Source: Candidatus Hermodarchaeum yapensis
Lineage (GTDB): Archaea > Asgardarchaeota > Hermodarchaeia > Hermodarchaeales > Hermodarchaeaceae
Assembly (NCBI GenBank): GCA_016840405.1
Contig: JAEOSK010000016.1
Span: 1 to 60,601, forward strand
Length of the DNA stretch: 60,601 nucleotides
Direction: 5' to 3'
Position numbers and translations under genes: made by a program
Shown here: piece by piece, positions 1 through 60,601 of the stretch
How positions within the stretch are numbered: the stretch's first letter is position 1
Layout: each line of letters begins with the position of its first letter
The notes under the pieces: generated by a model
Database searches by the model: none
Told to the model about the DNA's origin: nothing
What the model saw: only the letters and a program-made list of their open reading frames with translations

Positions 1-384
1 GCACCAGCCCCCGCACCTGTTCCAGCTCCTGCCCCCGCAACTGCACCTGCCCCAACACCTGCCCCAGCCGCTGCCCCAGCACCGGAGCCACGGCGACCCT
101 CTGACGTCCCCGACACACGAGTTGCCACTGTGATTGAGGCACAGGAGAACATTATCAATGATTTGAAAGGTCGACAACGCGTGCAACGCGAATACCTGAA
201 GCCCTTAATCGAACAAGCTCGAGACACCGCGATGAATAATCTAAGCAGCCGTGCGAAAGCTGCCGGCGTGTTCAAGGAATTAATTGCTCTGTTGAAATCC
301 AGTCCTTCAGATCTACCTCCCGATACCGTTGCGACAGTAATAGCGAAACTTGAAGATCTGGTTATGCATATCCGTACGATGTAG
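1..384 (+). CDS. 3' part of a hypothetical protein with a Pro/Ala-rich linker and helical C-terminal domain (runs off the window)
   Basis: Frame 1 is open from base 1 (APAPAPVPAPAPATAPAPTPAPAAAPAPEP...) into the listed 130..384 ORF. Confidence 0.75.
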   Translation, partial: APAPAPVPAPAPATAPAPTPAPAAAPAPEPRRPSDVPDTRVATVIEAQENIINDLKGRQRVQREYLKPLIEQARDTAMNNLSSRAKAAGVFKELIALLKSSPSDLPPDTVATVIAKLEDLVMHIRTM

Positions 385-492
385 TGCAGCCTAATCATCT
401 TTCACTTTGTGCAGAATTGTCACTCTTGTGAGCGGAGCTACCGTTTAATAGCAGAAACACCTTATCCGAGTAGAGGAATTAGAGAGTGATCT

Positions 493-1314
493 ATGATGAC
501 TGAATCGAAGGCAAATTCAACTGTATCAGAGAAAGTTGAATCACGTGGTAAATCAATGGCAACGAATCAGTTGGTCGAATTGATTCGAATGCGCCGAAGC
601 ATTCGCCGAATGACCGGTGAACGACTGCCAGATGAGGATTTAGAATTGATACTGGATGCAGCTCGATATGCTCCATCACCTGAAAATATGCAGATGTGGC
701 GGTATGTGGTCATTCGAGATGATCAGGAGATGAAACGGATTATCGCAGACATCAGTCAGGAAGCAGCCCGGTATGTCTTTGGGAATTTTCCGTACGAGGC
801 GACTCAAGGACGTTTATGGTACTTACCAGACGCAAGTCGCCCATCAATATATGAAGATATACGAGACGGGTCCCTGTTCCGCTATCCTGAGAAAGCGGAT
901 GCAGTCATAGTTTGTTGCGCCTCGGAAACTTGGCACGACAGCACAGCGATGTATCCCAATGAATTGTGCGGTAGCGTCGTCGTAGCGATGGGGGTCCTGA
1001 ATATGTGGTTGGTCGCACACTCAATGGGTTATGCGTGTGCTTACCAAGTAGTGCCTTTTGTAGATAAACGCCACGTAGAGTTCATCTGTGATAAGATAGG
1101 GATTCCTCGCACCTGGACTCCAATCGCCGCCTTTTGTATTGGTATTCCTGAAAAACCACGGATGCTCGGACCATCCCGGTGGCCGCTTGAAGGTAGTTTC
1201 TATGCAGAACGATGGGGTATTCCGTATCAACGGCTTGCATTTCGAAATCAAAAAGCCAAGAAATCTAAACAAAAACCGAAGACAAAACGAAAAAAGAGGA
1301 AGGTTCAGAGGTGA
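493..1314 (+). CDS. nitroreductase family protein
   Basis: RRSIRR, ILDAARYAPSPENMQMWRYVVI, NMWLVAHSMGY motifs; Lys/Arg-rich C-terminal tail. Confidence 0.9.
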   Translation: MMTESKANSTVSEKVESRGKSMATNQLVELIRMRRSIRRMTGERLPDEDLELILDAARYAPSPENMQMWRYVVIRDDQEMKRIIADISQEAARYVFGNFPYEATQGRLWYLPDASRPSIYEDIRDGSLFRYPEKADAVIVCCASETWHDSTAMYPNELCGSVVVAMGVLNMWLVAHSMGYACAYQVVPFVDKRHVEFICDKIGIPRTWTPIAAFCIGIPEKPRMLGPSRWPLEGSFYAERWGIPYQRLAFRNQKAKKSKQKPKTKRKKRKVQR

Positions 1315-1598
1315 AAAGCGCTATGAAACTGGAATTACCAGAAGATGTTCGCAAGGGATTGGTACAGAAAGCCAAAGACGCAAATATCAGCGTTGAAGCT
1401 GCAGCACGCCTCATATTGGGAGAGTTCGTTCGGGTTTACGGTAGTTGCATCTATGCAGGTACTTGGCGGCGTGGAGACAAAGCAGGGAATAAAGGTATGC
1501 GGTATGTCGTGGATTGGCCATTTCAACCGGGTTTTGCTAAAATTCCAGGAGATCAATCCATCGACTTAGGAAAGGACAAAACTCCTCAAGGAGGATAG
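1311..1598 (+). CDS. small protein with N-terminal ribbon-helix-helix-like segment
   Basis: MKLELPEDVRKGLVQKAKDANISVEAAARLIL pattern; overlaps upstream stop; ATG at 1323 after GAGGTGA is the likelier start. Confidence 0.6.
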   Translation: MKSAMKLELPEDVRKGLVQKAKDANISVEAAARLILGEFVRVYGSCIYAGTWRRGDKAGNKGMRYVVDWPFQPGFAKIPGDQSIDLGKDKTPQGG

Positions 1599-1601
1599 GT
1601 T

Positions 1602-1874
1602 ATGCCACGATACAAAAAAGCTTCAGATGGTGAATGGCCAGGGTATCCACACTTACGGATTAACGATATTGAAACTCTAACGATTCATCAGAACAAGTAC
1701 GTTGCCAAAGCCATGGTGAACAACCGGAAGGGTCGTGTTGTTCTATTAATGGACGAGGAACTCTACAACGAATTTCTGACCAAGGTTCAGGAACGAAAAG
1801 GTGACAAAAGTGCACGCCATGTCAATGCCGCAGTGCTTGATGCCGTACAAGATTGGATGAAACAGAAGAAATGA
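1602..1874 (+). CDS. small protein with C-terminal ribbon-helix-helix-like segment
   Basis: VLLMDEELYNEFLTKV...HVNAAVLDAVQDWM; GGAGG SD upstream. Confidence 0.6.
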   Translation: MPRYKKASDGEWPGYPHLRINDIETLTIHQNKYVAKAMVNNRKGRVVLLMDEELYNEFLTKVQERKGDKSARHVNAAVLDAVQDWMKQKK

Positions 1875-1882
1875 CCTAAAAG

Positions 1883-2254
1883 GTGACCATGTTGCCAAAT
1901 CAGATTGCTCAACTATTTGAGACAATGATTCAACAGGTGAATGATACACCTGAACACCGCGAGTTTGTCCGCAATTGGGTAGGACCCTATCAAGGGAAAG
2001 TACTTCAAGTAGAAACTGATGATGACACATTCCACATTTTATTGCACCGCAAGGGAACCATGGAGCTTCAAATTGGTTCCTACCCTTCTCCAGAAGTGAT
2101 TTACAAAGCCTCGACTGAGACCTTGATGAGTCTGTTTACTGGTCAAACCACGTTTCGTGATTTAATTAAACGATGGGAGCTCATAATCATCGGAGCAGGA
2201 CATGAATCCCTGCCCCTTGGTCAGCTCATGATGCGTGTCCTTCGAACTCGTTGA
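1883..2254 (+). CDS. SCP2 sterol-carrier-like domain protein
   Basis: PSPEVIYKASTETLMSLFTGQ...LIIIG pattern typical of SCP2; AGGTGA SD before ATG 1889. Confidence 0.65.
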   Translation: MTMLPNQIAQLFETMIQQVNDTPEHREFVRNWVGPYQGKVLQVETDDDTFHILLHRKGTMELQIGSYPSPEVIYKASTETLMSLFTGQTTFRDLIKRWELIIIGAGHESLPLGQLMMRVLRTR

Positions 2255-2314
2255 GGATTTGAAGACTCAAAGGCGAGAGGTCTAAAGCTAAAAGGATGCG
2301 ATTACGAGCTATGG

Positions 2315-3328
2315 ATGGTTATGGTTTTGTCTGAGCGAAAACGACCGCCTGCGAATCTGACGGCTGAAGACTGGTTTAATTTGGGTATTGCATTGGGTGA
2401 GCAGGGAAAATTAGAGGAAGCCTTAGAAGCGTTTTCGGTCACCACGGAACTCCGACCACGCGACGCAGCAGTGTGGTTTAATAGGGGACTAGTTCTCGAC
2501 CAGCTTGGTCGGATTAATGAGGCACTCGAATGCTACCAGAAGGCCACAGAGTTGGATCCGAGTTATATTGAAGCGTGGAATAACCTTGGAGCAGCTTACA
2601 AAGAACTGAATCGCTTTGAGGATGCCCTTCACAGTTTCACTCAAGCCACGCGAGTCTTCACTGCCAACCCGCAGGATTATGCTGATGCCTGGTATAACCG
2701 TGGATTAGTGTTACATGAACTTGGCCTCCACCAAGAAGCTCTTGAATGTCTTATTGAAACAGTCACCGTCAATCCCCGAGATGCAAAAGGATGGTACTAC
2801 CGAGGCAGTCTACACGAACAACTTGCCCAATGGGATGACGCAATCACTTGTTACAAGCGTGCAACTAAGCTTGCGCCCACCTATCTTGACGCTTGGATTG
2901 ATATGGGTGAATTGTTGGGTAACATCAACCGAGTTGACGAGGCCATCAAAGCCTTTGATAAAGCTTTAAAATTAGATTCAAAGAATGCTCGGGTCTGGTA
3001 CGATAAAGGTGTAGCACTCGGATTAATCGGAAAACATGCTAGTGCTGTAAACGCGTACCGCAAGGCAACAGTATTGAACCCTAACGATGAAAGATCATTA
3101 TTTAACTTGGCGAACACTTTAGCTCGTGATTTGAAGGAATATGAGCCTGCCCTTGAAATCGTCAACACATTACTGCAAATCAATCCCGAACACACTAATG
3201 GATTATACCTTCGAGGTCGTATCCTTATCGAACTCAACCGAAATAAAGAAGCCAACGAGTGTTTTAAGAAAGTCCTAACACTTGACCCTGATTACCCATA
3301 CCTTAAAGAAGAGAAGAACTCCGAATAG
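2315..3328 (+). CDS. tetratricopeptide repeat protein
   Basis: About nine 34-aa repeats (AWNNLG...EAL...A..L.P). Confidence 0.95.
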   Translation: MVMVLSERKRPPANLTAEDWFNLGIALGEQGKLEEALEAFSVTTELRPRDAAVWFNRGLVLDQLGRINEALECYQKATELDPSYIEAWNNLGAAYKELNRFEDALHSFTQATRVFTANPQDYADAWYNRGLVLHELGLHQEALECLIETVTVNPRDAKGWYYRGSLHEQLAQWDDAITCYKRATKLAPTYLDAWIDMGELLGNINRVDEAIKAFDKALKLDSKNARVWYDKGVALGLIGKHASAVNAYRKATVLNPNDERSLFNLANTLARDLKEYEPALEIVNTLLQINPEHTNGLYLRGRILIELNRNKEANECFKKVLTLDPDYPYLKEEKNSE

Positions 3329-3355
3329 AAGAGTCAGACTAAAGGTGCACGGCCA

Positions 3356-4321
3356 ATGCAAAATCCTAGTTTGACCGACGTGTTAGTAGCCCAACAACGA
3401 ATCAAACCGTATCTGAAACCCACACCATTGCACAGTTACCCTGCCATCAATGATCTGATTGGAGCTCATGTATTCATCAAGCACGAAAATGTCCAACCAG
3501 TGGGAGCCTTCAAAGTCAGAGGAGGCATCAACCTCATATCTCAACTATCGGAGGACGAAAAACGACGAGGGGTGATTACCGCTTCAACTGGGAACCATGG
3601 ACAGTCTGTGGCTTACGCCTCACGCATCTTTGGAGTAGAAGCCAGGGTTGTGGTGCCTGAAGGGGCAAATCCAGGAAAAGTAGCCGCGATGAAGGCGATG
3701 GGCGCAGAAATCATCGTTCACGGTAAGAATTTCGATGAATCACGCGTCCATTGTGAACAATTGGCAGAGAAACACAACTATCGGTATATCCACTCAGGGA
3801 ATGAACCCCACCTAATTGCAGGCGTGGGTACGATAACATTAGAAATATTGCAGGAACAACCTGAAATCCAGACAATAATCGTCCCCCTTGGGGGCGGGAG
3901 TGGAGCATCAGGAGCTAGCATTGTAGCAAAGGCTTTGTCTCCACCCACTCAGGTCCTAGCCGTTCAATCTAGTGCGTCCCAAGCAGCTTACCAATCCTGG
4001 AAACAAAAGAAACTTGTTGAATCTCCTAATCAAACATTTGCTGAAGGGTTAGCCACCGGAACCGCGTTTAAACTTCCGCAATCAATTTTAGGGAAGCTGT
4101 TAGATGATTTTATTCTCGTGAGTGATGACGAAATTTTACAGGCGATGGTGTGGATGCTTGAGAAGGCTCATACGCTAGTAGAAGGAGCCGGAGCTGCCCC
4201 ATTGGCTGCAGCATACAAACTTCGACGAAAACTCCAAAACCAGAGAGTGGCCTTGATTTGTTCTGGTGGAAACGCCTCCCTCAAAAATCTAAAAATGGCC
4301 CTTAATTCGATCAAAGATTGA
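3356..4321 (+). CDS. PLP-dependent threonine/serine dehydratase family
   Basis: KHENVQPVGAFKVRG, ASTGNHG, PLGGGSG, EGAGAA, CSGGN. Confidence 0.93.
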   Translation: MQNPSLTDVLVAQQRIKPYLKPTPLHSYPAINDLIGAHVFIKHENVQPVGAFKVRGGINLISQLSEDEKRRGVITASTGNHGQSVAYASRIFGVEARVVVPEGANPGKVAAMKAMGAEIIVHGKNFDESRVHCEQLAEKHNYRYIHSGNEPHLIAGVGTITLEILQEQPEIQTIIVPLGGGSGASGASIVAKALSPPTQVLAVQSSASQAAYQSWKQKKLVESPNQTFAEGLATGTAFKLPQSILGKLLDDFILVSDDEILQAMVWMLEKAHTLVEGAGAAPLAAAYKLRRKLQNQRVALICSGGNASLKNLKMALNSIKD

Positions 4322-4517
4322 TCGTTATTCTAGGCTTAAGTATAAAGGTTTGAATTCACCCTACAAAATAATAGAGGGATATAGAAACCTGGTGTGGGTC
4401 AGTTACCGTAATTACAGTCGAACCAACGACATTTATCTGAACTAATGACACTTAGTCACACTTAGGGTCCTATGTCTCCCAATGTACACCCTCGGAAAAT
4501 ACAAGTGGTGAAACAAT

Positions 4518-5480
4518 ATGAGTGAAACTTCATTAAATGACAAGCAACAGAAGAAAATGTACGAGTATTCGGGTTCTCCAGCCCCGTTAGTGACATTCCT
4601 CGCTTTAGGAATAATCTGCATATTCCTGGCAGTATTTGGAGGGTCACTCCTTACACCGTTCTTCGGATTCTTTGGAATATTTATTGCACCAATATTGTTT
4701 GGATTTCTTGCAATCTTGTTCTTCGGTTTAGTTCCGTTCACTGTGGCCGTCAATAAGCAATGGCAGGAGGCGATTATTCTCCGCTTTGGGCGATTCATCC
4801 GATTAGTTGGTCCTGGCATCTTCTATAAATGGCCGTGGATTGAGCGGTTCCTTCGACAGGACATTCGTATTCAAACACTCGATGTGATGAAGCAAGAGGT
4901 TATGACTCGAGATAACATCAGCCTCATGGTCGACGCTGTTGTCTTCTTGAAAATCATCAACACCCCGAAGAGCCTTATTAACATCCTCAATGTGAAATTA
5001 AGCACAGTCCAGTACTCACAAACAACAATGCGTGATGTCATCGGAAACGTCGAGCTCGATGAGCTACTTGCCCAACGCGATCAAATCGCTGACCGCATCA
5101 AAACCATCGTGGACAAAGAAACAGAAGAATGGGGCGTTGACATCCTAAGTGTCAACCTCCAAAACATTGAACTTCCTGACGACATGAAGCGCGTCATTGC
5201 CCGTCAAGCTGAAGCCGAACGAGAACGCCGAGCAGTCATCATCAAAAGCGAAGGGGAACTCGTTGCGGCTAAAAACCTTGAAGAAGCCGTCCGACAAATG
5301 AGTACCCAAGCCCTTTACCTACGAACCCTTTCGAGTCTAGAAGACATAAGTTTCGATCAAAGTAATACCATTGTCTTCGCAATTCCCCTGGACATGGTGG
5401 GCGGTCAGATCATGGGGCTTGCAGGATTAGTAGGTGCGAATCAACCGCCTGTTGTGCGTGAAGTTCGTAAAAAGAAGTAA
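4518..5480 (+). CDS. SPFH/band-7 (stomatin-like) membrane protein
   Basis: N-terminal TM segments; QEVMTRDN, QTTMRDVIG, ARQAEAERERRA. Confidence 0.93.
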   Translation: MSETSLNDKQQKKMYEYSGSPAPLVTFLALGIICIFLAVFGGSLLTPFFGFFGIFIAPILFGFLAILFFGLVPFTVAVNKQWQEAIILRFGRFIRLVGPGIFYKWPWIERFLRQDIRIQTLDVMKQEVMTRDNISLMVDAVVFLKIINTPKSLINILNVKLSTVQYSQTTMRDVIGNVELDELLAQRDQIADRIKTIVDKETEEWGVDILSVNLQNIELPDDMKRVIARQAEAERERRAVIIKSEGELVAAKNLEEAVRQMSTQALYLRTLSSLEDISFDQSNTIVFAIPLDMVGGQIMGLAGLVGANQPPVVREVRKKK

Positions 5481-5514
5481 ACCGAGTGACCTTGAGATAT
5501 CCTGAATACATCAA

Positions 5515-5594
5515 GAATCGACAGGGATTTTGTCCCATGTCGATTCCACACCTTTTTTATCACCTTCAAAGAAGTGCTTGCAATGCTTCTTTGA
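5515..5594. terminator. paired hairpins between convergent genes (putative terminators)
   Basis: gaatcgacaggga/tcccatgtcgattc (5515-5546) followed by a T-run; tcaaagaagt/gcttctttga (5566-5594). Confidence 0.55.
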
Positions 5595-5605
5595 TTTGAG
5601 GACGG

Positions 5606-6886
5606 TTATTTTTTCGATTTAGATTTACTCCAAAAATCAGGCACTTTTCCTTCCCTAGGACCCCAAGGATCGGGATAATCTTTTCCGGAATAGCTTAGAC
5701 GGAAGCCTGTGTCCAGTTCTGTTACTTGGGTTTCTTTGAGAATGGCTTGTCCAGCGACCAACCGTTGGATTTGGTTTGTGCCTTCATAGATTTGGGTGAG
5801 TTTGGCGCCGCGCATCATTTGTTCGGCGGGGTATTCTTTGGCATAACCGTAGCCGCCCATGATTTGGATGCAGTCAAGAGTGTTTTGCATGGCAGCATCG
5901 GTGGCGAAAAACTTGGCGCAGCTGGATTCTTTGGTGTTACGTTGCCCCTGATCGACAAGCCAAGCAGAGTAACGCGTAGCCCAACGAGCGTGCATGGCTC
6001 TGGATTCCATATCTGCGAGCATGAAACTGATACCTTGGTAGGCTCCAATGGGCTTACCAAACTGTCTGCGGTGATTAGCGAAAATGGCGGCTTCATGGAC
6101 AGCGCGTTGAGCGATACCTACGCCAAGAGCTGCGATGCCTGCTCGAGTGCGGTCGAGGGTTTGCATGGCGTACTTGAACCCTTTGCCAACTTCGCCGAAA
6201 AGGCAATCATCCGGGATGCGGACATCTTTGAATTCGATTTCAGCTTGAAAGGATGCGCGTTGGCCTAATTTGTCCTCAAGCATGGTCACTTCAATTCCAG
6301 GTAATTCTTTGTCCACTAGGTGAAGGGCCATTCCCTTGTAACCTTTGGTTGGATCGACAGTGGTGAAGACTGTGAGAAATTTCGCGATATGGCCGTTAGT
6401 GCTGAAGCATTTTCGACCATTTATGACCCATTCATCACCATCTTTGGTAGCAAGTGTTTTTACTGCTGCAGCATCTGATCCGGCTTCACGTTCAGTTAGA
6501 CAGAAAGCGGCGAATTGAGGTTCTTTGCCCGTGGCAAAAGGTTTGATGTATTTTTCCATTTGTTCTGGCGTCGCAGTAATCAAAAGAGGTGTTAGTGCTA
6601 AGTTATTTGCCATGAATGTAGTGGCAACACCACCATCACCATAACCAAAAGCTTCGCCAATGAGGGTTTCGTCAACCATTGAATGCCCAGGTCCACTGTA
6701 TTTTGTTGGAACGTGGCTGTTCATAAGTCCAGCATCAAAAGCTAATTGTGCGAGTTTCCATGGAAATTCGTCAGCTTCTTCAAGCTCCCGAGCATAAGGA
6801 ACAATATACTTCTTGGAAAACTCCATGGCTGTGTCAAAGATTTTTTGTTCTTGTTTGGAAAGAGCAAAATCCACCATTAAATTCAA
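5606..6886 (-). CDS. acyl-CoA dehydrogenase
   Basis: FCLTEREAGSD, INGRKCFSTNG, RRQFGKPIG, GGYGY, IYEGTNQIQR. Confidence 0.96.
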   Translation of the reverse strand: MNLMVDFALSKQEQKIFDTAMEFSKKYIVPYARELEEADEFPWKLAQLAFDAGLMNSHVPTKYSGPGHSMVDETLIGEAFGYGDGGVATTFMANNLALTPLLITATPEQMEKYIKPFATGKEPQFAAFCLTEREAGSDAAAVKTLATKDGDEWVINGRKCFSTNGHIAKFLTVFTTVDPTKGYKGMALHLVDKELPGIEVTMLEDKLGQRASFQAEIEFKDVRIPDDCLFGEVGKGFKYAMQTLDRTRAGIAALGVGIAQRAVHEAAIFANHRRQFGKPIGAYQGISFMLADMESRAMHARWATRYSAWLVDQGQRNTKESSCAKFFATDAAMQNTLDCIQIMGGYGYAKEYPAEQMMRGAKLTQIYEGTNQIQRLVAGQAILKETQVTELDTGFRLSYSGKDYPDPWGPREGKVPDFWSKSKSKK

Positions 6887-6996
6887 CCTCGCTTCGAGTG
6901 GGGCGACTAGTTATTAATCCCGCTTAAAAGTGTGCGGTTCGCTCGACACAAAACTTTGCTATACAGTAGTCAGACCGGATTGCCACGGAGTATATC

Positions 6997-7004
6997 TTTA
7001 TATA
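6997..7004 (+). promoter_or_regulatory. TATA box upstream of structured RNA copy 1
   Basis: TTTATATA. Confidence 0.45.
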
Positions 7005-7062
7005 TCGCTGGCTATCAAGTTTACAATGGACCGGGCTTAGGGTCATTCAACTTGACTGAGTG

Positions 7063-7172
7063 GTCACTGTAGCGGCGAGAAGTATTGGCACCTCTCTCCC
7101 CCCTAGAAAACCATTCCCTCTCCGATGTTTTCATTTTACCAGAGGTGTCTAATCCGCCAATGCTCCAGTGGC
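7063..7172 (+). ncRNA. candidate structured ncRNA, copy 1 of a dispersed two-copy element
   Basis: Long imperfect hairpin; 28-nt loop ctcccccctagaaaaccattccctctcc (7096-7123) identical to 35125-35152; stems covary between copies. Confidence 0.65.
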
Positions 7173-7292
7173 AATACACTAGTATTCTCCACATATCTTC
7201 TGGATGAAATTTTTTTTCTTGCATAGTGAGTAACTTTAAGTAACGGGGCTTTGAGCATAATTCAAACTAAATTCCTGAAGGAGTTTGGATTA

Positions 7293-7871
7293 ATGGAAAC
7301 TCATGAAGATAAAAGCGGACAAGCATTTCGAAAGTTTCTACGAAGAAATACAAGAATGGCATTAGCCATTACTATAGTACTCGCAGTAGCTGCTATTGTC
7401 GCAGTTTACGTATTTTTCAAAGTTGTAGCTGATGCACAAGTGCTAGGAATCGTGCCAACTACCCTTGGACTATGGTCCGTCGGCACAGTTTTCGTATTTT
7501 GCATCACAGTGGTTATCTGGGAACTTATCTTTGTCGCAATTTGGCTTATTCCAGTAGTAATAGTCATATTCATTCTATGGTACAGAAAACTACCAGAAGA
7601 AGAACGAAAAGAGTACGGTATGTCCCCCAAACGTGGAACCGACCCCCGACGTACCGAAGGCAGTGGGTTCTTTTCATTTTTGGTTAGTGTGGTATGGCTG
7701 ATAATTGTGTGGATCACCGGAAGGTGGACCCTCCCCTTTAATGCATGGACATTCAATGACTTCGTATATACGTGGTTTATCGCATTTCTCTGGATTCTAG
7801 TGCCTGCTTTCATTGCCGGGACAATATTCCTAATCTGGTGGTTGCGAAAAGAGCCAAAAGAAGAATCCTAA
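7293..7871 (+). CDS. hypothetical membrane protein (about 4 TM)
   Basis: Hydrophobic segments; AAGGAG SD before ATG 7293; T-run after the stop. Confidence 0.8.
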   Translation: METHEDKSGQAFRKFLRRNTRMALAITIVLAVAAIVAVYVFFKVVADAQVLGIVPTTLGLWSVGTVFVFCITVVIWELIFVAIWLIPVVIVIFILWYRKLPEEERKEYGMSPKRGTDPRRTEGSGFFSFLVSVVWLIIVWITGRWTLPFNAWTFNDFVYTWFIAFLWILVPAFIAGTIFLIWWLRKEPKEES

Positions 7872-7977
7872 AATTCTCCCCCTTTAGGATTCCTTTTTTC
7901 TTTTTTTGAAATCTAGCCTTAATTTTGGATTTGGCATAAGGGAAGTTGAAGTATAACTGCGAATATTTTCACTAGTA

Positions 7978-10311
7978 CTAATCTCGACTTTCCCATGCAG
8001 CCAGGGGAGGGATGGATCGACGACTTCGTCTGAATGCCCAGATCAGTAGTGCTACGAGGATTAGGACAACTACCGCGATCATGGCGGTCAATAGCCACCA
8101 ATCAAGAGTGGGTGGCCACATGGATGGAAGATTGAATCGGTATATTAGTAGAATTGGTGCTACAATCAGGGCAATCAGGTTTACAACTTTAATCATTGGG
8201 TTCAAGGCGGGACCAGCTGTATCTTTCAGTGGGTCGCCAATTGTGTCCCCGCATACTGCTGCCTTGTGTCGTTCTGAACCTTTTCCTGTACCAGCGGAGA
8301 TATCACAGAATTCATCTTCAATGGTTTTCTTCGCATTATCCCATGCCCCGCCTGCCACTGACATGTAGACAGCGAGGAGTAAGCCGGAGGCAATGAGTCC
8401 TGCTAAGAATCCACCCAATGCCTCAATCTGTAAGAGAAAGCCGATTACAATTGGTGTGATTACAGCTAGGACGGTCAAGCTGATGAGTTCTTTTTGTGCG
8501 GCTGCGGTTGTAATTGAAACCACACGATCATAATGTGGTTTCACTGTGCCTTCCATTACGCCAGGAATCTTGAACTGTTCTCGGACTTCTTCTATAATCT
8601 GTGACGAAGCACGACTGACCGCCCGAATCGCTAATGCAGAGAACAACCAAGGCAAAGCAGCTCCGATTAATAATCCTGCTAAGACAACGGGATTGTTGAT
8701 TTGAATTCCAAATTCCAATGGGTTTGGAATCACCCAGTAAGTTGCCATTCGACTCACATCTACGACGAAACTATAGAACAGGGCACTTGCCGCAATCACC
8801 GCAGAAGCAATGGCGATATTCTTCGTAATCGCTTTCATTGTATTCCCAACCGCATCAAGGTCAGCTAATACTTTCCGAGAAGTCTCAGGCATATCTGCTA
8901 ACTCAGCAATCCCCTGTGCGTTATCGGCAATCGGACCATAACTATCCATTGCCACATTATTTCCTGTGTGCGAAAGCATGCCAATGCCGATAAGGGCAAT
9001 TCCGTAAAGGACAAAATTGGGTGCAATGAGGAATGCAAGGATGAAACTGGCGACAATGACGACGGTAATCCAAACAGCAGCCTCATAACCGGTGCTGATA
9101 CCACTGAGAACTATGGTTGCAGGTCCCCCATGAGATTGTTCAACGATTTCTTCGACAGGTCGGTGGCGGTGACTAGTAAAGTAATTTGTGAGGGGATTAA
9201 AGCTCACTGCAAGGAGAACACCAACGCCCACTAGGATGCCAAGGCGAATGTCATGTGTATACACCCAAGCGAAGATGGTGGAAACAATAATCGTGAAGGC
9301 GCTACTGACTTCATAGCTGTAGAACATTGCTTTTTCCGCTTTTTCGGTGCGCCAGACAGCAACCATAAAGGTTCCGATGATGCTGCTGATAACACCAATA
9401 GCACGCACGACAAGGGGGAAGATGACCCAGAAGATATGGCCAGTAATAGCGTAGAGAGCAACACCCAGGATAAGTGTAGAAACAATCGTGACCTCATAGG
9501 ATTCAAAGATGTCTGCAGCCATTCCTGCACAGTCACCGACGTTGTCACCTACAAGATCCGCAATGACGGCTGCATTGCGGGGATCGTCTTCGGGAAGACC
9601 GGCTTCCACTTTTCCAACGAGGTCAGCGCCGACATCAGCAGCTTTAGTGTAAATACCACCACCAATACGCATGAAGAGAGCGAGAAGCGTCCCACCCAAC
9701 CCAAAGCCAAGAAGGGCGTCAGGGGCGCTGATACCGAAAGCGATGAAAATCATAGTGCCTCCGAGGAGGCCAAGACCATCAGTGAGCATACCCGTGAAGG
9801 TTCCGCCATGGTAGGCAATTTTTAGGGCTTCACGATAGCTGCGTCCAGAGGCAGATGCCACGCGGACGTTGGATTCAATGGCAATTCGCATTCCCAGTTG
9901 TCCCACAGCGAGAGAGGAGAGGGCACCCATGACAAATGCGACAGCTCGCCCAGATGCGATAATGAGAGCAGTGTTATAGAATGCTTGAGGAAAGACTTCA
10001 ACGGCTTCCTCCGTTGGAGGGATAATGTATACGGAGAAGAAGAGGATAAAGGTCAGAAGAAGGATGATAGGAATGATTGTGCGAAGTTGCTTACGGAGAT
10101 AGGCATTAGAACCTTCTTTAACTGCATTCCAGACTTCTTGCATTTTTTTGGTGCCCTTATCATGTTTGAGGACATCACGCCGGAGCCACAAAGCGTAAAT
10201 GAAGCTTATAATGGCAGCGGTGATAACGAAATAAATCATGGCCTGCTCGATGGGGGAGAGGCTGAGGAAAGTGGAGAAGAATCCAGTCATGTAATCACCG
10301 TTGAAGTTCAC
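7978..10311 (-). CDS. hppA: membrane-bound H+-translocating pyrophosphatase (K+-independent type)
   Basis: GGGIYTKAADVGADLVGKVE, DNVGD, GDTIGDPLKDTAGPALN; GNTMKA has Lys at the K+-independence position. Confidence 0.96.
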   Translation of the reverse strand: MNFNGDYMTGFFSTFLSLSPIEQAMIYFVITAAIISFIYALWLRRDVLKHDKGTKKMQEVWNAVKEGSNAYLRKQLRTIIPIILLLTFILFFSVYIIPPTEEAVEVFPQAFYNTALIIASGRAVAFVMGALSSLAVGQLGMRIAIESNVRVASASGRSYREALKIAYHGGTFTGMLTDGLGLLGGTMIFIAFGISAPDALLGFGLGGTLLALFMRIGGGIYTKAADVGADLVGKVEAGLPEDDPRNAAVIADLVGDNVGDCAGMAADIFESYEVTIVSTLILGVALYAITGHIFWVIFPLVVRAIGVISSIIGTFMVAVWRTEKAEKAMFYSYEVSSAFTIIVSTIFAWVYTHDIRLGILVGVGVLLAVSFNPLTNYFTSHRHRPVEEIVEQSHGGPATIVLSGISTGYEAAVWITVVIVASFILAFLIAPNFVLYGIALIGIGMLSHTGNNVAMDSYGPIADNAQGIAELADMPETSRKVLADLDAVGNTMKAITKNIAIASAVIAASALFYSFVVDVSRMATYWVIPNPLEFGIQINNPVVLAGLLIGAALPWLFSALAIRAVSRASSQIIEEVREQFKIPGVMEGTVKPHYDRVVSITTAAAQKELISLTVLAVITPIVIGFLLQIEALGGFLAGLIASGLLLAVYMSVAGGAWDNAKKTIEDEFCDISAGTGKGSERHKAAVCGDTIGDPLKDTAGPALNPMIKVVNLIALIVAPILLIYRFNLPSMWPPTLDWWLLTAMIAVVVLILVALLIWAFRRSRRSIPPLAAWESRD

Positions 10312-10442
10312 GTTTTTTGGGGACTCTTCTTAACGAGTTCTTTTGCCTTATATACTGATTCCGTGTTCAAGAAAGAGGTCTCTGGTATCAATCCTTCGAT
10401 TATACAAACGACTGTAACGCTTATGTACTGGCGCTCATACCT

Positions 10443-11939
10443 TTGACGGCAACAATTCATGTCTTGTTGTCGGAGGCGTCCAATTTGCCTGGTAACATTG
10501 AGAAATTTGTTGAAGAAGCCACGAAAGTAGTCGGTTCTGACCACATCACGACCAATCTTGCGATTCGACACAGCTACATGGCCAGGTCCGTGATGGGCAT
10601 TCGAGCCGGTGTCGCAGAAGCAATTGTTAAACCTGCTAACCGCGATGAAACCCAAGCCATTGTTAATTTATGTAACAAATACAAGATTCCCATTAGCCCG
10701 TATTCTGGGGGATTAAGTGGTGGATACGCCCAGCCCCTCAAACCGGAGGGCATCATCCTTGACATGGTACGGATGGACAACATCATCGAAGTTGATGAAG
10801 ATGCCCGCTATGTCGTCGTAGAACCAGGCGTAACAGCAGGACAAGTATGGACGTATTTCCGAAAACACCACCCCGAATGGGCACCCCCCGTACCAGACGG
10901 CGCACCACCCCGTGCTACGCTAATCGGAGATGCATTAGAACGCGGTTTCAGCTTAGTCACGAGCAAGTATGGGCCGCAAGGCCGGATGATCAATGGACTC
11001 GAAGTTATCCTGCCACGAGGAGACATCATCTATACAGGAAGCTGGGCTTTGAAAGGCTTCAAACCCTACTATCCCTGGGGCCCCGGACCGGATTTCACCG
11101 GACTCTTCCTCGGTGCGCAAGGCACCATGGGCATCATCACGAAAGCCGCCATTCGTATCATCCCTCATCCACCGTACATTGATCTGGTCGCCTATGACTA
11201 TGATACCCCAGAAGACATGCAAAATCACTCCATGGCCGTGCTCAAAAAAGAAGTCGGAGTAATGGTGCAAGGCGGCAACTGGTGGCTCGTCCCCAGCCGC
11301 AAAGATGAACGCGAAGTGCCTAAAACCATCGAAGAATGGCGTGAAAAGAAATACTACATTCCCGAATGGTTGATGAACTACGAACTCTGGGCCCACACCG
11401 AAAAGGAAATGCAAAGCCAGATAGACATCATCGAAGAAGAAGCCAAGAAAATCGTGGACGCCGGGGGGAAAGCGGAACCCATGGAGCTCCACCCCCGTGC
11501 AAAAGCCGTACGGCTCACCAAACCCAACCTCATCGCTGTGCCATACGCTATGCACCGCGCTGGTTTTGTCTTCATCACCTGGTACTGCCCCTGGAAGGAT
11601 TGTGCAGAAATTTCCCGTGTCTCGGTCGAAACCATGGAGAAATTCGACATTCCACCCGTCCAATGGGTAGCCAGTATTGAACAAGGTCGCCAGTGCATCT
11701 CGATGCCCATTATCACCTTCGATAGCCGAACCGAGAAGGGCTATGAGCAGGCCGAAGCCTGGGACAAACACTTCACAAAAATCGCCCATAAGAAAGGTTG
11801 GATGAATTACCGTCCAAACGCATTCATTCACTGGCCAGCCATGCGTCCATTGATGCCAGAGTATGTGAAGATGCTTAAAGAACTCAAAGAAATCTGGGAC
11901 CCGAACGGCATCATGCATCCCGGGCGCCTAGAAGTTTAA
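10443..11939 (+). CDS. FAD-binding oxidoreductase (GlcD/VAO family)
   Basis: PYSGGLSGG, VEPGVT, GAQGTMGIITKA, WDPNGIMHPG. Confidence 0.9.
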   Translation: MTATIHVLLSEASNLPGNIEKFVEEATKVVGSDHITTNLAIRHSYMARSVMGIRAGVAEAIVKPANRDETQAIVNLCNKYKIPISPYSGGLSGGYAQPLKPEGIILDMVRMDNIIEVDEDARYVVVEPGVTAGQVWTYFRKHHPEWAPPVPDGAPPRATLIGDALERGFSLVTSKYGPQGRMINGLEVILPRGDIIYTGSWALKGFKPYYPWGPGPDFTGLFLGAQGTMGIITKAAIRIIPHPPYIDLVAYDYDTPEDMQNHSMAVLKKEVGVMVQGGNWWLVPSRKDEREVPKTIEEWREKKYYIPEWLMNYELWAHTEKEMQSQIDIIEEEAKKIVDAGGKAEPMELHPRAKAVRLTKPNLIAVPYAMHRAGFVFITWYCPWKDCAEISRVSVETMEKFDIPPVQWVASIEQGRQCISMPIITFDSRTEKGYEQAEAWDKHFTKIAHKKGWMNYRPNAFIHWPAMRPLMPEYVKMLKELKEIWDPNGIMHPGRLEV

Positions 11940-11979
11940 GGCGAACGGAACCATTCAGCTTGACCTGCTTTTACATATG

Positions 11980-13404
11980 TTAGTCGTATTTCCGTTTTCG
12001 GTAAAGGAGTATTGCCCCGATGGTTGTAACTAGTCCAATGAAAATCGCTTCGACCGGGAAACCAGGAATGGAAGGTGTTATTATCGGAATTGGAGGAAAA
12101 TCGTCAGGTATGCGTACAACCCACATGTCACCAGCTTGAGCCCCAAAGCTATTTGCCATGCCGATAGTAACGAAATCCCCGTCACTCGTAATTATTCCTG
12201 CCCAGAATTGATCAAAGTAGTTACCACCATAGGTTGAATTCCACAGGGCAGTGCCATTCGCAGCTGTCCGGATAATCCAGCCATCTGAAATGAAAGAAGT
12301 ACGGTAGTTCAGAGAGAAAATGGCAAAGCCCCCGTCGCTACACTCGGCGAACTCAAATGCGGCTTCAATATCAGTGTCCCCATAAGTCTGATTCCAAAGG
12401 TGTTGACCGTTTGCATCAATTCGAACTAAAAGCACATCTAAAGTGCGTTCTGTATTATTTCCTTTTGCTCCAATAAGTGCGAAATCACCATTCTGGCACT
12501 CCACAGCATAGGTCGCTGTATGTTCAGTCCCATAGGTTTGATTCCAGAGGTGGTTGCCATCAGCATCCACCCGAACCACCCAGCAGCCAACATCATTCTT
12601 GAAAGCGTCAGAATCAGCGGCGTAACTAAAATTACCAGTCCATCCCGTCATGAGGAAGCCACCAGTGCTCACTTCGATGACATTGTAACACAGTTCCCCC
12701 CATGTGGGATTTCCATAGGTGTAGTTCCACAGATGATTTCCATCCGCATCAGTACGAATCAACCAACTCTCGATGTATCTGAGGGTCGTATTCTCAGTAA
12801 AGCCCCCGGAGATGAACCCTCCATCGCTACATGCAACTGATTCGACAAAAAAGTCATCATCAGGTCCGCCATAGGTGTAGTTCCACAGATGATTTCCATC
12901 CGCATCAGTACGAATCAACCAACCATCGGCATCTCCACCACTATAGTGGGCAGTATGACTCGAGATGAGAAAGCCGCCATCCGACAAATCTTCCAATCTC
13001 ACGGATTTATGAAAGGGATCCATATGTCCACCAGCAATCATACCTCCACCATAGGTGTGATTCCAGAGATGGGTGCCATTTTCATCACAGCGAACTAGCC
13101 AAACCTCATCTATGCCTACCACTGCGCCATAGCTTGCTGTGCGTCCCGCGACGGCAAACCCGCCATCCGCGGTTTCGACAATCGCTGTCCCTTCTTCGTA
13201 AGCAATTCCACCGAAAATCTGGTTCCAAACATAATTTGTGGATACCATCGGTGCTAGTCGAGCCTGTGCACTTACAGTACCACTTTTACAAACAACTGGT
13301 ATGAAAAGCCAGGCACACAATAAGACAATTAATACAACTTGTGACCACTTGAATCGTGTCAAAGTGAAACCCTCCACTCGCGCATACTGTGAAGCATATA
13401 CCAT
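11980..13404 (-). CDS. exported repeat (beta-propeller-like) protein with PGF-CTERM-like anchor
   Basis: Signal-like N-terminus; ~50-aa repeats WLIRTDADGNHLWNYTYG; C-terminal PGF + TM + RKRK. Confidence 0.85.
   Translation of the reverse strand: MVYASQYARVEGFTLTRFKWSQVVLIVLLCAWLFIPVVCKSGTVSAQARLAPMVSTNYVWNQIFGGIAYEEGTAIVETADGGFAVAGRTASYGAVVGIDEVWLVRCDENGTHLWNHTYGGGMIAGGHMDPFHKSVRLEDLSDGGFLISSHTAHYSGGDADGWLIRTDADGNHLWNYTYGGPDDDFFVESVACSDGGFISGGFTENTTLRYIESWLIRTDADGNHLWNYTYGNPTWGELCYNVIEVSTGGFLMTGWTGNFSYAADSDAFKNDVGCWVVRVDADGNHLWNQTYGTEHTATYAVECQNGDFALIGAKGNNTERTLDVLLVRIDANGQHLWNQTYGDTDIEAAFEFAECSDGGFAIFSLNYRTSFISDGWIIRTAANGTALWNSTYGGNYFDQFWAGIITSDGDFVTIGMANSFGAQAGDMWVVRIPDDFPPIPIITPSIPGFPVEAIFIGLVTTIGAILLYRKRKYD
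12713..12923. repeat. perfect 55-bp direct repeat inside the exported repeat protein
   Basis: 12713-12767 equals 12869-12923; 156-bp period. Confidence 0.9.
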
Positions 13405-13485
13405 TTAAATAGCGCAGGTTACAGGGCAGTCCTTCCTTGATAGGAATGGAAGACAACCTGAAACTCATATAAACTCTCAGGGCTA

Positions 13486-13772
13486 ATGCTAACGTACTGG
13501 ATACCTAGGGGACTGTGGGAGATGGCGATAAAACAGTCGATATAGTGGATGCTCTTGCTTGGGATTATTCTAAGTTATGTAGTGACAGGCTATATCGCGA
13601 TTCTCTATTTCTTTAGAACCTTCCAAACCCTTCCAATGGAGCTTTTTGTTCCCGTCCTTGGCCCTTCATAATAGCATTGACAGCAAATATGTTCACAGTA
13701 CACCTAGAAGATAAACTCGATGAAGACCCGTCAATGATACAGGAACCGATCGCTATTGGAATGATATTCTAG
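13486..13772 (+). pseudogene. possible decayed small membrane-protein gene
   Basis: MAIKQSI*WMLLLGIILSYVVTGYIAILYFF... with in-frame TAG at 13543; apparent frameshift near 13665 continuing FIIALTANMF... Confidence 0.3.
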
Positions 13773-13861
13773 ATGGGTAAGTATCGGACAACGGCAAAGA
13801 GTAAAAGGCATTAATGCATGTGAAAACAGGTTATTCACCGACTATTCGGAGGATCTCGTAC

Positions 13862-15079
13862 ATGACCGAATCTGAAAAAGGAAAAACCGAACTAAAAGAC
13901 TTTGAACTTGAAATTGCTCGTTGTATTCACTGCAAAGCTTGTACGATTGCAGATGCTGCGAATCCAAATGGTGGCTTTGAAGTAGGTTGCCCTGCTTGGA
14001 GTGCTATGGAATGGGAAGCCTATAGTGGCGGTGCAAAATTATGGCTTGCTCGTGCTATCCTCAATGGTAACTATAAGCTTAACACAGACGCAGGTGATCT
14101 CCTTTTCCGCTGTTCGACTTGTGGACAGTGTGAAGAACAATGTGAAAACGAATTACCAACCGTTGATATCATCGAGGCAATACGTGCAGAAGCTGTCAAA
14201 GCAGGGGTGGGTCCGTTAGATAAGCAGATAGGTTATTCTAAAGCGGCTGAAGTGAAGCGGAACCCATATAATGAGGAACACGAGAATCGGACCGACTGGG
14301 TTCCTAAGGAATTGAAACTGAAGGAAAAAGCAGATGTTATTTATTTTGTGGGTTGCACTGCATCTTATCGTCTTCAAGAGCTAGCGGTTTCTACGATGCG
14401 TGTAATGGAGAAGCTTGGAGCCGATGTAACAGTGAAAGAAGATGAATGGTGCTGTTGTTCACCATTAATCCGAGTTGGAAAGTTAGATTTGGTCGAAGAG
14501 TATGTGAAGCATAACGTGGAGCTCTTCCAGAACTCGGGTGCCAAGATCGTTGTCTCATCATGCGCAGGGTGTTTCCGAACAATGAAGCGAGACTGGCCAA
14601 AATATTATGGTCCATTGCCATTTGAAGTCAAACACAGTGTAAACTATATTGCAGAACTGCTTGAAGCAGGTCAAAAGGAACTTAAACCCCTCAAGGGTAT
14701 CAAAGCCACATATCATGATCCTTGCCATTATGGGCGACATGTGGCACATCTGATTAAAAATCGAAAGGAGAAAGCTGAGTGGTTTGAAGTTCCTCGAAAG
14801 ATTCTTCGAAGACTACTTGGTGACAATTTTGTCGAGATGCCCCGTAACAAAGAAAATGCTTGGTGCTGTGGAGCAGGTGGCGGAGCTCGAGCTCAATTCC
14901 CTGATTGGACCCTTGATACTTCAATAGAACGAATTAAGGAAGCTGAAGCAACAGGTGCAACACACTTAGTGAGTGCTTGTCCATTCTGCGAAACTTCACT
15001 GGCGCTAGCCATCGAGAAGAGTGGCTCGAAGCTGAAGATGGTCGATTTGATTCAGTTTGTCGAGGAAGCCCTCGTATAA
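13862..15079 (+). CDS. Fe-S oxidoreductase, HdrD/GlcF-like (4Fe-4S plus two CCG domains)
   Basis: CIHCKAC, CSTCGQCEEQC, WCCCSP, SCAGC, HDPCH, WCCGAGGG, ACPFC; GGAGG SD before 13862. Confidence 0.92.
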   Translation: MTESEKGKTELKDFELEIARCIHCKACTIADAANPNGGFEVGCPAWSAMEWEAYSGGAKLWLARAILNGNYKLNTDAGDLLFRCSTCGQCEEQCENELPTVDIIEAIRAEAVKAGVGPLDKQIGYSKAAEVKRNPYNEEHENRTDWVPKELKLKEKADVIYFVGCTASYRLQELAVSTMRVMEKLGADVTVKEDEWCCCSPLIRVGKLDLVEEYVKHNVELFQNSGAKIVVSSCAGCFRTMKRDWPKYYGPLPFEVKHSVNYIAELLEAGQKELKPLKGIKATYHDPCHYGRHVAHLIKNRKEKAEWFEVPRKILRRLLGDNFVEMPRNKENAWCCGAGGGARAQFPDWTLDTSIERIKEAEATGATHLVSACPFCETSLALAIEKSGSKLKMVDLIQFVEEALV

Positions 15080-15203
15080 CCCAGGTAGACTCTATCTTAG
15101 GACTAGCACATTTGCATTGTTCAGTTAGTGCACATGATGGTAGCAGTAATAGGGGGGAAGCAATGTTTAGCTAGTATACAGACAGATCTGAGAGTCGATT
15201 CCT

Positions 15204-16370
15204 GTGGCACGTACATACAAGATTCAAGTGTTGCCTGGTGACGGTATAGGTCCTGAAGTCATTCAGGAAGCTGTCAAGGTTCTCGAAATTGTTTCGGGAG
15301 CAATTCAAAGGTTAGATCTTGCCTTTCACGAGTTTCCTTGTGGAGGGAAATACTATCTTGAAACAGGAGTTGAATGGCCCGGAGAAGCGGAGGTCTTTGC
15401 CCAACAGGAAGCGGACGCGATTCTGTTAGGGGCTGTGGGTTGGGAGATAGCTCCGGGGCAACCGGTTCGCCGTAAGGATGGGCAACTAGCGGGAGCTGAA
15501 GTCGTTCTTGGGCAGCGTCGGGATCTGGAATTGTATGCGAATGTTAGACCAGTGAAACTTTATCCGGGGGTTCCAACCCCATTGGCGGATAAGCAGCCTG
15601 CTGATATTGATTTTGTCATTATCCGTGAAAATACTGAAGGGCTCTATTCGGGAATTGGGAAGCGTTATGGTGAAAACGAGCCTGGAGAATTAGCAATCGA
15701 TGTTCGTCCTATTTCACGGATGGGTGCGGAACGTGTAATTCGGTACGCAGGTCGACTTGCCCAGAAACGGGGGAAGGGTGCTCCAAAAGATGGGAAACAG
15801 CGGTTGACTTGTGTAGACAAAAGCAATGTGCTTCTTGGCGACCAACTGTTCCGCCAAGTCTTTGAAGAAAGTATGCATGACTTTCCGGAGATAGAACCTG
15901 ATTTTGCTTACGTTGATGCGTGGGTGATGTGGTGCGTTCGTCAACCAGAGTACTACAATGTCGTAGTCGCTCCGAATTTGTATGGGGATATAATCTCAGA
16001 TTTAGGAGCAGCAATTCAGGGTGGCATGGGAGTGGCAGCAGGAGGAAACATTGGTGATAATCATGCCATGTTTGAGCCCATTCATGGTTCGGCTCCCCGT
16101 CATGCCGGAAAACGACGAGCGAATCCTACTGCAGCAATTCTTGCAGGAAAAATGCTGTTGGAATGGCTTGGAGAACGACACAATGATCATCAAGCAATGA
16201 ACGCAGCCACGATTATTGAAGAGGCAGTTACAACAGTTCTCAAGGAGGGAAAGGTCCGCACCTACGATTTATGTAAAGGATCCTATTCCAGCCAAAAGCC
16301 CTCAACGACAAAACAGATGGGAACTGCAATTCGAAAGATAATTCAAAAAACGCTGAAAGAGAGGAGTTAA
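15204..16370 (+). CDS. isocitrate/isopropylmalate dehydrogenase family (LeuB/homoisocitrate dehydrogenase-like)
   Basis: PGDGIGPEV, RENTEGLY, NLYGDIISD, FEPIHGSAP. Confidence 0.93.
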   Translation: MARTYKIQVLPGDGIGPEVIQEAVKVLEIVSGAIQRLDLAFHEFPCGGKYYLETGVEWPGEAEVFAQQEADAILLGAVGWEIAPGQPVRRKDGQLAGAEVVLGQRRDLELYANVRPVKLYPGVPTPLADKQPADIDFVIIRENTEGLYSGIGKRYGENEPGELAIDVRPISRMGAERVIRYAGRLAQKRGKGAPKDGKQRLTCVDKSNVLLGDQLFRQVFEESMHDFPEIEPDFAYVDAWVMWCVRQPEYYNVVVAPNLYGDIISDLGAAIQGGMGVAAGGNIGDNHAMFEPIHGSAPRHAGKRRANPTAAILAGKMLLEWLGERHNDHQAMNAATIIEEAVTTVLKEGKVRTYDLCKGSYSSQKPSTTKQMGTAIRKIIQKTLKERS

Positions 16371-16371
16371 C

Positions 16372-17625
16372 ATGACTCAGCAGACAATGGCAGAAAAAAT
16401 CCTGACAACTCATTCTGATCAGAAAGCAGTTGCGCCAGGTGAAATTGTCGAAGCCTTCGTGGATGTGGCCATGAGCCACGAAATGATGGGTACTCGAGTC
16501 ATTCCTCACCTTGAGGAAGCAGGGGTTACTAAGGTTTGGGATCCAAGTCGGGTAGTAATGATTTTAGATCATTGGGTTCCAGCGCCTACAGTAGAGGCTG
16601 CGACCATTCACCAACGAGTACGTAACTTTGTACGAGATTTTCAGATTCAACACTTCTACGATGTGGGAAGTGGCGTTTGTCACCAGATACTTGTGGAAGA
16701 AGGTCATGTACGTCCAGGAGAGCTGTTGGTGGGGACTGATTCCCATACGACAACTGGAGGGGCATTCGGTGCACTTACAACAGGTATTGGGGCCACTGAT
16801 ATGGCCATTGTCTTAGGTACAGGTCGGTTGTGGTTCCGAGTCCCTGATACAATCAAAATTACGATTACCGGGAAATTACCTGCCAAAGTGATGGGAAAGG
16901 ACATCATTCTCAACATTCTTTACCGGCTTGGTGTGGAAGGAGCATCTTTCCAAGCCATCGAATACCATGGGGATACCCTTAAGCAATTGAGTTTGGATGC
17001 TTGGATGACCCTTACCAATATGGCTGTTGAAGTTGGGGCGATGGCAGCTCTCATTCCACCAGATAAACGGGTTCTCGATTATGTTAAACAACAGACACCA
17101 CAATCCTTCACCCCAGTTTACCCAGACGAAAAAGCAACTTATCATCAAACCCATGAACTTGATGTATCGAAACTTGTACCACAGGTGGCAAAACCGTCTC
17201 TCCCAAGTAATGCCGTCCCTGTGACTGAAGTTGAGGGGATTCACATTGATCAAGCACTATTAGGTTCATGCACAAATGGTCGATTAGAAGATCTGCGTGT
17301 GGCGGCTCAAATTGTAAAAGACAAACAGATTGCAAAGGATGTTCGGTTTATCGTCAATCCTGCTAGTCGACGAATTTACTTAACGGCTCTCGAGGAAGGG
17401 ACAATTGGTACCCTTGTAAAAGCAGGAGCCACTATTGGTCCAGCAACTTGTGGCGCATGTTTTGGAGGCCATTGTGGACTTCTTGCTTCTGGAGAAATCT
17501 GTATTAGCACATCAAACCGCAATTTCCCAGGTAGAATGGGAAGTGCGGATTCACACATCTATCTTGCTTCACCAGCAACGGTTGCTGCCAGCGCAATTGC
17601 AGGAAAGATTACTGATCCTCGATGA
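16372..17625 (+). CDS. 3-isopropylmalate dehydratase/homoaconitase large subunit
   Basis: DSHTTT, GSCTNGR, CGACFG, STSNRNFPGRMG. Confidence 0.95.
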   Translation: MTQQTMAEKILTTHSDQKAVAPGEIVEAFVDVAMSHEMMGTRVIPHLEEAGVTKVWDPSRVVMILDHWVPAPTVEAATIHQRVRNFVRDFQIQHFYDVGSGVCHQILVEEGHVRPGELLVGTDSHTTTGGAFGALTTGIGATDMAIVLGTGRLWFRVPDTIKITITGKLPAKVMGKDIILNILYRLGVEGASFQAIEYHGDTLKQLSLDAWMTLTNMAVEVGAMAALIPPDKRVLDYVKQQTPQSFTPVYPDEKATYHQTHELDVSKLVPQVAKPSLPSNAVPVTEVEGIHIDQALLGSCTNGRLEDLRVAAQIVKDKQIAKDVRFIVNPASRRIYLTALEEGTIGTLVKAGATIGPATCGACFGGHCGLLASGEICISTSNRNFPGRMGSADSHIYLASPATVAASAIAGKITDPR

Positions 17626-17638
17626 GGTTGAGAACCCT

Positions 17639-18160
17639 ATGCCAGAACAACGGACGACAGTTGAAGGAAAAGCTTGGCGATTTGGTTCCAACATCAGTAC
17701 TGATGATATCATTTCAGCCGCCCATCTAACTAGCCTCTCCATTGAAGAAATTGCACCGTTTGCATTCGAAAATCTACGCCCCGAATTTGCCAAAAACGTA
17801 CAGCCTAATGATATCATTGTAGCTGAGGAGAATCTTGGCATCGGATCAAGCCGTGAGTCAGCTGCAGCCATTCTACGGAGCCTAGGCGTGGGAGCGATTA
17901 TTGCGGCATCTTTTGCCCGAATCTTCTTTCGGAACGCATACAATTTGGGTGTTCCCGCAATCGAATTTCCAGCAATTGCTAAAGATCCCAACTTAGTCAG
18001 AGATGGAGATAGAATACGAATCGATTTGAAAGAGGGGACACTGTTTAACCATCGTACAGATCAAAGCCATCAAATAACCAAAGTTCCGCCTTTTCTCATT
18101 CAATACATTGAAGCAGGTGGCGCAATTCCACTCCTAAAACAGAAACTAAAAACAATCTAA
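17639..18160 (+). CDS. 3-isopropylmalate dehydratase/homoaconitase small subunit
   Basis: NISTDDII, GIGSSRE, SFARIFFRNAYNLG; start moved to ATG 17639 (GAGG SD). Confidence 0.93.
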   Translation: MPEQRTTVEGKAWRFGSNISTDDIISAAHLTSLSIEEIAPFAFENLRPEFAKNVQPNDIIVAEENLGIGSSRESAAAILRSLGVGAIIAASFARIFFRNAYNLGVPAIEFPAIAKDPNLVRDGDRIRIDLKEGTLFNHRTDQSHQITKVPPFLIQYIEAGGAIPLLKQKLKTI

Positions 18161-18216
18161 AGGAATATGGACGGGGTAGAATAGACTTTATTCCCAAAGA
18201 AAAGAAGGTTTTCAAA

Positions 18217-19002
18217 ATGGAGAAAAAAGAGAAGCGGGAACTGCCTGAGTTTGGTCACTATAGTGATGTTAACGGATTGCACATGTATTATGAGGATCGA
18301 GGAAAAGGAACCCCCCTAATTTTACTTCATGGAGGACTAGGAACAGTAGAGCTTGGATGGGCTGAGTTAAGGGAGATCTTTTCTCAAAAATTCCGCGTAA
18401 TAGCCCCAGACTGCAGAGGTTCAGGTCGAACGAATAATCCTCAGAAAGTTCTAAATTATGCCTTAATGGCAGATGATATTGTTGCATTAGTCAGAGCCTT
18501 GGATGTCGAAAAGCCTATCATTTGTGGGTGGAGTGATGGCGGTCAGATTGCAATGGAAATTGGGATTCGATATCGAGAGCTCCCTAAAGCGCTTGTTCTA
18601 GGTGGAGCGACGCATAGACTTTCAAAACATACAAGTGACGCCCTTTCTGCTGTTCGAGACTGGCTTCAATCAGACCCAGAACTTGAGGAATCACTAAGAA
18701 ATGCACATGGTCAGGTTTACGGTCCCATGTATTTGGAAACACTCCTCGAACTACTATTGCAAATGTGGGGGGATCCAACGGGGTATCCGAATGAAGCCAT
18801 TAAATCGATAGAAGCGCCATCTCTGCTAATAATAGGGGATAAAGACGAAGCGATGCCCCTTGAAATCCAGTTAGAGATGTATAACTTAATCCCCAATGCT
18901 GAATTAGCGATTATACCAAATATGACGCACATGAATTATGTCACCGAACGGAGTACAATATTTTCTACCATTGTTTTGGATTTTCTCAAGAGGATTTCCT
19001 AA
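18217..19002 (+). CDS. alpha/beta-fold hydrolase
   Basis: LLHGG, GWSDGG nucleophile elbow, GDKD, C-terminal His. Confidence 0.92.
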   Translation: MEKKEKRELPEFGHYSDVNGLHMYYEDRGKGTPLILLHGGLGTVELGWAELREIFSQKFRVIAPDCRGSGRTNNPQKVLNYALMADDIVALVRALDVEKPIICGWSDGGQIAMEIGIRYRELPKALVLGGATHRLSKHTSDALSAVRDWLQSDPELEESLRNAHGQVYGPMYLETLLELLLQMWGDPTGYPNEAIKSIEAPSLLIIGDKDEAMPLEIQLEMYNLIPNAELAIIPNMTHMNYVTERSTIFSTIVLDFLKRIS

Positions 19003-19093
19003 AAAAAATGAATTACTTCTTCTTGGTAATCACTCACCTCAGATAATTCAAATTAAACAGACTCATAAGCACGATGCTAACTATGCAAGGAGC

Positions 19094-19807
19094 ATGTTGC
19101 ACCTCATCATCTATGGTCTTCTATTCTGGCTCTTTGCTACTATCTCAGCCTTTCTCAAAGCTGTTCGAGAAGACGAACTTGCTTATCAAACCGAACGAAT
19201 CAAAAACTTACCCAAGGGTCTCTTTATTGCCATTAAGGTCCTTCCCGCACTGATTTCAGTCATCATCATAGTTGTCTTTCGACCCTCCGGAGCTCTGTTT
19301 TACATCCTGTTAGCCGTAGCCTTAGTCTTCTGTGCTCTGGGTGATGTTGGAATGGAAACCAAATTCCTAGCAGGTGTGTTGTTCTTCCTTATTGCCCACC
19401 TCTTTTTAACAGCAAACTTTCTTTGGCACAGCTACATACTTGGAGTCTCCTTGATTCCACTTCTATCCTTTGTCATCTCATATGTTATCATGATTTTTGT
19501 CATCATCTATGCTGTTCGATTTCTTGATTCGTCCGAACCTCGATTAGGACCCCTGAAGATCCCCCTGCTCATTTATGTCCTCATCCTTTCCCTAACCCTG
19601 AGCAGCTCACTAATATTGTGGATTACAATAGGAAACCCATTGGGAGTCGTCCCCTTCATTGGAGCCATTATCTTCGTCATATCTGATCTCCTTATCGGCA
19701 TCAGGCTCTTTCATCACCACTTCAACAAGGCGGAGTTTACTATCTTCTCAACTTATTACCTTGCTATCTTTCTCCTCACCCTCAGTTTTACCATTTACCT
19801 ATTCTGA
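19094..19807 (+). CDS. YhhN-like membrane protein (lysoplasmalogenase family)
   Basis: LGDV, FFLIAH, FVISD, TYYLA; AAGGAG SD before ATG 19094. Confidence 0.85.
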   Translation: MLHLIIYGLLFWLFATISAFLKAVREDELAYQTERIKNLPKGLFIAIKVLPALISVIIIVVFRPSGALFYILLAVALVFCALGDVGMETKFLAGVLFFLIAHLFLTANFLWHSYILGVSLIPLLSFVISYVIMIFVIIYAVRFLDSSEPRLGPLKIPLLIYVLILSLTLSSSLILWITIGNPLGVVPFIGAIIFVISDLLIGIRLFHHHFNKAEFTIFSTYYLAIFLLTLSFTIYLF

Positions 19808-19843
19808 ACAGCAAAAAAAGAAACAGACTAGTACAACGAGACC

Positions 19844-21682
19844 TCAATAGTCTTGGGTGGAGAGGTAATCTAGTATCTGTTTCGCGAGTGCTGGTGAAAT
19901 TCCTGGCACAGCTGCTACTTCGTCGACGCTTGCTTTGGCAAGCTTCTTCAAACTTTCAAAGCGTTGGTGGAGTACTGTTGCCCGTTTCTTTCCCACGCCT
20001 GGAATTTCAGTTAGAACCAATTTTAGTCCTTGACTTTTTCGGAGTTTTCGATGATAGCTGATGGCAAAGCGATGAGCCTCATCTCGGACCCGTTTTAAGA
20101 GCCGTAGTCCTTCACTATCTGCGGGAATGTCAACGGGTGTTGATTGCCATGGTACATAGATGGCATCGGGATCTGGTGGATCTCCTTTAGCAATTCCAAT
20201 TGCAGGGAGATTCTCCACACATAATGACTCCAGGGCTTTTTGGGCCATACTGAGTTGACCACGTCCTCCATCAATAACAATGAGATTTGGCAAGGGGGTT
20301 TTTTCCGCCAGTTTGCGTCGATAACGGCGTTCCACGACTTCTCGCATCATCGCGAAGTCGTCTTGTCCTTGAACCTCTCGAATTTTGAACCGGCGATAGG
20401 CTTTCTTATACGGCATTCCATCTTGAAACGCGACACTTACCCCAACTGATGCTGCGCCCTGTAATGTAGAAATGTCAAACCCTTCAATGTAGGCAGGCTC
20501 CTCAGGGAGTTTCAGGTATTCTATCAAATCCTGGTAAGCGCGATGACGTCGTCCTTCATCGGCAGCTAGGCGTTCGATTAACTGGTGGAGGTGAAATTGA
20601 GCATTTTCATTCGCCATTTCAACTAGACTAAGGAGAGGAGCCTTGGTTGGATGAATGATGTGAACTTCATCTGATTCGCTTCGTCGTGAACTGAGCCATT
20701 CTTCTAGGAACTGTGAATCGGAAACAGGAACAGAAATGACTACTTCTTGCGGGATTTCGGTAGCCCGGATATAGTACTGTTTGAGAAAGGCTTCGAGAAC
20801 GGTATCATCGGGGAGAGTCGCAGGAGCGCTGAGAGGAAATGGTTGTTGTCCAACCACGCGACCTTCGCGAACCACAAGCAACTGAACCAAAGCATCTGGT
20901 CCTGCACGAGCTAGTCCGAAAACATCACGGTGTCCAGGAAGTTGATTCCAAAACGTTGCCCGTTGAGCTTGCCGTCCACGCTGGACGGCTCGGAGACGAT
21001 CGCGGAATCGTGCAGCCTTTTCATACTCTTTAGCCTGAGAGGTGGCTTCCATCCGCTCCATTAGGTGTGCCTCTAGCTCGTCATGGCGTCCTGTGAGCAA
21101 GAGCGTGTATTCATTAACTAACTCAGCATAGTCTTCTTTGCTGATTTTGCCCATGCAGGGTGCCGGACAACGTCCGATATCGTACTTGAGACAGGGACGT
21201 TTGCGTTTTCCAATTACAATTGTGGGCTTACAGGTGGCGATGGGAACGACGCGATTAATGGATTTGAGAAAGCCGTCCAAGGCTTTGACGTTAGAGTACG
21301 GACCAATATATCGGCTGCCATCCTGGACGAGGGTTCGTGTCTTCTCGACGCGTGGAAATTCATCGGCGAGGGTGATGCGAACGTAGGGGAAGCTTTTGTC
21401 ATCTTTTAATCGAATGTTGTATCGGGGTTTGTAGCGTTTGATCATGTTATCTTCGAGGACAAGAGCTTCGGATTCATTGGCAGTTACCATGTATTCGAGT
21501 TCAGCGACTTCCTGACTAATGGGTGAAAAGACATTTCCTTTGCCTAGACCTCGAAAATGAGCCGGGACCCGTTTCTTCAATGACCGGGCTTTTCCGACAT
21601 AGATGACGGTGTCACTCTCATCATAGAGTAAGTAGACACCCGGTTCGTCGGGTAAATCTTTCAGTTCCTGTTCAAGATTCAT
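19844..21682 (-). CDS. uvrC: excinuclease ABC subunit C
   Basis: GIY-YIG (PGVY...YVGKA), YRRF, DGGRGQ, RDEAHRFA, HhH. Confidence 0.97.
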   Translation of the reverse strand: MNLEQELKDLPDEPGVYLLYDESDTVIYVGKARSLKKRVPAHFRGLGKGNVFSPISQEVAELEYMVTANESEALVLEDNMIKRYKPRYNIRLKDDKSFPYVRITLADEFPRVEKTRTLVQDGSRYIGPYSNVKALDGFLKSINRVVPIATCKPTIVIGKRKRPCLKYDIGRCPAPCMGKISKEDYAELVNEYTLLLTGRHDELEAHLMERMEATSQAKEYEKAARFRDRLRAVQRGRQAQRATFWNQLPGHRDVFGLARAGPDALVQLLVVREGRVVGQQPFPLSAPATLPDDTVLEAFLKQYYIRATEIPQEVVISVPVSDSQFLEEWLSSRRSESDEVHIIHPTKAPLLSLVEMANENAQFHLHQLIERLAADEGRRHRAYQDLIEYLKLPEEPAYIEGFDISTLQGAASVGVSVAFQDGMPYKKAYRRFKIREVQGQDDFAMMREVVERRYRRKLAEKTPLPNLIVIDGGRGQLSMAQKALESLCVENLPAIGIAKGDPPDPDAIYVPWQSTPVDIPADSEGLRLLKRVRDEAHRFAISYHRKLRKSQGLKLVLTEIPGVGKKRATVLHQRFESLKKLAKASVDEVAAVPGISPALAKQILDYLSTQDY

Positions 21683-21751
21683 AACCTAGTCACACATTCG
21701 CAATAGACGTGTCTATTATTGGGGTAATTCGCATTGAAGAACGGTTCGCTC

Positions 21752-24715
21752 TTACCGTGAGAGAATTTTTACACGTCCTGAGGACTCTTCATCGCGTTCA
21801 GATTTTGGTGCTAGTGCTTCACGGAGGACGACTCCTGTGAATGACTTCTGCTCTTGAGCGACCTGTTCGGGTGTTCCGTGAGCTACTACGTACCCACCTT
21901 GATCTCCACCCTCTGGACCTAGATCGATGATGTAATCTGCCCCCTTGATTACATCAGGTTGATGTTCGATCACAATTACCGTGTTGCCAGCGTCAACCAG
22001 ATGGTTAAGCACGTCTAATAGCTTCTGCACGTCAGCAAGATGTAATCCTGTTGTAGGTTCGTCAAGGATGTAGAGGGTCTGAGTGGTGCTCCGTTTACCT
22101 AGCTCACGACTCAGTTTGATACGCTGAGCTTCACCTCCACTCAGGGTGGGTGAGGGTTGCCCCAATTCCATGTAACCTAACCCTACAGCTTGCAATGTTC
22201 CGAGGATTCGGGCAATTTTGGGAATGTTTTCAAAGAATTCCGCAGCTTCGTCCACAGTCATGCGGAGGATTTCATAGATTGTTTTGCCTTTGTACCGGAC
22301 TTGGAGTGTTTCTTTATTGAAACGTTTTCCGTTACATTCATCACAGACTACATAGACATCGGGGAGAAATTGCATTTCGATGCGAATAACTCCAGCACCG
22401 CGACAGGCTTCGCATCGTCCACCTTTCACGTTGAAACTAAACCGCCCTGGTTTATACCCACGTTTTCGAGCTTCCTGTGTCAACGAAAAGAGTTGACGAA
22501 TTGGATCGAAGACTTTCGTGTAAGTTGCTGGATTGGATCGAGGTGTCCGACCAATCGGGGATTGGTCCACTAGAATGACTTTATCAATCAACTCCACACC
22601 TGAGAGTGACTTGAAAGGACCTGGTTTGTGAAGCTGACTGGTGAGAATCGCGTCAGATTGACGTCGACGACGTCGTCTGAACTGCCAAATTATCCCTGGA
22701 TAGAGAGTATCGGTGATGAGCGTACTTTTCCCGGAACCTGAGACCCCTGTAATGCAAATGAATGTACCTAATGGAAATGTGACGTTGATGTTCTTCAGAT
22801 TACGATGGCGTGCACCTTTTATCTGGAGACTAGCTCCATTCCCAAGTCGTCTGGTGGGTGGAACGGAAATGACTTTATCTCCACGAAGATACTGGCCCGT
22901 GATTGATTTTTGATTACCTTCAATGTCTGGAACCGTGCCCTCAGCTACCACTTGACCACCATGAATCCCTGCCCCTGGACCAAGGTCAATGACCCAATCA
23001 GCTGCCCGAATAAAACCTTCATCATGTTCTACAACGATAACCGTGTTTCCCAGATCCCTTAGTTGGAGAAGCATTGAGAGCAGCCGTTCATTATCCCGCA
23101 TATGTAGTCCAATACTGGGTTCGTCGAGGATGTAGGTCACTCCAACCAGCCGTGACCCAATTTGTGTGGCCAATCGAACTCGCTGGGCTTCTCCACCGGC
23201 AAGAGTGGCAGAGAGACGATTGAGTGTAAGGTAGTCCAGACCTACTGAAGAGAGAAATTGGAGACGCTGATTGATTTCACGAAGGGTTTGACGAGCGATA
23301 GTGGCTTCTTTTTTCGTGAGATTCAAATTCGTAAAAAATGCTAGGGTCTCATTGATGGAAAGGTCTGTAACATAATCGATGCTTCGATTCTGAATAGTAA
23401 CTGCTAGGGCTTCAGGGCGGAGCCTACGTCCTTCACAGACGGGACACGGAAGTTGGGCCATGAAGTGTGTGGTCTGTTCACGGATGAACTCTGAGCTGGT
23501 AAACTTGTAACGATGTTTCAGACCAGGAATAGCTCCCATCGTTGGTTTCTCACTTATCCATTCCCACTTCCGACCAGAGGAAGTGACGCCCCGATGTTCG
23601 AAGCGAATCTCTTCACTACCAGAACCATAGAGTAAGATATTTTGATGCTCAGGAGACAAGTCTTGGAAAGGAGTATCAAGGCTAAACCCGTAATGATTTG
23701 CGATGCTGGTAAGGCTTCGCAGACGCCAACCTTTTACTGGCAGAGCATAGGATGCGATGGCTCCTTCGAGAACTGATTTTGTGGGATCAGGGACAACGAG
23801 GTCAGGATCAACTTCGAGGGTGTATCCTAACCCCTTACAGGTTGGACACGCACCGTACGGAGAGTTGAAGCTGAAGAGTCGTGGTGCAAGGTCGGGAAAG
23901 CTGATACCACATACCGGACACCCAGCTGATTCGCTGAAGAGGTATTCTTGATCACCTTGCACATCGACGGTAACCAAGCCTTTACCGAATTCTAGAGCGG
24001 TTTCCACAGATTGCGTGAGCCGGTGCTCCACTGACGGTTTTAACACCAATCGGTCTACAATAATTTCAATGGTGTGTTGCTTGTAGCGGTCGAGTTCAAT
24101 TTCATCTTTATCGAGTCGGTGTTCTTCTCCATCTACTCGGACACGGACAAATCCCTCACCGTGTAGTTTCTTGAAAAGTGCCTTATAGGTCCCCTTACGC
24201 CCTCGTACAACGGGAGAAAGAATGCGAACGCGTTTACCTTCATCAAACTCCATAATCTGCTTGACGATGGATTGAGCTGATTGAGGTGTGATGCGTCGCC
24301 CACACTTATGACAGTGGGGGATGCCAATGCGAGCCCAAAGCAATCGCATGTAATCATAAATTTCAGTGGTGGTGCCCACTGTGGAGCGAGGATTACCTCC
24401 CGCTGACCGTTGATCAATTGAGATAGCTGGGCTTAAACCTTCAATGGAATCAACATCGGGTTTATCCATTCGCCCCAAGAACTGTCTAGCATAAGCCGAG
24501 AGGGATTCAACATAGCGACGTTGACCTTCAGCAAAGAGGGTGTCGAAGGCTAAGGAGGATTTGCCAGACCCGGAGAGTCCAGTAATGACTACGTATTTGT
24601 CCCGCGGTATTTGTACGGTGATGTTCTTCAGGTTGTGGACGCGGGCACCTTTGACTGTGATGTACTTGTCGTCGCTCACCCGTTTGTCACCTATCTTCCG
24701 CCGCTCCGATGACAC
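21752..24715 (-). CDS. uvrA: excinuclease ABC subunit A
   Basis: GARVHNLKN, two Walker A motifs, FSFN zinc fingers, LSGGEAQR. Confidence 0.98.
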
Positions 24716-24868
24716 AGAATGTCATAAGAGTTGCGGTTTTGCACCCACCCCAGGTTCAATGAACTGGTAGCTCCGCTGTTGAGATGATGGGTGTTTTCTG
24801 TGTTGTGGTAGTGTGCTGTTCGGTTAATCATATAAACAAAAGGGGGAGTAGAGTGAAAGTAATCTGAG

Positions 24869-26893
24869 CTAGGATCGCCTACGATCTGGTTTGGTTTGTA
24901 ATCCCATATAGGCTTCAATTTCGTTTATGAGATCCCGTAACTCAGCGGCCCGTTCAAAGTCCAACTCTTCGGCAGATTGTAGCATCTCTTCCCGTAATTC
25001 AACGATTAGAAGAGCTAAATCGCTTTCATTCGCCGTTCGCCAGTTCTTGGGCACTCGGACTGCAGTCCGTGACTCAGCAGCCACCCGTTCGACACCTTCT
25101 GCAATATCTGTGATGGATTTCACGATAGTGGTCGGTGTAATCCCATGTTCTTTGTTGTGCGCAATTTGCATGTCACGACGTCGGTTGTTCTCGGTAATCG
25201 CCCGTTTCATAGAGTCAGTCATACGATCTGCATAGAGAATAACGGTGCCATTGACATTCCGACTAGCTCGCCCCATGATTTGAATTAGACTGGTATCGGA
25301 GCGGAGAAAACCTTCCTTGTCAGCGTCTAGAATGGCGACAAGGGATACTTCAGGTAGGTCTAGTCCTTCACGGAGCAGGTTGATGCCCACCACAACATCA
25401 TGTTTTCCACGGCGAAGATTCCGTAATACTTCCACTCGTTCAAGTGTTCCGACTTCTGAGTGGAGATATTCTGCTTTGACTCCGGCATGCACCATGTAAT
25501 CCGCGAGGTCTTCAGACATACGTTTTGTCAATGTGGTAACTAGGATGCGTTCTTCTTTTTTGGCCCGGTCACGGATTTCACTCAGCAGATCTTCCACTTG
25601 CCCTTCTGTTGGACGGACAATAATCTTAGGATCAACCAGACCGGTTGGACGAATGATTTGTTCAACTATCTGATCGGAATGTTCTCGTTCATAAGCAGAG
25701 GGTGTTGCAGATGTGTAGAGTACTGTCCGCATGTAGGGTTCGAATTCTTCAAAGGTTAGGGGGCGATTATCATAGGCGGAGGGGAGCCGAAAGCCGAAGT
25801 CAACAAGGTTTCGTTTCCGTGACAAATCCCCATGATACATTCCTCCAATTTGCGGAACTGTGATGTGCGATTCGTCAATGACGAGTAGAAAATCATCGGG
25901 GAAGTGATCAAGTAGACAGTAGGGCTTTTGCCCTGATTTCCGTCCATCAAAATATCTGGAGTAGTTTTCAATTCCCCCAGTCCAGCCGACTGACCGCATC
26001 ATTTCAATATCGTATTTCACTCGTCGTTTAAGGCGATCAGCTTCGAGTATCTTTTCATTGGCCTCGAGTTCTTTGAGGTGTTCTTCCAGTTCGTCCTCAA
26101 TGGCATCTAAGATATCGGGTAGCACGGCTTGGTCGGTTGTGAACTGTTTGGCAGGGAAGATTTTGACCTTATCGCGTTCATAAAGGACGGTCCCTTTGAT
26201 GGGAGCGATGTCGGTGATGCGTTCAATAGTATCGCCAAAGGTTTCTAAGCGAATGGGATGGTTTGCATAGGCAGGAAACACTTCGATGACATCACCACGA
26301 ACTCGGAAGGTTCCACGACGGAAATCGAAGTCATTGCGGTCATAGTTAATGTGGACTAATCTGGCGAAGAGTTCATCACGTGTGATTTCTTGACCTTGTT
26401 CTAGTTCAACGACAAGATTCCGGTAGGAACCCGGAGCGCCAATTCCGTAAATACATGAGACAGTTGCCACAATGAGGACATCTTTCCGTACTGCCAGGGA
26501 TGCAACTGCTGATAGACGCATTCGTTCGACTTCTTCATTGATGGAGGCATCTTTTTCGATGTAGGTATCTGAAGTGGGCATATACGCTTCTGGCTGAAAG
26601 TAATCATAATATGATGTGTAATACTCAACGGCATTGTTGGGGAAATATTCCCGGAACATGCTGGTAAGTTGTGCCGCTAACGTCTTGTTGGGGGCGATGA
26701 CGAGGGTTGGCATTTGGAGGGCAGCTACGATTGAGGCCACGGAGAAGGTTTTTCCAGATCCGGTGACACCAAGGAGGGTTTGCTGTTTTTTGTCTTGATT
26801 GTACCCGTCAATGAGGCGCTGAATAGCTTTGGGTTGGTCTCCTCGGGGTGTGTATTCTGGATTGAGTTCAAATCGGCGTGATGTTGTTGCCAC
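24869..26893 (-). CDS. uvrB: excinuclease ABC subunit B
   Basis: GVTGSGKT, YYDYFQPEAY, DESH, GINLLREGLD, C-terminal UVR domain. Confidence 0.98.
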   Translation of the reverse strand: MATTSRRFELNPEYTPRGDQPKAIQRLIDGYNQDKKQQTLLGVTGSGKTFSVASIVAALQMPTLVIAPNKTLAAQLTSMFREYFPNNAVEYYTSYYDYFQPEAYMPTSDTYIEKDASINEEVERMRLSAVASLAVRKDVLIVATVSCIYGIGAPGSYRNLVVELEQGQEITRDELFARLVHINYDRNDFDFRRGTFRVRGDVIEVFPAYANHPIRLETFGDTIERITDIAPIKGTVLYERDKVKIFPAKQFTTDQAVLPDILDAIEDELEEHLKELEANEKILEADRLKRRVKYDIEMMRSVGWTGGIENYSRYFDGRKSGQKPYCLLDHFPDDFLLVIDESHITVPQIGGMYHGDLSRKRNLVDFGFRLPSAYDNRPLTFEEFEPYMRTVLYTSATPSAYEREHSDQIVEQIIRPTGLVDPKIIVRPTEGQVEDLLSEIRDRAKKEERILVTTLTKRMSEDLADYMVHAGVKAEYLHSEVGTLERVEVLRNLRRGKHDVVVGINLLREGLDLPEVSLVAILDADKEGFLRSDTSLIQIMGRASRNVNGTVILYADRMTDSMKRAITENNRRRDMQIAHNKEHGITPTTIVKSITDIAEGVERVAAESRTAVRVPKNWRTANESDLALLIVELREEMLQSAEELDFERAAELRDLINEIEAYMGLQTKPDRRRS

Positions 26894-26983
26894 GGATTAG
26901 TTGCGCCTCCCAAGACCCAGCAGGAATGGAGGTTTATCACTGTTACGGGGTTATTGATAATAGATTCAGTTTCATTTGTGTTG

Positions 26984-27871
26984 TTACTCTCTTCGGTAGG
27001 ATTGGATAATGTCTTCGAGTTCTTGGAACACATCTGGATGAAGCGGCGTTTCGCCTCGGGATTCCTTCGGTCCGTCATCAATTTTCTTTTTACGTATCTG
27101 TTCGAGTTGAACTGTGATGGTTTGGATTCTGTCTATGTCTTTGGAATATTTCGAGTACGACCATGTATAGATTCCCCCAAGTAATGCAGCGCTACAAACG
27201 AGGAATATTATGAGACTTGTTAGTGCCATGGACCATGGGCTAATCCCCAGGAGATAGAGATACCCTGGAAATTGACTGGGAAAACTCAGACCAGAAAATG
27301 TAACTATTTCGAGGAGGAGACAGACCAAATATCCGAACAATAAGGTGACAGCAAACATGAGGGTGAATAAACCAAAGAGGAATCCATCATGGGTAGTCTG
27401 CAATCCCCTGTACAACCTGTGACCCATTATTGGCGAAGCTCCATCGCGTCCTCCACCACTAATTAGGAATCCTTCTATCGAAAAAACTCCTGATCGAGTG
27501 GGATAGTTAACAGTTTGCAACCAATTGATTCCCTTGGTTGACAGACTCGTATGCCAAAAGGTATGAAAGGCACAATAGACACTAACCACCATTAATATGT
27601 AAAACAAGAAATTCATCAGAGTCCAGTACCCAATGAGCCATCCGATTGTCAAGTCTGTTTGGAGAAGACTGAGTTGGGGTGAAAGGACAATACCTATGGA
27701 AATTGCTAACACTGCATATATTCCAATAATGGTTGCCAGATACAAGATGGCAAACATCCGAGATTTGCTTCCATGATGGCTAGACCATGTAAGTAATGAT
27801 CGAACAAGGACTTCATCTTCGACAGAAACCACTCTTTCGGCTTCCAGTTCCTCTAATCCTGGAAACTCCAA
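26984..27871 (-). CDS. hypothetical membrane protein
   Basis: About 4 TM segments; GGTGA SD. Confidence 0.7.
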   Translation of the reverse strand: MEFPGLEELEAERVVSVEDEVLVRSLLTWSSHHGSKSRMFAILYLATIIGIYAVLAISIGIVLSPQLSLLQTDLTIGWLIGYWTLMNFLFYILMVVSVYCAFHTFWHTSLSTKGINWLQTVNYPTRSGVFSIEGFLISGGGRDGASPIMGHRLYRGLQTTHDGFLFGLFTLMFAVTLLFGYLVCLLLEIVTFSGLSFPSQFPGYLYLLGISPWSMALTSLIIFLVCSAALLGGIYTWSYSKYSKDIDRIQTITVQLEQIRKKKIDDGPKESRGETPLHPDVFQELEDIIQSYRRE

Positions 27872-28015
27872 ATCACCATCCCTCCTATCGGTGAATATGG
27901 ACTGGTTAAAGATGAATGTCCTTACTTAAAAGCGTGTACTGTAACCGAGGCATTGGAGAGTCAAGTGGGTGGAGGACGAATGTCTCATCTTAAGTTGCTG
28001 AGAACGCGTTGAGAA

Positions 28016-28642
28016 TCAAATGAGGAGGAAAGAAAGAATTCCTTCAGGATATTGTAAGAAGAGGAGTACTGCTTGAATAATCCCGATGATGGATAGGATA
28101 AAGGTGATCGGTCGTGAGGCAAGGATCATGGCAAAGGCCTTGATGAGCGATTCGAACCATTTCAGAGAGATGAAGACAAGAATTCCAGTAATTAGGAATA
28201 CAGCGATGAGGATATAGGTGAAGTTGAATGGAAGAATCGGAATGATAAGTGGAGAGAGCAGGACGAGGATAAATGAGGCGATAATAGCGACAAAGAGGGC
28301 TATGAGCGCAGCCCATGGAACCTTTGCGATTGGGGCTATGAGGAGCACAAAGCCAAGGAGCCCTAAGAGAACTAACGTGAGGATGTCACGGTAGAGTGGC
28401 GAAAGCAGGGGAACCGTCACGAGTGAGAAGAGCGTGACAAAACAGACAACACCGATTGCCATGCCAAAAAATTGGAGAATTTTAATTCCACCGCGAAGAC
28501 AGCTTTCAACATCTACTCCAGGCTCATCGGTTCTTCGAAGGAACGCATCCAACAACCAAATGCCAACAACGAAAGATGCGAGACCTAGAATGCTGGGGGT
28601 AAGCTGGACGAGAGTATCTTGAATTATAGTCATTTGAATCAC
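28016..28642 (-). CDS. hypothetical polytopic membrane protein
   Basis: About 6 hydrophobic segments. Confidence 0.75.
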   Translation of the reverse strand: MIQMTIIQDTLVQLTPSILGLASFVVGIWLLDAFLRRTDEPGVDVESCLRGGIKILQFFGMAIGVVCFVTLFSLVTVPLLSPLYRDILTLVLLGLLGFVLLIAPIAKVPWAALIALFVAIIASFILVLLSPLIIPILPFNFTYILIAVFLITGILVFISLKWFESLIKAFAMILASRPITFILSIIGIIQAVLLFLQYPEGILSFLLI

Positions 28643-28686
28643 TGTATAGGAACTCAGTGTAACTTTGAAAAAAAGGTTTTGTCAAC

Positions 28687-29895
28687 TTAGTACGTATAGG
28701 GACTATAGAGGGGGAGCTGTGGGAACCAGTTTTGTAGGAGTTCACGGGTTTGCTTATCAGCGCCCTTGAGCCACTGTGCATATTCGATTTCTTCTAGAGA
28801 ATGAGTTCCATAGACAAGGGCACTTAGACCATGAATGGTTAGTGCAGTTTTCGTTGCCTGTGTTGTAGGCTGAATTTGCAGTTGTTTTCCATTGGATTTG
28901 AGAAGATAGGTGCCAGTATTCCATTCACATTGGGAATCACTTAGTGTAAATACCAGTTCACCCTTTTCAGTGGCAGGAAGACCTGAGAGGGCTTCTTTGA
29001 CGTCAATAACACGGATCATCCAAGGATGCCAGACTTTGATTTGAATCCAGTCTCTCAAGTCCTCAAACCAGTGCTGAAAGTTGGTTCCGTAGGGAAGGAT
29101 CATTATGAGTTTTTGAAACTGGTCTCGGTGTTTGCTGAAGAAGTTGAAGAGGGCGGCTTGGGCTGGGAGATTACGCCAGTACATTTCCTCAATTTGAAGT
29201 TGCCCAGGTTCTTCGAAGTGCATGTAACCTTTAAACTTGAAGCGAGCAAGCGCTTCAATCTTCCCTCCTTTTTTCACCAACACATAATGCCGGTCTTTGT
29301 TACGACGTTTCCATTCTTCATCAGAAATGACCGGGTTGAAAGCATAACCGTGAAAGGCACTTGGAGCGAAATCTTGGATGAAAGCCATGTAAGCATCTTT
29401 TACTTCTTGTCCTGAAACGCGTTCAATCTCCAAGTCATCATTGATTTCATGATTTGCCTTTACGCGTAGCCCGTCAAGCGGAGCTTGTAGGCGATATTTT
29501 TCATATGCGGGGACATAGCCAAATTTGTCGTAGAAGGTTTCTCGGAAGGGTTCGAGCATGCTGACGGAAAATCCTTCATCTTTCATTTTTTGAAACGCCT
29601 TTTGCATTAACGAGCGAGTATAACCTTTCATCCGGGCTTCAGGGTAGGTACCGACCATTGATATTCCGCCCATCATTTTCAGGACGCCACGAATGGACTG
29701 TTTCGTTTTCATTATCGTTAGAACTGAGAGAAGGTCTTTTTTGTCAAACACGCCGATTGTGTTTTCAGGAATTATGAAGTCATGGTCTTCTTCGCGAACC
29801 TCTTGGTCGGACCAGAAGCCATAGGCATATTGGTGGAGCTTGAGGACTTTGGGCATTTCCTTTTTTGTGAGTTTTCGGATTTCCATCGTTGGCAT
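28687..29895 (-). CDS. Eis-like GNAT acetyltransferase with C-terminal SCP2-like domain
   Basis: VGTYPEARMKGY, FYDKFGY, D..C.WNTG, LSALVYG. Confidence 0.88.
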   Translation of the reverse strand: MPTMEIRKLTKKEMPKVLKLHQYAYGFWSDQEVREEDHDFIIPENTIGVFDKKDLLSVLTIMKTKQSIRGVLKMMGGISMVGTYPEARMKGYTRSLMQKAFQKMKDEGFSVSMLEPFRETFYDKFGYVPAYEKYRLQAPLDGLRVKANHEINDDLEIERVSGQEVKDAYMAFIQDFAPSAFHGYAFNPVISDEEWKRRNKDRHYVLVKKGGKIEALARFKFKGYMHFEEPGQLQIEEMYWRNLPAQAALFNFFSKHRDQFQKLIMILPYGTNFQHWFEDLRDWIQIKVWHPWMIRVIDVKEALSGLPATEKGELVFTLSDSQCEWNTGTYLLKSNGKQLQIQPTTQATKTALTIHGLSALVYGTHSLEEIEYAQWLKGADKQTRELLQNWFPQLPLYSPYTY

Positions 29896-30001
29896 CTTCC
29901 AGAATTATCTGTCTACTTTAGATGTCTTATATTGAATAGGTTGTTAGAACATCCTTTAATGACCTAGCATCTAACTGAATGTAGCAGTACTGATTAATTC
30001 G

Positions 30002-30754
30002 CTATTTTTGCGTGATAAAATAAACCCGCCGACTTTCTTTCGTTAATGGGCTTTGATCTTCGAGATCTCCCCAACAAGCAAGTTCTTGAAAACCAGCATC
30101 CTTCAGGCATTCTTGAATTTCTCCGATGGTATAACCTCGTTCTTTGTGAATTTCATCGACGCGCCGGAGCCAACGATCTTTTTCTTTGACAAAGGCCGTA
30201 ATGTAGAAAGTAGCAATATTTTTGTCAAAATCATAGGAGTGGCGGTGTACTTGGAAGATTTCTTCGGTTTCCCGTTCAACTGTTACAGCGTAGCGTTGAG
30301 CGAGAGTGACGAGCCAGTAAATGGTGTTCATATCGAAAACGAATAGACCGTTCTCTCGTAACGCGTTGTGAACTCCTCTGAAGGTGGCACAAAGATCGTC
30401 GAGTTCAAGGAGGTAGTTCAGACTGTCAAACCAGCAGGTGACAATATCGAATGAGTTTTCATATTCAAGGTGTTGCATTTCGAGTTGGCGCCAGGTGACC
30501 GATACCTTTTCGGTTCTACTTTTCGTTTTGGCGAGTTTGAGCATGGCAGGAGACCGATCAATGCCTGTCACTTGATAACCAGCCTGTGCCATTGATATTG
30601 CAAAGGTGCCCTCTCCACACGCTAAATCTAGAATTGTTTCAGGAGTTTGGTTAAAGTGTCTCATAAGGGAGGGAAACGCTTCAGTCATTCGCTGGCTATA
30701 TTGAGTAAAGCCTCCAGAGGCGTAGTATGGAGCGAATGCGTCGTAGATCCCCAT
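30002..30754 (-). CDS. class I SAM-dependent methyltransferase
   Basis: ILDLACGEG, GIDRS, DSLNY. Confidence 0.92.
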   Translation of the reverse strand: MGIYDAFAPYYASGGFTQYSQRMTEAFPSLMRHFNQTPETILDLACGEGTFAISMAQAGYQVTGIDRSPAMLKLAKTKSRTEKVSVTWRQLEMQHLEYENSFDIVTCWFDSLNYLLELDDLCATFRGVHNALRENGLFVFDMNTIYWLVTLAQRYAVTVERETEEIFQVHRHSYDFDKNIATFYITAFVKEKDRWLRRVDEIHKERGYTIGEIQECLKDAGFQELACWGDLEDQSPLTKESRRVYFITQK

Positions 30755-30790
30755 TCCTAGTAGCTCCTTGGGGGTGTTGTAGTGACAGAG

Positions 30791-32710
30791 TTAGTTTGTA
30801 CTGAAATATTGTTTGTAGAAGGCTTTAATTTCCTTCGCTGAGGGTAGGGTGATTTGTTCCCATACCTGAATTATGTCTTTTAGTTGGTTTTCTCCTTTTT
30901 GTCCAGCAAATAGGTCTTGTAGATAGGTAGTTCGTTCTGTTATGTCACGTTGGCAAAATTGTAGGAATTCTTCGGGTGTATAGAATCGGAGGGGATTGAA
31001 TCGTTCGCGGTATTTGGGTAATCCATGGACTTCTTCGAGTTCGGTTGGATTTGGAATGAGGAAGGATTGTCCGAAAACAGGATGAGGTATCCATTGCTGG
31101 ATTTTTCGGTTTTCGATAAGATCGACGAGGAGTTTGGTATCCTGCACCTTGATTTTCTCACCTAGTCCAAGATATACGGGTTTTCCTTGTCCGTTGAGGT
31201 AGGGTTTCCCAGTGGCTTGATCGATTTTCGGAACAGGTTGACCTTTTTCGTCTAGCAATGGTCGTTGTTTCCCGTCGAGATTGTATTCACCGACAAAACC
31301 AGAATTTACAATAGCGAAGACCAGTTTGTTTTGAGGTCCAATTCCCATGTCCTTATACATTTGGAGTTTCATGATTGCCTGTTGAGCTTGTTCTCGAGCC
31401 ATGAAATCTGTAGCGGCGTAGGAGCGGACCCGTGTACCAGGTATTTTACCGCCTATAGCTGAAGTGATGACGGATTCACAGGCTGAATCAAGAGCGACTG
31501 CCATCACAGGATCTGTAATGCAGGCGACTACTGGGAAGATGTCAAAGCGTCGAAAAGAGAGCATCACGGTTTGAAGGATTTTCTCAGAACCAGATTTCCA
31601 GTTAGGGTTAAGGTCATAAAAGCGGAACACAAAGCGTCCATTGGTGGTTCCGGATTGCTCATATCGTGTGGGTTGGAGGTGTCCTGCCTGTTTTCCTGGA
31701 AGGGGTTGGGGGACTTTTACTGTATGTCCTGCAATTGTTTCTATTCGATATTCGATGTTCTCACAATCGATGTTCTGAGCTAACACGATAGGGCGTGTAC
31801 CATCAGCTTGGACTTCTTGTGATTTCATGAGACCTGCCCATTCCGGGCTCGTGTCGGTTAGACCCTCGCTTTTTGCATAGGAGGCAGCTTCCAATCCAAT
31901 AAGCCGTATTTGGTGAATATGTCGATTCGATTCTGAATATTCGAGTAAACCGAGTATGGCGTCATCCTGTTCCAGTTGAGGACCAACGGTGAGTGTGGTT
32001 TTTCCAGTTCCAGAGAGTCCCTTGAGAACACGATTTTTAGTGCAACCTGCATGATAGGAGATTAGCCCTTTAGCTTCACCGCGATTCCAGACCATCGTCA
32101 GATTGGGTTTCTTGAATGCACCACCAAAATAGTCGACACGAAGACTCATGACACGGCGGTGGTCCTCATCCATCCGGGTAAGATCATAAAGTGTCAGGGG
32201 CTCATCAGGATCAAACTCGGGCCAAAAGGACTGGATTTCTTTAATAACATCATCGGGAAGCCGTTCTTGAACAATATAGTTCCAACAATTGATGTCCATA
32301 CCTTCTTCAGGTGGGTAGACCATCAGACGTCCAAACCAGGTGATATAAGCAGTATGTGGGTTCTCAACGCTAAGGACGATACGTAGCCCAGTCTTAAAAT
32401 CAGCTTCACCTTGAATGCCATCCTGAACAATCACTTTAGCAGTTTTAAGATATCTGAGAACGACATCAAAGAGTTGCAATCCGATTTCACGATCAAAACT
32501 GGGTTGGCCCTTCCCTAGTCTATAACCATCAGGGATAAGGTAAAAAGCTCGATCAGGACGGCGTCCGGCTTGTGTATTGCCAAACAGGTATTGTCCATCG
32601 ATGGTGTGGAGATAGTAGGGTTTGAGGTATTCAATAAACCAAGAATCATCGGGATTTCTTGTAACATTTTCATCTTTGAAAAAGAGATCATCTTCGATGT
32701 TAACAGGCAC
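30791..32710 (-). CDS. pckA: divergent ATP-dependent phosphoenolpyruvate carboxykinase-like protein
   Basis: YFGGAFKK, YHAG, GLSGTGKTTL, QDD, EAASYAK, NGR match ATP-PEPCK motifs in order. Confidence 0.75.
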   Translation of the reverse strand: MPVNIEDDLFFKDENVTRNPDDSWFIEYLKPYYLHTIDGQYLFGNTQAGRRPDRAFYLIPDGYRLGKGQPSFDREIGLQLFDVVLRYLKTAKVIVQDGIQGEADFKTGLRIVLSVENPHTAYITWFGRLMVYPPEEGMDINCWNYIVQERLPDDVIKEIQSFWPEFDPDEPLTLYDLTRMDEDHRRVMSLRVDYFGGAFKKPNLTMVWNRGEAKGLISYHAGCTKNRVLKGLSGTGKTTLTVGPQLEQDDAILGLLEYSESNRHIHQIRLIGLEAASYAKSEGLTDTSPEWAGLMKSQEVQADGTRPIVLAQNIDCENIEYRIETIAGHTVKVPQPLPGKQAGHLQPTRYEQSGTTNGRFVFRFYDLNPNWKSGSEKILQTVMLSFRRFDIFPVVACITDPVMAVALDSACESVITSAIGGKIPGTRVRSYAATDFMAREQAQQAIMKLQMYKDMGIGPQNKLVFAIVNSGFVGEYNLDGKQRPLLDEKGQPVPKIDQATGKPYLNGQGKPVYLGLGEKIKVQDTKLLVDLIENRKIQQWIPHPVFGQSFLIPNPTELEEVHGLPKYRERFNPLRFYTPEEFLQFCQRDITERTTYLQDLFAGQKGENQLKDIIQVWEQITLPSAKEIKAFYKQYFSTN

Positions 32711-32877
32711 TGGATATCCATCCTTTGCTATCGTTTGACTCCTCAGCTTGTTCCCTTTTATATCTAGATGCTCGTTTGGAGTTTCAGATTGTGGGATTCG
32801 AAGGACATGCTCTTCCCTTTTTTAGCCTGTTGGTTGCTCTGCAAAGCAGTTATAAGGAGAGGAAGCTTGGCGATGTC

Positions 32878-32938
32878 TGAGCGGGTGGGATACTCGCACC
32901 GTGCTCCGCTCATTCAAATAAATCCCGGGCTGCGAGGT
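32878..32938 (+). promoter_or_regulatory. candidate riboswitch-like pseudoknotted leader of queT
   Basis: TTATAA at 32850-32855; P1 32878-84/32906-12; gggat 32887-91/atccc 32922-26; ctcgca 32893-98/tgcgag 32931-36 overlapping SD GAGGT. Confidence 0.5.
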
Positions 32939-32946
32939 TGCATGTT

Positions 32947-33453
32947 ATGTTATATCAAGCCAGATTAAATCGCACACAAAGTATCGCCGTGATGGCAATC
33001 ATGTCGGCGGTGTATGCTGCAGTAACTATTGTGTTACAACCCATCAGCTATTATGGATTACAGTTCCGAGTAGCTGATATTCTATTACCATCGCCCTTTA
33101 TCCTAGGCTGGCCCATGGTCGTTGCACTATTCATTGGTGGATTTGTAGCCAACATTTTCGGTGGACTAGGAGTCATTGACATCGTTCTTGGTAGCCTCCT
33201 TAACCTCTTAGCAGGAATTCTGGTAATGAACCGGAAAACTTGTCCCCACTGGCTCCTTGCCTGGTTGTATCCAACATTAATCATCGGATTGGGCGTTCCA
33301 GCCTATCTTCAGTTCCTATTCTTTACACCCTATATTCTCCTGATGCCTGAAATCTTGGCGAGCACAGCCATCCTGTGTGCCATTGGTGTCGTAGTGATGT
33401 TTGGTGTTGAAAGGGCCCTTCCCCAAGTCTTTGTTAAATCAAAGGAATCCTGA
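32947..33453 (+). CDS. queT: QueT-family transporter (queuosine/archaeosine precursor ECF S-component-like)
   Basis: AVYAAVT...PISYYGLQFRVAD, GGFVANIFGGLGVIDIVLGS. Confidence 0.85.
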   Translation: MLYQARLNRTQSIAVMAIMSAVYAAVTIVLQPISYYGLQFRVADILLPSPFILGWPMVVALFIGGFVANIFGGLGVIDIVLGSLLNLLAGILVMNRKTCPHWLLAWLYPTLIIGLGVPAYLQFLFFTPYILLMPEILASTAILCAIGVVVMFGVERALPQVFVKSKES

Positions 33454-33519
33454 CTTTAGCGAAGGATAAAATAGTAGTACCGCATTGCCCTTCGTCTACC
33501 AAGAGAGTATACTCCAGGG

Positions 33520-34983
33520 ATGCCTATGGATGATAAGACCTTCCAGCAATTCGAAGAATTCATCCACTCCAAATCCGTTGCAATCATCGGAACAAGCTCT
33601 TCTGCAGGCTACTACTGGCTACGGTCTTTCCTCGACTTCGGTTTTCCGGGCAAAATCTATCCCGTGAACCCAAAAATCGACGAAGACTTAGGACTCAAAT
33701 TCTATAAATCACTCAGCGAAGTCCCAGGTGATGTGGATTATGCAGTTCTTCGTGTCCCCGCCCGGATCGTTCCAAGTGTACTTGATGAATGTGTTGCAAA
33801 GAACTGCAAAGCAATTACCATCTTTACCAGCGGATACAGTGAATTAGGCACTGAAGAGGGACGACAACGCGAACAACTCATCACTGAAAAAATCAAATCC
33901 AGTCCTTTTCGAGCGTTTGGTCCAAACTGCATTGGCTTAGCATGTCCGGAAACCGGTTTTGCATTTCGCCCAGACTTAAAACCCAATCCTGGACCCATCG
34001 GTTTCGTTTCTCAATCAGGAGGCAAAGCCATTGACTGCTATCTAGCCGTTGTAGAAACACAACTTGGTATAAGCAAAATCTTCAGCTACGGCAATGAAGC
34101 AGATATCAGCAGCTGGGAACTTGTAGAATACCTCCACCGTGATCCCAAAACCCAAGTCATTGGCATTTACATTGAAGGCGTTCGGGATGGCCCTCGCCTT
34201 CGGAAAGCCATTGCCGATTGTGCAACCGACAAACCTGTCGTTGTGTGGAAATCTGGCATCACTGAAGCAGGAAAGCGAGCAGTATCTAGCCACAGCGCCG
34301 CCCTTGCAGGATCAAATGATATCTGGCAAGCACTCCTCCGACAAACGGGTGCTGTGTCTGTTGATAGTTTTGAACAACTCATCAACACGACTGTGACATT
34401 TTTGCGATGTCCGCCACCACCTGGGAAACGAGTTGCTCTTATTGCCATTAGTGGAGGAGCAGGTGTTGCTGGAACTGACTCACTCGCTAGGCATGGTTTC
34501 GAAATCCCCCGATTATCTCCTAATACCATTCAATCCCTGTCCAAATATATCAAGGATGTCGGCACCAACATCAAGAATCCTGTAGATATGGCCTCTAGTT
34601 ATTTCTACCCGGACAATACTGTTCAAACCATTCGGCATGTTGCGGAAGATAAGAACATCGACGCCATCATCGTTGAAGCGGCCCCCCATTATGTGAATTT
34701 CATGGCCAACCATATGGGAATGGACAATTTTGCCACAACATACTGGAACATGATGATTGAAGCAGGAACATATTGCGTCAAAGTCGTTCACAAACCCTTC
34801 TTCGTTGCAGTCCCAGCCATCGGATATCCACTTGAAAACCTAGCTACCCGGAATCAATTTCGTGAAGGGAACCTCCCTGTCTTTGCAACGATTGCTGAAG
34901 CCGCAGAGATACTTCGGTTCATTTACGAATATTACCAACGCCATCCCAAGACTCCCGTTCCGCCTGCCCTTGAATTGGAGTAA
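33520..34983 (+). CDS. ADP-forming acyl/acetate-CoA ligase alpha subunit
   Basis: SVAIIG, YPVNP, GPNCIG, SQSGG, SHSAALAG phospho-His, SGGAGV, NPVD. Confidence 0.93.
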   Translation: MPMDDKTFQQFEEFIHSKSVAIIGTSSSAGYYWLRSFLDFGFPGKIYPVNPKIDEDLGLKFYKSLSEVPGDVDYAVLRVPARIVPSVLDECVAKNCKAITIFTSGYSELGTEEGRQREQLITEKIKSSPFRAFGPNCIGLACPETGFAFRPDLKPNPGPIGFVSQSGGKAIDCYLAVVETQLGISKIFSYGNEADISSWELVEYLHRDPKTQVIGIYIEGVRDGPRLRKAIADCATDKPVVVWKSGITEAGKRAVSSHSAALAGSNDIWQALLRQTGAVSVDSFEQLINTTVTFLRCPPPPGKRVALIAISGGAGVAGTDSLARHGFEIPRLSPNTIQSLSKYIKDVGTNIKNPVDMASSYFYPDNTVQTIRHVAEDKNIDAIIVEAAPHYVNFMANHMGMDNFATTYWNMMIEAGTYCVKVVHKPFFVAVPAIGYPLENLATRNQFREGNLPVFATIAEAAEILRFIYEYYQRHPKTPVPPALELE

Positions 34984-35058
34984 ACGAATTGTGTTTGCCG
35001 GCTTACGTAACCTTTTATGGCTGTAAGGTAATTTATAACCTGGCGGGAAAAGGAAGTC

Positions 35059-35066
35059 TTTAAATA
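35059..35066 (+). promoter_or_regulatory. TATA box upstream of structured RNA copy 2
   Basis: TTTAAATA preceded by purine-rich BRE-like gaaaaggaag, about 25 nt before the hairpin. Confidence 0.5.
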
Positions 35067-35091
35067 AAAAAAAGAAACCTTATAGTTGGGA

Positions 35092-35206
35092 ATACTGGGT
35101 TTGGCGAAAGATATTGGCACTTCCCTCCCCCCTAGAAAACCATTCCCTCTCCCCTCCAATTGTGTCCTTTTTAAGGAGGTGCCTAATCCGCCATAAAACC
35201 CAGTAT
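35092..35206 (+). ncRNA. candidate structured ncRNA, copy 2 of a dispersed two-copy element
   Basis: atactgggttt/aaacccagtat outer stem, ggcacttcc/ggaggtgcc inner stem, same 28-nt loop as copy 1, pyrimidine tract after. Confidence 0.65.
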
Positions 35207-35285
35207 CTCATTTCTTCTTACATATTTTACTCTCTGATGTTATTTTGATGATGACTCTGAAGAAGAAAAATAGCTTAATTCAGGA

Positions 35286-35888
35286 ATGTTTAAGCATCAG
35301 TTTCTTTTAGATAATGTGAGGGATTCATTTTCTGTGAATGAGTTTAAGGTTTCTAGTCCGCCTTCATTGTTCACCCGTTTTCGAGAACGATTTTCGTCTT
35401 GGGGTCCTTGGCGACGAGTTTTTTTCATAATTGGAATTTATGCCCTACTGTCTTGTATTCTAATGTTGCTGTTCTGGATTTTTCCGCCTCCTATTATTAT
35501 CAGGAGCCCTGGGTGGGAACCATATGTTGAACTGGCTAGCAATTGGACAATTATCATTCCAGTGGGGATGATAGTTGTCAGTGTTTTTGTAACTAATATT
35601 GTGTTTAGGATTCCAGAGGATACACGATTTATTCTTCGATTCGTTACTCTCTTGGTTTGTGTTGAAATTGCTGTTCTAGCATCATGGAATGCTTTGGAGG
35701 CGTATATCAATTGGTACGTGATATTGGCTCCATTACTAGGACTTGAAATTCCAATCGACCCGTTTCAAAATGTATGGTTCTTATCTACTTTTCTACGGTT
35801 TATTGGTTTACATCGTCTGTTTGGTTTCTTGTTCCTTATTGGGTTAGGTGTCATGGTGATAGCACTACTTCTTGAAAATATAATCTAA
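35286..35888 (+). CDS. hypothetical membrane protein (about 4 TM)
   Basis: Hydrophobic segments; start uncertain. Confidence 0.7.
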   Translation: MFKHQFLLDNVRDSFSVNEFKVSSPPSLFTRFRERFSSWGPWRRVFFIIGIYALLSCILMLLFWIFPPPIIIRSPGWEPYVELASNWTIIIPVGMIVVSVFVTNIVFRIPEDTRFILRFVTLLVCVEIAVLASWNALEAYINWYVILAPLLGLEIPIDPFQNVWFLSTFLRFIGLHRLFGFLFLIGLGVMVIALLLENII

Positions 35889-35948
35889 TTTCTGTGGTTT
35901 CAAAAAGTAATGCTAGTAAGTAGCTTAGATTTGAGCATACTGAGTGTT

Positions 35949-37331
35949 TTAAAAGTGTAGGATAACCGTGATATCACGGACATTGGTATGGGTGGGTCCG
36001 GTTTTGATATGATCATTCAATGCCTGAAAAAGAGTGAAAGTGTCGTTCTGGTTTAACAATTCATCAGGTTTTATATTCAAGGATTGAGCTCTTGCATAGG
36101 AGTCGCTGTCAGCTATAGCCCCTGCGTATAGTGTGGGTCCGTCAATGCCGTCGGTGGCAAGGCTAGCGATGACGAGACCCTCATGGTTTTGGAGGAATGG
36201 GAGTGTGGCGGCGATGAGTTCAGTGTTTCGTCCTCCTTTTCCGGGATGTCGTAATGTCACGGTTGTTTCAGAACCAACAATTACTACCTGTGGATCTTTT
36301 TTGGAAGTCAGCTTTTGAGCGAGTGTTCCCAGTTGTTCGCCTACTTGTCGGGCTTCACCTTGGCATTCGGTCGTGAGAATTTGGGCTTTGAATCCTTCTT
36401 GTCGTGCTGCAAAGAGAGCAGCTTTACAGGCATCAATATTACTTCCGATAAGTTTGTTAACTGTATGTTCAAAGGCGGGATGGTCTGGTTTGGGTGTCTC
36501 TGGTACGGTTCCGTCCAGACCCGCTTGAATGTGGTCTCGAACCCGTTGTGGTATCTTATCCCATAATTGGTATTCGTCAAGAATTCGGCCAGCGGTCAAA
36601 AAAGTGGTGGAATCAGGAACCGTTGGTCCACTAGCAATCATGTCAAGTTGGTCTCCGGGAACGTCTGAAATTAACATGACCCAATGTTTTCGTGGGTGGA
36701 CCTGAAGTGCAAATTGACCTCCCTTGACTTGGGAGAGGTGTTTTCGAAGGGTGTTAATGCCGCTGATTGGAACACCTGACTGTAATAGAAGGGTCGTTGT
36801 GTGTTGGAGATTCTTTAGAGTGATATGAGTTGAAGGGAGAGTGAAGAGTGCGGAACCGCCTCCCGAGAAAAGGCTTAGGATTAGGGCATCATCGGGGCTA
36901 GTTTCGATTAGTGTGATAATTTGTTTGGTGATGGACATACTTGAATGCGTTGGGAGGGGGTGTCCTCCTTCTCGGATTTGCACGCGATCTAGAGTATAAT
37001 CTTCACTTGTGTTGGGTGGAACGATGATGATACCATCAGTGAGGTGGTCTCCCAAGATTTCTTCAACCGCTTCTGCCATGCGACCCGTAGCTTTCCCAGC
37101 ACCGACAAGATAGACACCGTTTGTCCTATCAAGGTTGATTCGATGATTGAATAAGCTGAGTTGTGACCCTCTGACTTTTAATGTGTTGTACACCATTTGA
37201 GATGGATTAGCGGTAGCTAAGGCAGCTTCCAGCAATTCTAAGGCGAAGCGTCGAGCTTTTTGATTGACCAGCGAACCTTTGATCAATTCTGAAGAATTTT
37301 TAATTTTAGGAAATTCGGAATTGCTCACCAT
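35949..37331 (-). CDS. glycerate 2-kinase (MOFRL family)
   Basis: GAGKA, GGHPLP, SGGGSAL, RKHLSQVKGG, SDVPGD, GKGGRN, TDGIDG, TGPTHTNV. Confidence 0.95.
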   Translation of the reverse strand: MVSNSEFPKIKNSSELIKGSLVNQKARRFALELLEAALATANPSQMVYNTLKVRGSQLSLFNHRINLDRTNGVYLVGAGKATGRMAEAVEEILGDHLTDGIIIVPPNTSEDYTLDRVQIREGGHPLPTHSSMSITKQIITLIETSPDDALILSLFSGGGSALFTLPSTHITLKNLQHTTTLLLQSGVPISGINTLRKHLSQVKGGQFALQVHPRKHWVMLISDVPGDQLDMIASGPTVPDSTTFLTAGRILDEYQLWDKIPQRVRDHIQAGLDGTVPETPKPDHPAFEHTVNKLIGSNIDACKAALFAARQEGFKAQILTTECQGEARQVGEQLGTLAQKLTSKKDPQVVIVGSETTVTLRHPGKGGRNTELIAATLPFLQNHEGLVIASLATDGIDGPTLYAGAIADSDSYARAQSLNIKPDELLNQNDTFTLFQALNDHIKTGPTHTNVRDITVILHF

Positions 37332-37402
37332 CTCTTTTCAACCCTTAGCGTTCAAAACCTGTAAAAAGGATTTCCCGTTTCTTTGCACGGGGCAGGAGGT
37401 CG

Positions 37403-37801
37403 CTAGGTGGTATTGTCAAATTCGGAGCGATCGTCAAATGCTGCGAACATGGATTTCATGATTTTTTCCAACAGGTCTTTGAGTAAGTCGCCATAGACGA
37501 TGCCGTTGATGAAATCACGCATTTTTTTGAAATCTTCATCGGTTTCAAAGTGTAACAGTACGCCTTTTCCATCTGGGAGCGGTTCAGATGTGTAATTGAT
37601 TTCTTCGTCCAGGAGGTTTTTAGACATGCGTTTCAATCCCTCTTCGTCTTCCAGCATGTCTTGAAAGGGGATTTCTTCGTAGATACTGCCCTTGAATTCG
37701 AGTTTGATGGTGCGTGCGGTTTCATCTACTTCAATGTCAAGGTTCTCTTGAATTGCGGCTTGAATTTTATCAAAGGGAAGTTCGAAACTCATGGAATTCA
37801 C
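37403..37801 (-). CDS. acidic hypothetical protein
   Basis: Clean ORF filling the space between same-strand genes. Confidence 0.75.
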   Translation of the reverse strand: MNSMSFELPFDKIQAAIQENLDIEVDETARTIKLEFKGSIYEEIPFQDMLEDEEGLKRMSKNLLDEEINYTSEPLPDGKGVLLHFETDEDFKKMRDFINGIVYGDLLKDLLEKIMKSMFAAFDDRSEFDNTT

Positions 37802-37879
37802 CGAACAGATAGGCTCATGAGCTTGGGGAGTCTACTCAGAGGAAGTTCTCCCTAAAAAGCCTCGCATCTGAACCCGAAT

Positions 37880-39082
37880 CTAAAAGTACACAACGTTGTA
37901 GAGGGGAAGGAGTGGGAACCAGCGTTGAAGCGTATGTCGAGCCCAATCTTCAGTGATGGTAATTTCCCCTTGAAACTCTAATTCCTCAACAGAAAGAGTA
38001 CCGAAGACCAGGGAAGAAAGCGCCTTGATAGAAAGCTTCACAACTGGTTTGCCGGAACTCTTGTTCATGTGAAGACAGTTTTTCTCTGATTGAATTGTGA
38101 ATATACCATTGTTCCAAGCACAATCGGGATCAGAAATTTCTAGTGTCACCATATCCTCGCCTGAGGCTGGAATGTTTTCAACGGCTTTTTGAGCATCGAT
38201 AACTCGAACCATCCATGGAGCCTTTCGCTCGATACTCAACCTAGCATCTTCAAACCAATGTTCTACTCTCGTTTCAAACGGAGCATGGATGATGATATCA
38301 TCGATTTGATCTTGATGAGTGGCAAAGAAGTCAAAAAGCTTCATTCTTGCTTCCCGGGTTCGCCATAAGATGTCTATGACCGTTAGTTCTGATACCCAAC
38401 GACCTTCTCTTCGTTCGCCTTTGATTCGATAGCGGCTTGCGGCTTGAATCACTCCTTTGTTTTTCACAAAGACAACAATACTGTCTTTGGTCCTGCGTTT
38501 CCACATTCCGTCGGGGATTGATTTGAAAATAATGAATCCATGATACTGGGCTGGTCCAATTTCTCGGATAAATTCCAAGAGAGTATCTTTAGCGTCAACC
38601 GCACGTAACCTTTCATAGCTCCATTCCGAATTCGCATCTTCTCTCCCAGTGTGCTTGAGATGTTTTATGGGAGCTTTGACGAGATATGGAGCGTTGGCGG
38701 TTGCATACCCAAATTTTGCGTAAAAACTTGGTTTAAAGGGGTCCAGCATACTCACGGATTGGTCTTGCTTATACATTTCTTTAAATCCAGCGAGCATGAG
38801 TTGTCGTACATAGCCTTTATGGCGTACTTCAGGGTAACTGGCTACACCTGCGATGCCACCACAATCTTTGAGAACCCCTCGCACTGATTGTTGAAATTCA
38901 TGGAGTCTCGTGGATGAGACAAGCTGCCCATTTTCAAATAAGCCAAGGGTTTCATGAGTGAGGATTTCTTCAAGCTCTTCATCCTTGATTTCTTGATCTG
39001 ACCATTCGGTGTAGGCGTATCGGTATAGGTCCATCAAGGCTTTGCGATCCTTGGCAGTGATTTTTCGGATTTCCATAGTCAT
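37880..39082 (-). CDS. Eis-like GNAT acetyltransferase (paralog of 28687..29895)
   Basis: VASYPEVRHKGY, FYAKFGY, DPDCAWNNG; collinear similarity to the other copy. Confidence 0.88.
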   Translation of the reverse strand: MTMEIRKITAKDRKALMDLYRYAYTEWSDQEIKDEELEEILTHETLGLFENGQLVSSTRLHEFQQSVRGVLKDCGGIAGVASYPEVRHKGYVRQLMLAGFKEMYKQDQSVSMLDPFKPSFYAKFGYATANAPYLVKAPIKHLKHTGREDANSEWSYERLRAVDAKDTLLEFIREIGPAQYHGFIIFKSIPDGMWKRRTKDSIVVFVKNKGVIQAASRYRIKGERREGRWVSELTVIDILWRTREARMKLFDFFATHQDQIDDIIIHAPFETRVEHWFEDARLSIERKAPWMVRVIDAQKAVENIPASGEDMVTLEISDPDCAWNNGIFTIQSEKNCLHMNKSSGKPVVKLSIKALSSLVFGTLSVEELEFQGEITITEDWARHTLQRWFPLLPLYNVVYF

Positions 39083-39138
39083 CCCTTCGTGGCAGAATCA
39101 GTACAATTATTCCACTTGTTATATTCTTTTCTTGTTGA

Positions 39139-39513
39139 TTGGAGTGGAATACGACTCAAGGATTATATGCTTGTATTACCGATAGAAAAGCAGGGTTGAG
39201 GAAATTGAAAAAACAATTAGAAGTTAGTTATGTCTTAATTAGTGGTCAAATATTGGTTCGGCTTGATTCCCAACAATTTCAAGAAGTTGTAGCTGAAGAA
39301 GAGTTACCTGTCATTTCAGGCTATATTAAGAGATCCATCTTCAGGTTTGAGCCCCCAGGTTATTACTATATTGCCTCCAATGGATCACTCACCTACTATC
39401 TGCGAGTAAGAGAACCTATTGATGAAATTATTCCCGATATTATTGCAAGCAAAATACAAATTCAGCTTCATCCATCGCAACCGAATGTAGCAGTAGAGAG
39501 AAAATATTTATGA
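39139..39513 (+). CDS. hypothetical protein
   Basis: ORF directly upstream of the HDAC gene; start uncertain. Confidence 0.55.
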   Translation: MEWNTTQGLYACITDRKAGLRKLKKQLEVSYVLISGQILVRLDSQQFQEVVAEEELPVISGYIKRSIFRFEPPGYYYIASNGSLTYYLRVREPIDEIIPDIIASKIQIQLHPSQPNVAVERKYL

Positions 39514-39535
39514 GCAATTTTTTGACAGCTGACCA

Positions 39536-40507
39536 ATGATGAACAAGAAACAGACTCTCATTCTTTACCATCCACTCATGGCAATGGAAGGGTACCCAGT
39601 TCTCGCTGGGCGTGTAGAACCTGCTTTTGAGTATCTTCGGGAAAGCGGAACTTTAGACGCCCCAGAGGTTTTTGTAGAAGAAGCCCAAGATGTACCTGAA
39701 GATTTGCTCTTATCGGTTCATACGGCGAATCATATCCAGCGTGTTAAGGATTCGGGGTACGATCCAGCTTCGCTTGTATCTGGTGGGGCGGCTGTCAGAG
39801 CGGGTGAAGCCGTTTGGCTCGGTGAAGCTGCTAATGCGTTTGCATTCACTGGTTGTGCAGGACATCATGCCAGTCGTGATTCGTTCTGGGGATTTTGTTA
39901 TTATAATAATTCAGCCCTGCTGGTGCGGCATCTTCAGCAAGTACATGATGTGAAGCAATTTTTCATTGTGGATACTGACCCTCATCCTGGTGATGGCACC
40001 CGTGACACGTTGGGTGATGATGAGGGTGTTTTTCATTTGAATTTCGAGGCGAGTTTCCGAGAACGAGTTGATATCACATCTGATCGACATGTGGATGTGC
40101 CTTTTCCGAGTAGTAGTGGAGATGAATCCTTTGTTGAAGCGGTTCGTCGATTGGTCCCTCCATTGGCTCGTCGAAGTCGAGCACAAATGATTCTGTGGAA
40201 TATGGGTCACGATGCCCATGCGCAGGATTATGGGGGATTCAATCTGTCGCTTCGGGCATTCCCTGCTATGACAGATATTTTGATTCAGGCAGCAGCTCAA
40301 GTGTGCTCAGGACGGCTTGTAGTACTGTTATCAGGGGGTTCCGAGGTGTTCGTGGCGCAGCACGCGATTTCGAGCATAGTCCGGAAACTGGCAGGTTTAC
40401 CATCACTACCTGAGGATATCCAAGATCAACCCAGCACTGAATCGAATGCTACGAAAGAAACAGCCCGTAAACTGACAGATACAGTCCTTCAGGAATGGGA
40501 CCTTTAA
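39536..40507 (+). CDS. histone deacetylase (HDAC/AcuC) family protein
   Basis: GHHA, GFCYYNN, DTDPHPGDGT, GHDAH; the EGGY motif appears as SGGS. Confidence 0.92.
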   Translation: MMNKKQTLILYHPLMAMEGYPVLAGRVEPAFEYLRESGTLDAPEVFVEEAQDVPEDLLLSVHTANHIQRVKDSGYDPASLVSGGAAVRAGEAVWLGEAANAFAFTGCAGHHASRDSFWGFCYYNNSALLVRHLQQVHDVKQFFIVDTDPHPGDGTRDTLGDDEGVFHLNFEASFRERVDITSDRHVDVPFPSSSGDESFVEAVRRLVPPLARRSRAQMILWNMGHDAHAQDYGGFNLSLRAFPAMTDILIQAAAQVCSGRLVVLLSGGSEVFVAQHAISSIVRKLAGLPSLPEDIQDQPSTESNATKETARKLTDTVLQEWDL

Positions 40508-40515
40508 GAGGAACA

Positions 40516-40974
40516 TTAGGTGGTTCCTACTTTTTCCCAAGCCACCCATTTACCTTGCGCTCGTCGGACTAAGACGAGCCCAAATCGTTGCCAGATTTCT
40601 TCACGGGTAAGAGGTTCTTCCGAGGACATGTGAAGTTGTGAATCGTGCTGGGGGCGTATAAGAGGAGACGGTTTCGTATAGAATAAGTTATCAATTAAAG
40701 CGCCCACGCGTCCTTTTTGGTATTGATCTTTAACGAAGATGAGGATCTGCTCAGAGGGAATATCGGCGGGTTGCAGAGTATGGCGAGGAACTCCTTGGCT
40801 AAATGAGGGACAGACACCACCCATAGTAGAGTGGACAATTTCAAGACATTGAGGGTCAACGAAAAACTGACACCGGACACATTGATGCCACCCGTCGTGA
40901 ATGGCTTGCTCTAACGTGGTCCGGGACCCGCAGGCCATGCAAGTGATGCCCACGGTGGAGAGATCTAACTTCAT
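40516..40974 (-). CDS. RING-like zinc-finger protein (Nse1-type spacing), last gene of the SMC operon
   Basis: CMAC...CVRC-x4-D-x2-C-x11-CP...H; ATGA overlap with upstream gene. Confidence 0.65.
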   Translation of the reverse strand: MKLDLSTVGITCMACGSRTTLEQAIHDGWHQCVRCQFFVDPQCLEIVHSTMGGVCPSFSQGVPRHTLQPADIPSEQILIFVKDQYQKGRVGALIDNLFYTKPSPLIRPQHDSQLHMSSEEPLTREEIWQRFGLVLVRRAQGKWVAWEKVGTT

Positions 40975-41612
40975 AGTTTATCACCCTCCTGAGTTGCTGT
41001 GGCACCTGCGAGATAGATGGTCGAAGCATTAGCTATAGCTTCGCGTCGTTCAGCGTCAAATTCCAGTTCAAGGCGGGGTCCATATGTGATTCGTCGAGCT
41101 GTGCGGGTGATGTATCCCAATTCACCAAGTCGACGAAGAATCCGATCTAATTGATAGCGAGAGAGTCGTCCTCGGGCAACAAGCACAGTTTCGATGTCTT
41201 TGGTGGCAATTCGTCGAGGTCGCTTAGTTTTACTAGCTCGTTCAATCGTGGCAATGATGACGCCTAAGACAGCATACTCGGGATCTGAGAGTTCTCCCGG
41301 TACCCCATAGAGGGTTCGAATACAGTACAGAGTATCGCGACCGAGTCGATATTCGACAAGTTCCAGACCTAACGGTGCGATTTCTTGGCGAAGCAAATCA
41401 AGGAGCCTTGTTAGCCCAGTCTTGTTGATATGGAGAGCTTCCTGCAAGTCTTGACGTTTGACCCCGATATTTAACTGGCCTTCTTCGTTTCGATACCGGG
41501 CGGTGAGAGCAGCAAAGAGTTGACCGAGAAGATGCCGTTCTTCAAATTCCTCTTCTTCCTTGACATCTGAAGGGTCAGGCACGTCATTAGGAGCATTAGG
41601 ATCGGTGGTCAT
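40971..41612 (-). CDS. kite-like tandem winged-helix protein (Nse1/Nse3/ScpB-like)
   Basis: Two WH-like units, APLGLELVE and LGELGYI...ITYGPRLELEF; position in the SMC operon. Confidence 0.65.
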   Translation of the reverse strand: MTTDPNAPNDVPDPSDVKEEEEFEERHLLGQLFAALTARYRNEEGQLNIGVKRQDLQEALHINKTGLTRLLDLLRQEIAPLGLELVEYRLGRDTLYCIRTLYGVPGELSDPEYAVLGVIIATIERASKTKRPRRIATKDIETVLVARGRLSRYQLDRILRRLGELGYITRTARRITYGPRLELEFDAERREAIANASTIYLAGATATQEGDKL

Positions 41613-42406
41613 CGACGACGCACCTCCGCGTATTTTTTCGCTTCAATGGCAACTGCGGCAAAAGTTGCATTGGCTGAAGGTTCTTTGTGTTTCGATAGAA
41701 ATTTTACTGAATTTTTGTCGAAGAGTGCAGGAATTATATTATCACGAATCATCTGGCTAAGAAGGTCCAATTCCCAATTTGTCAAGTGATCGGATAATTC
41801 GGAGTATTTGAAACGTTTTCCTTGAAGCCGTTTATGAAGTGTGTTTCTTAACGTATCAAGTGAGTCGATTGATACCTCAGAAAAGGGAACCTGATGTTGC
41901 TTCATCGCTTGTTGATCATCACGAGTGGGTGCTTCTGACATTGTTACAGGATTATCAGTATCGGGAAGGGAGAAGTGTGGAACGGAACGTTCACGATTCA
42001 CCAAAAACATTAGAGGTGTGGCTCGCCGCTTGACTTCCTCTGCGAAGTGGATAATCCATTCTTCTGGAGCTAGTTCAGGTGCTGCTAGATGAGAATCACG
42101 GTGGTGTTGCATGGTGGCAAGGGTATGGTAAAACCGACCGTCAAGATTCCGTTCCCATGGAGTTTCTAGGACCCGATAAGCATCAGCTACTTCTTCCCGA
42201 TCGATCTCAGCTTCTTTCACAGGAATGATATCCTTTTGCTTCAAAGCCCCTTCGTATTTCTTGGTAAGATTCCACAACGTGATTGTAATTCGTTTCGTTC
42301 CAAAGGGTGTCAATCGGTTGCGTTTGTAGTTATGTTGGAATGTTTCATACCAGGCTTTCCGTCGGGGGAATGCACGAAGATAGGTGGAGGTTTCATTTGA
42401 TAGCAT
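41609..42406 (-). CDS. putative kleisin-like SMC partner
   Basis: Coupled to the SMC stop; LDGRFYHTLATM...SHL and C-terminal FKYSEL segments loosely recall ScpA/Nse4; mainly positional. Confidence 0.45.
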   Translation of the reverse strand: MLSNETSTYLRAFPRRKAWYETFQHNYKRNRLTPFGTKRITITLWNLTKKYEGALKQKDIIPVKEAEIDREEVADAYRVLETPWERNLDGRFYHTLATMQHHRDSHLAAPELAPEEWIIHFAEEVKRRATPLMFLVNRERSVPHFSLPDTDNPVTMSEAPTRDDQQAMKQHQVPFSEVSIDSLDTLRNTLHKRLQGKRFKYSELSDHLTNWELDLLSQMIRDNIIPALFDKNSVKFLSKHKEPSANATFAAVAIEAKKYAEVRRR

Positions 42407-45336
42407 TAGGATTTCACCTCCCCTTTCAGAAGCACTATGTGATGCATGGTCTCGGGGATTTGGAGTCCCACGGTCGAAGGCGCCATCAGGAGAAACTGTG
42501 GTGGAATGAGTGTGTCTTCACTGCTAAGGGCTAGAGTTCGTTGCACAACGCTCAGAACAGCCGCCCGACTAGCCTCATCCAGACGTTGTGTGAATTCATC
42601 AATGACATGGAGGGGGCTCTTTGCGAGTGTATGTAATGCAAGGATAAAGGTCTGAGTGGCAAGAACTCGCTCACCACCCGACATTTCTTGATAAGTACGC
42701 CAATCGCCCTTTCGATTGATCGCAAGTTGAAGGTGCAATTCCGCTCGACTTGGTTCATCAGGAAAACGAACTATGAGTTTGACTTGTTTCAAGAAGTGGC
42801 TGAGAAGTTGATTCATTCGAAGATTGAGAGTTTCGACTGTTTGTTCTAGCTGGTGTCTCCATTCTGTTAACCGACGCTCAACATCTGTCATGAGGTTTTC
42901 AAGATGAAGCTGACGTTCTTTGAGATAATCATGAAGTTCCGACACAACTTTTTCTTGCTCTTCAAAGGCTGTGCGATCTTTCGCTGTTGCGGTGATTGTT
43001 GTTATCATTGCTTGAATTTGTAGTTGTTCGTCTCGAACAACGGAAGGCGTGCGGACCTCCTGAGGTCGTTCTCCCAACGATTTTGCTGTTTTTCGGAACT
43101 CTTTTGCTTGATCTAATATGTGTTTGTATTCATCTTCGCGTTGACGGAGTTCTTCGGTGATTTGGTCTATTATCGCCGAACGACGAGCCCGACGAGTATC
43201 TAGATTTTGGAGTTGCCCCTCGATCTTTTGTAATCGGGAATTGAGTGGAGAAAGCTCAGCTGATTGGTTTTGATAATCTTGACCCCATGCATCTCTTTGA
43301 TTATCTAGTTCCAAAATTTGTTGATGTAAGTCAGTGGCACGGAGTTCCAAATCCGATACCAGCGTGGTTTTTTCCATGTCAGTGAGTGTAGCAGTTTGTC
43401 CGTGCCGTAGATCTTGGAGCTGCACTCGGAGTTGACTGATTTCCGAGTTGGCCCGCATCCGATCTCGCATTAATCGTGCTTCTTCTTCGCGGAGTTCCCG
43501 AAGGAGTTGTCGGATTTTTGCGGTGTCCTGGGTTATTCCCAACTCGCGTAGTGGGGTACCTAAGTTGATGGTTACGGGGCGGGGTGGACGGGCAAAGGCT
43601 CCGATGCGGAGGTAAAAACTGGATCCTTCACTAGTGATGATGTTACCATTGAGTTGTTGTGTGGCATCCACTAGAGAGTTAGGATCTGCAGACTCTTCTG
43701 CGACAGCAGTGTTGACGACGCGACTGAGAAAACTCACTGCATAGGTGTCGCCTTCAATGAGATCAGCTGCCCATCCGAACACTGGGGGAGACACCACGGG
43801 TCTATCGCGGGTGATCGAAGTTGTTGGATTGGTTCGAGCAACCACTAGGTTTGGTTTTTCTTGAGGCCAAAGTTGATCAAAAAGGGTTTTTGCCTCGCTG
43901 AAAGCTTCACGGTTCAGAGCAATGAAGGCATAATTGTATCGACCCATTGCGAGTTTTACTGCGGTTTCGTGCTGAGCATGTTCTGGTTTCATACCAATTA
44001 GTGTGAAAATGGGACCAATCACAGAATCGGAGAGTACGCGTTGATCAAGCCCTTCTCGGAACCGCTGGCAAGCACGTAAGATGGTTTCTTCATAGCGGGG
44101 ATAACGTTGTGGTTGGGTAAACAGTTCTTCCTCGGTTGCTGTAATATCTTGTCGAAGGCTAGCCAGTTGTTCATCTAGCAGGTCACGTTCATTGGCAAAT
44201 GTAGTTAGTTCTTGTTGTAACACGGATTCTTTGGTTTTCTTAGTCCGTGGTCGCTTAGATTTTGAATAGCGTTGAATCTGCGAATTGACTGTGTTTAATT
44301 CATTTTCAAGTCCTTGGTGATGTCCTCTTGCCTGCATTTGCTGATCCCGAATTGACTCCAGCTTTCCTTGCAGCTTTTCCTTCTTTTCTCGTGCACGTTC
44401 ATATTTGGAGATAAGTTCAGCTCGTCGGTCATCGAGTTTGGTCAGATTCGCATTTTCAGTGGCTAAAAGCGCTTCCTGATTTGATATTTGTGTTTGAAGC
44501 TGTTCGGCTAATTCTTCTCGATAGGCAACTTCTGCCCAAGCAGCCTCGTTATCGAGAACCTGCAATCGCTCTTGCAGTTGTTGTTTTTGAAGAAACGCTT
44601 CATAGGCAGTTTTCAAAACTTGTAATCGTTGTTCCTCGTGTCGTATTCGATACTCCAAGGGCTTTACATTTGCCTTGGCTTGAAGAACTAGGAGGCGTGC
44701 TTCCTCAAGTTTTTCCATCCAATTCCGCAAACCTGTTTCATTTAGGAGCGTCTCAAATTTTCGTTTTGGTGATTGGGAGGCAAAATGGTCGAGGGTTTCG
44801 GCTTCGGTGATTGCTAGTGGTGAATCCCCAAATAGTCCTGCAGCTTGAAAGAGTTTCCGAATATCGGTTCGCGTGATTTGAGAACCATTAAGTGATCGTT
44901 GTCCATTAATCCAGTAAGAAATTCGGTTACTAGGATGAATTCGGAGACGAATCGATACTATGTCCCGGTCAAGGAGTTTCGCCAATGCATGATCAGGACT
45001 AGTAAGTATTCGTCGTCCATTCAATTGATAATTATTCAGTTCCAAAACAACTTCAGCGTATTTTTCAAAACGCCCAATGAAGGCTGCGTTCCGTTGTCGC
45101 TGTACCCGTCGAGATTCTACACCGATGGCATAGAGTAGAGCATCGAGAATTAGGGTTTTTCCACTTCCATTAGAACCCGTTATCAAAACAATGGGAGAGG
45201 CATCTAATCGAACGGTGGTGTCGCGGTGAATGACAAAGTTCACTAGGCGGATGCTACGAAATGCCAATGGTGGAATTGAAGGCGATAGCTCTTGCCCAGT
45301 GGTCATACGTCTACCTATCTCCCACGCGTTTTTCAT
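42406..45336 (-). CDS. SMC ATPase, Smc5/6-like
   Basis: IRLVNF, GSNGSGKT, coiled coils, hinge VIGPIFTLI, MSGGER...SPLHVIDEFTQRLD (Smc5/6-style head). Confidence 0.9.
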   Translation of the reverse strand: MKNAWEIGRRMTTGQELSPSIPPLAFRSIRLVNFVIHRDTTVRLDASPIVLITGSNGSGKTLILDALLYAIGVESRRVQRQRNAAFIGRFEKYAEVVLELNNYQLNGRRILTSPDHALAKLLDRDIVSIRLRIHPSNRISYWINGQRSLNGSQITRTDIRKLFQAAGLFGDSPLAITEAETLDHFASQSPKRKFETLLNETGLRNWMEKLEEARLLVLQAKANVKPLEYRIRHEEQRLQVLKTAYEAFLQKQQLQERLQVLDNEAAWAEVAYREELAEQLQTQISNQEALLATENANLTKLDDRRAELISKYERAREKKEKLQGKLESIRDQQMQARGHHQGLENELNTVNSQIQRYSKSKRPRTKKTKESVLQQELTTFANERDLLDEQLASLRQDITATEEELFTQPQRYPRYEETILRACQRFREGLDQRVLSDSVIGPIFTLIGMKPEHAQHETAVKLAMGRYNYAFIALNREAFSEAKTLFDQLWPQEKPNLVVARTNPTTSITRDRPVVSPPVFGWAADLIEGDTYAVSFLSRVVNTAVAEESADPNSLVDATQQLNGNIITSEGSSFYLRIGAFARPPRPVTINLGTPLRELGITQDTAKIRQLLRELREEEARLMRDRMRANSEISQLRVQLQDLRHGQTATLTDMEKTTLVSDLELRATDLHQQILELDNQRDAWGQDYQNQSAELSPLNSRLQKIEGQLQNLDTRRARRSAIIDQITEELRQREDEYKHILDQAKEFRKTAKSLGERPQEVRTPSVVRDEQLQIQAMITTITATAKDRTAFEEQEKVVSELHDYLKERQLHLENLMTDVERRLTEWRHQLEQTVETLNLRMNQLLSHFLKQVKLIVRFPDEPSRAELHLQLAINRKGDWRTYQEMSGGERVLATQTFILALHTLAKSPLHVIDEFTQRLDEASRAAVLSVVQRTLALSSEDTLIPPQFLLMAPSTVGLQIPETMHHIVLLKGEVKS

Positions 45337-45375
45337 TCGGTGACGTTATTCACTAACTCAAACTAGACCATGACT

Positions 45376-45494
45376 CTTAAACTTTCACTTAATCGAAGGA
45401 CAGGGCGCCACTTCTAACCTTTTTTGTCCCGACATATTTCCAGCCTTGATTAAACAAGGACGAGAAGGCGAGTTAGCATCGAGAAAAGTTAAAG
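45376..45494. promoter_or_regulatory. divergent promoter region between the SMC and Ubl operons
   Basis: Minus-strand gaaagtttaag (45376-45386) and plus-strand gaaaagttaaag (45483-45494) BRE/TATA-like boxes. Confidence 0.45.
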
Positions 45495-45530
45495 TGTGTG
45501 CTACGCTCCTCCCCAGATAGGTGATTTGTC

Positions 45531-45857
45531 ATGAGCAATGAAGAAGGTTTTTGGCGCTCAATCATTGTGGACGTTGAGCCACGCCAGAAGGAATTTCGAA
45601 TTGGTATTGATGATGAAACCCGAGTTGAAGAAGTAATTCGCACCCTTGTAACACAAGCTCGGGATGAAGGCGTGAGTGTTGATGATTGGGCGAAAGCAAA
45701 GATTGGAGATCAACGCCCAGAATTCGTTCTAATTCGAAAAGCCCCAGAACCCACCAGATTAAGCCCCGGTGCCACCTTTGGGGAATTGGAACCAAAAATC
45801 ACTGATGATGAGTTCTTCCTCTTAGATGTCGTACCAGAAGTAGGGTTCTCGTCCTAA
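45531..45857 (+). CDS. ubiquitin-like (beta-grasp) modifier with C-terminal VG-FSS
   Basis: Beta-beta-alpha pattern (IIVDV...FRIGIDDETRVEEVIRTL), FVL strand, L..GATFGEL, final strand ending EVG + 3 residues; first gene before E2. Confidence 0.7.
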   Translation: MSNEEGFWRSIIVDVEPRQKEFRIGIDDETRVEEVIRTLVTQARDEGVSVDDWAKAKIGDQRPEFVLIRKAPEPTRLSPGATFGELEPKITDDEFFLLDVVPEVGFSS

Positions 45858-45906
45858 TGAGAGAAGTCTTACTCCTTGCTAATCAGAGGATTAGGGGAAA
45901 CTTGCC

Positions 45907-46668
45907 ATGTCGCGTCCAGTATTCTCAACGGAGTTATTCAACGCTCGAGTCGAAACTCAGATTCACACGTTCTTCGATACAATGAGCAATCTGTACGGTC
46001 GAAGGGGTTGGCAACCGGACCCACCAATTCGGGAGGACACCACATGGTCAAATGCAGATTTCACTGTAGCCATTATCAGCCGATATCGTGATGGAACATA
46101 TAAACGAATACGGTTTATTATGCGAAACCTCCCTGGATATGTGCGGGAGCCTGACTCGTTAACAAGCACAAGGTCCTTACGGTATGAGCATCGATTTGTG
46201 TTCGATCTTCCCCGGGAGTATCCCCAAAACATTGGTACGATTCGACCCGCAGCAGAATTACCACTCTTTCATCCCCGGCTATCAGCGAGTGGAACTGGAC
46301 ATGCTTGCTATTCAGTTCGCGGGGAATTGGACCGCATTTTAGAGGACCTGCCATTCTTTGTGTTGTTGAAACCAGACCGTGTGGAACCGCCATCTCAATT
46401 CCAATCGGACCGAGGTCTGAATGCTGCAGCTATGGCCTGGTATGAAAAAGATACAGAGAATATCGTGAATACTCTGGACCGTCTTTGGGAAGACCGTCAT
46501 CAGACTAGCGTTATTATGACTCCATTGAAAGGGCGTGTCCGAATTCTTGATGGTGAACCTGAACCAGCTAGAACAAGTCGACGACCACCACGTATTTTGG
46601 ATGTGAAAGAACAGCGGTCTGGGACAGTACGAATTCTAGATGATTCATCTTCAAATGACGATTCTTAG
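45907..46668 (+). CDS. E2 ubiquitin-conjugating-enzyme-like protein
   Basis: FVFDLPREYP...PLFHPRL...GHAC (catalytic Cys), LNAAAMAWY; disordered tail. Confidence 0.82.
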   Translation: MSRPVFSTELFNARVETQIHTFFDTMSNLYGRRGWQPDPPIREDTTWSNADFTVAIISRYRDGTYKRIRFIMRNLPGYVREPDSLTSTRSLRYEHRFVFDLPREYPQNIGTIRPAAELPLFHPRLSASGTGHACYSVRGELDRILEDLPFFVLLKPDRVEPPSQFQSDRGLNAAAMAWYEKDTENIVNTLDRLWEDRHQTSVIMTPLKGRVRILDGEPEPARTSRRPPRILDVKEQRSGTVRILDDSSSNDDS

Positions 46669-46681
46669 GTGATTTTGCGCA

Positions 46682-46882
46682 ATGTCGGACCGTCCACCTG
46701 ATAAGGAAGAAGAGAAGGAAGAATCGGAAAAAGATGAGGAACCGACATCAAATCGCATTGTTGTATTAAATGAACGGGATATACCCTTTGAAGAAGAACG
46801 CCCACCGAATTTTTCACCACACTTTGCAGTTAAAGTGCACCGTGTGCAGAAAGACACTAGTTCGGAGGAGAATGAGAAGTGA
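46682..46882 (+). CDS. small acidic hypothetical protein in the Ubl operon
   Basis: AGGTGA SD; overlaps next gene; RIVVLNE motif. Confidence 0.55.
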   Translation: MSDRPPDKEEEKEESEKDEEPTSNRIVVLNERDIPFEEERPPNFSPHFAVKVHRVQKDTSSEENEK

Positions 46883-47265
46883 GTGTGCATGGCGCATCGC
46901 ATATGAAGTGCGTAGCCTGTGCAAACCAAGTTTCACTGGATGAAGCACGACGTGAATGGTGGATTTGTACAACATGTGGTAGCTACATGTGTCCCAACTG
47001 TCGATCATTGTTTCTTGAAACTGGACAGGGAACCTGTCCTGGCACAATCGTTCGGGGGGTTGAATCTCACCCACCCCATTTCACACGGTTCCTCGGTCCA
47101 CGAGATGAACCAGAAGTTGTGTTACCTGAAATTCGTTCAACGGTGGAAATCTTAGAAGATGTGCGACGGAATCAGCCCCGTTCACCCGGTGGTCGAGTGA
47201 TTATCCTTGATGACGATGAAGCCCTAGGCGAAGCTGACGAAGAAACGCAAGGTCAGGAGCAATGA
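46879..47265 (+). CDS. RING-like zinc-finger protein (putative E3)
   Basis: CVAC...CTTC-x4-CPNC-x11-CP...H; acidic tail with VIILDDDE. Confidence 0.7.
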   Translation: MSVHGASHMKCVACANQVSLDEARREWWICTTCGSYMCPNCRSLFLETGQGTCPGTIVRGVESHPPHFTRFLGPRDEPEVVLPEIRSTVEILEDVRRNQPRSPGGRVIILDDDEALGEADEETQGQEQ

Positions 47266-48137
47266 AAACTTCCTCCACAATTCTTTCTCACAGAGTCACC
47301 TATTCAACCAAGATTCAAAATACTTCGGATAATCCACTCTCTGGGATCCGTGTGTTTGTTGCCTTTCCACCACCCCTCCCTCCTCGCCAAGAACTCATTA
47401 ATCTGTCATCAATTCCTGTTTCGGGTCGTCAGGCCACAGATTTGAAGGGAAATCATTGGTTGGATTTGACCTGCGACCGATTAGCTGGAAAGGAAACATT
47501 CACCTGTGGTTACACTGCGTTGGTCCGGAATCGTTCCATCCATTACAGACTGCCCCAGTCTACTAGAAACTCCTCAGTACCCTCCAGCCTCGTTGGATAC
47601 ACCAAACCAGAAAACTTCATAGAATCTCACCATCACCTAATCAAAGACCTAGCCCGTGACCTTTCCAGCAAAAACCCCAATCCCATTCCATTCGTGAAAG
47701 CTGCAATGCGTGCTGTAACAAAAACAATTCGATATTCTCCTCAGAAGTATGAGCGCGGGGCTGCTTTTGCGATTGAAAAACACGTCGGAGATTGCACCGA
47801 ATTTGCTGCACTATTTACTGCCCTCTGTCGGGCGAAAGGAATTCCTGCAAGATTAGAAGCGGGATTTGCATATAATAGGAAAAAGTGGGAGCGGCATGCA
47901 TGGAGTGTAGTGTGGATTCAGGACAATTGGATTCCCGTTGATCCGACGTGGTATGGCAACAGTGGCTGGTTGGGCGTGACCAACCGTCACATTCCCCTCA
48001 TTATTGGTAACTGGATGGATATTCGTATCCACCAAGAGTTCAAAATGACATGGTCGCACAAACCACAAACAACTCCACCACAATTGGGTTCAAAATGGAA
48101 AGTCACGAAAGTTGTGAGTATCTTAAATTCAAGCTAG
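47262..48137 (+). CDS. transglutaminase-like (Cys-His-Asp) protein
   Basis: GDCTEFA...CRAKGIPAR, HAW, WIPVDPTW. Confidence 0.92.
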   Translation: MKTSSTILSHRVTYSTKIQNTSDNPLSGIRVFVAFPPPLPPRQELINLSSIPVSGRQATDLKGNHWLDLTCDRLAGKETFTCGYTALVRNRSIHYRLPQSTRNSSVPSSLVGYTKPENFIESHHHLIKDLARDLSSKNPNPIPFVKAAMRAVTKTIRYSPQKYERGAAFAIEKHVGDCTEFAALFTALCRAKGIPARLEAGFAYNRKKWERHAWSVVWIQDNWIPVDPTWYGNSGWLGVTNRHIPLIIGNWMDIRIHQEFKMTWSHKPQTTPPQLGSKWKVTKVVSILNSS

Positions 48138-49004
48138 TTATTTGTGTTTTCGTTTGTCCCGACAAAATGTCTCACTACATCGTGGGTTCACCATTATTTG
48201 ACCCGACGCAGCCTGATGTCGATTTAGGTCGTACTTGATAAACCGACCCAAAGCAGGTTCCAAACCGTCTTGCCACTGTCCCGTTTCTCGCCACTGTTTC
48301 AACCCCACAAGAACGCGAACCGCCTCCCAGGCCATTACAGCACCCACCACTGAGGTCACAAAACTAATCATAGGAAATCGCGGAACTGTGTCCACAAAGA
48401 AAGGGTCACATCGTGTCCGTACCTCATTGGCGACAACGTGGTCGACGAAGTCTTTACTCCACGAGCACACAAGACATGCTGTGTGAGGAGGCGCAAGCAC
48501 CTCAACTGAGACAAAATCCTTGCCCATCGCCCCATTAATGAGAGGATGTGGTGGATTAAAGCTGAAATTTTTCGCATTTAGGAGATAGCGTGCATAGTGA
48601 TTATCTACACCAACCAAGACCAGTTGAGTATCCCAGACAGAATCGGGCGCTTGTTGAATAGTCGCTGCGTGAGGTTCGACTACAGTGTTCGTGGCGAGTT
48701 CTGGTAACCGTTCAGCTACCGCCTCCACTTTGAATTTGGCTTCATGGTCTCCTGGGCGGAAAAAGATACAACGATTAAGATTCGATGCAGCAACTTTGTC
48801 CGGATCCACCAAGATAATTTTGCCTACGCCAAGTAATCCAAGGTTTTTACATACCTCATTTCCAACAGCACCAGCGCCTACCATGAGTACTGTAGATTGT
48901 TGGATGGTTTCGAGATTATTAGCTCCCAGCCAGCGACGAGTCCGATCGTGTTGATCTCGCTCGAAAAAACTAAGTTCAATTGGCGTGGGTGATTCCTTAG
49001 TCAT
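48138..49004 (-). CDS. E1-like ubiquitin-activating enzyme (ThiF/MoeB family)
   Basis: VGAGAVGNEVCKNL, DPDKVAASNLNR, VDN, CLVC, candidate catalytic Cys in RTRCD; ATG 49004 overlaps the JAB stop. Confidence 0.92.
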   Translation of the reverse strand: MTKESPTPIELSFFERDQHDRTRRWLGANNLETIQQSTVLMVGAGAVGNEVCKNLGLLGVGKIILVDPDKVAASNLNRCIFFRPGDHEAKFKVEAVAERLPELATNTVVEPHAATIQQAPDSVWDTQLVLVGVDNHYARYLLNAKNFSFNPPHPLINGAMGKDFVSVEVLAPPHTACLVCSWSKDFVDHVVANEVRTRCDPFFVDTVPRFPMISFVTSVVGAVMAWEAVRVLVGLKQWRETGQWQDGLEPALGRFIKYDLNRHQAASGQIMVNPRCSETFCRDKRKHK

Positions 49005-49611
49005 GAGGTTCAGCCTCCTCATCCTGTTGGGTCTCTTCAGAAGTTGGTGTGCTTTCGTCAATTGGTACAGAGGGTTGGTAAGTACACCAGTCTACCTGTT
49101 CGAGTTGAAGACCTGGTTCATCGGGTCGAGGACGAAGCATATAGACTTTGAAAATGCGACTCAACGGGTCAATGAGGAAGAAGATATTACCCTCAGCACA
49201 GAATGGTGTATTGAAGAAAGTGCGTAAATCAGTGGATGAGAACTGCGGGTCGCCACCGAATGGGTGCGAATGCCAGAGCCCTACAACGCGAGGCGTATGT
49301 GGATTAGTCCCATATCGATCATGTAATGCTAAGCGGTATTCTAGAATGCCTTCTGGTGTGAACCGAGCATACGCCATACTTGCTTCAACGCGTCCAGTGG
49401 CCCAATCAGTTACTCGGATGTAATTTTCATCTAGCCATGTACGGCGGAAGCCGAGAATCACCCCGAGCGCTTCACGCGGTGGCTGCCGTATTGCTTCCTG
49501 ATGACAAAAATTGAATATCTCATGGCAGGTCCGTTTATAGACATAAACTGGGTACACTGGTTCATCGATTAATGTATCACTGTTTACCATGGGAATATCT
49601 TGATTTGACAT
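48997..49611 (-). CDS. JAB/MPN+ (JAMM) metalloprotease
   Basis: EALGVILG, VVGLWHSHP...FSSTD, LIDP. Confidence 0.92.
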   Translation of the reverse strand: MSNQDIPMVNSDTLIDEPVYPVYVYKRTCHEIFNFCHQEAIRQPPREALGVILGFRRTWLDENYIRVTDWATGRVEASMAYARFTPEGILEYRLALHDRYGTNPHTPRVVGLWHSHPFGGDPQFSSTDLRTFFNTPFCAEGNIFFLIDPLSRIFKVYMLRPRPDEPGLQLEQVDWCTYQPSVPIDESTPTSEETQQDEEAEPHD

Positions 49612-49715
49612 GAGCCGTTCACACCATTTCACTTGATTATGAATAGTTAAATCCTAGTGATACACCCATATATTTCCAAGCAGTCTATCACAAATGGAAA
49701 GGGAGTTGGATAGCA

Positions 49716-50222
49716 ATGAAACAACCTACAGAAAGCAATCCTAGGGCTCAACAAGGTTGGCGTATAGGATTTGTTCTTCTTTCAGCAGCCATAACCTGTC
49801 TGTTCATAATTGCAATTGTTATCTTAGGAATTTCCCGGCTTACTTATATCCGAGGTGTTTGGGGGTTAGCGATTGGCATTCTCCAATTCTTCAGTCTCTT
49901 TTTCATCTTGATCGTTACGGGGCTGGTGGGAATATGGTACACTATGATCGTGATTTTCAATACTACTCACCCTAAATATCCCCCTGATTATTCTCGATGG
50001 GTAGTTATTGGATTTTTGATGTTCTTCTTAATACTAGGCTGCTGCTGGGCTGAATTGTTTTATTTAGTAGGCATAACAATCCCAAGTGCGACAATACCTG
50101 ATTCCTTTGTAGTAATGGAATGGCTCTTTGTCATGGTGTTTTTTGGAGTCGCTGGATTCTTTTTTGCTGCGATGAGTGCTATCACATGGTGCAAGTGGTT
50201 GAGTCTATCTGTTAAAGAATGA
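49716..50222 (+). CDS. hypothetical membrane protein (about 4 TM)
   Basis: Hydrophobic segments; GGGAG SD. Confidence 0.75.
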   Translation: MKQPTESNPRAQQGWRIGFVLLSAAITCLFIIAIVILGISRLTYIRGVWGLAIGILQFFSLFFILIVTGLVGIWYTMIVIFNTTHPKYPPDYSRWVVIGFLMFFLILGCCWAELFYLVGITIPSATIPDSFVVMEWLFVMVFFGVAGFFFAAMSAITWCKWLSLSVKE

Positions 50223-50259
50223 ATTTCTGCTTCTGATTGAATCTTAGTTGAAAAAATGG

Positions 50260-51738
50260 CTAAAACTGGCTAAGATGAGAGGTATCACCAAGTTTGCTAG
50301 ACCAGGGATAGCGCTCCATGATATTATCTAGTAGGCGACGTAGCTTCGTAACTTCAGATGTATTTGAATAAACTAGAAAGACAACTCGTCCACCACGACT
50401 GCGTTTCATTTTCTGATAAATTGTCTTTGTTGTGTTCACTGTATCACAGATAATGAGTAAATCTGTATCTGGTAAATCCAAGTCACGTTCCCCTACAGGT
50501 GAGAGGATGACCGCAGCGGGGGGTTTGGCTTGCCTGAACTCTGAGAGTAAAGCTTGTTTGTCCATCGTCCGCCCAGTAAGCTGAAAGGTTTGGACTCCTT
50601 TTTCTGTGAGGAGCCTATCGATTTCACTGACAACAGTAAGGTATGAGGAGAGGATTACGGTTTTTTCTGCATTAAGAGCAAGATCTCGGGCTTCGATGGA
50701 TTTCGGTGTAGTTTTGGGCCAATCTTGCATCATTCGGTTGACATCGATTTGGGGTTTAATGGTGGGATGATGAAGATACCGTCGAAAACTCTTTGCAGAC
50801 ATGCCGTAGAGATATTTCCGAATCATCAGAAGTCCATTATATTTTTGTCCGAGTTCTTCAGAGATGGGTAGTTCGTGAAGCATCAAGTGGAGTAACCGCG
50901 TGTTCTCGGGAAGTGTTCCGACGGGTTCTTTTGTAGCTTCTCGAACGGTTTCATAGATTTCTTCTCGAGTCGACTGAATTAGGTCATCGAGGACCAATGC
51001 CATTGTCCGGATGACTGGATTCTGGACCGGAGCTGCGTCAAGGATGGTGGGTTTGATGTATTGCTCCAAGTCAGTGCCTACGAGTTCATCCATGCTGATC
51101 AATTCAACATTGGTCAGAAAAGTGGCGAGGGTTTGGAGTTCATCTCGAATTTGAATTTGCGCGTCGTTGAAGATGACGTGGTCGTCACGAAGTGTTCCAC
51201 TAAGCCCAATAATCCAGCGATCTTTAAAGAAGTCCAGGAGGAAGCTCCAGGGTTGGATGAGAACTTGATTATGTCCAACACGACGGAGAATGGTATCTAC
51301 CTCGTTGATGAGGAGTCCTTCGAAATGCTCAGGGCCGAGTTCACCTTTTCGGAGAATATTCGCAAGGACGCGAGCGGTACTAAGAACGACGCGTGAGTCG
51401 CGTAGGAGTTTGACACGTTGGGGTCCACGAACAAATGGTGTGAGGACCCCCAACCCTTCGACACCACCGTATTCTTCCTCGAGATATTGGGCAGTTTCTT
51501 GGAGTGAGGATGAAGAATTGACAGTAATTACAAAACGTGTGGTGGGGAAGAGCTCGGTGACAAGTTTGTAAGTGAGAACGCGTTTTCCAAGCCCGCAATC
51601 TAATTCCACTAGGATGTTGTTGTTGCGATTTTCCTTGACGCGTTTGAGAATGTGCTCTTGATATTGTCGTGTGTCAAATCGGGGGGTGTCGGAATCGCAA
51701 TCCAGTGGTTCTGCGGGGGGAGTAGGTGACATCTTCAC
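50260..51738 (-). CDS. degenerate Hef/FANCM-like SF2 helicase
   Basis: RQYQ, DCGLGKR, INEVD, GLSGT, SPVGERDLDLP, QKMKRSRGG: SF2 motif order with altered catalytic residues. Confidence 0.75.
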   Translation of the reverse strand: MKMSPTPPAEPLDCDSDTPRFDTRQYQEHILKRVKENRNNNILVELDCGLGKRVLTYKLVTELFPTTRFVITVNSSSSLQETAQYLEEEYGGVEGLGVLTPFVRGPQRVKLLRDSRVVLSTARVLANILRKGELGPEHFEGLLINEVDTILRRVGHNQVLIQPWSFLLDFFKDRWIIGLSGTLRDDHVIFNDAQIQIRDELQTLATFLTNVELISMDELVGTDLEQYIKPTILDAAPVQNPVIRTMALVLDDLIQSTREEIYETVREATKEPVGTLPENTRLLHLMLHELPISEELGQKYNGLLMIRKYLYGMSAKSFRRYLHHPTIKPQIDVNRMMQDWPKTTPKSIEARDLALNAEKTVILSSYLTVVSEIDRLLTEKGVQTFQLTGRTMDKQALLSEFRQAKPPAAVILSPVGERDLDLPDTDLLIICDTVNTTKTIYQKMKRSRGGRVVFLVYSNTSEVTKLRRLLDNIMERYPWSSKLGDTSHLSQF

Positions 51739-51756
51739 TTTTCCTATGGCAACGAG

Positions 51757-52434
51757 CTAGATAAGTTGCTCAATTTCTGCAATTGATTTCAGGATGTGAT
51801 TGGCGAAGGGTTTCAAGTCCTCGGTGGTGCCAAAGCCTGTCAGAACCCCTATCGTCACAAAACCAAGATTTTTCGCGGCTTCGAGTTCTCCTGCTGAATC
51901 GCCAACAACCCAGACATCACCTTCAGATTTAACGTCTTGAAGAGCTAGTTGAATGAGTCGGCGCCGGTGTGGAAGAAAGGGAAAAAGTGGGATGCGTTCT
52001 TTCCCTTCTACTTGGGCTAGATCACCTCTTGTGAATATTCGCTCAAAGCACTTATGGAGACCAAATCTATGGATTTCTTGACGGGTTTGATCAATGGCCT
52101 GTCGTGATGTGATTAATCGCATGTGGTTTGTGAGGGGTTGAACCTGTTTGAGGGCTTCAAAGGCGCCAGGGATGACCGTGGATAGCTGCCAGTTAGCAAA
52201 GAAGTAATCACGAAATCCGATGATGTATTGGATGAACTCGCTATCTGAGAGGTGGATGTTTAATCGGTTGAGCAGGTCTCTGGCATCAAATGAATACTTG
52301 TACAAGTCGCGGACTTGCTCGGGAGTCACTTCGTATCCAAGGACCTGGAGTCCGTTGGCGTGGGAGTGTATGGCTCTTTCTCGTGTGTCAAGGAGGGTTC
52401 CATCGAGATCGGATAAGAAAGCCTTCAGCATCAT
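51757..52434 (-). CDS. HAD-family hydrolase
   Basis: DLDGTL, ITS, VGDS, GVLTG. Confidence 0.92.
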   Translation of the reverse strand: MMLKAFLSDLDGTLLDTRERAIHSHANGLQVLGYEVTPEQVRDLYKYSFDARDLLNRLNIHLSDSEFIQYIIGFRDYFFANWQLSTVIPGAFEALKQVQPLTNHMRLITSRQAIDQTRQEIHRFGLHKCFERIFTRGDLAQVEGKERIPLFPFLPHRRRLIQLALQDVKSEGDVWVVGDSAGELEAAKNLGFVTIGVLTGFGTTEDLKPFANHILKSIAEIEQLI

Positions 52435-52498
52435 TGTCGATGGTGGAAAAGGAGGTTTAGTCTTGTTATAAGGTTGACTATGGCTTTGGTAAAAGTGA

Positions 52499-53179
52499 TT
52501 AGAGAAGTGTGGAAAAATCAGCGATGGAATCGAGGATATGTGAACAGAAAGGTTCCAAGTCTTGTTTTGTGGAGAACCCGGTTAAGACACCTACAGTTGT
52601 GGCATTGAGCTTTTGAGCTGTTTGCATTTCAACGGTTGAGTCCCCGATAACCCAGATATCATCTTGATTGTCAAGATCAGCAATAGCTAGTTTGATGAGA
52701 CGTTGTCGATGTTCAAAGAAGGGGTATAATGGAACCTCATTAACTCCATCTACCCGTGCAAGGTCACCCCGCGTAAATACATGGTGATCAAAGACTTGGT
52801 CAAGTCCAAAGAATTCGACTTCGCGTCGTGTTTCTTCTACCCAAGCTCGAGATGTAATTAGTCGTAGGGCATCTACTCGTGGACGGACCGCTTTCAGGAC
52901 TTCGATGGTGCCGGGAAATACAAAGGAGTGTTGCCAGCCTTTGTAGAATTCTTCTTCAATTCGAGAGAAATATTGGACGAGTTTGTCTGGGGTCATGGAG
53001 ATATCGAGACCGCCTAGGAAGTTCGCATAATCCATGGCAAAGGCCAATTGCATGAGGGGGGAAACTTGGTCAACGGTCACTGTATAGCCACAGCTTGCTA
53101 GGGCATTGACTTGTGCGTGAGCAAATCGATTGCGAACATCTAGAATTGTTCCATCAAGATCAGAAACGATGATTGGCAC
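52499..53179 (-). CDS. HAD-family hydrolase (tandem paralog)
   Basis: DLDGTI, ITS, IGDS, GVLTG; shares the FTRGDLA insert with its neighbour. Confidence 0.92.
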   Translation of the reverse strand: MPIIVSDLDGTILDVRNRFAHAQVNALASCGYTVTVDQVSPLMQLAFAMDYANFLGGLDISMTPDKLVQYFSRIEEEFYKGWQHSFVFPGTIEVLKAVRPRVDALRLITSRAWVEETRREVEFFGLDQVFDHHVFTRGDLARVDGVNEVPLYPFFEHRQRLIKLAIADLDNQDDIWVIGDSTVEMQTAQKLNATTVGVLTGFSTKQDLEPFCSHILDSIADFSTLL

Positions 53180-53198
53180 GCCGATAGCCGCTCCTCGA

Positions 53199-54560
53199 TT
53201 AGACGGGCGCTTTGGGTATGAATCCGTTATCCATTAATGATTGGGTTACATCGATGGAGCGTTTAATAATCTTGGTTGCGTGTTTGAGTAGTTCGGCTTC
53301 TTCCCATTCTTTCCGGGCTACCCCTTGTTCAATGGCTTTCATGCCGACAGCAGTTGCTTCCCGTGGGTAGAGTTCCCATTCTTCCATACCGGGAATCACA
53401 TAGTCATCGCGAAGCCCACGTTCTTCCGCAATGTCAGCAAGAGCCTGAGCGGCAGCAATGCACATTTCATCTGTGATTGTTGTTGCTTGGACATCCAATG
53501 CACCACGGAAAATCGCTGGGAACCCTAAGCTGTTATTGATTTGGTTGTCAAAATCAGATCGGCCAGTTCCAACAACTTTTGCTCCGGCTTCTTTTGCTTC
53601 CCATGGCCAAATTTCAGGGAGGGGATTTGCACAGGCAAAGACAATGGAATCTGAAGCCATGGTTTTAACCCATTCTTTCTTTATCAAACCCGGTTTAGGA
53701 GCAGACGCGGAAATGCACACATCCGCGCCACGGAGGGCTTCACCAAAATCTCCGGACCGCTGTTCCTTATTAGTTAAAATTGCCAAGTCATACTTTTCGT
53801 GTTCATCATCTTTCATTTGCTTCAGATCTTCACGGCTCTTGTAGAGTAACCCTTTACGATCGCAGAGTATGAGATTTCCTGGCGGTACACCAGCTTCCAT
53901 GAGAATTTCCGCCGTGGTGGTATTTGCAGCTCCAACACCATGCATTGCAATCTGCACTTGATCTAATTCTTTTCCTACATGCCGTAGGGCTCCAAGAAGT
54001 CCAGCTAGTATGATGGCAGCTGTACCCTGCGCATCATCATGCCAAACTGGGATGTTCATATCCGTTCGTAACCGATGAAGAATGTTGAAGCACTTTGGTT
54101 TCGAAATGTCCTCAAGATTGATTCCCCCAAAACTCGGTTGGAGAAGTTTGGTCGCTCGGATGAAATTCTCAGGATCTTGTGTGTTTAGGCAGATGGGAAC
54201 AGCATCGACACCACCAAGGTATTTGAAAATGAGGGCTTTTCCTTCCATAACTGGACCAGCTGCTTCAGGTCCAATATTCCCTAATCCTAGAACCCGGCTT
54301 CCGTCTGTAACAACGGCAATCATGTTGGCTTTGTTGGTGTGCTCCCAGACTTTTTCGGGATGTTTTTGAATGTCACGACAGGCAGCAGCAACACCTGGCG
54401 TATACCATATAGCGAAGTCATCAAATCCGCGAATTATACATTTAGGGATGGTCTGGATTTTTCCTTTGTAATAAGGATGGAGTTTTAGGGCGTCTTTGGC
54501 GGGTTGTTTAGCCTTTTCGAGGAGTTCTTCTTTTGTGGGTGGTCGTTCAGCTTGGGTCAT
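53199..54560 (-). CDS. NAD(P)-dependent malic enzyme
   Basis: YTPGVA, VLGLGNIG, PVMEGK, INLEDI, HDDAQGT, ANPLPEI, NQINN. Confidence 0.96.
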   Translation of the reverse strand: MTQAERPPTKEELLEKAKQPAKDALKLHPYYKGKIQTIPKCIIRGFDDFAIWYTPGVAAACRDIQKHPEKVWEHTNKANMIAVVTDGSRVLGLGNIGPEAAGPVMEGKALIFKYLGGVDAVPICLNTQDPENFIRATKLLQPSFGGINLEDISKPKCFNILHRLRTDMNIPVWHDDAQGTAAIILAGLLGALRHVGKELDQVQIAMHGVGAANTTTAEILMEAGVPPGNLILCDRKGLLYKSREDLKQMKDDEHEKYDLAILTNKEQRSGDFGEALRGADVCISASAPKPGLIKKEWVKTMASDSIVFACANPLPEIWPWEAKEAGAKVVGTGRSDFDNQINNSLGFPAIFRGALDVQATTITDEMCIAAAQALADIAEERGLRDDYVIPGMEEWELYPREATAVGMKAIEQGVARKEWEEAELLKHATKIIKRSIDVTQSLMDNGFIPKAPV

Positions 54561-54748
54561 TTCTTTGCATCTCGAAATTGAATTCTTCCCCCTCAGTTGG
54601 GGTTTGAATGGTTAGGAGAGAGTATTAAGTGTGTTTCTCATCTTCGAGGTTTGAAAACGGTGAATTCGTGGAAAGTTACACCTGTAGTAACTATTTCAAG
54701 GAGAAAGCACCATAATTGGATTCAAGTTCTTTTGCATGAGGGTCTTAG

Positions 54749-56569
54749 ATGGTATCAGTGAGAAAGAAGGCCATGGACGTTTTTGGCATTCCCGACTTAA
54801 TGTTGTTAGACGTATCACATGATGGAAAATTTCTGTTAGCTGTGAGTAATAAGGAAAATGTCCATCAGGTTTACCAAATTCCTGTGAATAACCCGGATAA
54901 GTGGAAAGCAATAACCTCGGGTGAAGACCGCGTTTTATCTGGGTCGTTATTCAAAGATGATTCACGATTTCTGTTTCCGAAAGCAACCGGAGGCAGTGAA
55001 AAACACGACCTATATGTATATGATTTTTCGACAAGAAAAACGTCGATTCTACAAGAATTAGATTCGATCCGTATCTACGAAACAAAATGGACACCAGATA
55101 ACTTCATTCTTTATGACGGGTCCTCTCCAACAGCTATTGGTCTCTGGAAATATGACTTTTCAGACAAGTCCATTTCGTCATTGTACCAAACAAAACAGTT
55201 GGCAGGGATGGGACCTCTAAACCCAAAAAAGCCCCTCGTCACTTGGATGGAATACCGCGAAGGATCCCGAACATCTACAGTCATGAAAACGATTAATTAC
55301 AAGACAGGTAAAGTCATTGATACGATATTTGCGTCGGGCACGAGCTTTGATAGTCCCTGGGTGTGGGATGAAACGGGGGAAAACCTAATTTTTTCGACCA
55401 ATGCACAAGGTGAACCAACACTGGCGGTTTGGAACTGGAAAAACAAGAACATTCACTATCTCAGAGCAACGGAAATGGGACTCGCCCTCGATTATGCGGA
55501 TGTCAAATGGATTCCTAAAACTAAAGAGATTCTCTATGCAGCGAAAAAAGATGGGCAAACAAAATTATTCCGTGAGACTATAGATGCGTCAACACCACCA
55601 GTCGAACTGCCTATAATGACAGGGTGGGTCAGCGCAATCAGGATAAATAAGAAAACTAAACGGATTTTCCTTGCTTGGTCGACTTTTGATACACCAACGC
55701 AGATAGGGGAATACTTACCTGAAACCGGGAAGTTCAAAGTTCTGGTAAAATCCAAACCTAAGGCTATCAGGAAATTATCGAAAGGTGAATTTGTACATTA
55801 TCCAACCTTCGATAGATTGTCTATTCCCGCGTTTGATATACCACCGAATGAAGATGCACCGGAATTACCGGGAAATCCTATCATTGTGCTAGTTCATGGA
55901 GGACCCTCTTGGGAGTTCTCTCATGATTGGATGGCTATGGGTTCGGTTATTCAAGCCTATGCCGCTTCTGGATTTCGCGTCTTTTGCCCCAATATCCGAG
56001 GTAGCACGGGATATGGACGGGAATTCTATGAAGCCAACATTCTGGATTTGGGTGGGGCAGATCTTAAAGACGTGATAGCAGCTCGAGACCATCTAATGAA
56101 GAAGTATCCACGTACCAAGAAGATACTCTTAACAGGGGCTAGTTATGGGGGTTTTACGACTTTTCTGGGTATGACGAAATATCCCGGACGCTTTGATGCC
56201 GGAGCAGCGATTGTCGGGATAACTGATTGGTTTGAGATGCACAGACAGGGTGATGCAGTGTTCAAGGCATTCACTGAACACTTCTTTGGAAAACCCGAAG
56301 AAAATGAAGCACTTTACAAAGACCGGTCGGCGATTAATTTCATAGATCAGCTCCAAGAACCGCTAATGATAATTCATCGAGCGAACGATTCAAGATGCCC
56401 AGTGGAACCCATCTACACTTTTATGGGGAAGGGCATTGCCTTGGGCAAGCAGGTTGAGATTTTCGTTGAAAAGGAAGCAGGGCATGGACATCAAAAACTA
56501 GAGCATCTGCAACAACAATATGGAAAAGCTATTGAATTCTTCTTAAGGCAAGTCAAGCAGAAGGAGTAA
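54749..56569 (+). CDS. S9 family (acylaminoacyl/prolyl oligo)peptidase
   Basis: Propeller N-terminus; HGGP, RGSTGYG, GASYGG, DSRC, GHG. Confidence 0.93.
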   Translation: MVSVRKKAMDVFGIPDLMLLDVSHDGKFLLAVSNKENVHQVYQIPVNNPDKWKAITSGEDRVLSGSLFKDDSRFLFPKATGGSEKHDLYVYDFSTRKTSILQELDSIRIYETKWTPDNFILYDGSSPTAIGLWKYDFSDKSISSLYQTKQLAGMGPLNPKKPLVTWMEYREGSRTSTVMKTINYKTGKVIDTIFASGTSFDSPWVWDETGENLIFSTNAQGEPTLAVWNWKNKNIHYLRATEMGLALDYADVKWIPKTKEILYAAKKDGQTKLFRETIDASTPPVELPIMTGWVSAIRINKKTKRIFLAWSTFDTPTQIGEYLPETGKFKVLVKSKPKAIRKLSKGEFVHYPTFDRLSIPAFDIPPNEDAPELPGNPIIVLVHGGPSWEFSHDWMAMGSVIQAYAASGFRVFCPNIRGSTGYGREFYEANILDLGGADLKDVIAARDHLMKKYPRTKKILLTGASYGGFTTFLGMTKYPGRFDAGAAIVGITDWFEMHRQGDAVFKAFTEHFFGKPEENEALYKDRSAINFIDQLQEPLMIIHRANDSRCPVEPIYTFMGKGIALGKQVEIFVEKEAGHGHQKLEHLQQQYGKAIEFFLRQVKQKE

Positions 56570-56575
56570 GGAGCT

Positions 56576-57163
56576 CTAAACGGCTAGCGAGCTCACCTGT
56601 TGTGCATCTGCTGTAATTAGGCGATTCCACATCAAAGAGCTGATTGTGTCAAATACTTCAATTACGTTATAGCCTTCTTTGGAGCTAGTCTCTATAAAAC
56701 CCGCAAGAGAGTTGGTTTGGGCATAACGCAGCCCTTCGTCAGATGGGTATTTGGCTGCATCACGTTTGGTGGCAACCAAGAGAATAGGAATGTCGGCGGT
56801 ATTTTCTCGAACAAGCGTTAACCAGTCATCGAGATGATAGAAGGTTGGCGGTCGAGTTAAGTCAAAAGCAAGAATACACCCAAGAGCGCCTCGACAATAG
56901 CTTGGCATCAGAAACCGAAATCGCTCTTCACCAGCAAAATCCCAGATTGCGAGTGTAATTACCACGCCTTCCATTTCGATATCGCGTGTTGCAAAACCTG
57001 AACCAACAGTCATTCGTTGGTCAAGATAGTTTCCTGTCAAATAGCGATGGATAAGAGTAGTTTTACCAACGCCTCCATCCCCTACTACAATTAGCTTTAA
57101 TACTGCTTTACGAGTTGGGCTTCCATCTCCTGAAGAGACCCATCCTATCAGGTTTGGCTGCAA
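56576..57163 (-). CDS. Rab-like small GTPase (Ras superfamily)
   Basis: GDGGVGKT, TVG, WDFAGEERF, ATKRD, ETSSK. Confidence 0.93.
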   Translation of the reverse strand: MQPNLIGWVSSGDGSPTRKAVLKLIVVGDGGVGKTTLIHRYLTGNYLDQRMTVGSGFATRDIEMEGVVITLAIWDFAGEERFRFLMPSYCRGALGCILAFDLTRPPTFYHLDDWLTLVRENTADIPILLVATKRDAAKYPSDEGLRYAQTNSLAGFIETSSKEGYNVIEVFDTISSLMWNRLITADAQQVSSLAV

Positions 57164-57387
57164 TACGTCTCACTACCCTTCCCTGTTGTTTTCCATTGAG
57201 ACTGGGGAGTAGAGTGTTATGTGTTACCCGCTGGATTGTTTTCAGTCCCCATCGTTCCTCAACGGAACAGGTAAAAGCTATTCGAGGAATACAAGTAATT
57301 GCTGGCTAGGTCCTTCTTAAAGCTACTCTCAAAATATCTCCAAGAGCGTCTTCTGTTGCGGTTTTCTCTACTCAAAGAAGTCATTTT

Positions 57388-58176
57388 TCACTTTTGAGCA
57401 ATACGATTTGCGATATGAGCTGCGATCGCACCAGCACCAATTCCATTATCGATGTTTACAACTGCGAGACCGAGAGAACAGGATTGTAGCATGGAAATCA
57501 ATGCACCTAATCCTTCACCACCAAGACCATAACCAGTGGAAACAGGAAGTCCAATCACGGGAATATCAACTAGCCCCGTTACAAGCGAAGGGAGAGCACC
57601 TTCCATTCCCGCGGCAACGATGAGGACATCTATCCCCTGTTTAATCATATCCTCAAGTTCAGGAAACAAGCGGTGTACACCAGCTACACCAACATCATGA
57701 GCTGTAAAAACTTGGCACCCCATTTGTTCCGCCATTACTTGGGCGGCTTCAGCGGCTCGACGATCAGAAGTTCCTGCGGCAACAATCCCAATTTTACCAC
57801 CCTTAAAGTCTGGTTTGAACTTGGGCTCATGAATAACCGCAATGGCTCCTTCACCTTTTACGTCAATGATGTAATCTTTGCTCAACTGCTTTTTGAGGGC
57901 TTGTTCTTGCTCTTCTGAAAGTTGACTCAATAAAATAACGGGTTTCGCTTCCAAACCAGCTTTTACAATTTCAACTAAATCTGTGGCTGTTTTGTGTTTG
58001 GCGAACACTACTTCTGGAATTCCCTTTCGCGTTTCTCGGGATACATCGAGTTTAGCCATCCGTGCAACTTCGATGATATTAAAGAGTCGTAGCTTTGTTT
58101 CAGCTTCTTCCACGGAGCATTCACCCTTAGCCAGTTTTTCTAGGGTATCTCGAAGGTCAGTCATTGCATTCACCAC
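57388..58176 (-). CDS. larB: nickel-pincer cofactor biosynthesis protein LarB
   Basis: GIPEVV, AGTSD, DVGVAG, AGMEGALPS, STGYG, VVNIDNG. Confidence 0.95.
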   Translation of the reverse strand: MVNAMTDLRDTLEKLAKGECSVEEAETKLRLFNIIEVARMAKLDVSRETRKGIPEVVFAKHKTATDLVEIVKAGLEAKPVILLSQLSEEQEQALKKQLSKDYIIDVKGEGAIAVIHEPKFKPDFKGGKIGIVAAGTSDRRAAEAAQVMAEQMGCQVFTAHDVGVAGVHRLFPELEDMIKQGIDVLIVAAGMEGALPSLVTGLVDIPVIGLPVSTGYGLGGEGLGALISMLQSCSLGLAVVNIDNGIGAGAIAAHIANRIAQK

Positions 58177-58240
58177 TAGTTTCTCATAGATGAAGCAAGC
58201 ATATTAAAGCTTGAAGAATTGTCAAATCTAGTGGGAATCC

Positions 58241-59518
58241 TTGATGTCAAGTGAAAAAGTTCTCGTTATCGACGCCCAGATGGCAGGGGTTGCTGGTGAT
58301 ATGTTCGTAGCAGCGCTTCTCGACCTGGGAGCGGACTTTGAAGCCGTTATTTCTGCGATGGAGGCTGCCGTAAGCTATGTACCAGACTGTAAAAGCATCA
58401 AAGTAACACCCAAAAACGTTACACGGAGCCATATTGGTGGTCTATACTTGGATATCCAAATCGAGGAGTCCTATGAAACACGGGCGGGAAAAATTCTACT
58501 TGATGCCGTCGACACAATGGGAAAGGACCTCAAATTATCATCTCAGGCAAGAGCCTATGCCAATCGAGCCATTCATTGCCTCGTTGAGTGTGAAGCTGCC
58601 GTCCATCGACATACTCCCGAGAAAGTTCATCTTCATGGTGCGGGTTCCGTAGATACCGTTATTGACATCATCGGAGCAGCTACAGCGCTAGAACAGCTTG
58701 AGATTATCAACCCAAAATCTACACAGTATTTCGTGTTACCCATTGCAGTGGGTGGCGGAACGTTTCCTAGCGGACATGGACAACTAGCCGCCCCAGGACC
58801 TGCAGTGACCCAAATCCTTACACAATCAAAATTACTCTTCAAAGGTGGCCCCCTGAAGCGTGAGCTGGCAACGCCAACAGGAGCAGCACTTATTGCCGCA
58901 TTGAACCCCACTTCTACAGAAGCCTACCCACTTTTCCAACCACTAACTGTAGGCTATGGTGCAGGAACAGCTGAGTTGCCAGATATTCCCAATCTTCTGC
59001 GATTTGTAATGGGAGAATCGATTCCCCAACCACGGCTCTATCAAGATCAAGTCATTATTTTGGAAACGAATGTAGACGATGTCTCCGGTGAAACCTTGGG
59101 TTATGCCATTGAACGGTTAATGCAAGCAGGAGCTAAGGACGTGTCAATAGTTGCGACAACGACGAAGAAGAACCGACCCGGCCATTTAGTGTCCGTGATT
59201 GCAGCACCGGAACATGAAGAACTGCTCACACATCTTCTATTAGTTGAAACTGGAAGCCTTGGAGTGCGGGTAATTCGAAGTGATCGGCATCTCTTAGCCA
59301 GGGAAATTCATTCGGTTCGAGTCAAGAGTGGAAAACAGGAAGTGACCATTCGTGTAAAAATCGCTACTGATCGAACTGGTGCAATCATTCAAACAAAGGC
59401 TGAATTTGATGATGTCAAAGCAGCGACAAAGAAAACCGGTGAACCATTAGTTGAAATCGCTCGAAAGGCGGAAGCGCTTGCTCGTCTTGAGTACTCCAAA
59501 AAAGGAGGGAACTGCTAA
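58241..59518 (+). CDS. larC: nickel-pincer cofactor biosynthesis protein LarC
   Basis: GVAGDM, EAAVH...VHLH, TPTGAA, GYGAG, LETNVDD, KKNRPG. Confidence 0.94.
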   Translation: MMSSEKVLVIDAQMAGVAGDMFVAALLDLGADFEAVISAMEAAVSYVPDCKSIKVTPKNVTRSHIGGLYLDIQIEESYETRAGKILLDAVDTMGKDLKLSSQARAYANRAIHCLVECEAAVHRHTPEKVHLHGAGSVDTVIDIIGAATALEQLEIINPKSTQYFVLPIAVGGGTFPSGHGQLAAPGPAVTQILTQSKLLFKGGPLKRELATPTGAALIAALNPTSTEAYPLFQPLTVGYGAGTAELPDIPNLLRFVMGESIPQPRLYQDQVIILETNVDDVSGETLGYAIERLMQAGAKDVSIVATTTKKNRPGHLVSVIAAPEHEELLTHLLLVETGSLGVRVIRSDRHLLAREIHSVRVKSGKQEVTIRVKIATDRTGAIIQTKAEFDDVKAATKKTGEPLVEIARKAEALARLEYSKKGGNC

Positions 59519-59535
59519 CGACTGCAAACAACCTT

Positions 59536-60354
59536 TTGACTCTTCATGAAAAACGGAAGAGGATTATTGAGCGTTTTCATAAGCTAGGAAGTGTGTTGGT
59601 TGCCCTCTCTGGTGGAGTCGACAGCTCGGTTGTAGCGGCTCTAGCCTTTGAGGCTCTTAACGATAAGGCTATTGCAGTGACTTTTGACTCACCGTTAACT
59701 CCTGCGGATGAGGTTGAGGATGCCCAGATGGTAGCTAAAGTCATTGGTATCCATCACCAGGTTCACACATTTGACGATTTAAAGAACGCGTCCATGATTG
59801 CAAATCCACCTGATCGCTGTTATCATTGTAAGCTTGCTCGATTCCGTCAAGCTAGAGTGCTGGCTGTTAAACTTGGCATTGAAGCCATCGTTGATGGTTC
59901 AACATTAAGCGATGAGGGAGAATACCGACCGGGTCTGCAGGCCATTGATGAGTTAGGTATTATTAGCCCCTTACGTGAAGTGAAAATCACGAAATCTGAA
60001 GCACGTCAACTTGCCCGAGAGCTACAGCTTCCCGTGGCCGACAAACCGGCTAACAGTTGTCTTGCGACTCGTATTCCGTATAATGAACCTCTCACCAGAG
60101 ACCGCCTTTCTCGCATTGCCGCTGCAGAAAAAGCAATTCGCGAAATCATCGATGTGGATGTTTTGCGAGTCCGCGAGCATGGTAATCTTGCCCGCATCGA
60201 AATAGCCTTCGATAAACTTGACCTTATTCAACAAGAAAAAGTCGCTCAAAGAATCGTAGAAGAATTAACCGCACTCGGGTATGAATTTGTGACCATTGAT
60301 CTTCGTGGATATCGGTTTGGTAGCTTTGATAAAGAGTCTTCACAAAAAGAGTAG
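59536..60354 (+). CDS. larE: ATP-dependent sulfur transferase LarE
   Basis: SGGVDS PP-loop, RCYHCK, RPG, SCLATRIPY, RVREHG. Confidence 0.94.
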   Translation: MTLHEKRKRIIERFHKLGSVLVALSGGVDSSVVAALAFEALNDKAIAVTFDSPLTPADEVEDAQMVAKVIGIHHQVHTFDDLKNASMIANPPDRCYHCKLARFRQARVLAVKLGIEAIVDGSTLSDEGEYRPGLQAIDELGIISPLREVKITKSEARQLARELQLPVADKPANSCLATRIPYNEPLTRDRLSRIAAAEKAIREIIDVDVLRVREHGNLARIEIAFDKLDLIQQEKVAQRIVEELTALGYEFVTIDLRGYRFGSFDKESSQKE

Positions 60355-60464
60355 GAAGTCAAATAAACACAACAACAACGACCTTTGTAAAGGCTTTTAA
60401 CACTCCCCGCTAACGAATATCAAGTCTTACTCTTACAACCAATTGTATTCCATGGAGGTTCAAT

Positions 60465-60601
60465 ATGTTGAAACCAAAAGTTGGTCTGATCACGCTCTCC
60501 TTAGAGCGCGAAAGAACTGATATCGCGGAGCAAGCCCATAAGGAACTGCTCAAGGCTTTGAAAACTCAACCATTGGATGTTGTACCCCAGAAGAAACTCG
60601 T
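60465..60601 (+). CDS. 5' fragment of a CDS running off the window
   Basis: GGAGG SD, then MLKPKVGLITLSLERERTDIAEQ... open to the window end. Confidence 0.6.
   Translation, partial: MLKPKVGLITLSLERERTDIAEQAHKELLKALKTQPLDVVPQKKL

Follow-up and report, generated by a model that had tools for sequence, protein, structure and literature searches.

A conserved, SIM-like tail motif shared by three proteins of a ubiquitin-like modification operon in an Asgard archaeon

Do the short hydrophobic peptides in the tails of three consecutive proteins of an Asgard ubiquitin-like modifier (Ubl) operon constitute a genuine docking motif and, if so, what do they dock on? The window, i.e. the whole 60,601-nucleotide stretch of DNA that was analysed, corresponds to contig C41 in an Asgard MAG of 2.7 Mb, and the records of the closest homologues of its E2-like protein are labelled Hermodarchaeota or Promethearchaeota. 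Five tightly packed genes occupy positions 45531-48137 of the plus strand, encoding the Ubl itself (108 aa, 45531..45857), an E2-like enzyme (253 aa, 45907..46668), a small acidic protein (66 aa, 46682..46882), a zinc-finger protein (128 aa, 46879..47265) and, as the last gene of the operon, a motif-free transglutaminase-core protein (291 aa, 47262..48137; Pfam Transglut_core, 2.8e-22), a counterpart of which was not seen at the corresponding position in the loci of a distant Asgard family (f12-like) or in two further short loci, L078 and L080. Converging on this set from the minus strand are the genes for an E1 of the ThiF family (307 aa, 48138..49061; Pfam ThiF, 1.4e-34) and for a JAMM/JAB protease (211 aa, 48997..49632; Pfam Prok-JAB, 2e-08) that presumably matures or deconjugates the Ubl. 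Upstream, and divergent from the Ubl operon, lies an operon of SMC, kleisin-like, kite-like and RING-like genes. The proposed setting, a Ubl operon in an archaeon, is confirmed, with Ubl, E1, E2 and JAMM protease all present in an Asgard archaeon. In PADLOC and NCBIfam we found no family for the Ubl, the E2, the small protein or the zinc finger, and the NCBIfam ThiF/MoeB/UbaA matches of the E1 fall below the cut-offs. We did not assign the locus to the Bil/CBASS-type defence systems, which E1 plus JAB alone resemble in a generic way.

The canonical ubiquitin operon of Caldiarchaeum and Asgard archaea comprises ubiquitin, E1, E2, a small RING protein and an Rpn11-like JAMM protease. The window likewise brings together a modifier, E1, E2, small zinc-finger protein and JAMM protease, but its Ubl and E2 match no Pfam ubiquitin or UQ_con model, and its operon adds the small protein and the transglutaminase-like gene. 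We know of no report of tail motifs in the canonical archaeal operon. The same genome encodes canonical ubiquitin elsewhere (PF00240, 44.7 bits), as well as two UQ_con E2s, one of them in an ESCRT-like neighbourhood; the proteins read at its two canonical ubiquitin-type loci have no motif tails, and the motif network is restricted, in this genome, to the SMC-linked Ubl system.

As judged by its AlphaFold2 model (overall pLDDT 72.7), the E2-like protein is a UBC-fold E2 with an HPN-type loop and a catalytic cysteine. At the sequence level it matches neither UQ_con nor any other Pfam, NCBIfam or PADLOC family, and comparison of the Ubl and E2 profiles with PDB chain sequences gave no meaningful match. 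A Foldseek search of the PDB with the model returned 25 matches at E<=1e-3, all of them UBC E2s except 8qat_D (Fts-Hook3-FHIP1B) and including Ube2G1 and UBC9 (E ~1e-4, TM ~0.5). Residues H122, P123, R124 and C134 are invariant, so that the UBC-like core carries an HPR-x9-Cys134 arrangement with Arg in place of Asn; a disordered tail (residues 205-253) follows. The zinc-finger protein combines a two-zinc finger (residues 8-70, pLDDT 85-92) with a disordered tail of its own. Its invariant residues C11, C14, C30, C33, C38, C41, C53, H64 and H67 have a spacing compatible with a cross-brace. The sequence-only reading had called this protein a RING; its likeness to RING and U-box domains is weak, with RING, U-box and SP-RING matches in Foldseek reaching E 0.23 at best and VIA Z scores of 5.3 (U-box), 5.1 (RNF4) and 4.7 (Nse1 RING), all below the trust level of 8.

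The six peptides picked out in three consecutive proteins of the operon are all present as described, and all are encoded on the plus strand. The E2 tail carries RVRILDGE (core V211-L214, 46534..46557), PRILDVKE (core P228-L231, 46588..46611) and TVRILDDS (core V241-L244, 46624..46647). The small protein has a single copy, RIVVLNERD (core I26-L29, 46754..46780), followed by a conserved ERDIPFEEERPPNFSPHF-x-VKVH segment, and the zinc-finger tail has two, TVEILEDV (core V89-L92, 47140..47163) and RVIILDDDE (core V107-L110, 47194..47220). The tails were expected to be disordered, and AlphaFold2 indeed gives low confidence to the motif-bearing segments: pLDDT is ~40 over E2 residues 204-253, ~52-56 over residues 80-110 of the zinc-finger protein and <50 over its residues 110-128 (minimum ~37), and the monomer models of both proteins place the tails nowhere. 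We infer that all six peptides represent a single short linear docking motif with a four-residue core, V/I-x-I/V-L/I, which is usually preceded by G/S/T and R/K and, in the window family (the window proteins and their orthologues), followed by D/E. We describe it as strand-forming and SIM-resembling, SIM being the SUMO-interacting motif, and it probably docks the three proteins on one shared partner.

Could these peptides be ordinary hydrophobic patches in charged tails, arising by chance or composition and having no specific function? The core is short and loose, and a bare [VI]x[VI][VIL] occurs 4401 times in the proteome. We therefore counted more specific patterns, chosen after the fact, in a rough proteome predicted from this genome (2831 ORFs, 821,793 aa) and compared their frequencies with the 168 residues of the tails. 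The pattern [VI]x[VI][VIL] with a nearby acid has a frequency of 0.00103 per residue, which gives 0.175 expected in the tails as against 5 seen; for [RVIE][IV]L[DEN] the frequency is 0.00062 per residue, and 6 are seen where about 0.1 (0.105) would be expected. The corresponding Poisson estimates, ~1e-6 and ~1e-9, are those of post hoc patterns.

Conservation is a stronger test than such chance counts, and persistence of the motifs in orthologues had been set beforehand as a check. In alignments of 26 E2, 18 zinc-finger and 18 small-protein orthologues of the window family the cores prove near-invariant; a lack of conservation, which would have refuted the proposal, is not what we observe. The mean frequency of the top residue is 0.84 in the motif columns of the E2 as compared to 0.40 in the other columns of the tail (n=26), 0.81 as compared to 0.46 for the zinc-finger tail (n=18), and 0.88 as compared to 0.63 for the small-protein tail (n=18). 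Hydrophobic residues fill core positions 1, 3 and 4 in 22-26 of 26 or in 18 of 18 sequences: in all 26 for the first E2 motif, and in all 18 for the small-protein motif and for the first motif of the zinc finger, the second motif of which has all four core positions hydrophobic in 18/18 and an invariant G105 just before it. In the third E2 motif I243 is invariant and L244 is found in 26/26. The exception is the second E2 motif (PRIL), which is missing in 3 of the 26 sequences, having been lost in one sub-clade, with its I and L kept in the other 23. As read from these alignments, the cores are conserved islands within variable tails; since they are conserved in this way, we take them to be real short linear motifs, and position-specific conservation of this kind also speaks against chance.

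The motif extends beyond the window family, and its flavour changes from lineage to lineage. We extracted cores with one regular expression, which required V/I at position 1 and hence missed PRIL; the figures are given as counts and not as a test because related genomes are not independent. In the window family position 4 is L in 81 of 87 instances (E2 29/33, small protein 17/19, zinc finger 35/35) and position 1 is V in 62 of 87, whereas in the f12-like loci position 4 is I in 50 of 58, position 1 is I in 44 of 58, and position 2 is R/K in 57 of 58. The window family thus has a V-x-I-L flavour and the f12-like family an I-[KR]-I-I flavour, the latter in E2 and small protein alike: the f12-like E2 tail reads GGIKII ... 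TIRIM ... GGVRII and the small protein STIKIIS...PPPNF..., with STVKILP and KSIKVIES as the two copies in the zinc-finger protein. The flanks differ as well. In the window family D/E follows the core at +1 in 44/87 and at +2 in 64/87 instances; the f12-like family has P/G/S or the C-terminus there instead of acids, and the acidic flank is missing also in a high-GC clade. That the flavour shifts together in different proteins points to one shared, co-evolving receptor. Given persistence across families and this concerted shift, on top of the excess and the conservation described above, we consider an origin by chance or composition scarcely credible.

The 3+1+2 layout of the motifs is common to the window family and the f12-like family, even though the two are distant: f12-like E2s score E ~1e-55 to 1e-63 against the window-family profile, as compared to ~1e-140 within the window family. 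A conserved strand count, together with strands that are alike within a lineage, is what would be expected if no separate receptor existed and the six strands paired among themselves in an intermolecular beta-sheet uniting E2, small protein and zinc finger. The second conserved strand-like segment of the small protein, VKVH or CILH, would suit such a mutual arrangement too. It would, however, leave unexplained why many E2 relatives have a single copy, some of them with no detectable small-protein or zinc-finger partner, why the second E2 motif is dispensable in a sub-clade, and why UvrA, discussed below, has just one copy, and we regard mutual pairing as decidedly improbable.

The survey of E2 tails bears more directly on where the receptor should be sought. 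The E2 family is small: at 50% identity it forms 50 clusters in a set of 1.8 billion representative proteins; among 400 sampled genomes of the phylum it is present in four families (18/18, 1/1, 2/2 and 10/12 genomes). Nearly every complete E2-family tail that we read has 1-3 copies of [G/K/R]-phi-x-phi-phi, usually 10-25 residues past the last helix and in many cases right at the end of the protein. The f2 family has GGIVFIE and the high-GC clade keeps only GG-V-x-I; the tail-less relatives are P0061, P0068 and P0077. Fusions of Ubl and E2 with the motif in the tail are found at L078, L080, P0067 and P0074. Recognition of a free C-terminus by a PDZ-like domain can be ruled out, with 0 to 12 residues following the last motif depending on the lineage. 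The small protein is conserved in the 18 orthologues, in the f12-like and f2 families and at L080. At the short loci L078 and L080 the E2 motif is present with no small protein or zinc finger seen nearby; at L080 the E2 ends in KRKVYIVE, and a nearly identical peptide, KKRKVYIIEE, opens the small ORF that follows. The next gene at L080 encodes a 942-aa protein, a putative SecA as read from its sequence. Since copies are found in nearly every complete E2-family tail, the receptor is expected to be present wherever the system is, and since E2s retain the motif at loci with no visible zinc-finger, small-protein, transglutaminase or SMC genes nearby, it should be a core part. The distribution of the motif thus argues for a shared receptor among the core parts, i.e. 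the Ubl, the E1, the E2 core or the JAMM protease.

The motif may bind the short ThiF-type E1 or the beta-sheet backside of the E2 core, in which case the E2 tail would tether the E2 to the E1 or regulate the E2 itself, and the zinc-finger and small-protein copies would tether their proteins to the same site or compete for it. There are precedents for both: UBA5 uses short peptides in its tail to recruit UFC1 and UFM1, and E2 backsides are bound by gp78, Cue1 and Rad18. The motif, moreover, characterises the E2 family as such, including members with neither a small protein nor a zinc finger in view (L078, L080), and the E1 is short (262-310 aa across the loci examined), with no extra ubiquitin-fold domain for E2 recruitment seen in the window enzyme at its length of 307 aa. 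On the other hand, there is no obvious logic for three different proteins to share one E1-binding peptide, the tail is not docked on the E2 core in the AlphaFold2 monomer (modelled from a shallow alignment), and the gain of a motif by UvrA suits a reader or client of the tag better than E1 binding. We see enzyme docking as possible, though on the unlikely side.

The UvrA copy is the seventh in the window and lies outside the operon. The UvrA gene (21752-24715, minus strand), ~22 kb upstream of the Ubl operon, encodes a protein of 987 residues. The NCBIfam UvrA model spans residues 16-968, which leaves a C-terminal extension of 19 residues that carries GRVKILSR (21755..21778, minus strand). The motif is kept in 12/12 same-genus C-termini that we read, preceded by a linker that varies; it is degenerate in a sister genus (SKVIAG) and was not found in the UvrA paralogues of the f12 family. 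A strict G-[RK]-[VI]-x-I-L pattern occurs six times in the whole proteome, and three of these occurrences are in the E2, the zinc finger and the UvrA C-terminus. Other carriers in the proteome scan were set aside as ordinary buried strands or as a 92-aa ORF of doubtful status in an IS-like region (C20:1410-1688). That UvrA gained the local flavour in one lineage fits a portable motif, as a docking peptide would be, and the presence of a copy on a DNA-damage sensor encoded ~22 kb from an Smc5/6-like operon hints at a role in repair. Being a single short peptide, the UvrA copy is a lead rather than a result.

The same copy raises the possibility that the receptor lies outside the Ubl system altogether, for instance in the neighbouring Smc5/6-like complex, the DNA-repair machinery or an unfoldase/proteasome. 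The linkage of the Ubl operon to the divergent SMC-kleisin-kite-RING-like operon recurs in distant families, and the C-terminus of the f12-like kleisin-like proteins, S-I-V-L-T-P-K-K, resembles the motif. This reading is at odds with the retention of the E2 motif at L078 and L080, where no SMC operon is visible within these short loci, and we deem an outside receptor quite unlikely.

Among the core parts we favour the Ubl, and we infer that the motif would bind it by SIM-style beta-strand addition, a reading to which we give a probability of about 45%. Our preference rests on several considerations: binding the Ubl would make sense for the E2, the E3-like protein, the cofactor-like protein and a client alike; no other protein of the operon is as conserved as the Ubl (82-98% identity across 16 orthologues, as compared to 66-95% for the E2); and its longest block invariant throughout the family, DVEPxxKxFR, would be the first hairpin, on an assumed secondary structure. 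Added to this, the motif fits the loose published definition of SIMs, which are known on the E1 and E3 enzymes of SUMO. As for the Ubl itself, it matches no SUMO or ubiquitin family above threshold. Pfam gives sub-threshold matches only, to YukD in 7/15 members and to Rad60-SLD in 5/15 (best E 0.013), and the look-alikes found by language-model features are all beta-grasp domains. The C-terminal PEVG is invariant and is followed by 0-3 variable residues, consistent with a pro-form. Several points temper the preference. An acidic flank, typical of many SIMs, is absent from the f12-like family and the high-GC clade; the Ubl is strongly acidic (net ~-10), which sits awkwardly with the acidic flanks of the motifs and counts against it as their receptor; in a structure-free comparison of Ubl rows from two Asgard families we saw no clear charge swap matching the loss of the acidic flank; and a family-wide C-terminal peptide on the E2 is equally well compatible with docking on the E1 or the E2.

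If the Ubl is the receptor, the system could work as follows. The motif copies in the E2, the small cofactor-like protein and the RING-like zinc-finger protein would dock on the same receptor, most likely the Ubl, with each motif adding a beta-strand at an exposed edge of the sheet, as SIMs do. Free or conjugated Ubl would thereby be held close to the E2 and the E3-like protein, which may favour charging, several rounds of modification or recruitment to targets that bear the Ubl, and a motif-tagged client such as UvrA could join the same assembly.

How SIM-like, then, are the peptides? By a published loose definition, four residues make up the core, at least three of them V/L/I, an acidic flank is frequent, and binding is by beta-strand addition; such motifs occur on enzymes and readers of the SUMO pathway, including SAE2, PIAS, RanBP2, ZNF451 and Nse2 (PMC12751080). 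Five of the six window cores have at least three of V/I/L, while PRIL has two plus Pro, and low pLDDT and variable flanking sequence place all of them in disordered regions. A loose, strand-forming core rich in V/I/L, present in several copies in disordered regions of the pathway's own enzymes, is thus what the two systems have in common. They differ in that the partner here is no recognisable SUMO, that a basic residue is preferred before or inside the core, and that distant lineages have no acidic flank. Of the likeness to SIMs put forward in the sequence-only reading, core and disorder therefore hold, whereas the acidic flank is limited to the window family as compared to the f12-like one. 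We call the peptides SIM-like and do not assign them to the SIM class, membership of which cannot be claimed for them; the Ubl partner is putative, and so is the binding mode, which in SIMs is the addition of a strand in the groove between strand 2 and helix 1 of the modifier.

The same reading had likened the zinc-finger protein to SUMO-targeted ubiquitin ligases (STUbLs) such as RNF4, with tandem motifs next to a RING. RNF4 has four SIMs, and these are N-terminal. The zinc-finger protein shares with RNF4-type STUbLs the small size and the tandem copies, two in number, but both lie C-terminal to the finger and its identity as a RING is weakly supported. By analogy with STUbLs, cross-talk between the Ubl and the canonical ubiquitin of this genome is conceivable.

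After the SIMs of SUMO-pathway enzymes, which come closest to the window motifs, and RNF4-type ligases, which come second, the next nearest parallels are tail peptides of other cascades. The LIR/AIM peptides of Atg3 and Atg4 and the UFM1- and UFC1-binding peptides of UBA5 are short docking peptides in flexible tails that bind by strand addition. As in the Atg8 and UFM1 cascades, the window system would use short peptides in the tails of its enzymes, and its Ubl, like UFM1 and Atg8, would end in a single Gly after trimming; it differs in that the motif is on the E2 and on cofactor-like and E3-like proteins and not on the E1. The motif is not an LIR/AIM, which requires an aromatic residue (W/F/Y) at its first position and L/I/V at position 4: this class can be ruled out because the six window motifs contain no aromatic residue. 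Core position 1 is V/I in 87/87 window-family and 58/58 f12-like instances, as it had to be, the regular expression having allowed only V/I.

Motifs that read a Ubl tag turn a covalent mark into a signalling network, and this is regarded as a eukaryotic elaboration. In our full-text literature search we came upon no account of such motifs for Ubl systems of archaea or bacteria, nor of this type of operon. Second SMC complexes in Asgard archaea, with kites of the Nse1/3-like kind, are described in a preprint on the evolution of SMC proteins, which takes the RING of Nse1 to have been gained in eukaryotes (10.1101/2024.01.07.573240). New here are the counts of concerted flavour, the family-wide survey of E2 tails and the UvrA copy. 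The most far-reaching interpretation is that Asgard archaea have a SUMO-style tag with a network of reader motifs: a private Ubl would be attached by its E2 and RING-like E3, both bearing reader motifs for their own Ubl, and the system would be connected with an Smc5/6-like complex and, through the UvrA copy, with nucleotide-excision repair, such that the genome-maintenance logic of SUMO and SIMs, perhaps with STUbL-like cross-talk, would predate eukaryotes. We consider this interpretation doubtful as a whole. The system consists of eight small parts, the seven operon proteins and the UvrA tail, and adjoins an Smc5/6-like operon. If the peptides bind the Ubl, the operon would be a compact, experimentally tractable and ancestor-like model of SUMO/SIM signalling; if they bind the E1 or the E2 instead, they would explain how E2s are recruited by E1s that apparently lack a ubiquitin-fold domain. 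On either reading, the motif is a precise handle for mutagenesis.

A copy of the operon motif is found at the C-terminus of UvrA, whose gene lies on the minus strand of the window (21752-24715, with the motif at 21755-21778). Here the protein carries a 19-residue add-on that ends in the motif, in the same flavour as the operon copies. The motif was present in all 12 of the same-genus UvrA C-termini that we read, is degenerate in UvrA of the sister genus, and is missing from UvrA paralogues in the distant f12 family. The source genome (G000) also encodes canonical ubiquitin (PF00240), in surroundings that, as read from the sequence, look like an ESCRT/UEV neighbourhood, as well as a UQ_con E2 (HPN-Cys) adjoining an E1 that carries a ubiquitin-like domain at its C-terminus. 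The tail motif is absent from all the proteins that we read at these loci (G000:C19:22600-28320 and G000:C40:1-1500).

In the linked SMC operon of the f12-like loci, the kleisin-like proteins (L050:2508-3356, L071:1163-2014, L073:2004-2810 and L074:81-950) end in S-[IL]-[VA]-[LI]-x-P-[RK]-K, which is similar to motif 2 of the E2 tail in that lineage, [TA]-I-[RK]-I-I-P-[RK]; this kleisin peptide may simply be the final strand of the kleisin winged helix. The N-terminus of the E1 (window 48138-49061, minus strand, residues about 27-45) comprises a strand-like segment followed by DRTRR, an arrangement that is kept across families (IELSFFERDQHDRTRR in the window E1, LSIGFFEEDIEDRTRR in f12-like loci).

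The transglutaminase-like gene encodes about 290 aa in the window and in loci L001-L003, L009, L011 and L014, and 534-550 aa in many other orthologous operons (L004:7379-8983 and its equivalents in L005-L008, L010, L012, L013 and L016), the longer versions carrying an additional N-terminal domain. In a few related MAGs (L002:393-1154 and the matches in genomes G099 and G107), the E2 gene either contains an in-frame TAG or is split into a 193-aa ORF and a 47-aa tail ORF, which could reflect an assembly error or a broken gene.

Finally, the E2 family includes natural Ubl-E2 fusions, encoded at L078:3946-4914 and L080:273-1225 and represented by proteins P0067 and P0074. In L080 the E2 gene is followed by a short small-protein-like ORF and then by the gene for a 942-aa protein; since we read this neighbour, from its sequence, as a putative SecA, the locus may be bacterial in origin. 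The fusions consist of a Ubl with a VVGG or VVGA end followed by the E2, and they retain the tail motif at the C-terminus.
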